Positions 1 to 24,000 of a stretch of 24,000 nucleotides of DNA are shown here, piece after piece (the first letter of the stretch is position 1; each line of letters opens with the position of its first letter). The stretch is from Phycisphaerales bacterium (GTDB lineage: Bacteria > Planctomycetota > Phycisphaerae > Phycisphaerales > UBA1924). Location: NCBI GenBank assembly GCA_022843565.1, contig JALHNK010000037.1, positions 179 through 24,178 of the forward strand. The letters run 5' to 3'. The position numbers were made by a program, and so were the translations under genes. The notes below the pieces were generated by a model that was given only the letters and a program-made list of their open reading frames with translations, ran no database searches and was not told the DNA's origin.

Positions 1-1657
1 CGTCACCGACCATGAGGACGCGCCGGCCCTGCTTAACGAGGGCCTGAATCTGCTCGTGCTTCTCAGCGGGAAGGCACTCGGCCTCGATGCTGTCAGCCCC
101 GACCGTGACACCGACGCGCTGGGCGACGCTGAGACGGTCGCCGGTGAAGATCGAGATCTTCTTGACGCCGAGTTCGCGGAGGCGATCAATGACGCCCTTG
201 GTGTTGGAACGCACCTTGTCTTCGAGACCGACGCAGCCGAGGTAGCGCCCGTCCTTGACGACGTGGACACCGGTCATGCCCTCGATGCGCTGGTTGACGC
301 TCTCGACCTCGGGCGTGATGCTCGGGAAGAGCTCCTGAAGCCAGGTGGCGCGGCCGACGAAGACTTCGCCAAGATTGGTGGAGGCCTTGACGCCTCGCCC
401 GTGAATCTCCTCGAACGACGCCGAGGCGTCAAGCGGGATGCGAGCCGCGGTGGCGGTGGCCAGGATGCTGCGTGCCAGCGGGTGGTTGGATTGCTGCTCG
501 CCGTTGGCCGCCGCGGTCAGCAGCTCGGCACCCTCAACGCCGCTGGCCGGTGCCAGGCGTGAGACGACGAAGCGGCCGGTGGTGATCGTGCCGGTCTTGT
601 CCATGACGACGGTGTCGATATCGGCGCTGGCTTCGAGGAAGCGTGCTTCCTTGATCATGATGCCCAGACGCGCGGCAGAGGCGAACGCGGCGACGAGGGC
701 CGTCGGCGAGCTGATCAGCAATGCCGAGGGACACGCGACAAACAGCACGTTCACGGCGCGCTCCAGGCCGACGACCGGGTCCGAGAGGAACCAAGTCAGG
801 AACGCCAGCGACAGCACGATCGGCACGTAGAACCGCGCGACCTGCTCAATCAAAAGTTGACGCGGGGTCTTGGCCTTCTCCGCCGCAGAGATGAGCTGCG
901 TCACCTTGCCGATCGTCGTATCGCCACCGACCTGCGTCACGCGCACATCCAGCGATCCCGACAGGTTCGTCGTGCCGGCGTACACCGGCTCGCCAACCTG
1001 CACCTCGTGCGGCGCTGCTTCACCGGTCAGCGACGCCTGATCCAGCGTCGAGCGGCCCGCGGCGACGACGCCGTCGATCGGCAGATTCTCGCCCGGACGA
1101 ACACGCACGACGTCGCCGACTTTGATCTGACCAAGCGGAACTTCGCGCTCGCCATTGCCATCAACCAAGCGGGCGATATCGGGCGTGAGCTGCACAAGCT
1201 GCTCGATGACGCGCTGGGCGCTGAAGGCGGTGCGACGGAGAACCTGATCGGCGACGAGCAGGATGAAGGCGACCCAGCCCGCGGCCTCGAACTTGCTGAG
1301 CGCCAGCAGGCCGATCAGCGCCAGGGCCGCCAGCGAGCTGCTGGAGGGCTGACCAAGGCGGATTTCTTTGAAGCTCGCGTAAAAGAGCGGTGCCCCGAGC
1401 ATGAGGGCCGCGATGACCGCGGGAATCTGCGCCACATCCGGCGAGACCGCCTCAGGGACAAAGAACCAACTCGCCAGCCGCGTGACCAGCAGAAGGCTCA
1501 TGCCCACGAAGTACAGCGTCAGGTAGCGCTCGGACTGAAGCTCTGACATCTGATGGTGCGAGCAGCAGGCCACGCCGTCTTCGACTTTGTGCTCGTGCGC
1601 GTGCGAGTGCGCGGTGGCGGGGGGATGAGCGTGCCCGTCGTGTGAATGCACAGCCAT
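1..1657 (-). CDS. P1B-type heavy-metal-translocating P-type ATPase (C-terminal part lies beyond the window start; about 552 N-terminal codons present)
   Basis: Absent from the ORF track because it runs off the edge. My reverse-strand translation from ATG (cat at 1655-1657, preceded by GGAAGGA) reads MAVHSHDGHAHPPATAHSHAHEHKVEDGVACCSHHQ. It continues through TM helices, SLTGEAAP (TGE actuator motif), VACPSALLISSPTA (CPx ion-path motif, codons 725-733), VVMDKTGTITTG (phosphorylation motif, DK at 596-601) and KKISIFTGD (about 130-160). The frame is consistent throughout. Confidence 0.9.
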   Translation of the reverse strand, partial: MAVHSHDGHAHPPATAHSHAHEHKVEDGVACCSHHQMSELQSERYLTLYFVGMSLLLVTRLASWFFVPEAVSPDVAQIPAVIAALMLGAPLFYASFKEIRLGQPSSSSLAALALIGLLALSKFEAAGWVAFILLVADQVLRRTAFSAQRVIEQLVQLTPDIARLVDGNGEREVPLGQIKVGDVVRVRPGENLPIDGVVAAGRSTLDQASLTGEAAPHEVQVGEPVYAGTTNLSGSLDVRVTQVGGDTTIGKVTQLISAAEKAKTPRQLLIEQVARFYVPIVLSLAFLTWFLSDPVVGLERAVNVLFVACPSALLISSPTALVAAFASAARLGIMIKEARFLEASADIDTVVMDKTGTITTGRFVVSRLAPASGVEGAELLTAAANGEQQSNHPLARSILATATAARIPLDASASFEEIHGRGVKASTNLGEVFVGRATWLQELFPSITPEVESVNQRIEGMTGVHVVKDGRYLGCVGLEDKVRSNTKGVIDRLRELGVKKISIFTGDRLSVAQRVGVTVGADSIEAECLPAEKHEQIQALVKQGRRVLMVGD

Positions 1658-1902
1658 GGAGTCCTTCCATCAATGCGCCAGAGAACCCGGCGAGGGAACG
1701 CGCTGCCGGACGCGGCGGCGATCGTTCGGGACAAACGGTAGACCGGCAAGGCGCCGAGGGACAACCGGACATACGCAACCCGGGCCGGCGCGGTTCGTGA
1801 GGATTTCGGTGGTGTGCTCACGATTTGACGTGATGTCGGCCGGTGATTTCGCTATTGTTGCCAGACTTCGAGCGGATCGAGCCCAACGAGTTTGTTGCCT
1901 CA

Positions 1903-2994
1903 ATGACACCACCAAGCCACAAGTCAAACAGCATCCAGCCTGCCGGCGACGACCGGCCGGAGGTTTCCATCCTGGGTCTCGGGCAGATGGGGCTCGTCTG
2001 CGCGTCGATCCTGACGGATCAGGAACGGCTCAACAAGCCGTTGCGCTCGCGCCCGCGCGTGACGATGTGGGGCCACTCCGCCGAGGAGGCCGGGCACGTC
2101 GCACAAGCCCGCTCCAGCGAGCGCCTTCCCGGGCTGCGACTGCAGGACGAGGTGCGCGTGTCGCTCCGCGATGGCGAGGCTCTTGCCCGCGCGGAGCTGA
2201 TCGTCTCGGCGGTCCCGGTGCAGTATTGCCGGAGCGTGTGGGAACGGCTGGGCAAGTATGTGCCGCGGGGCGCGAGCGTCCTCTCGGTGGCCAAGGGCAT
2301 CGAGAACGGCACGCTGCTGCGCCCGACCCAGATCATCAGCGAGGTGCTTCGCGACGACCCCGATTCTCGCCCGCGAAAGATCGGCACGCTCAGCGGCCCG
2401 ACCATCGCAGCGGAGCTTGCCCGCTGCCTGCCCGCCACGATGATCTGCGCCAGCGATGATGAGGCGTTCCGTCTCGAAGTTCAGCGACTCTTCGCGACGC
2501 GCTGGATGCGTGTGTACACCACGCCCGATGTCATCGGCGTCGAACTCGCGGGGGCGGTCAAGAACGTCATCGCCATCGCGGCAGGGATCCTCGACGGGCT
2601 TCAGGCTGGCTACAACGCCAAGAGCGCGCTGCTAGCGCGGGGCGTCGCCGAGATCGCCCGCTTGGGCACCGCGATGGGCGCATCGCAGGACACCTTCTTC
2701 GGCATCGCCGGTGCCGGCGACCTGGCCACGAGCTGCTTCTCCCCCGAGGGCCGCAACCGCTCGTGCGGCGAGGCGCTGGGCAAGGGCTTGCGACTCGACG
2801 ACTATCTGGCCCAGCAGCGCTCGGTCGTTGAGGGCGTCGCAACGACCAAGAGTGTCGTGGATCTGGCGGAGAAGTATCGCGTAGACATGCCGATCACACG
2901 CGCAGTGAACTCCGTGCTCTTTGAGGGGCTGGACCCGATCGACGCGATCGGCCGCCTCATGGCCCGCGAGCAAAAGCCCGAGCGAGTGAACTGA
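1903..2994 (+). CDS. gpsA: NAD(P)H-dependent glycerol-3-phosphate dehydrogenase
   Basis: ORF 1843-2994. I prefer the ATG at 1903 (MTPPSH...), just ahead of the dinucleotide-binding loop ILGLGQMG. LSGPTIAAELA, KNVIAIAAGILDGL and NAKSALLARGVAEIARLG match conserved GpsA blocks. The start is uncertain between 1843 and 1903. Confidence 0.9.
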   Translation: MTPPSHKSNSIQPAGDDRPEVSILGLGQMGLVCASILTDQERLNKPLRSRPRVTMWGHSAEEAGHVAQARSSERLPGLRLQDEVRVSLRDGEALARAELIVSAVPVQYCRSVWERLGKYVPRGASVLSVAKGIENGTLLRPTQIISEVLRDDPDSRPRKIGTLSGPTIAAELARCLPATMICASDDEAFRLEVQRLFATRWMRVYTTPDVIGVELAGAVKNVIAIAAGILDGLQAGYNAKSALLARGVAEIARLGTAMGASQDTFFGIAGAGDLATSCFSPEGRNRSCGEALGKGLRLDDYLAQQRSVVEGVATTKSVVDLAEKYRVDMPITRAVNSVLFEGLDPIDAIGRLMAREQKPERVN

Positions 2995-3137
2995 AGCCGC
3001 GGGTTACGCTTGTATCGGCCTGGCTTGCCCTGACCTGCCCGAAAGTGGTTCTCGACGCTCCGCAACGCAAACTCTTCGGCTCGCGTGTGTCGCGTGTGTT
3101 CCCACGCGCCAGATCGGGACCGAAACAGGATGACCTC

Positions 3138-4355
3138 ATGATCCGCTCACGCCGACGCTCGGTCGCTCTGTGTCAGACCTTCGCGCGAGCGATCGCGATC
3201 GGCGCGTTGCTCGTCGCGTCATCGCCAGTCATGGCGTGGGACGCGGTGGGCCATCGCGCAATCACATGGCTGGCGCTGGACGGCTTGGACGCAACCATGC
3301 CCGCGTTTCTTCGCGACCGCGAAAGGATCCACAGCATCGGCTGGCAAGCCGCGGAGCCCGATCGCTGGCGTGGCGTGCAATCCGGCTTCCTGACTCATGA
3401 GAACGCGATGGACCACTTCATCGATATCGAGGATCTCGAAGAGTTTGGCCTCACCATCGACACCATCAACCCCCTGCGGTACCGCTTCGTGCGCGACATG
3501 GCCGTCGCCCGGGCGACGCACAAGGACGACGACAAGCCCGCCGCGACCGGGCAGTTCAAGGCCAGCGATCGCCCGCCATACAACGAGCGGCTCGACGCGA
3601 CGGGGCAGAAGGAATGGGCGGGCTTCCTTCCGCACGCGATCTGCGAGCACCACGCGAAGCTGATCTCCAGCTTCAAGACGTATCGCACGCTGGAAAAGCT
3701 CAACGACCCGGCGCGGGCCCCGCAGCTTGAGATGGCCAAGGCCAACATCATGGTGCAGATGGGCGTGCTCTCGCACTTCGTCGGCGACGCCGCCCAGCCT
3801 CTGCACACCACCAAGCACTACAACGGCTGGGTCGGCGACAACCCCAGCGGCTACACGACCGAGAAAACGTTTCACGCTCGCATCGATGGTGACGTCATCG
3901 CGGAGCAGTCGATCACCTACGAATCGCTGAAGCCGAGCATGAAGTACACCCACGCCGTCGCCGACGGGCTGAACCCCTGGGGCGAGGTGCTCATGCACAT
4001 CAAACGCTCGCACGCCCTGATGGAGAAGACCTACGAGCTTGAGAAGGGCGGCAAGTTCAAAGAGGACGAGGGCAAGCAGTTCCTCGGGCGACGCCTGATG
4101 GACGCGGGGGACATGCTCGCAGCCCTTTACAACTCCGCGTGGAAGGCCAGCGAGCCAACGCCGAAGGACGTGAGTGTTTTCATTCGGTATGACTCGTTCA
4201 ACATGGCGGAACTGCCGCCGGCGCAGGGCGCAGCCGGCAACGCAGCGAGCCCCGCGACGCCGCCGGGGCAACACTCCACGCCCGGCAGCGGCACGCCAGC
4301 ACCGCAGACGCCGGGCAATGCCGTCCAGCCGATCGCCAAACCGGCGACGCCGTAG
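3138..4355 (+). CDS. Secreted zinc hydrolase of the phospholipase C / S1-P1 nuclease superfamily, with a Pro/Ala/Thr-rich C-terminal tail
   Basis: ORF 3045-4355. I prefer the ATG at 3138, with AGGA at 3127-3130. The signal peptide reads MIRSRRRSVALCQ...LLVASSPVMA, followed by WDAVGH (mature N-terminal Trp as in S1/P1 and Zn-PLC enzymes). HFIDIED, LSHFVGDAAQPLHTT and FHARIDGD resemble the Zn-ligand blocks. The RRR n-region could be a Tat-type signal. Confidence 0.75.
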   Translation: MIRSRRRSVALCQTFARAIAIGALLVASSPVMAWDAVGHRAITWLALDGLDATMPAFLRDRERIHSIGWQAAEPDRWRGVQSGFLTHENAMDHFIDIEDLEEFGLTIDTINPLRYRFVRDMAVARATHKDDDKPAATGQFKASDRPPYNERLDATGQKEWAGFLPHAICEHHAKLISSFKTYRTLEKLNDPARAPQLEMAKANIMVQMGVLSHFVGDAAQPLHTTKHYNGWVGDNPSGYTTEKTFHARIDGDVIAEQSITYESLKPSMKYTHAVADGLNPWGEVLMHIKRSHALMEKTYELEKGGKFKEDEGKQFLGRRLMDAGDMLAALYNSAWKASEPTPKDVSVFIRYDSFNMAELPPAQGAAGNAASPATPPGQHSTPGSGTPAPQTPGNAVQPIAKPATP

Positions 4356-4448
4356 GCCCCACACGATCTGCGGGTGTCGCGAATCATGCGTGCTCCGCCC
4401 GGCCCATCGACGATCATGCGTTGGGTCTGCGTGCGCCGCAACGCGGGG

Positions 4449-5006
4449 ATGTCATCCATGAGCGAGGCCCGAAGTCAGACCGAGCAGCATCAAGTCTTCT
4501 GGGGCGCGTGCCCGACGTGCCGCTATTCGCTCGCGGGCCTCACGCAAGACCAGAACTCCCATGTGACGTGCCCGGAATGTGGCGCGAAGCTCCGCATCGC
4601 AGCGCGCCAAAGTCTCTCGCCGGCGCAGCTCGCCGCGGCCAGGGCTCGCAGGCTCCAGCTTCGCACGCGCTTGATCATGGCCGAGGCCCGCATCTTTCAG
4701 GCGCTCTGGCTGGTCGTGACCATCGTCATCGCGGCCCTCGCGGCGGGACAAGTGCTCCTGCATTGGAGGCTTCTGTGGTTCAGCATCGTGGTCGGAATCA
4801 CGATCGCCGTCGTCGGCTTTGTCGCATCGGTCCTGTTCGCACGCTGGCTGATTCGAAAGGGCATCGCGGCGTCAGCAGTCGAGCGCGGCGAGTGCCGCCG
4901 CTGCTTGTACGACCTTACCGGCCTGAAACCTGACGACCGGGGCCGCGTCGTGTGCCCCGAGTGCGGGGAGGTGGAATCGACGCCAGCCGGCGCACCGATG
5001 AGATGA
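4449..5006 (+). CDS. Membrane protein with two zinc-ribbon motifs flanking two TM helices (function unknown)
   Basis: ORF 4374-5006, with candidate starts at 4374, 4449 and 4458. Ribbon 1 is CPTCRYSLAGLTQDQNSHVTCPECG (4509-4579) and ribbon 2 is CRRCLYDLTGLKPDDRGRVVCPECG (4893-4964). Both have C-x2-C-x16-C-x2-C spacing. Two hydrophobic helices lie between them (ALWLVVTIVIAALAAGQVLL, LWFSIVVGITIAVVGFVASVLF). Confidence 0.6.
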   Translation: MSSMSEARSQTEQHQVFWGACPTCRYSLAGLTQDQNSHVTCPECGAKLRIAARQSLSPAQLAAARARRLQLRTRLIMAEARIFQALWLVVTIVIAALAAGQVLLHWRLLWFSIVVGITIAVVGFVASVLFARWLIRKGIAASAVERGECRRCLYDLTGLKPDDRGRVVCPECGEVESTPAGAPMR

Positions 5007-5158
5007 GTCGGAGCGTGCGGCAGTCGCTCGACACGAGCGCCTCCGCCACTCCGCCGCTCTGCCACTTTGCCATTTTGCCACTTCATCACTTCCCCCCACG
5101 CCCGACGCGCCAACCTGAGCTCGCGCTCAGGGCTCCCTTGGCTTCTACCTTTCCGCTC

Positions 5159-6346
5159 ATGCGCTTCACCTTTCTTGGCACCGGCACATCCAGCGGCGTT
5201 CCCGTGATCGCCTGCGACTGCGCCGTGTGTACCTCCACCGATCCGCGCGATAACCGCCTCCGCTGCGGCGCTGCGCTGGAATTCACCGACCCACGCGGCC
5301 GCCCGCGCACCGTGCTCATCGACGCGACGCCCGACCTGCGCCAGCAGGCTCTCCGCCACAAGCTCGCACGCTGCGACGCGATCCTCTTCACGCACAACCA
5401 CGTCGATCACACCTTCGGGCTCGACGAAGTGCGCCGCTTCAACGCAGTCCAGCACTCGCCCATCGACATCTTCGGCGAGCCGCACACGCTGGAGCATCTC
5501 CGCCGCGTGTACGGGCACATCTTCGACGCGGCCCGGAACGTGAACGACTCCTTCGTCGCCAGCGTGATCCCGCGCGTGATCGAGCCGGGCGTGCCGCTGG
5601 AGCTGTACGGGCTCAAGATCACGCCCCTGCGATTTCTGCACGGCAAGCTGCCGATCCTGGGCTTCAGAATCGAGTGGGCACAGGAGAAGCCGGCGGCAGC
5701 GCAGGCCGACGAGGGAGCACAGGACACCCGCCTTGGAGAAGCGGGCCACCTTGAGTCGCACCGCCACGCCGGCATCGCAACCAACCCACTCCCGCCCGCA
5801 TCCACGGCCCACTGGTGGAATGACGACGCGCCCGAGCAACCGACTCGCACGAACGACGAACACGCTGGGTCTCCCGCCGCGCCCCGCGCCTCGACTGTGC
5901 CCGACAACACGCCGGCGCGAACCCCCCCCACGGTCTCCGGCGCACCTGCGTCCACCCCGCCGATCGATACCGACGCGCTCACGCCGGAGTCGCTCAAGCC
6001 CGCCCACACGGACGCGCCAGTGCTGCCGCTGGCGTATTGCACCGATGTCAGCGCCATCCCGCCCGAGACCTGGCAACACCTCGACGACCTGAACGTGCTG
6101 GCGATCGACGCGCTGCGATACCGCCGACACCCCACCCACTTCTGCTTCAACCAGGCGATCGAGGTCGCCCAGCGCGTCCGCCCGCGCCAGACGTACTTCA
6201 TCCACATGACCCACGACATCGCCCACGCCGACGCGGAGCAGTCACTGCCGGATGAGATCCGCCTCGCCTACGACGGCCTCGTTCTCACCGAGCGCACCAG
6301 CGCCCCGGACGTGCCGCTGACCAGCGGATTCGGAGAGCGCCCATGA
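5159..6346 (+). CDS. MBL-fold metallo-hydrolase, PhnP-like, carrying a roughly 115-aa low-complexity insertion
   Basis: ORF 4952-6346. I prefer the ATG at 5159 (MRFTFLGTGTSSGVP). It has an N-terminal Cys cluster (IACDCAVC), the HxHxDH box (FTHNHVDHTFGLDE) and a C-terminal block (YFIHMTHDIAH). The segment from about 5677 to 6030 is Pro/Ala/Thr-rich and interrupts the fold between LPILGFRIE and LAYCTDVS. Confidence 0.8.
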   Translation: MRFTFLGTGTSSGVPVIACDCAVCTSTDPRDNRLRCGAALEFTDPRGRPRTVLIDATPDLRQQALRHKLARCDAILFTHNHVDHTFGLDEVRRFNAVQHSPIDIFGEPHTLEHLRRVYGHIFDAARNVNDSFVASVIPRVIEPGVPLELYGLKITPLRFLHGKLPILGFRIEWAQEKPAAAQADEGAQDTRLGEAGHLESHRHAGIATNPLPPASTAHWWNDDAPEQPTRTNDEHAGSPAAPRASTVPDNTPARTPPTVSGAPASTPPIDTDALTPESLKPAHTDAPVLPLAYCTDVSAIPPETWQHLDDLNVLAIDALRYRRHPTHFCFNQAIEVAQRVRPRQTYFIHMTHDIAHADAEQSLPDEIRLAYDGLVLTERTSAPDVPLTSGFGERP

Positions 6347-6960
6347 GCGACGCGCCCAAGCCAAAGAAGACCGCGAGCGTGAAGAAGCCGAAGCCCGGCA
6401 GCACGGCCGAAGCCGACGGCTCCCTCCTGCCCGCGCCACCCGCCGAATCCAAAGGATCGCACTCGCACGGCACAGTCGCAATGCCAGCATCCGCCCCACG
6501 CGTGCAGTTGTTCACCGACGGTGCCTGCTCCGGCAACCCCGGCCCCGGCGGCTGGGCGTACATCCTGAAGCACCCCGCCAGCGGCAAAGTCCGCAAAGAC
6601 GCCGGGGGCCAGCCACAGACTACGAACAACCAGATGGAACTCACCGGCGCGATCATGGGCCTCAAAGCCCTCACGCGCCCCAGCGTCGTCGAGCTCTACA
6701 GCGACTCCGAATACGTCCTGAAAGGTCTGCGCGAGTGGGTCGCCGGCTGGAAGAAGCGCGGCTGGAAAACCGCCGCGAAACAACCCGTGAAAAACCGCGA
6801 GCTCTGGGAAGAGCTCGACACCCTCCGCAGTGGCCACACCGTGACCATGCACTGGGTCCGCGGGCACGATGGCCACCCGGAAAACGAAGAGTGCGACCAG
6901 ATGGCGGTGCGGGCCGCTCGCCTCGCAGCGGGAAAACCTGATCCCGCGCCGGGCGGATAA
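6343..6960 (+). CDS. rnhA: Ribonuclease HI with a basic Lys/Pro-rich N-terminal extension
   Basis: The catalytic blocks are FTDGAC, NNQMELTG, LYSDSEYV and WVRGHDGHPENEECDQMA (DEDD plus His). The ATG at 6343 overlaps the upstream stop (ATGA, 6343-6346). An internal ATG at 6481 would give a canonical-length enzyme. GC3 bias continues through 6343-6480, which favours the long form. Confidence 0.9.
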   Translation: MSDAPKPKKTASVKKPKPGSTAEADGSLLPAPPAESKGSHSHGTVAMPASAPRVQLFTDGACSGNPGPGGWAYILKHPASGKVRKDAGGQPQTTNNQMELTGAIMGLKALTRPSVVELYSDSEYVLKGLREWVAGWKKRGWKTAAKQPVKNRELWEELDTLRSGHTVTMHWVRGHDGHPENEECDQMAVRAARLAAGKPDPAPGG

Positions 6961-7150
6961 GTGGCATCGACAAAATCCGGCCCAGCCGCAGGAACGAAGG
7001 CCCATTGAAGGCTCTTCGCCAGCGATGTCACCCCCAGAGTGACCCGGCATCGAACACATGGCGACGTGACGTGTGAGGGACTTCCAAGCCCCCTCATCGC
7101 CTACGCCGCCCGTCCCGTCCTGTGTTCGCTGCCTCACTCGCACCGCTGAC

Positions 7151-8404
7151 ATGTGGAGCCTCACCATGCAACTGATTCAGATCAATCGCGTCCGCCCGAT
7201 CGTCTTCTCAAGTCTGATTGCCCTGACGCTCGCCGCCGGGCTCACGCGCCCCTCGTTCGGCGCACCAGAAGACGGCGCAGCGCCCTCAGCCAACACTCCC
7301 GCCGCGAGCGCACCGACCCGCAACATCGCCAAGTGGAATCTCGACTCCGACGAGAAGCTCGGCGTCAGCGGCTTCGACCCGGTGGCCTACTTCCCCGAAG
7401 GCGGCGGCAAGCCGGTCAAGGGCGACAAGAAGTTCGAGGCCGCCGTCGGCGGCGTGAAGTACCACTTCTCCAGCGCAAAGAACCGCGACGCTTTCAAGGC
7501 CAACCCCACCAAATACGAACCCGCCTACGGCGGCTGGTGCGCCTGGGCGGTGCGTGATGGCGAGCAGGTCGAGGTTGATCCCAAGAGCTTCATCGTTCAC
7601 GACAATCGCCTGTTCCTCTTCTACGACGGCTTCTTCGGCGATACCCGCTCCAAATGGGTCAAGCTGAACCACGCTCAGGAAGAAGCCAAGGCCAACACGC
7701 AGTGGAAGAAGATCAGCGGCGAGAACGCCCCGATGCCGATGACCAACCAGCCCGCCGCCACCGGCACGCTCAAAGCCAAGCTCGACGCGGCCTCCGCCAA
7801 GTACGCCGCGAAGATCACGCCCGAGCAAGCCGCCGCTCAGAAACGCGGCATCGAAGAAGTCCGCGCCAGCCTCGCATCGACCAAGCGTCTCGGCGTCGGC
7901 GACTCTGCGCCGAGCTTTGAACTGCCCGATGCCACTGGCAAGCCCGCGTCGCTCAAGTCCATGCTCGCTCAAGGCCCGGTCGTCGTCACGTTCTATCGCG
8001 GCGGTTGGTGCCCGTACTGCAACATCCAGCTTCGCGAGTATCAGCAGGTTCTCCCGGAGATCAAGGCGATGGGCGCACAGCTCGTGGCGATCTCGCCCGA
8101 GAAGCCCGATCAGTCGCTCTCAACTGCCGAGAAGAACTCGCTGGAGTTCAGCGTTCTCTCAGATGCCGGCAGCAAAGCCGCCGCGATGTTCGGCATCGCG
8201 TACGAGCTCACCCCGAGCATCGCGCCGATGGCCCCGATGATCAAGCAGCACAACGCCGAGGGGACGATGCTCCCGCTCAGCGCGACATACGTCATCAACC
8301 GCGACGGCAAGATCGCCTACGCCTTCGTGAACGAGGACTACCGCGTGCGTGCCGAGCCCGCCGAGATCATGGCGGCGCTCGGGTCGCTCCCTTCAGTCAA
8401 GTGA
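7151..8404 (+). CDS. Exported fusion protein: YHS-like domain plus a peroxiredoxin-like/thioredoxin-fold domain with a CPYC motif
   Basis: ORF 7073-8404. I prefer the ATG at 7151 or 7166, followed by a signal peptide (IVFSSLIALTLAAGLTRPSFGA). The N-terminal domain reads GFDPVAYFPEGGGKPVKGDKKFEAAVGGVKYHFSSAKNRDAFKANPTKYEPAYGGWCAWAV. The C-terminal domain reads FELPDATGKPASLKSML..GPVVVTFYRGGWCPYCNIQLREYQ (CPYC at 8009-8020), typical of AhpC/TSA PRX-like2 proteins. Confidence 0.8.
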   Translation: MWSLTMQLIQINRVRPIVFSSLIALTLAAGLTRPSFGAPEDGAAPSANTPAASAPTRNIAKWNLDSDEKLGVSGFDPVAYFPEGGGKPVKGDKKFEAAVGGVKYHFSSAKNRDAFKANPTKYEPAYGGWCAWAVRDGEQVEVDPKSFIVHDNRLFLFYDGFFGDTRSKWVKLNHAQEEAKANTQWKKISGENAPMPMTNQPAATGTLKAKLDAASAKYAAKITPEQAAAQKRGIEEVRASLASTKRLGVGDSAPSFELPDATGKPASLKSMLAQGPVVVTFYRGGWCPYCNIQLREYQQVLPEIKAMGAQLVAISPEKPDQSLSTAEKNSLEFSVLSDAGSKAAAMFGIAYELTPSIAPMAPMIKQHNAEGTMLPLSATYVINRDGKIAYAFVNEDYRVRAEPAEIMAALGSLPSVK

Positions 8405-8513
8405 CGTCCAACCGTTTCCGTCTCGCGCGAATCGCTCCGCGTTCGCCCGGTCTCTCGCCTTGTCCCGCCGGTCTCCACACGCTTCTCATGCATCCGTCTC
8501 AAAGAGACTCCCC

Positions 8514-9023
8514 ATGAACTCCATCGCCGCAACCATGCCCGCGTCCCGCCCGTCATTCATCTCGACGATCGCCCCCCGATGCACCAACCTCTCGATGCCC
8601 GCCAAGGTCGGTGCCTGGGTACTCCAGATCACCGCCGCGGCCATCCTCGGCCAGACCCTCTTCTTCAAGTTCACCGCCGCGCCCGAGCCGGTCTACATCT
8701 TCACGACGCTCGGTGCCGAACCTTGGGGCCGCATCGGCTCCGGTGTTGCCGAGTTGGTCACGGTGCTCTTGCTGCTCACGCCCCGCACCGCGGTGCTCGG
8801 CGCGCTCCTGGCGCTGGGCACCATGGCCGGTGCCATCGCCTCCCACCTTGGCCCCCTGGGCATCGTCATCACCGTCAACGGAGAGAGCGACGGCGGCACG
8901 CTCTTCGGCCTTGCTCTCGGGGTGACTGTCGCCGCAATCGGCGTGCTTGTGCTCCGTCGCTCGCAATTGCTCGCCATGCTCTCGGGCCTGCGCAGCTTTG
9001 CGCTGGCCCGTCCACGTCACTAA
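8514..9023 (+). CDS. DoxX-family integral membrane protein
   Basis: ORF 8349-9023, with candidate starts at 8514, 8535 and 8595 (the last gives about 142 aa, a typical DoxX length). The pattern LGQTLFFKFTAA...FTTLGAEPWGRIGSGVAELVTVLLLLTP...LGTMAGAIASHL matches the DoxX-like layout of four TM helices. Confidence 0.7.
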   Translation: MNSIAATMPASRPSFISTIAPRCTNLSMPAKVGAWVLQITAAAILGQTLFFKFTAAPEPVYIFTTLGAEPWGRIGSGVAELVTVLLLLTPRTAVLGALLALGTMAGAIASHLGPLGIVITVNGESDGGTLFGLALGVTVAAIGVLVLRRSQLLAMLSGLRSFALARPRH

Positions 9024-9087
9024 ATGTTCCTCCCCGGCATCCAATCCCCGGTATCGAATCGAACGTCACCCGGATACTCATCGGCGC

Positions 9088-9699
9088 ATGTCTGATTTTT
9101 CAACAGCCGCGGATCCAACGCTCCTGGACGAACTTCGTCAAGGGTCACCACGCGCGCAAGAGCGGTTCGTTCACGGCGTCGGCCCAACGCTTCTCGCAGT
9201 CGCGCGCCGAATGCTCTCCCGTGAAGAAGACGCCCGCGACGCGGTGCAAGACGCGTTCCTCAGCGCCTTCAAGTCTCTTCACACCTTCGACGGCCGATCG
9301 CAGCTCTCGACATGGATCCACCGCATCCTGATCAACGTCTGCCTCATGAAGCTCCGCTCGCGGAAGCGACGCCCCGAGCGCCCGATCTCTGACTTCCTGC
9401 CGACATACGTCGAAGACGGGCACCAGACCGTCCCGACTCCCAAGTGGCCCGGCATTGATCGCGACGAACCAACACTGCCGGGCAAGCTGAGCGAGCAGGT
9501 TCGAGCACAGTTCGAGCAGCTTCCTGAATCGCATCGCGTGGTCATCATGCTGCGAGACATCGAGGGGCTCAGCACGGAAGAGACCGCCGCGGCCCTTGAG
9601 ATCACCACCGACGCCGTCAAGATCCGACTCCATCGCGCCCGGCAGGCACTGCGGGCGCTCCTGGAACCAATCGTCCTCGCAGAACGGGAATCCGACTGA
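9088..9699 (+). CDS. ECF-type RNA polymerase sigma-70 family factor
   Basis: ORF 8947-9699. I prefer the ATG at 9088 (MSDFSTAADPTLLDELRQG). Region 2 reads DAVQDAFLSAFKSLHTFDGRSQLSTWIHRILINVCLMKLR. Region 4 reads LPESHRVVIMLRDIEGLSTEETAAALEITTDAVKIRLHRARQALR. Confidence 0.9.
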   Translation: MSDFSTAADPTLLDELRQGSPRAQERFVHGVGPTLLAVARRMLSREEDARDAVQDAFLSAFKSLHTFDGRSQLSTWIHRILINVCLMKLRSRKRRPERPISDFLPTYVEDGHQTVPTPKWPGIDRDEPTLPGKLSEQVRAQFEQLPESHRVVIMLRDIEGLSTEETAAALEITTDAVKIRLHRARQALRALLEPIVLAERESD

Positions 9700-10016
9700 T
9701 GTTCAACCCAAGCACATTCAAATCAGGGCCCGACGGCATCACCTGCCGCGACGTGATCGAGACGCTGATGGCGTACATCGATGGCGAGCTCTCGCCGCAC
9801 GATCGCGCCGAGATCGAGAAGCACCTGAGCATCTGCCGCTCCTGCGTGAACTATCTCGAGAGCTATCGCGCCTCGGTCCGCGCCGCGGCTGAGGCCATGC
9901 GGTCACACTCGCCGCCGACGCCCATGCCCGACGACCTCGTGCGAGCGATCCTCAAAGCCCGGAACACGTTCGATCGTCCGGATGCGAGTTCACCAAATGC
10001 GCCACCGACCCCGTAA
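9699..10016 (+). CDS. Soluble zinc-binding (ZAS, HxxxCxxC) anti-sigma factor
   Basis: The start ATG shares one nucleotide with the sigma gene stop (TGATG, 9697-9701). The motif CRDVIETLMAYIDGELSPHDRAEIEKHLSICRSC gives C16-x25-H42-x3-C46-x2-C49. The 105-aa product has no hydrophobic helix. Confidence 0.8.
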   Translation: MFNPSTFKSGPDGITCRDVIETLMAYIDGELSPHDRAEIEKHLSICRSCVNYLESYRASVRAAAEAMRSHSPPTPMPDDLVRAILKARNTFDRPDASSPNAPPTP

Positions 10017-10064
10017 CGCGCTCCGACGCGTCATCCCCGATCAGCACCGCTCACCTCGTTTACC

Positions 10065-10355
10065 GTGACCATCGACACCGTCAACGTCATCACGCTGCTC
10101 GTTTCGCTGTACGCCGTGATCGGTGTCGCAGTGGGCGTTGCCTTTGTCATGCGCGTGGTGAATCGTGTTGACTCCAGCGCGACCGGTGCCGGTCTCATGT
10201 TCCGATTGACAATCCTCCCAGCCGCCGCGGCGCTCTGGCCGGTGACACTTCGGCTCGTGGCCCGCGCGAGCGCCAGCCCCGCGCCCCACGCTGTCGCCGG
10301 TCAGGAGCACGGCACCGTCCGCCCAGCCGCCCAAGACACCGGGGGCACACGATGA
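10065..10355 (+). CDS. Small hypothetical membrane protein (96 aa, two predicted TM helices)
   Basis: GTG start with no obvious SD. It has GC3 bias and hydrophobic segments (VITLLVSLYAVIGVAVGVAFVM, MFRLTILPAAAALWPVTLRLV). The stop overlaps the next start (ATGA). Confidence 0.45.
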   Translation: MTIDTVNVITLLVSLYAVIGVAVGVAFVMRVVNRVDSSATGAGLMFRLTILPAAAALWPVTLRLVARASASPAPHAVAGQEHGTVRPAAQDTGGTR

Positions 10356-10543
10356 CGCGCCGCCAGCGCCTCGCCCACCTTGTGTTCTGGATCGTCACGC
10401 CGATGATCGTGGCCGCGATCATCCTCATCGCGTGGCAACATCGCGACCGGCTCGCCAATCGCCTGAGCGAACCCGCGCCGACCACGGCCCCGAGCTCGCC
10501 ATCGCCGCCCGCCGCCCCTCCCGCCACCGGAGGCCGCCCATGA
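10352..10543 (+). CDS. Small hypothetical membrane protein (63 aa, one TM helix, Pro/Ala-rich tail)
   Basis: There are ATGA overlaps at both ends (10352-10355 and 10540-10543). The TM helix is LVFWIVTPMIVAAIILIAW. A GGGGG run lies upstream of the start. Confidence 0.45.
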   Translation: MTRRQRLAHLVFWIVTPMIVAAIILIAWQHRDRLANRLSEPAPTTAPSSPSPPAAPPATGGRP

Positions 10544-11610
10544 GCCTCGGCTATCGCGCCATCCAGTGGAGCCGCCCAAAGGTCCTCTACGACCTCAGCG
10601 CCGCCGCCTGTGTCGTGGCCTTCCTCGGCACCTACATCATCGCAACCCGTCTGTCACTCGACGCATCACACGCCCCCAGCGACGAAATCCTCGCCATCTC
10701 AGCCCTCGGCGCCTGCGCCGTCACGCTCCTGCACATCGTCCTTGCGATCGGCCCGCTGGCACGCCTGACCCCGCGCATGAGCCCGATCCTCTTCAACCGG
10801 CGCCACCTCGGCGTCCTGACGTTCTTGGTTTCCCTTGCGCACGCCCTCCTGGCGTTCGGCTACTACCACGGCTTCGGTGTGGTCTCACCACTTCGTTCGT
10901 TCCTCACGAGCAATACCAACTTCGGCGAAGTCGGAGCGTTCCCCTTTGAGCTCCTGGGGGCCGCCGCTCTGGTGATCCTGTTCCTCCTGGCCGCCACGAG
11001 CCACGACTTCTGGCTCAAGAACCTCAGCGCGAAATCGTGGAAGCGGCTGCACTTCGGCGTCTACATCGCCTACGCCCTCGTCATGGCCCACGTGGCGCTC
11101 GGCGCGATGCAGGATCGCGCAGGGCCGATCTCCCCGCTGCTCATGCTCGTCGGCGCCGTCGTGTTGTCCTCGCTCCACATCGCAGCCGGACTTCGCGAAC
11201 ACTCGCGAGATCGACGTCTCAGCCGTCCCAAACAGTCCGACGATGGATGGATCGACGCCGGGCCCGCATCGTCCATCCCGCTCGATCGCGCCCGCGTCAT
11301 CGACACACCGGCCGGTGAGCGACTCGCAGTCTTCCGACACGCTGGCGGCGTCTCCTGCGTCACCAACGTCTGCGCGCACCAGGGCGGACCGCTCGGCGAG
11401 GGACGCGTCGTCGACGGCTGCATCACCTGCCCTTGGCACGGCTGGCAATATCGCCCAGAAAACGGCCGCGCCCCCGCTCCGTTCACTGAGAAGATCCCGA
11501 CGCATCAGGTTCGCATCGTCGCCGGGCGCGTCCTCGTCAATCCCGCTGCGCTGCCGCCGGGAACTCCCGTCACGCCCGCGTTGATCACGGGGGGAGCGGA
11601 CCATGTCTGA
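10540..11610 (+). CDS. Ferric-reductase-type (haem b) six-TM domain fused to a C-terminal Rieske [2Fe-2S] domain
   Basis: ORF 10432-11610. I prefer the ATG at 10540, with GGAGG at 10529-10533 and an ATGA overlap. His pairs occur in RRHLGVLTFLVSLAH (H-x11-H) and RLHFGVYIAYALVMAH (H-x12-H), inside predicted TM3 and TM5. The Rieske box is CAHQGGPLGEGRVVDGCITCPWHGWQY (CxH-x16-CxxH). Confidence 0.8.
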   Translation: MSLGYRAIQWSRPKVLYDLSAAACVVAFLGTYIIATRLSLDASHAPSDEILAISALGACAVTLLHIVLAIGPLARLTPRMSPILFNRRHLGVLTFLVSLAHALLAFGYYHGFGVVSPLRSFLTSNTNFGEVGAFPFELLGAAALVILFLLAATSHDFWLKNLSAKSWKRLHFGVYIAYALVMAHVALGAMQDRAGPISPLLMLVGAVVLSSLHIAAGLREHSRDRRLSRPKQSDDGWIDAGPASSIPLDRARVIDTPAGERLAVFRHAGGVSCVTNVCAHQGGPLGEGRVVDGCITCPWHGWQYRPENGRAPAPFTEKIPTHQVRIVAGRVLVNPAALPPGTPVTPALITGGADHV

Positions 11611-12385
11611 CCTCAACCCGCGCGAGCCCGCCGTCCCGTTCTATGTGAACTACCTGCCGCTGCACCCGGTGCTGCGCCGCTCGATGCTGGCTTTCCTTGG
11701 CTCTGCGCTTGGCCTGGCGATCTGCGTCGCAAGCGTCTGGTCGATGAACCGCGCCGACCCCGGAAGCGCGACGTGGGATGACGGTCGCTCGCGAACCTTC
11801 TCGGGCGTTCTGATCCCCGGGCCGTATCCGATGCTCCTTACGACCGACCCGCAAACCGGGCTCGATCGCACCATGCTCCTGGTCGAAGTCGGCAAGCGCG
11901 GCGTGCAATCCCGCTTCAACGAAACAGCCCCGCGCCACATCGAGCTTTCCGGCTGGCTGCTCACCAGAGATGATCGCACGATGCTCGAACTCGAACCCGA
12001 GCAGACCGTACGGAGCTCCACGCAGCCCCAACCGCCCATCGACATTGGCCGCGTCAGCGAGCGCCCCGGCTCGCCGGAGATCGTTCAACTCCGCGGCGAG
12101 ATCGTCGATTCAAAGTGCTACTTCGGTGCCATGAAGCCCGGATCCGGCAAAGCCCACAAGGCCTGCGCCACACTTTGCGTTCGTGGCGGCATCGCCCCCG
12201 TCCTCGTGGTCACCTCGCCCGGCAACGGCCCCCGCGCGTACTTGATCCGCGGCTCAAGCGCTGGCGCGCTGCCGCAACTCGTCGAGCACCTGATCGCCGA
12301 TCCCGTCGAAGTCACGGGCGAGCACACCATCCTCGGTGATCTGCACATCCTGACAATCTCCGCTGGCAACGCGCGGAGGCTCTAG
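11603..12385 (+). CDS. Hypothetical membrane-anchored protein with a C-x15-C-x3-C motif
   Basis: The ATG at 11603 overlaps the upstream gene by 8 nt, with GGGGAGCGGA upstream. There is a single N-terminal TM helix (MLAFLGSALGLAICVASVW). The C-terminal part contains DSKCYFGAMKPGSGKAHKACATLCVRGGIAP. I recognise no family. Confidence 0.6.
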   Translation: MSDLNPREPAVPFYVNYLPLHPVLRRSMLAFLGSALGLAICVASVWSMNRADPGSATWDDGRSRTFSGVLIPGPYPMLLTTDPQTGLDRTMLLVEVGKRGVQSRFNETAPRHIELSGWLLTRDDRTMLELEPEQTVRSSTQPQPPIDIGRVSERPGSPEIVQLRGEIVDSKCYFGAMKPGSGKAHKACATLCVRGGIAPVLVVTSPGNGPRAYLIRGSSAGALPQLVEHLIADPVEVTGEHTILGDLHILTISAGNARRL

Positions 12386-12433
12386 AACACCCGGGCGACC
12401 CACAGACTGCCTCATTCGTTCGCTGATTCAACC

Positions 12434-13069
12434 ATGAACACCTCCGCCCCAACGTCCGTGTCATCGCTCCGCTCCGGTGAGTTTCCCTCCGCCCGAAACG
12501 GCGCCCAAGCCCCGACACACCCGACGCCCTGCCCACGCCCGAGCCCGGTCGTTGAGCTCACCTCCGCCATCAACGTCGTGCTGCGCGAGCTCCACGCGAT
12601 GATCAACACGATCTCCGACGAGAGCTACACCCAGCGCTCGTCCGCCCAGTTCATGCACGCGACCATCGGCGGGCACGTGCGCCACTCGATTGATCACCTC
12701 GCCGCGCTCGCCGATGGAATCGCCACCGGCGTCGTCGCCTACGACCGGCGCGCCCGCGGCACACCCGTCGAGACCGATCGCAACGCCGCCGCCATCGAGC
12801 TCGCCCGCCTCGCGACCGCCTTCGAATCGCTCGGCGAAGTCGATCCCGCTCACCCGCTCACGATCGAAGTGATGGCCACGCGCTCCGGCACCTTTCAGGC
12901 GGTGACATCAACGCTCGCCAGAGAGCTGGCGTTCGTACTCAGCCACACCGTTCATCACCAAGCCACGCTGCGCGGCATGGTTGTCGCCTGCGGCGTGACC
13001 GTTCCGGAGAACTTCGGTTTCGCAAACGCCACCATCGCCCAGAAGGACGCCGGCCCGTGTGTACGCTGA
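12434..13069 (+). CDS. DinB-superfamily protein (metal-dependent four-helix bundle)
   Basis: The His motifs are GGHVRHSIDHLAAL and LSHTVHHQATLRGM, with a helix-rich sequence between them. The N-terminal 40 aa are low-complexity. Confidence 0.7.
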   Translation: MNTSAPTSVSSLRSGEFPSARNGAQAPTHPTPCPRPSPVVELTSAINVVLRELHAMINTISDESYTQRSSAQFMHATIGGHVRHSIDHLAALADGIATGVVAYDRRARGTPVETDRNAAAIELARLATAFESLGEVDPAHPLTIEVMATRSGTFQAVTSTLARELAFVLSHTVHHQATLRGMVVACGVTVPENFGFANATIAQKDAGPCVR

Positions 13070-13887
13070 CGATCATGCGGACGCGCGGCACGCCCACGGC
13101 CGCTCCGGCCTCATCGCCCGGAGCGCTGGTGATGCGAATGGTCATGAATCGCGACGAGCAGCGATCCCGACCGCCGGGCATCGGTCCTCGCGTTGTTCTG
13201 TGCGGACATCGCAGCGCGATCATGCCCATCGACCCCGTCTCCGGCGGGAGCTGGGTGGGCTGCAACGATCGCGCCGTCGTCGTCGCACTCCTGAACGCGA
13301 CAAGCACACCGCCGCGCTCGGGCGTTCCCGTCGCCACAGGCACACCGACACGCTCGCGCGGCGTGATCGTGCCCATGCTGCTGGCGGCCGCGAACCTGCA
13401 CGAGGCGCTCGACATCGCCACATCGCTCGAGCCCCAGGAGTTCCCCGCCTTCCGTGTCCTGATCGCCGTTGCCACGCGATGCGTCGTCCTTCACGCCGAT
13501 GGCCGCTCGATCAGCGTCCATCGCACGAGCGATCTCAGCAGACCGGTGATGCTGACGAGCTCAGGCCTCGGCGATGAGCTCGTCCAAGCCCCGCGCGGGC
13601 GCGAGTTCGAACGGGCGTTCGCAGCAGCGATGTCACCGAACACTGCCACGTCGCTGCACGCAAACCTCGCGGCGCAAGACGCGTTTCACATGCTGACGGA
13701 TCCACATTACCCCGAGCTGGCAGTCTGCATGGCCCGCGCCGACGCCCGCACCGTGAGCGTCACGACGCTCGATGTCTTCGAGGACCGGGCGGAGATGACG
13801 TGTCAGCCGCTGCGCGACGACCTGACTCGGGACGGCAGGCCGCAGCCCGCCAACATCCAGTTCACGCCTCACGAGGCGATTCGATGA
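13057..13887 (+). CDS. NRDE-family (TANGO2-like) protein
   Basis: A GTG start gives MCTLTI (Cys2). The family signature is VMNRDEQRSRP, followed by DPVSGGSWVGCNDRAVVVALLN and TRSRGVIV blocks. It overlaps the DinB gene by 13 nt, and its stop overlaps the next start (ATGA, 13884-13887). Confidence 0.75.
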   Translation: MCTLTIMRTRGTPTAAPASSPGALVMRMVMNRDEQRSRPPGIGPRVVLCGHRSAIMPIDPVSGGSWVGCNDRAVVVALLNATSTPPRSGVPVATGTPTRSRGVIVPMLLAAANLHEALDIATSLEPQEFPAFRVLIAVATRCVVLHADGRSISVHRTSDLSRPVMLTSSGLGDELVQAPRGREFERAFAAAMSPNTATSLHANLAAQDAFHMLTDPHYPELAVCMARADARTVSVTTLDVFEDRAEMTCQPLRDDLTRDGRPQPANIQFTPHEAIR

Positions 13888-14978
13888 TCGCCTCCTCGAC
13901 GATGTCGCCGTCGGAGCTGCGACGACTCCGCTTCGCTGCGTGGCTCGGGCGCTGGCAACGCTGGGAGTTCTGGTCCGCGTGGTGGGTCTACGCGCCGCTC
14001 GTGCCTTGGATCGTCTGGTACGCGATCAAGTCACGCCGCCCGATGGGCTTCACCGCCGTCAATCCGGCGATCCCCGCCGGCGGTGCCGTGGGCGAATCCA
14101 AGTCCCAGATCCTCGCGGCTCTGCCGAGCGATCGCGTGCTGAAGTACGAACTGCTCGCGCCCGGCCCGATCGACGCGCGATTGGCGACACTCGACGCCTT
14201 CATGGCCCGCGTCCGCACCACGTGGCCCATCATCCTCAAGCCCGACATCGGCGAGCGCGGCACCGGCGTGCGACGCATCCCAAACCCACCCGCCGCCCGC
14301 GCGTACCTTGAACGCTTCACATCCAACGTCATCGCTCAGGTCTATCACCCAGGCCCGCGCGAGGTTGGCGTCTTCTACGCGCGCGTCCCTGGCGAGACCC
14401 GCGGGCGAATCCTCGGCGTCACCGCCAAGCACTTCCCACGCGTCATCGGTGACGGTCGCTCCAGCGCTCGCGAGTTGATCTGGCGACATCCGCGCCTGCG
14501 GTTTCAGGCCGCGGTGTTCCTGGATCGCCTGGGCGCCGACGCAGATCGCCGCCTCGGCGCCGAAGAATCGCTCCAGTTGGGGGTGATTGGCAACCACTGC
14601 CGGGGCACGATGTTCACCGATGCGCCGGAGCTGGCGACCGAGGCTCTGGCGCGTGCACTGGACGAAATCACCGCCGAATCGGCTGGAATTGAGTTCGGTC
14701 GCTTTGACCTCCGCTACGCCGACGACGAAGAGCTTCGGCAAGGGCGAGGGTTCGCGGTCGTCGAGTTTAACGGTGTCTTCGCAGAAAACACCAGCATCTA
14801 TGACCCCAATTGTGCATTCTGGAAAGGTCAGCGGAAGCTGCGAGAGCAATGGAAGCTCGCGTGCGAGATCGGGGCCCGACGCGTGGGCGCAGGCTCGCGG
14901 GCGACGGGTCCGATCCAGTTGCTCAGAATGGTCTTCGCCCACCGGCGTCGGGCCGGGGCAGGAGAAGGTTCAGATTAA
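13884..14978 (+). CDS. ATP-grasp family ligase with a hydrophobic Trp-rich N-terminal segment
   Basis: ORF 13800-14978. I prefer the ATG at 13884 (ATGA coupling). The N-terminal segment reads WEFWSAWWVYAPLVPWIVWYAI. ATP-grasp-like blocks are WPIILKPDIGERGTGVRRI, VIAQVYHPGPREVGVFYAR and EFGRFDLRY...FAVVEFNGVFAENTSIYDP. Confidence 0.7.
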   Translation: MIASSTMSPSELRRLRFAAWLGRWQRWEFWSAWWVYAPLVPWIVWYAIKSRRPMGFTAVNPAIPAGGAVGESKSQILAALPSDRVLKYELLAPGPIDARLATLDAFMARVRTTWPIILKPDIGERGTGVRRIPNPPAARAYLERFTSNVIAQVYHPGPREVGVFYARVPGETRGRILGVTAKHFPRVIGDGRSSARELIWRHPRLRFQAAVFLDRLGADADRRLGAEESLQLGVIGNHCRGTMFTDAPELATEALARALDEITAESAGIEFGRFDLRYADDEELRQGRGFAVVEFNGVFAENTSIYDPNCAFWKGQRKLREQWKLACEIGARRVGAGSRATGPIQLLRMVFAHRRRAGAGEGSD

Positions 14979-15053
14979 GGGTTCGCGGTCGCGGAGCGGC
15001 CGGGGCCCATAGAGTTTGGGTCAGCCGGTTCACACCCTTCTGCGAGAGCAAGC

Positions 15054-16910
15054 ATGAGCGACCGCAGCACACTCGAAACGACCAGCCCCACCCCCCCGGG
15101 CCACACGCGGATCTCCGTGCAGACCATCTCGGCTCAGGGAATGGCGTCGCCGTTCTCGCCGCTGGTGGGGTATTCGCTGGATCACCTGCTCAAGCTGGAC
15201 GGAATGCAAAGCCTTTACGACGACGCGCTGGATCAGCAGGCCGAGTCGTTCGCCGGGCGGGTGCTCAAGTCGCTGGCGATTCGTTCGGATGTCACAGAGT
15301 CAGACCTCCGCCGTATCCCCGCAACCGGGCCGACGATTTTCGTCGCGAATCACCCGCTGGGAGGGATCGACGGGCTGATGTTCCTCGAGCTGATCTCGCG
15401 GGCGCGGCCCGACGTCAAGCTGCTGGCCAACTCCTATCTCTCGATCATCCCCGAGCTTTCGAAAGACATCATCAAGGTCGATGTCTTCTCTGGCGACCAT
15501 GCCATCAACACCACCGCGATCCGGGCCTGCGTCCGCTGGCTCAAGGGTGGCGGTTGCCTCGCGAGTTTCCCGGCCGGCGAGGTTTCTCGGCTGCGCTTGC
15601 GTGAGGGTTCGGTCAGCGACGGGCCCTGGGCGGCCTCGGTAGCGATGCTCGCGCGGATGACCGGTGCCCAGGTTGTCCCAGTCTACTTTGACGCCCGAAA
15701 CAGTTGGATCTTCCAGGCCCTGGGGCTGGTCCACCCGCTGCTGCGCACGGCGCTGCTGCCCCGCGAGATGCTGTGGAAGCGCGGCGCGAGCATTCGCGTG
15801 CGCGTCGGGCGGGCGGTCGCGGCCGAGCGGTTGGTTCGGTTTGAGTGCGACGCCGACGCCGCGTCGTATCTGCGGGCGCGGACGTACTTGATGTCGGACG
15901 CGGCGCCGAAGCAATCCAAGGTCCGCGTTCAGGCCGAGATCGCGCCAGAGACTGCGACGGAGCTGCTGCAGAAGGACGTGGACGCTCTGCCAGCGGATCG
16001 CGCGCTGGCATCGATCGGCACGATGCGCGTGATCATCGCCGATGCGCACGAGCTGCCGCATGTCTTGCCGGAGATCTGCCGCCTGCGTGAGATCTCGTTC
16101 CGCGATGCGGGCGAGGGCACGGGCAAGTCGATGGACACCGATGAGTTTGACCGCACGTACAAGCACCTGTTTGTCTGGGACGACACGAAGCGAACGATCG
16201 TCGGCGCGTATCGGCTCGGCCTCACCGATAAGCTCATCGCCCGCAGCGGCGTCGCGGGGCTCTACACGTCGACGCTCTTCAGGTACGACGAGGCGCAGCT
16301 CAAGCTGCTGACGCCGGGGATCGAACTGGGCCGCTCGTTCGTGCGGAAGGAAAGCCAGAACGACTTTGCGTCGCTGCTGCTGCTCTGGCAGGGGATCGGG
16401 CACTTTGCGGTGGCCAACCCGCAGTACCGGATGCTCTTTGGAACGGTGAGCATCTCCGATGACTACCCGTCGCTGTGCCGCAAGCTGCTGGTGAACTTTG
16501 TGAACGAGACGGTGGGCGCGGGTGACTTCAAGGGGCTGGCGAGCCCGACGAGCCCGCCGCGGTTCGGAAGGTTTCGGCAGCGCGAGACGGACCTGGCATC
16601 GCAAACGATCGACAACCTCGACGACGCGGACCAGCTCGTCGCGTCGATCGACCCCAACGGCCGCGGCGTGCCGGTGCTGCTCCGCCAATACCTTGCGCTC
16701 GGCGCGAAGCTCGTGGGCTTCAACGTGGACTCGGCCTTCGGCGATGCGCTGGACGGCCTGATCGTCGTGGACCTGGCCAAGGCACCGGCGCGGCGCGTCG
16801 CTCGCTACATGAGCGTGAAGGGTCACGCCGAGTTCCTGCGCTACCACGGCATCGCACCCACGCCGGGCGGCTCGGCGATGCGCGCGGCGAAGCAGAAGCT
16901 CGAAGGCTGA
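15054..16910 (+). CDS. Bifunctional acyltransferase: N-terminal PlsC-like lysolipid acyltransferase domain plus C-terminal OlsB-like GNAT N-acyltransferase domain (OlsF-like aminolipid synthase candidate)
   Basis: The N-terminal half has FVANHPLGGIDG (His/Asp catalytic box) and FPAGEVSR. The C-terminal half has LREISFRDAGEGTGKSMDTDEFDRTYKHLFVWDDTKRTIVGAYRLG and GVPVLLRQYLALGAKLVGFNVDSAFGDALDGLIVVDL, typical of the OlsB/hemolysin-like N-acyltransferase family. Confidence 0.8.
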   Translation: MSDRSTLETTSPTPPGHTRISVQTISAQGMASPFSPLVGYSLDHLLKLDGMQSLYDDALDQQAESFAGRVLKSLAIRSDVTESDLRRIPATGPTIFVANHPLGGIDGLMFLELISRARPDVKLLANSYLSIIPELSKDIIKVDVFSGDHAINTTAIRACVRWLKGGGCLASFPAGEVSRLRLREGSVSDGPWAASVAMLARMTGAQVVPVYFDARNSWIFQALGLVHPLLRTALLPREMLWKRGASIRVRVGRAVAAERLVRFECDADAASYLRARTYLMSDAAPKQSKVRVQAEIAPETATELLQKDVDALPADRALASIGTMRVIIADAHELPHVLPEICRLREISFRDAGEGTGKSMDTDEFDRTYKHLFVWDDTKRTIVGAYRLGLTDKLIARSGVAGLYTSTLFRYDEAQLKLLTPGIELGRSFVRKESQNDFASLLLLWQGIGHFAVANPQYRMLFGTVSISDDYPSLCRKLLVNFVNETVGAGDFKGLASPTSPPRFGRFRQRETDLASQTIDNLDDADQLVASIDPNGRGVPVLLRQYLALGAKLVGFNVDSAFGDALDGLIVVDLAKAPARRVARYMSVKGHAEFLRYHGIAPTPGGSAMRAAKQKLEG

Positions 16911-16928
16911 CGAGGCTCCATGTGAAAG

Positions 16929-16954
16929 CCACCGGCCTGTCGTGGGGCTGGTGG
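16929..16954 (+). terminator. Possible terminator hairpin downstream of the acyltransferase gene
   Basis: CCACCGGCC (16929-16937) pairs with GGCTGGTGG (16946-16954), giving 9 bp including one G.U around an 8-nt loop. Only a weak T-containing tail follows. A second hairpin, CACTGACCTG-AGGA-CAGGTCGGTG (16997-17020), abuts the convergent tal stop. Confidence 0.35.
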
Positions 16955-17029
16955 CGCGGGGCTGATCTGGGAGTTTGTCGAGACTCGATACGGCGGCACT
17001 GACCTGAGGACAGGTCGGTGGCACGAGAC

Positions 17030-17680
17030 TTAGCCCGGGAAGGCCTTCTTGTAGTCCTCGACGAACTTCTTCAGGCCGCTGTCGGTCAGCGGGTGGTTCA
17101 GCGCGGTCTTGATCACGCTCAGCGGCATCGTGGCGACATCAGATCCCGCCAGCGCACAATCAACCAGGTGCTTGTTGTGGCGGATGCTGGCGGCGAGGAT
17201 CTTGGTCCGGAAGCCGTAGTTGTCGTAGATCTGCCGCATGCGGTGGATGAGGTCCATGCCGTCCTCGGCGACGTCGTCGAGGCGGCCGATGAACGGCGAC
17301 ACCAGGAACGCGCCGGCCTTGGCGACCATGAGGGCCTGCAGCGGCTGGAAGACGAGCGTCATGTTGGTCTTGGTGCCCTGATCGCTGAGGGCCTTGCAGG
17401 CCTTCAGGCCGTCGATCGTTGTGGGGAGCTTGACGACGATGTTGGGCGCGATCTTGATCAGCTCCGCCGCTTCTTTCATCATGCCCGCGTAATCGGTGGA
17501 GATGACCTCGCCAGACACCGGGCCGCTGACGACCTCGCAGATCTGCTTGAGGCGGGCGTGGTACGTGACGCCCTTTTCCTTCGCGATCAGCGACGGGTTG
17601 GTGGTCACGCCATCAAGGATGCCGAGCGCCGCGGCTTCTTTGATCTCGTCGAGATTCGCGGTATCGATGTACAGGTCCAT
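17030..17680 (-). CDS. tal: Transaldolase / fructose-6-phosphate aldolase family (short type 3B, 216 aa)
   Basis: ORF 17030-17839. I prefer the ATG at 17680 (MDLYIDTANLDEIKEAAALGILDGVTTNPSLIAKE). The Schiff-base Lys block is NIVVKLPTT, followed by TNMTLVFQPLQALMVAKAGAFLVSPFIGRLDD. Confidence 0.9.
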   Translation of the reverse strand: MDLYIDTANLDEIKEAAALGILDGVTTNPSLIAKEKGVTYHARLKQICEVVSGPVSGEVISTDYAGMMKEAAELIKIAPNIVVKLPTTIDGLKACKALSDQGTKTNMTLVFQPLQALMVAKAGAFLVSPFIGRLDDVAEDGMDLIHRMRQIYDNYGFRTKILAASIRHNKHLVDCALAGSDVATMPLSVIKTALNHPLTDSGLKKFVEDYKKAFPG

Positions 17681-17877
17681 GGCGAGGCTCCGGGGTGAAT
17701 GGCGGTGCGTTTGCGAACAGGTCAGAGCGTATGCGGCCTGCCGCGAATGGCGGTTGAAGTGGCTGCGAGCGGGGGTTCGATGCCGCCGCGAACCAAGCGT
17801 GACGGCGCCGGGCAACCTCAATCCCCGACGATGCCGCACGCCTCACCACATTCATCGGCTTCGAGTACGCTCTGAGC

Positions 17878-18864
17878 ATGAAATCACTGAAGACGATCGT
17901 GTGCGGAGGCCTCATCGCGGCGGCTCTCGCCTTGGGCGGGTGCGGCGCTTCCGGGCGCAGCGCCATCGACGACGGCGCACCGCCGGCCCTTCTCTCTGTG
18001 CAAGACGCTCGGCGCGTCGCGATCTTTGATGAGCGGGGAGAGCAGGTCACATGGGAACGCCTCCTCAGCGACGCGGCCGCCGCCGACGCGGTGATCCTCG
18101 GCGAGCAGCACGGGCACGAACTGGGGCTGTCGGCCGCCGCGGCTTTGTGGCGTGATCTGATCGCACGGGGCGGCGTCCCCGGCGATGGCAGAGCCAGCGC
18201 GTTTCGCGGGGCGCTCGCGCTTGAGTTCATCGAGCGCGACGACCAATCACGCCTGGACGACTTCCTCGCGGGGCTCAGCGATGAACCGACATTCATCCGA
18301 CGCGCGGGGCGTTCGAGTGATGGGCCGACTGGTGGCAACTGGAGCGCCGGCCATCGCGACATGGTTCTGGCGGCCAAGGACGCGGGCAGGCCGGTCATTG
18401 CCGCGAACTCGCCCCGCCCGTACGTGCGCCTCGCCAGAACCAAGGGCTTCGAGGCGCTGCGGGAGCTCACCGACGACCAGCGGCGGCTGTTCGTTGAGCC
18501 GCGTGAAATGCCGACGGGCCGGTATCGCGAGGAGTTTGAGAAACTGATGGGCGCTGGCGGCGAGGGTGTCACGGATGCGAAACGCTCGAACATCGACGGG
18601 CTCTTTCGTGCGCAGAGCGTCTGGGACTGGACCATGGCGTCGAGCATGAACGACGCCATCAACCGCGGCCACCGGCCGACGGTGCTTGTCGTCGGTCAGT
18701 TTCACAGCGACTTCCGAGGTGGCCTCGTTCAAGCCCTGGACATCATCCGCCCGGGGCGCCGCATCGTGACCGTGAGCTTTCAGAGCGAGGTGTCACGTTC
18801 CGCGACAAGTCTGCCGTCGGATCACGTTGGGCGCGCTTCGTTCGTCGTGGGCACGGGGGAGTGA
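17878..18864 (+). CDS. ChaN-family (Tiki/haem-binding uptake superfamily) lipoprotein
   Basis: The signal peptide has a lipobox-like LALGGC. Conserved blocks are AVILGEQHGHELG, VIAANSPRPYVRLA, RAQSVWDWTMASSM and LVVGQFHSDFRGG. Confidence 0.75.
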   Translation: MKSLKTIVCGGLIAAALALGGCGASGRSAIDDGAPPALLSVQDARRVAIFDERGEQVTWERLLSDAAAADAVILGEQHGHELGLSAAAALWRDLIARGGVPGDGRASAFRGALALEFIERDDQSRLDDFLAGLSDEPTFIRRAGRSSDGPTGGNWSAGHRDMVLAAKDAGRPVIAANSPRPYVRLARTKGFEALRELTDDQRRLFVEPREMPTGRYREEFEKLMGAGGEGVTDAKRSNIDGLFRAQSVWDWTMASSMNDAINRGHRPTVLVVGQFHSDFRGGLVQALDIIRPGRRIVTVSFQSEVSRSATSLPSDHVGRASFVVGTGE

Positions 18865-18869
18865 AAGGC

Positions 18870-19018
18870 GAACGTGAACGTGAACGCGAACATGAAAAGG
18901 AATCTGCGGTCGGTTGTCTTGGGCCCGGACGTGCATCGCGGCTGGTGATCGCAACGGGACGAGGCTTGCCGGTGCGGAGGTCCTTTTCATGTTCATGTTC
19001 GCGTTCATGTTCGCGTTC
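18870..19018. repeat. 149-bp intergenic inverted repeat built from GAACRY hexamer tandem repeats (32-bp stem, 79-nt loop)
   Basis: The left arm is gaacgtgaacgtgaacgcgaacatgaaaagga (18870-18901). The right arm is tccttttcatgttcatgttcgcgttcatgttcgcgttc (18981-19018). Base-by-base pairing of 18870-18901 with 19012-18981 gives 28 Watson-Crick pairs, 3 G.U pairs and 1 C.A mismatch. Confidence 0.85.
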
Positions 19019-19029
19019 TACCCTTCCCC

Positions 19030-19848
19030 GTGATCGACACCCATTGCCATCTGACGTTTCCGGAGTTTCAGCGAGAGGTGCCGCGGACGTTGGGGGAGGC
19101 GCGGGCGGCCGGCGTGAACGGGTGTATCACGATCTCGACGACGGCCGACGACGCGCTGGCGGCGCTGCAGATCGCGCGAGCCCACGAAAGTGTGTGGTGT
19201 ACCGCCGGCGTTCATCCGCTGTACAGCGACAAGGGGCCGCATGACTGGGGGATCATCCGTGCGTGCATCGCCGACCCGAAGTGTGTGGGCTGGGGTGAGC
19301 TTGGATTGGACAATCACTATTCCAAGCCGCCGAAGGAGATCCAGCTCGCGGTGTTGCACGAGCAGCTCGGAGTGATCAAGGACGTCGATCGCGGCATCGG
19401 CGCGGTTGGCGCTCCCTCGATGACGGGCGGTGCTGGTAAGCCGATCGTGGTTCACTGCCGCGAGGCGTTTTCGGAGATCGTGCCTTTGCTCAAGGCCAGC
19501 GGCATCGCGCCCGGTCGCTTCGTGTTCCATTGCTTTACCGGGTCGGTCGATCACATGCGCCTGCTGCTGGACTTTGGCGCGATGGCGAGCTTTACGGGCG
19601 TGATCACGTACAAGAACGCCGAGAACGTGCGCGAGGCCGCGAGGCTCGCGCCGGCCGATCGGATCATGGTCGAGACTGACGCGCCGTTTCTGTCGCCGGA
19701 ACCGCTGCGCACCAAGCGACCGTGCACACCCGCGATGGTGCGGCTCACCGCCGAGGCGCTGGCCACCGTCCGCGGCGTGAGCTTCGAAGACATGCACCGG
19801 CAGTTGAACGAGAACACGTCGCGGTTCTTTGGGATCAATGCGACGTGA
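19030..19848 (+). CDS. TatD-family metal-dependent hydrolase/DNase
   Basis: A GTG start gives MIDTHCHLTFPEF. Conserved blocks are GVHPLY, GWGELGLDNHY, PIVVHCREAF, FHCFTGS, SFTGVITYKN and IMVETDAPFLSPEP. No SD is visible upstream. Confidence 0.9.
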   Translation: MIDTHCHLTFPEFQREVPRTLGEARAAGVNGCITISTTADDALAALQIARAHESVWCTAGVHPLYSDKGPHDWGIIRACIADPKCVGWGELGLDNHYSKPPKEIQLAVLHEQLGVIKDVDRGIGAVGAPSMTGGAGKPIVVHCREAFSEIVPLLKASGIAPGRFVFHCFTGSVDHMRLLLDFGAMASFTGVITYKNAENVREAARLAPADRIMVETDAPFLSPEPLRTKRPCTPAMVRLTAEALATVRGVSFEDMHRQLNENTSRFFGINAT

Positions 19849-19857
19849 GAACGATGA

Positions 19858-19899
19858 ACGGATCCGAAGCGGATCCGTGTCTGGCACGGAGTGCCAGAC
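19858..19899. terminator. Two abutting perfect hairpins between the convergent tatD-family and yajQ genes (probable bidirectional terminator)
   Basis: ACGGATCCG-aag-CGGATCCGT (19858-19878) is followed immediately by GTCTGGCAC-gga-GTGCCAGAC (19879-19899). Each is a perfect 9-bp stem with a 3-nt loop. There is no strong U-tract. Confidence 0.6.
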
Positions 19900-19907
19900 C
19901 TACCCGA

Positions 19908-20402
19908 TTAGTCGCGCTTCATGTTCACATACTGCAGCGGCACGCTCAGGCCAGCGCCATCCAGCAGCTTCATCACCGCCTGAAGGTCGTCGATCTGCTT
20001 GGCGGTGACGCGGACTTCTTCGCCCTGGATCGACGCGGTAACCTTCATCTTGGTCTCTTTGATGCGCGCGACGATGTCCTTGGCGATCGGCTGCTCGATG
20101 CCTTCCTTGATCTTGACGAACCGCTTCAGCGCGCCGGCGGCGCCGCTCTCGGCGTCCTTGAACTCGAAGGTCTTGGGGTTCATCCCGCGACGCATGACGC
20201 TCTGGAGGAACATCTCACGCATCGCGGCGTGCTTGGTCTCGTCAACGGTCATGAACTTGAGCTGCTTCTCTTTCTTGTCCAGCTCAATCTCCGCCTGAAC
20301 GCCTCTAAAGTCAAAGCGCGTGGCGATCATCTTCTTGGTGTTGTTCAGGGCGTTGTCGAGCTCGGCCCAATCGACCTTGCAGGCAATATCAAACGATGGC
20401 AT
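19908..20402 (-). CDS. yajQ: YajQ-family nucleotide (cyclic-di-GMP)-binding protein
   Basis: ORF 19908-20549. I prefer the ATG at 20402 (MPSFDIACKVDWAELDNALNNTKKMIATRFDFRG). At 164 aa it is collinear with the UPF0234/YajQ family through to LQYVNMKRD. Confidence 0.9.
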   Translation of the reverse strand: MPSFDIACKVDWAELDNALNNTKKMIATRFDFRGVQAEIELDKKEKQLKFMTVDETKHAAMREMFLQSVMRRGMNPKTFEFKDAESGAAGALKRFVKIKEGIEQPIAKDIVARIKETKMKVTASIQGEEVRVTAKQIDDLQAVMKLLDGAGLSVPLQYVNMKRD

Positions 20403-20427
20403 GGCGTGCTCCTTGAGGCGTGCGTGA

Positions 20428-21795
20428 TCAGCGCGGGCGGGTGATGTCCGGGCCCAGCGTCTGGAAGAGTGTAGTGGCCCGGCGTGCCAACGCCGCGGCG
20501 TGCGACAGGCGTGGCATCCCCACCTTGCCGGCGACCATCGGCACCGCACCGAGCGTCATCGTCCGAAGGGCAACACTGACCCAGAAAAGCGTGACGTACG
20601 CACCCGCGTCGGTGCCCAGCGCGCTGAGCAGCCAGCCGCCGGCCAGGGTGCCCAGGCCCATTGCCAGCGTGTTGCCCAGGAAGTACGTCGCCATCAGGCT
20701 GGTGCGCTCGCGCTCGTGCAGGTGCTCGAGCTGGAGCAGCCAGGTGCCCAGTTCGTACGCGCCCCACGCGGCCCCGGCGATGAACTGCGCCGCGAAGAGG
20801 ATGCGCAGGTCCGTCGTGATCGCGAAGACGGCGACGGGCGGGATGGTTGCGATCGCGCCGATCCAGAGCAGCCGGCGAGCCCCGACGCGCTGGCCCAAGG
20901 CACCCCACACCGGCAGCGCGAGCATCTTGCCCAGGATCACCGTGCCCACCAGACCCGCGTAGACCAGATAGTTCAGCTCAAGCTGCTTGAGGATGTACGG
21001 ATTGATGAATGGTCCGGACACGTTCACCGCGGCGGTCACCAGGAACATGTAGCCCAGCAGCTTCGCGTCGCGCCCGTGGCCCTTGCTCACCATGCGGCGC
21101 AGCAGCTCGATCGGCCCGACGCGCCGATCCTCACGCGCGGACCGCTCGGGCTCGTGGATCGAGACGAGGTATGCAAACGAGATCCCTCGGCAGATGCCCG
21201 CGCCGGCAAACATGGCGGCAAAGACCAGCAGCGTCGCGTCATGGGCGGCGTCCGCCGGTGCGAGCTGCACCACGCCGTAGAGCAGCAGCCCGCCGACGAT
21301 GAACCCGATGAGCTGCCCGACCTGCAAGGCCCGCTGCCGAATGCCGAAGTACCGCGAGCGCACGCGCCCGCCGAGGCGTGCGGGGACGATCGAGCTGATC
21401 CACGTCGCCCACGTGGCCCCGGCCGCCATGCCCGAGGCCCAGTACAGCGTCGCGCTCAGGAAGACCGCCCACGCGGGGATCGCGCCAACCAGTGCGCCGA
21501 TGAAGAGTGGGAAGAACGACATCGCCTGGATCGCCACGCAGATCAGCGACCAGCGCTTGGCGCTGCCGGCCCATCGCGCGCCGGGCACCGCGATCATCTG
21601 CACGACGCCGCCGACCATCTGCGGCAGCGTCGCGACGAAGCCGGAGAAGACTTCCCCGAGCCCCACCGCGAGCACGAACGCGGGGATGTAGAACTCACCG
21701 AGCCCGACCATGACGCTGAAATAGCTGCCATCGATCGCCGAGCGACGCATGTCGCGCCGGCGGAGGGACTTCGGACGTGATGGGTGCTGTGACAC
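20428..21795 (-). CDS. MFS-type transporter
   Basis: The 455-aa ORF has about 12 hydrophobic helices and MFS-like loops (ARLGGRVRSRYFGIRQ, LGQRVGARRLLWIG). It ends 25 nt upstream of the yajQ start on the same strand. An alternative start lies at 21750. Confidence 0.85.
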   Translation of the reverse strand: MSQHPSRPKSLRRRDMRRSAIDGSYFSVMVGLGEFYIPAFVLAVGLGEVFSGFVATLPQMVGGVVQMIAVPGARWAGSAKRWSLICVAIQAMSFFPLFIGALVGAIPAWAVFLSATLYWASGMAAGATWATWISSIVPARLGGRVRSRYFGIRQRALQVGQLIGFIVGGLLLYGVVQLAPADAAHDATLLVFAAMFAGAGICRGISFAYLVSIHEPERSAREDRRVGPIELLRRMVSKGHGRDAKLLGYMFLVTAAVNVSGPFINPYILKQLELNYLVYAGLVGTVILGKMLALPVWGALGQRVGARRLLWIGAIATIPPVAVFAITTDLRILFAAQFIAGAAWGAYELGTWLLQLEHLHERERTSLMATYFLGNTLAMGLGTLAGGWLLSALGTDAGAYVTLFWVSVALRTMTLGAVPMVAGKVGMPRLSHAAALARRATTLFQTLGPDITRPR

Positions 21796-22065
21796 AGGTC
21801 GAGGTTATACGGGCCTCGCCCCGCGCTCTCGGACGTCGCGAGTTTCACTCTGGACAAGCCATGACGGCGATGGCGCGAAATCGCCGCCAATCGCAGCGAT
21901 ACGCCGGACGCCGCGCTGGCACCGCCGCCGCGCGTACGCCATCTTTGGGCCGCAACTGCCTGTGATGTCAGTTGAGTCCAGCGTACTCCAGCACGCTCCT
22001 CGCGTCGGCCCAGGCCCACCGAAGAGACACCTGGGATTCCATACACCAGATCAGGAGGAGAGAGC

Positions 22066-22737
22066 ATGAATCGCAAGAGCATTGGTACGATCGCCGCCGT
22101 CGCGATGTTGAGCGCAGCCGGCGCCGCGAACGCCGACATTGTCGCCACCGCATTGGTGACCGCCGACAACCACTACGCCCTCTACACCGGCGATCCGTCG
22201 AGCGTCAGCTTCATCGGCCGCAACGAGCTCAGCGGCGGCGGCGCCCCCGGCCAGTACAACTGGTCGCAGGCCGAGCTTCACACGTTCACCAGCGGGCAGT
22301 TCATCTACATCGCGACCTGGAGCGATAACGCCACGGCGCAGGGCCTGCTCGCCTCGATCTCGCTGAGCAACGGCGACACCGCCAACTCCGGCGACTCGCG
22401 CTGGCAGGTCTATCGCTCGAACCAGGACCTCGGCAGCGGGGCCGCGGCCCCGACCACCTCGACTGTCGTGGGCTGGATCAGCACCGCAACGACGAACAAC
22501 CTCTGGGAGACGCCGCACATCGGCGGGGCCAACGGCATCGCGCCGTGGGGCACCGTCCCCGGCATCGGCTCGGTGCCGCGCTGGATGTGGACGACGGTCC
22601 CCGGCGATGGTGACCCGCTCGTCGGCGGCTCGGGCTATGGCGAAACGCTGCTGTTCCGCATGGCGGTGCCGACGCCGGGTGCCGCGGGATTGATGGCGAT
22701 GGGCGGGCTTCTCGCCAGCCGTCGTCGTCGTGCTTGA
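22066..22737 (+). CDS. PEP-CTERM-anchored secreted protein (function unknown)
   Basis: A strong SD (AGGAGGAG, 22053-22060) precedes the start. The signal peptide is IGTIAAVAMLSAAGAANA. The C-terminal sorting signal is VPTPGAAGLMAMGGLLASRRRRA (P-x-P motif, TM helix, Arg cluster). Confidence 0.8.
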   Translation: MNRKSIGTIAAVAMLSAAGAANADIVATALVTADNHYALYTGDPSSVSFIGRNELSGGGAPGQYNWSQAELHTFTSGQFIYIATWSDNATAQGLLASISLSNGDTANSGDSRWQVYRSNQDLGSGAAAPTTSTVVGWISTATTNNLWETPHIGGANGIAPWGTVPGIGSVPRWMWTTVPGDGDPLVGGSGYGETLLFRMAVPTPGAAGLMAMGGLLASRRRRA

Positions 22738-22809
22738 TAACCCCATCGACGCACGCAAACGCGATCGCGCGTCGGCGAGTGCGCGTGCAATCCGAGTCCC
22801 CTCCAGACG

Positions 22810-22840
22810 CCCCGCGATCCGATCGCGGGGTGTTTGCTTG
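22810..22840 (+). terminator. Intrinsic-terminator-like hairpin downstream of the PEP-CTERM gene
   Basis: CCCCGCGATC-c-GATCGCGGGG (22810-22830) has perfect 10-nt complementary arms and is followed by TGTTTGCTTG. Confidence 0.55.
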
Positions 22841-23007
22841 CGCTCCCCAAGCGATCGTTGCACCGTCATCTGACAGCGGCGGCAACGACTTCAACGCGCG
22901 ATCACCCCGAAGGAAACGTTCAGCCGATATGCGTCGCTCCGCCGCGGCCCCACGGCCGCAACGAGGCACCGCAGCCGGGTGAGCAGTGCTTTGCTGAGGC
23001 CGAACAC

Positions 23008-24000
23008 TCAGAACACGATATTCGCCGAGCTACTCGCTGACGCGCCGAGCGTCGCGCCGCCGGTGACATCGATGATCTCACCCACGCCGTTCCCGCCGTT
23101 AGCCCCGGCGCCGCTAGACCCGCTGGTATCGATGTTGGCGGCGTTCCCTGAAAACCTGTTGCCAACCACAAGGCTTCCGGGGCCGGTGAGCACCACCGCC
23201 GCAACCGAGGACTGCACGAACGTGCAACCCCGCACAGTGGCCCGCCCGCCGCCGGTGGAGCTTGTCAGGACGCCTCGGGCGCACGACAGGAACGTGGTGT
23301 CAACGACTTCACCCCGCCCGCTGGCAAGAACTCCCGGCGCGGCTGTGCCCCGGATGAGGCACCGCTCGACGCGCCCGCCCGGCGAGATCGCGATCCCGGC
23401 GTTTGACAACGACGAGGTGCTGGTGCCACCGGAGACGGTGCAATCGATCACCAGCGAAGCCGTCGCAGAGATCCCGGTCGCAGTGGGCGAAACGACGACG
23501 CACGACCGCACAACGCTGCCGGTGCCAACGGTGATGCCGATGGTGCCGCCCTCGGTCGTGGACGACTCAACGAGCGAGCCGGGGCCGACCTGGATGCCGG
23601 TCTCACCTGTGGTGGCCCGCGTGCGAACGTTCCGGACGATCACGCCGTCGGAGCTGCCGATCTCAAGTTGACCGCCGAGGGAATCCATGAACGCCATGTC
23701 GTGAAACGTGGAGTTCTCGAACGCGCCGAACGCGCCGTAGCCGCGATAGCCGCGGACGGTGCCGTTGCGGAGCACAAAGTTCCGGACAGCAGTCGTCGCG
23801 CGAACCCCGGCCGGGAAGCCCGTCCCGGCGGGGTCTTGGCTGAGGGTGAAGCCGTTGAGATCCAGCGTGACGTTGTCCGCCGCGATCTGAATGCCGTTGC
23901 GGCCGCCGCCGGTGACGAGGTTGCCGGTCAGGTAGTACGAGCCCGGCTGCGTGATCCGGAACTCGTTGCTCGCGTCGCCCGGCGTGTTCGCCGCGCTGAT
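23008..24000 (-). CDS. Right-handed parallel beta-helix repeat protein (N-terminus lies beyond the window end)
   Basis: The track lists 23008-23775, but my translation of the same frame stays open to 24000 (ISAANTPGDASNEFRITQPGSYYLTGNLVTGGGRNGIQIAADNVTLDLNGFTL...). It shows repetitive G/S/T/V-rich coils (GIQVGPGSLVE, GITVGTGSVVRSC, GISATASLVIDCT, AISPGGRVERCLI) typical of pectate-lyase-fold or tailspike-like proteins. Confidence 0.7.
   Translation of the reverse strand: MSAANTPGDASNEFRITQPGSYYLTGNLVTGGGRNGIQIAADNVTLDLNGFTLSQDPAGTGFPAGVRATTAVRNFVLRNGTVRGYRGYGAFGAFENSTFHDMAFMDSLGGQLEIGSSDGVIVRNVRTRATTGETGIQVGPGSLVESSTTEGGTIGITVGTGSVVRSCVVVSPTATGISATASLVIDCTVSGGTSTSSLSNAGIAISPGGRVERCLIRGTAAPGVLASGRGEVVDTTFLSCARGVLTSSTGGGRATVRGCTFVQSSVAAVVLTGPGSLVVGNRFSGNAANIDTSGSSGAGANGGNGVGEIIDVTGGATLGASASSSANIVF

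Follow-up and report, generated by a model that had tools for sequence, protein, structure and literature searches.

Four overlapping genes, ORF1 to ORF4, occupy positions 10065-12385 on the + strand of the window (the whole 24-kb stretch of a Phycisphaerales genome that was analysed). We hold with moderate confidence that their products form one membrane complex, which moves single electrons over the cytoplasmic membrane from a Rieske cluster through haems to ORF4. By prediction, the cassette works as a variant of the MsrQ/NOX type of transmembrane electron transfer, one that is widespread and as yet uncharacterised. The genes are as follows.

10065..10355, + strand: ORF1, 96 aa, two predicted TM helices (tblastn, clustering, and alignment)
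10352..10543, + strand: ORF2, 63 aa, one predicted TM helix (motif and TM search)
10540..11610, + strand: ORF3, 356-aa fusion of a ferric-reductase-domain (FRD) transmembrane part and a Rieske [2Fe-2S] domain (Pfam and AF2)
11603..12385, + strand: ORF4, 260 aa, one TM helix and two OB-like beta-barrel domains (AF2 and synteny)

In the proposed mechanism, the C-terminal, cytoplasmic Rieske [2Fe-2S] domain of ORF3 would accept electrons from a cytoplasmic donor and pass them to an inner b haem (H89/H171) and then to an outer b haem (H101/H184). The outer haem would reduce the periplasmic part of ORF4, which is anchored by one TM helix and whose invariant Cys3-His(-Met) site would be metal-binding or itself redox-active. 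ORF4 would then deliver reducing power to an envelope substrate. ORF1, with two TM helices, and ORF2, with one TM helix and a conserved histidine at the inner face, would be accessory membrane subunits.

The four genes are chained together. The ATGA at 10352-10355 holds the stop of ORF1 and the start of ORF2, and the ATGA at 10540-10543 holds the stop of ORF2 and the start of ORF3. The ATG of ORF4 is at 11603 and the TGA of ORF3 is at 11608-11610, an overlap of 8 nt. The GTG start of ORF1 (10065) lies 48 nt after the stop of an anti-sigma gene (10016). A first-pass annotation had described the chained overlaps and the 48-nt gap, and all coordinates are recovered in the sequence.

The gene order is conserved. 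Among the 80 closest genome loci, from seven phyla, homologues of ORF3, ORF4, and ORF1 occur in the same order in 80, 77, and 60 loci, respectively. The gene immediately after the fusion is ORF4 in 77/80, and two of the three loci without an adjacent ORF4 are contig ends. ORF1 is upstream of the fusion in at least 60/80 loci by tblastn; clustering finds it there in the window and in 70 loci. At least 53/80 have, between these two, an ORF2-type gene for a single-TM protein with an N-terminal R-x-x-H motif. The four-gene order is thus kept across seven phyla, which settles the co-occurrence in relatives that the first-pass annotation had wanted checked. Relative to the ORF3 stop, an ORF4 start lies between -14 and +15 nt in 48/48 scorable loci, with an 8-nt overlap in 15 and a 4-nt overlap in 17. 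ORF1 to ORF4 are genuine genes and not chance ORFs of G+C-rich DNA, because their homologues keep the order, the ORF2 motif recurs, and the overlaps are conserved. Long antisense ORFs in the region, for example 10885-11616 (- strand), are probably shadows of the sense genes.

The two small proteins match no Pfam or NCBIfam family. The alignment of the ORF1 family gives the motif Y..G..F...F..G..R.D......FRLLILPG..ALWP.LL.RW. ORF2 has a conserved N-terminal motif, M-x-R-x-x-R-R-x-H-x3-W-x-x-L..P, and a strict pattern of this motif and a TM segment is found in 53 loci and the window. Its C-terminal tail is variable, and takes the form of a domain, roughly 110 aa long, in Acidobacteriota and Bacteroidota. 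ORF2 is matched by tblastn in 1/80 loci because its overall sequence similarity is too low. ORF1 and ORF2 are probable accessory membrane subunits.

ORF3 combines two domains. Pfam Ferric_reduct (PF01794) matches aa 57-181 (E 2e-12; 47.6 bits, above the cut-off of 28), and Pfam Rieske (PF00355) matches the C-terminal part (E 7e-15; 55.1 bits, above the cut-off of 20.3). The AF2 model (pLDDT 82.5) has six TM helices (12-39, 48-76, 87-110, 136-152, 173-191, and 197-226) followed by a beta domain with a Rieske-ferredoxin fold. The features within the gene are as follows.

10708..11082, + strand: FRD core, aa 57-181 of ORF3 (Pfam stretch)
10804-10806 and 11050-11052, + strand: codons of H89 and H171, proposed cytoplasm-proximal haem ligands
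10840-10842 and 11089-11091, + strand: codons of H101 and H184, proposed periplasm-proximal haem ligands
11248..11538, + strand: Rieske domain, aa 237-333 of ORF3 (Pfam and Foldseek)
11371-11379 and 11428-11439, + strand: codons of the putative Rieske ligands C278, H280, C297, and H300

H89-x11-H101 lies on helix 87-110 (TM3), and H171-x12-H184 on helix 173-191 (TM5). The four histidines are kept in 76-77 of 79 sequences from seven phyla. From what is established for NOX/FRE (Zhang 2013, PMC3591440), the pairs H89/H171 and H101/H184 would each hold one of two b haems. The Rieske motif is C278-A-H280-x16-C297-P-W-H300, and its ligands are kept in 79/79 sequences from the same seven phyla. The six TM helices, the paired histidines in TM3 and TM5, and the CAH-x16-CPWH box reported by the first-pass annotation are all present in ORF3, which we infer to bind haem and an FeS cluster.

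For the Rieske domain, a cytoplasmic location and a low potential, as in Rieske ferredoxins, are predicted. Arg/Lys-rich loops sit at 77-88, 153-172, and 217-235 of ORF3; therefore, the N-terminus and the Rieske domain are placed in the cytoplasm. In Foldseek comparisons, the domain matches carbazole and naphthalene dioxygenase ferredoxins with target-normalised TM-scores of 0.84-0.88 and an rmsd of 2 Å. The closest sequences and folds to aa 237-333 are the Rieske ferredoxins CarAc, NdoA, and BphA3, which share the CxH...CxxH ligands. However, these are soluble shuttles from a flavoprotein reductase to an oxygenase, whereas the ORF3 domain is tethered to a haem membrane domain without an oxygenase. 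A high-potential Rieske protein of the bc1/b6f type is rejected: the motifs CAHQGG/CPWHGW lack the disulfide cysteines of CTHLGC...CPCHGS, the domain comes after TM6, on the side that the positive-inside rule assigns to the cytoplasm, and ORF3 has no N-terminal Tat motif.

ORF3 resembles NOX and long-form FRE proteins (e.g. SpNOX) in its six-TM FRD, in its four TM3/TM5 histidines, which fit two stacked b haems, and in the fusion of a cytoplasmic electron-input module after TM6 (PMC3591440). The modules differ: FAD and NADPH domains in NOX, and a one-electron Rieske [2Fe-2S] domain in ORF3. The x11 spacing of the TM3 histidines also sets ORF3 apart from NOX/FRE. Identity as an NADPH oxidase or long-form FRE is rejected, as the C-terminal FAD- and NAD(P)H-binding domains are not found. 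HMM searches detect no flavin or NAD(P)H domain in ORF3; only Rieske families match aa 237-334. The earlier proposal that a Rieske centre replaces the flavin/NAD(P)H module agrees with the profiles, which give Ferric_reduct and Rieske alone. For NOX/FRE, O2 is the only known acceptor, whereas a dedicated periplasmic partner is proposed for the cassette.

The second relative is MsrQ (YedZ). MsrQ is a haem-b FRD membrane conduit that delivers electrons outward to a periplasmic partner encoded by an adjacent gene, and we propose the same logic for the cassette. The MsrQ model (NCBIfam NF003831) matches aa 31-214 of ORF3 (E 9e-16), but the 58 bits are far under the equivalog cut-off of 130, and ORF3 is not assigned as MsrQ. 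YedZ-type proteins lack the cytoplasm-proximal TM3 histidine (Zhang 2013, PMC3591440), whereas ORF3 has all four haem histidines. The input of MsrQ is flavin/quinone/Fre and that of ORF3 is the fused Rieske domain; the partner of MsrQ is the molybdoenzyme MsrP and that proposed for ORF3 is the TM-anchored Cys3His beta-barrel protein ORF4. The cassette has two additional small subunits compared with MsrPQ. Among the 33 window ORFs scanned with Pfam/NCBIfam profiles, none has an Oxidored_molyb or molybdopterin oxidoreductase domain.

ORF4 has a TM helix at nt 11666-11746 (+ strand; aa 22-48), a conserved N-terminal motif, FYV(G/N)YLP, and a cysteine-rich signature.

12095..12199, + strand: ORF4 signature, GEIVDSKC-x4-M-x-P-x5-H-x2-C-x3-C-x2-GGI(A/P)P (family alignment)

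The spacing C172-x15-C188-x3-C192 noted earlier is present. D169, C172, M177, P179, H185, C188, and C192 are kept in 75/75 sequences across phyla. In the AF2 model (pLDDT 85), H185, C188, and C192 are on helix 183-194 and C172 is on the short helix 170-174. C172/M177/H185/C188/C192 is a candidate metal or redox site. ORF4 matches no Pfam or NCBIfam family, and its fold matches are tandem-OB proteins alone (query-normalised TM-score about 0.2). The first-pass annotation, which recognised no family for ORF4, is borne out: neither profile nor fold comparison yields a characterised one. DUF5818 (PF19135) is rejected, as the window protein has no match; in 10 of 30 relatives, the match is confined to some 25 residues in the first barrel and scores at most 27.1 bits (cut-off 27).

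The beta-barrel domains of ORF4 are predicted to be periplasmic. Positive-inside counts give an N-in/C-out orientation for 58 sequences and the opposite for 9. In addition, the top 150 ORF4 representatives include 4 natural ORF3::ORF4 fusion proteins, 600-629 aa long, in which the chain, past the cytoplasmic Rieske domain, can reach the outside only through the TM helix of ORF4. A frameshift artefact is possible in principle for such fusions, because the two genes overlap. The suggested partnership requires the outer haem and the globular domains of ORF4 to share one side of the membrane, and the predicted topology places them so. We infer that ORF3 and ORF4 are in contact.

A Tat-exported cofactor protein is rejected for ORF4, as relatives have LA, KS, LT, KA, or other residues where the window protein has RR. 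Without a conserved twin-arginine, ORF4 cannot bring a cytoplasmically assembled FeS cluster to the periplasm, and its Cys3His site could be mere structural zinc or a disulfide. ORF4 could be a structural or assembly subunit, as p22phox is for NOX2, with the outer haem reducing a small diffusible acceptor such as O2 or quinone. This would make the complex either a NOX-like oxidase fed by a Rieske centre or a connection to the quinone pool. Structural zinc is a common occupant of Cys3His sites, and ORF1, ORF2, and ORF4 together add four TM helices, the number that p22phox contributes. A ubiquinone cofactor has recently been reported in MsrQ (PMC12525009). However, an assembly role needs neither two conserved periplasmic domains nor seven clustered residues that are invariant across seven phyla, and ORF4 stays with the cassette (77/80 loci), even fused to ORF3. 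We consider this role very improbable for ORF4 and prefer that of electron acceptor.

The cassette belongs to a wider set of conserved neighbouring genes, which the first-pass annotation missed.

7073..8404, + strand: YHS/thioredoxin-fold gene, hydrophobic N-terminus (apparent signal peptide), YHS (seleno)protein domain, WCPYC
8514..9023, + strand: DoxX-like membrane protein (DoxX_2 E 4e-5; 24.0 bits, below the 26.3-bit cut-off)
9088..9699, + strand: ECF sigma factor, a lineage-specific neighbour (Pfam Sigma70_r2, r4_2, and Sigma70_ECF)
9699..10016, + strand: soluble anti-sigma factor, zf-HC2, H-x3-C-x2-C, no TM (Pfam zf-HC2 E 1.5e-12)
12434-13069, + strand: DinB-like gene (Pfam DinB matches below threshold), overlapping the TANGO2-family gene
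13057-13887, + strand: TANGO2-family gene (Pfam)

The product of 7073..8404, whose true start is probably near 7151, matches NCBIfam NF041384 (E 1e-32) and Pfam AhpC-TSA and YHS. Of the 80 loci, 15 carry the YHS part no more than 6 kb from the cassette, and 13 carry DoxX-like homologues. DinB-like and TANGO2 homologues are near the cassette in 25/80 and 21/80 loci, respectively, from several phyla.

Part of this neighbourhood bears on whether the substrate is a metal. The outer haem could reduce Fe(III) or Cu(II) outside the cell, with the Cys3-His-Met residues on the OB-like barrel of ORF4 binding the ion either ahead of its reduction or afterwards. Such a system, comparable to FRE and STEAP, would be a special case of outward flow in which the substrate is a metal. 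The invariant Cys, His, and Met of ORF4 are typical soft-metal ligands, and YHS, which recurs beside the cassette, is a putative metal-binding domain. CusF, a periplasmic Cu(I) carrier, is likewise a small OB-like barrel. FRD relatives include ferric and cupric reductases (Zhang 2013, PMC3591440), and ORF3 scores against the FRD part of MamZ (E 5e-12; 45 bits, far below the cut-off of 650), a magnetosome protein tied to iron redox control. MamZ-MamX pairs an FRD domain with a partner redox protein (PMC3847676), as proposed for ORF3 and ORF4, but MamZ is an MFS::FRD fusion and MamX a c-type magnetochrome protein, and neither a Rieske domain nor an ORF4-like protein is present. However, genes for metal transport, siderophores, or copper resistance do not recur in the neighbourhood, and the DinB, DoxX, TANGO2, and thioredoxin-fold neighbours suggest redox stress over metal uptake. 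In addition, ORF4 has no sequence or fold match to known metallochaperones. We judge a metal-reductase function unlikely.

Other neighbours are candidates for the cytoplasmic donor. Rieske+Glu_synthase(FMN) and Rieske+TPP-enzyme genes are found within the 6-kb flanks of 18 loci; in all three that were inspected (L058, L060, and L078), they immediately precede ORF1. In L070, a Rieske+FMN_red gene is directly downstream of the fusion. The 24-kb window holds no Rieske-flavoenzyme. These fusions are candidate cytoplasmic partners in other lineages, where they would be the likely donors.

The direction of flow is not fixed by sequence, and a GltS-like FMN enzyme fits acceptor as well as donor. Electrons could flow inward, from a periplasmic reductant through ORF4, the two haems, and the Rieske domain to such cytoplasmic Rieske-flavoenzymes (e.g. 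a GltS-like FMN protein) for a reductive reaction. Glutamate-synthase-type FMN domains normally consume electrons from an FeS centre; the Rieske+Glu_synthase gene adjoins the cassette in 12 loci and is retained beside a decayed cassette remnant in L081. However, an outward flow that starts from strong reductants in the cytoplasm, such as TPP-dependent 2-oxoacid oxidation or an NADPH:FMN reductase, fits low-potential Rieske ferredoxins and NOX-type haems. No periplasmic dehydrogenase or cytochrome c recurs nearby. The characterised FRD systems, NOX, FRE, STEAP, and MsrQ, all work outward according to Zhang 2013 (PMC3591440) and the MsrQ literature. Inward flow is quite improbable in our view, and we favour the outward direction.

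The sigma/anti-sigma pair carries Sigma70 regions 2 and 4 and the zf-HC2 H-x3-C-x2-C of ECF sigma and ZAS anti-sigma factors. A sigma homologue with >45% identity is present in 5/80 loci, all Phycisphaerales, and is upstream on the cassette strand in 4; the link to the cassette is detected only in Phycisphaerales loci. The whole of 6900-15200 shows no promoter-like site, and the 48 nt between the anti-sigma gene and ORF1 hold no terminator-like site. In this genome, the cassette is probably transcribed on from the pair, which would make it a stress-induced envelope-reduction system. The anti-sigma factor matches the RsrA equivalog weakly (35.7 bits, below the cut-off of 62.5), so redox sensing by it is analogy alone.

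A more specific version of the outward reading, which we offer tentatively and consider doubtful, is that the cassette brings reducing power from the cytoplasm to the bacterial envelope by a third, hitherto unrecognised route, in addition to the thiol relays of DsbD/CcdA and to MsrQ. The donors would be a Rieske-tagged TPP-dependent 2-oxoacid oxidase, a GltS-like FMN enzyme, or an NADPH:FMN reductase. Low-potential electrons would hop from Rieske to Rieske and cross the membrane on the two haems. ORF4 would be a new class of periplasmic Cys3-His metalloprotein, and may service envelope redox proteins, for example the co-located YHS Cys/Sec and thioredoxin-fold proteins, under oxidative or electrophile stress. 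Thiol chemistry seldom has a one-electron haem as its donor.

The domain fusion itself was catalogued in 2013 (PMC3591440); the partners and the proposed function are new. Zhang et al. list the FRD::Rieske combination as architecture 'M4' among bacterial FRD extensions, and describe extensions of this kind as generally not persistent. 'M4' is a catalogue entry without function, partners, operon, or distribution, whereas the ORF3 family spans seven phyla in a fixed four-gene order. The first-pass annotation could name no characterised system of this composition, and a literature search likewise returned no description of one.

The cassette is not confined to one genome. ORF3 has more than 7800 relatives, representative genomes from seven phyla hold at least 574 loci with the ORF3-type fusion, and ORF4 forms 1219 representative clusters at E≤1e-30, all unannotated. 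Lineages bearing the cassette, many of them non-model, include Planctomycetota, Acidobacteriota, marine Flavobacteriaceae, and Hyphomonadaceae. To our knowledge, FRD proteins (NOX, FRE, STEAP, and MsrQ) are the main known devices for outward single-electron transfer across membranes, and among bacteria we know of a defined FRD partner for MsrQ only. The cassette would be the second partnered bacterial FRD system. It would differ from MsrQ-type systems in a Rieske input in place of flavin, a periplasmic acceptor of new fold and motif, and two new small subunits, and ORF1, ORF2, and ORF4 would define three new families. Its substrate, once found, could give function to the recurrent YHS/DoxX/DinB/TANGO2 neighbourhood and could explain the supply of envelope reductant in many non-model bacteria.

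The cassette comprises four overlapping, co-directional genes.

Genes of the cassette (six-frame ORF list and raw sequence)
10065–10355, + strand, ORF1, 96 aa, start GTG
10352–10543, + strand, ORF2, 63 aa, start ATG
10540–11610, + strand, ORF3, 356 aa, start ATG at 10540
11603–12385, + strand, ORF4, 260 aa, start ATG

The raw sequence bears out the chain of coupled genes described in the first-pass annotation. ATGA overlaps are present at 10352–10355 and 10540–10543, ORF3 and ORF4 overlap by 8 nt at 11603–11610, and a 48-nt gap separates the anti-sigma stop (10016) from ORF1. The histidine and Rieske motifs of ORF3 (H89-x11-H101, H171-x12-H184, and C278-A-H280-x16-C297-P-W-H300) and the cysteine motif of ORF4 (C172-x15-C188-x3-C192) are all found as well. 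Long ORFs lie opposite ORF3 and ORF4 at 10885–11616 (−), 11585–12088 (−), and 12118–12369 (−), and cluster across loci too. In our reading, these antisense ORFs merely mirror the conserved sense genes in G+C-rich DNA and are not genes themselves.

ORF3 matches Pfam Ferric_reduct at residues 57–181 (47.6 bits, cut-off 28) and Pfam Rieske at residues 237–312 (55.1 bits, cut-off 20.3). Its NCBIfam matches are all sub-threshold, and comprise MsrQ (58 bits versus 130), the ferric-reductase-domain (FRD) part of MamZ, and Rieske ferredoxins such as AndAb, NirD, and HcaC. The same scans detect no FAD or NAD(P)H domain in ORF3. An AF2 model of ORF3, built on 25 homologues (pLDDT 82.5), consists of six TM helices followed by a beta domain, with the paired histidines on helices 87–110 and 173–191. 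In structure, the beta domain can be superposed on Rieske ferredoxins from carbazole and naphthalene dioxygenases (target-normalised TM-scores 0.84–0.88, rmsd ~2 Å), and it matches such ferredoxins in sequence too. The top 50 Foldseek matches all come from the Rieske domain and include none to the FRD part, the assignment of which is therefore based on Pfam and NCBIfam together with the helix and histidine pattern. Its Rieske motifs, CAHQGG and CPWHGW, have none of the cysteines that form the disulfide in bc1-type proteins, so the centre should be of the low-potential ferredoxin type. The four haem histidines are each kept in 76–77 of 79 ORF3 sequences across phyla, and the Rieske ligands in 79 of 79. 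Arg/Lys-rich stretches at the N-terminus, at residues 77–88 and 153–172, and after TM6 predict that the N-terminus and the Rieske domain are cytoplasmic.

ORF1, ORF2, and ORF4 match no Pfam or NCBIfam family. A family search with ORF4 retrieves 389 relatives, mostly from Phycisphaerales and all annotated as ‘hypothetical’, and an ORF4 profile retrieves 2637 relatives from 1.84 billion representative proteins, 1219 of them at E≤1e-30. In the AF2 model of ORF4 (pLDDT 85), a TM helix (residues 22–48) precedes two beta-barrel domains, the second of which has an inserted loop and helix bearing the family signature, GEIVDSKC-x4-M-x-P-x5-H-x2-C-x3-C-x2-GGIPP. Foldseek aligns this model only with generic tandem-OB proteins (SSB, HIN) at a TM-score of ~0.2, which indicates a predicted fold class rather than homology. 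Matches of the profile to PDB sequences, a designed repeat protein and a viral core protein, cover short low-complexity stretches and are spurious. ORF4 is also not a member of DUF5818, which matches only ~25 residues in some relatives, marginally and at threshold. A profile of the C-terminal domain alone gives 479 matches, all ‘hypothetical’, with no informative fusions. Two short matches that seem to be stand-alone C-terminal domains are a decayed remnant and a split gene. In the remnant (locus L081, 5784–6350), the middle of the cassette has been lost, leaving an ORF1-like N-terminus and the ORF4 Cys/His barrel from the C-terminal end; a Rieske+Glu_synthase gene still adjoins it. At the second locus (L083, 5541–6447), the cassette is otherwise intact and its ORF4 is called as two genes (157 and 148 aa), for which either a frameshift or a real gene break between the barrels would account.

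Among the top 150 ORF4 relatives, four are proteins of 600–629 aa with Ferric_reduct, Rieske, and ORF4 parts. In each of them (P0363, P0373, P0416, and P0450), FRD, Rieske domain, and ORF4-type TM helix and barrels form a single chain, with differing linkers. These natural fusions, known from protein sequences alone and possibly frameshift artefacts, argue for a physical partnership of ORF3 and ORF4. Because the ORF4 TM helix follows the cytoplasmic Rieske domain in the fusions, it must take the chain outside. In accordance, the positive-inside count places the N-terminus of ORF4 inside in 58 sequences and outside in 9. The barrels are thus predicted to lie outside the membrane. Because the family does not keep the twin arginine that precedes the TM helix, we reject export of ORF4 by the Tat pathway, and with it the transport of an already assembled FeS cluster to the outside.

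We lean towards a four-subunit complex that exports single electrons from a cytoplasmic donor to an envelope substrate via ORF3 and ORF4. Electrons would enter at the ORF3 Rieske centre, pass to the inner and then the outer haem, move to a candidate periplasmic Cys3-His(-Met) site of ORF4, and from there reach the envelope substrate. Residues D169, C172, M177, P179, H185, C188, and C192 of ORF4 are present in 75 of 75 sequences across phyla. The substrate might instead be a metal, with ORF4 as a metal-binding partner, which we regard as unlikely. Least probable, in our judgment, is that ORF4 is a purely structural subunit and that the acceptor is O2 or quinone. For the electron-exporting complex, the data directly support the identity of the domains, the conservation of the ligands, the order of the genes, the occurrence of fused genes, and the predicted topology.

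To determine the distribution, the ORF3 alignment is scanned against one genome per species. At least 574 relatives are found, and the best 80 loci are analysed.

Best 80 of at least 574 loci, by phylum or group as we read it from the record titles
Planctomycetota, 27 loci
Alphaproteobacteria and other Pseudomonadota, 22 loci
Acidobacteriota, 16 loci
Bacteroidota, 9 loci
Gemmatimonadota, 3 loci
Balneolaceae, 2 loci
Myxococcota, 1 locus

Cultured carriers among the best 80 include Flagellimonas flava DSM 22638, F. aquimarina, and Spongiimicrobium salis. By tblastn, ORF4 lies directly downstream of the fusion in 77 of the 80. Two of the three misses fall at the end of a contig, and at L070, the third, another gene occupies this position. 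The ORF4 start is −14 to +15 nt from the ORF3 stop in 48 of 48 scorable loci. ORF1, a two-TM protein with the motif FRLLILPG..ALWP, is upstream in 60 loci by tblastn and in 70 by clustering. ORF2 appears unconserved by tblastn, but the short reading frame that runs up to the start of the fusion proves, on inspection, to combine a conserved N-terminal M-x-R-x-x-R-R-x-H-x3-W-x-x-L..P with a single TM helix at 53 or more loci. The gene order is thus conserved in several phyla, and these data rule out that the genes stand together by chance or without function. The ORF2 proteins of Acidobacteriota and Bacteroidota carry an extra C-terminal domain of ~110 aa beyond the TM helix (for example L028 1565–2029, L050 5594–6010, and L045 5613–5990). 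No Pfam family matches this domain, and the 63-aa ORF2 of the window lacks it.

Further genes recur beside the cassette.

Neighbouring genes in the window
7073–8404, + strand, three-part protein with an apparent signal peptide, a YHS domain, and a thioredoxin-fold AhpC/TSA-like domain with WCPYC
12434–13069, + strand, DinB-like gene, overlapping the TANGO2 gene by 13 nt
13057–13887, + strand, TANGO2-family gene
13800–14978, + strand, ATP-grasp-like gene, no Pfam match
15054–16910, + strand, acyltransferase+GNAT (OlsF-like) gene
17878–18864, + strand, ChaN/Tiki-type haem-binding protein (Cofac_haem_bdg, E 4e-36), 5.5 kb downstream of the cassette

Within 6 kb of the cassette, homologues are found at 25 (DinB-like), 21 (TANGO2), 19 (ATP-grasp-like), and 13 (DoxX-like) of the 80 loci, and a YHS (seleno)protein domain at 15; the DinB-like, TANGO2, and ATP-grasp-like homologues accompany the cassette in several phyla. 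The YHS domain of the window (NCBIfam NF041384, E 1e-32) has a GGWCAW motif where relatives can bear Cys or Sec, and in other phyla this part is a stand-alone gene of ~150 aa beside the cassette. A GNAT-like gene is present at 12 loci as well, most of them from Acidobacteriota.

The 6-kb flanks of 18 loci, from Alphaproteobacteria, Flavobacteriaceae, Balneolaceae, and some others, contain one or both of two unusual fusion genes, which join a Rieske domain either to an FMN domain of the glutamate-synthase type (12 loci) or to a three-domain TPP enzyme (13 loci). Such fusion enzymes lie at L058 529–2202 and 3478–5430, L078 2354–4123, L060 1867–5628, and L013 1828–5513. A Rieske-flavoenzyme is directly upstream of ORF1 in the inspected loci L058, L060, and L078, and at L078 the Rieske+Glu_synthase gene shares 4 nt with the start of ORF1. 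No Rieske-flavoenzyme adjoins the cassette of the window. F. flava has a co-directional array of 13 genes, in the order Rieske-GltS-like, Na+/H+ exchanger, Rieske-TPP, ORF1–4, YHS, LysE, DinB, TANGO2, ATP-grasp-like, and one unknown. In the alphaproteobacterial locus L070 (7073–8158, +), a 361-aa protein with Rieske and NADPH-dependent FMN reductase domains takes the place of ORF4, which is absent. We find no function for the Rieske+Glu_synthase or Rieske+TPP enzymes; both are candidates for giving electrons to the ORF3 Rieske domain or taking them from it. Because three different Rieske-tagged flavoenzymes adjoin a Rieske-tagged haem conduit, the arrangement suggests Rieske-to-Rieske electron transfer on the cytoplasmic side. 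Flow could also be inward, with electrons passing to the Rieske-flavoenzymes, although we doubt this more than a metal substrate. For the outward-directed complex, cofactor binding, subunit contacts, and flow direction, as well as regulation, are what we infer.

A close homologue of the ECF sigma factor (>45% identity), paired with a homologue of the ZAS anti-sigma factor, accompanies the cassette at five Phycisphaerales loci only, upstream on the cassette strand in four of the five. A few loci in other phyla have distant ECF sigma relatives, mostly at different positions. The anti-sigma factor, a zf-HC2 protein without a TM helix and with a sub-threshold resemblance to RsrA, suggests, by analogy only, a cytoplasmic redox or electrophile signal. 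The 48-nt gap contains no terminator-like or promoter-like site, so co-transcription of the cassette with the sigma/anti-sigma pair is plausible. Sigma-70 and terminator scans are at background level. Comparison of six Phycisphaerales sequences upstream of the sigma gene gives no convincing shared ECF promoter motif.

The cassette resembles MsrQ–MsrP in logic, but MsrQ has three haem histidines and ORF3 has four. With this difference, an MsrQ score below cut-off, and no MsrP, we reject an MsrPQ identity. ORF3 resembles NOX and long-form FRE in its core, with four histidines and two predicted haems, and in the cytoplasmic input module fused to it, but lacks their FAD and NADPH domains. Zhang et al. 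2013 (PMC3591440) list FRD::Rieske as architecture ‘M4’, giving neither function nor partners, and a literature search for DUF5818, FRD+Rieske, and the neighbourhood genes yields nothing relevant beyond that catalogue.

The earlier proposal of a Rieske-fed haem conduit holds as far as computation can test it, in its domains, synteny, unclassified ORF4, and predicted topology. The cassette probably encodes a widely distributed system for FRD-type transmembrane electron transfer, in which the three partner proteins are unclassified. It is a solid unknown, widespread and open to test, that stays within known principles.
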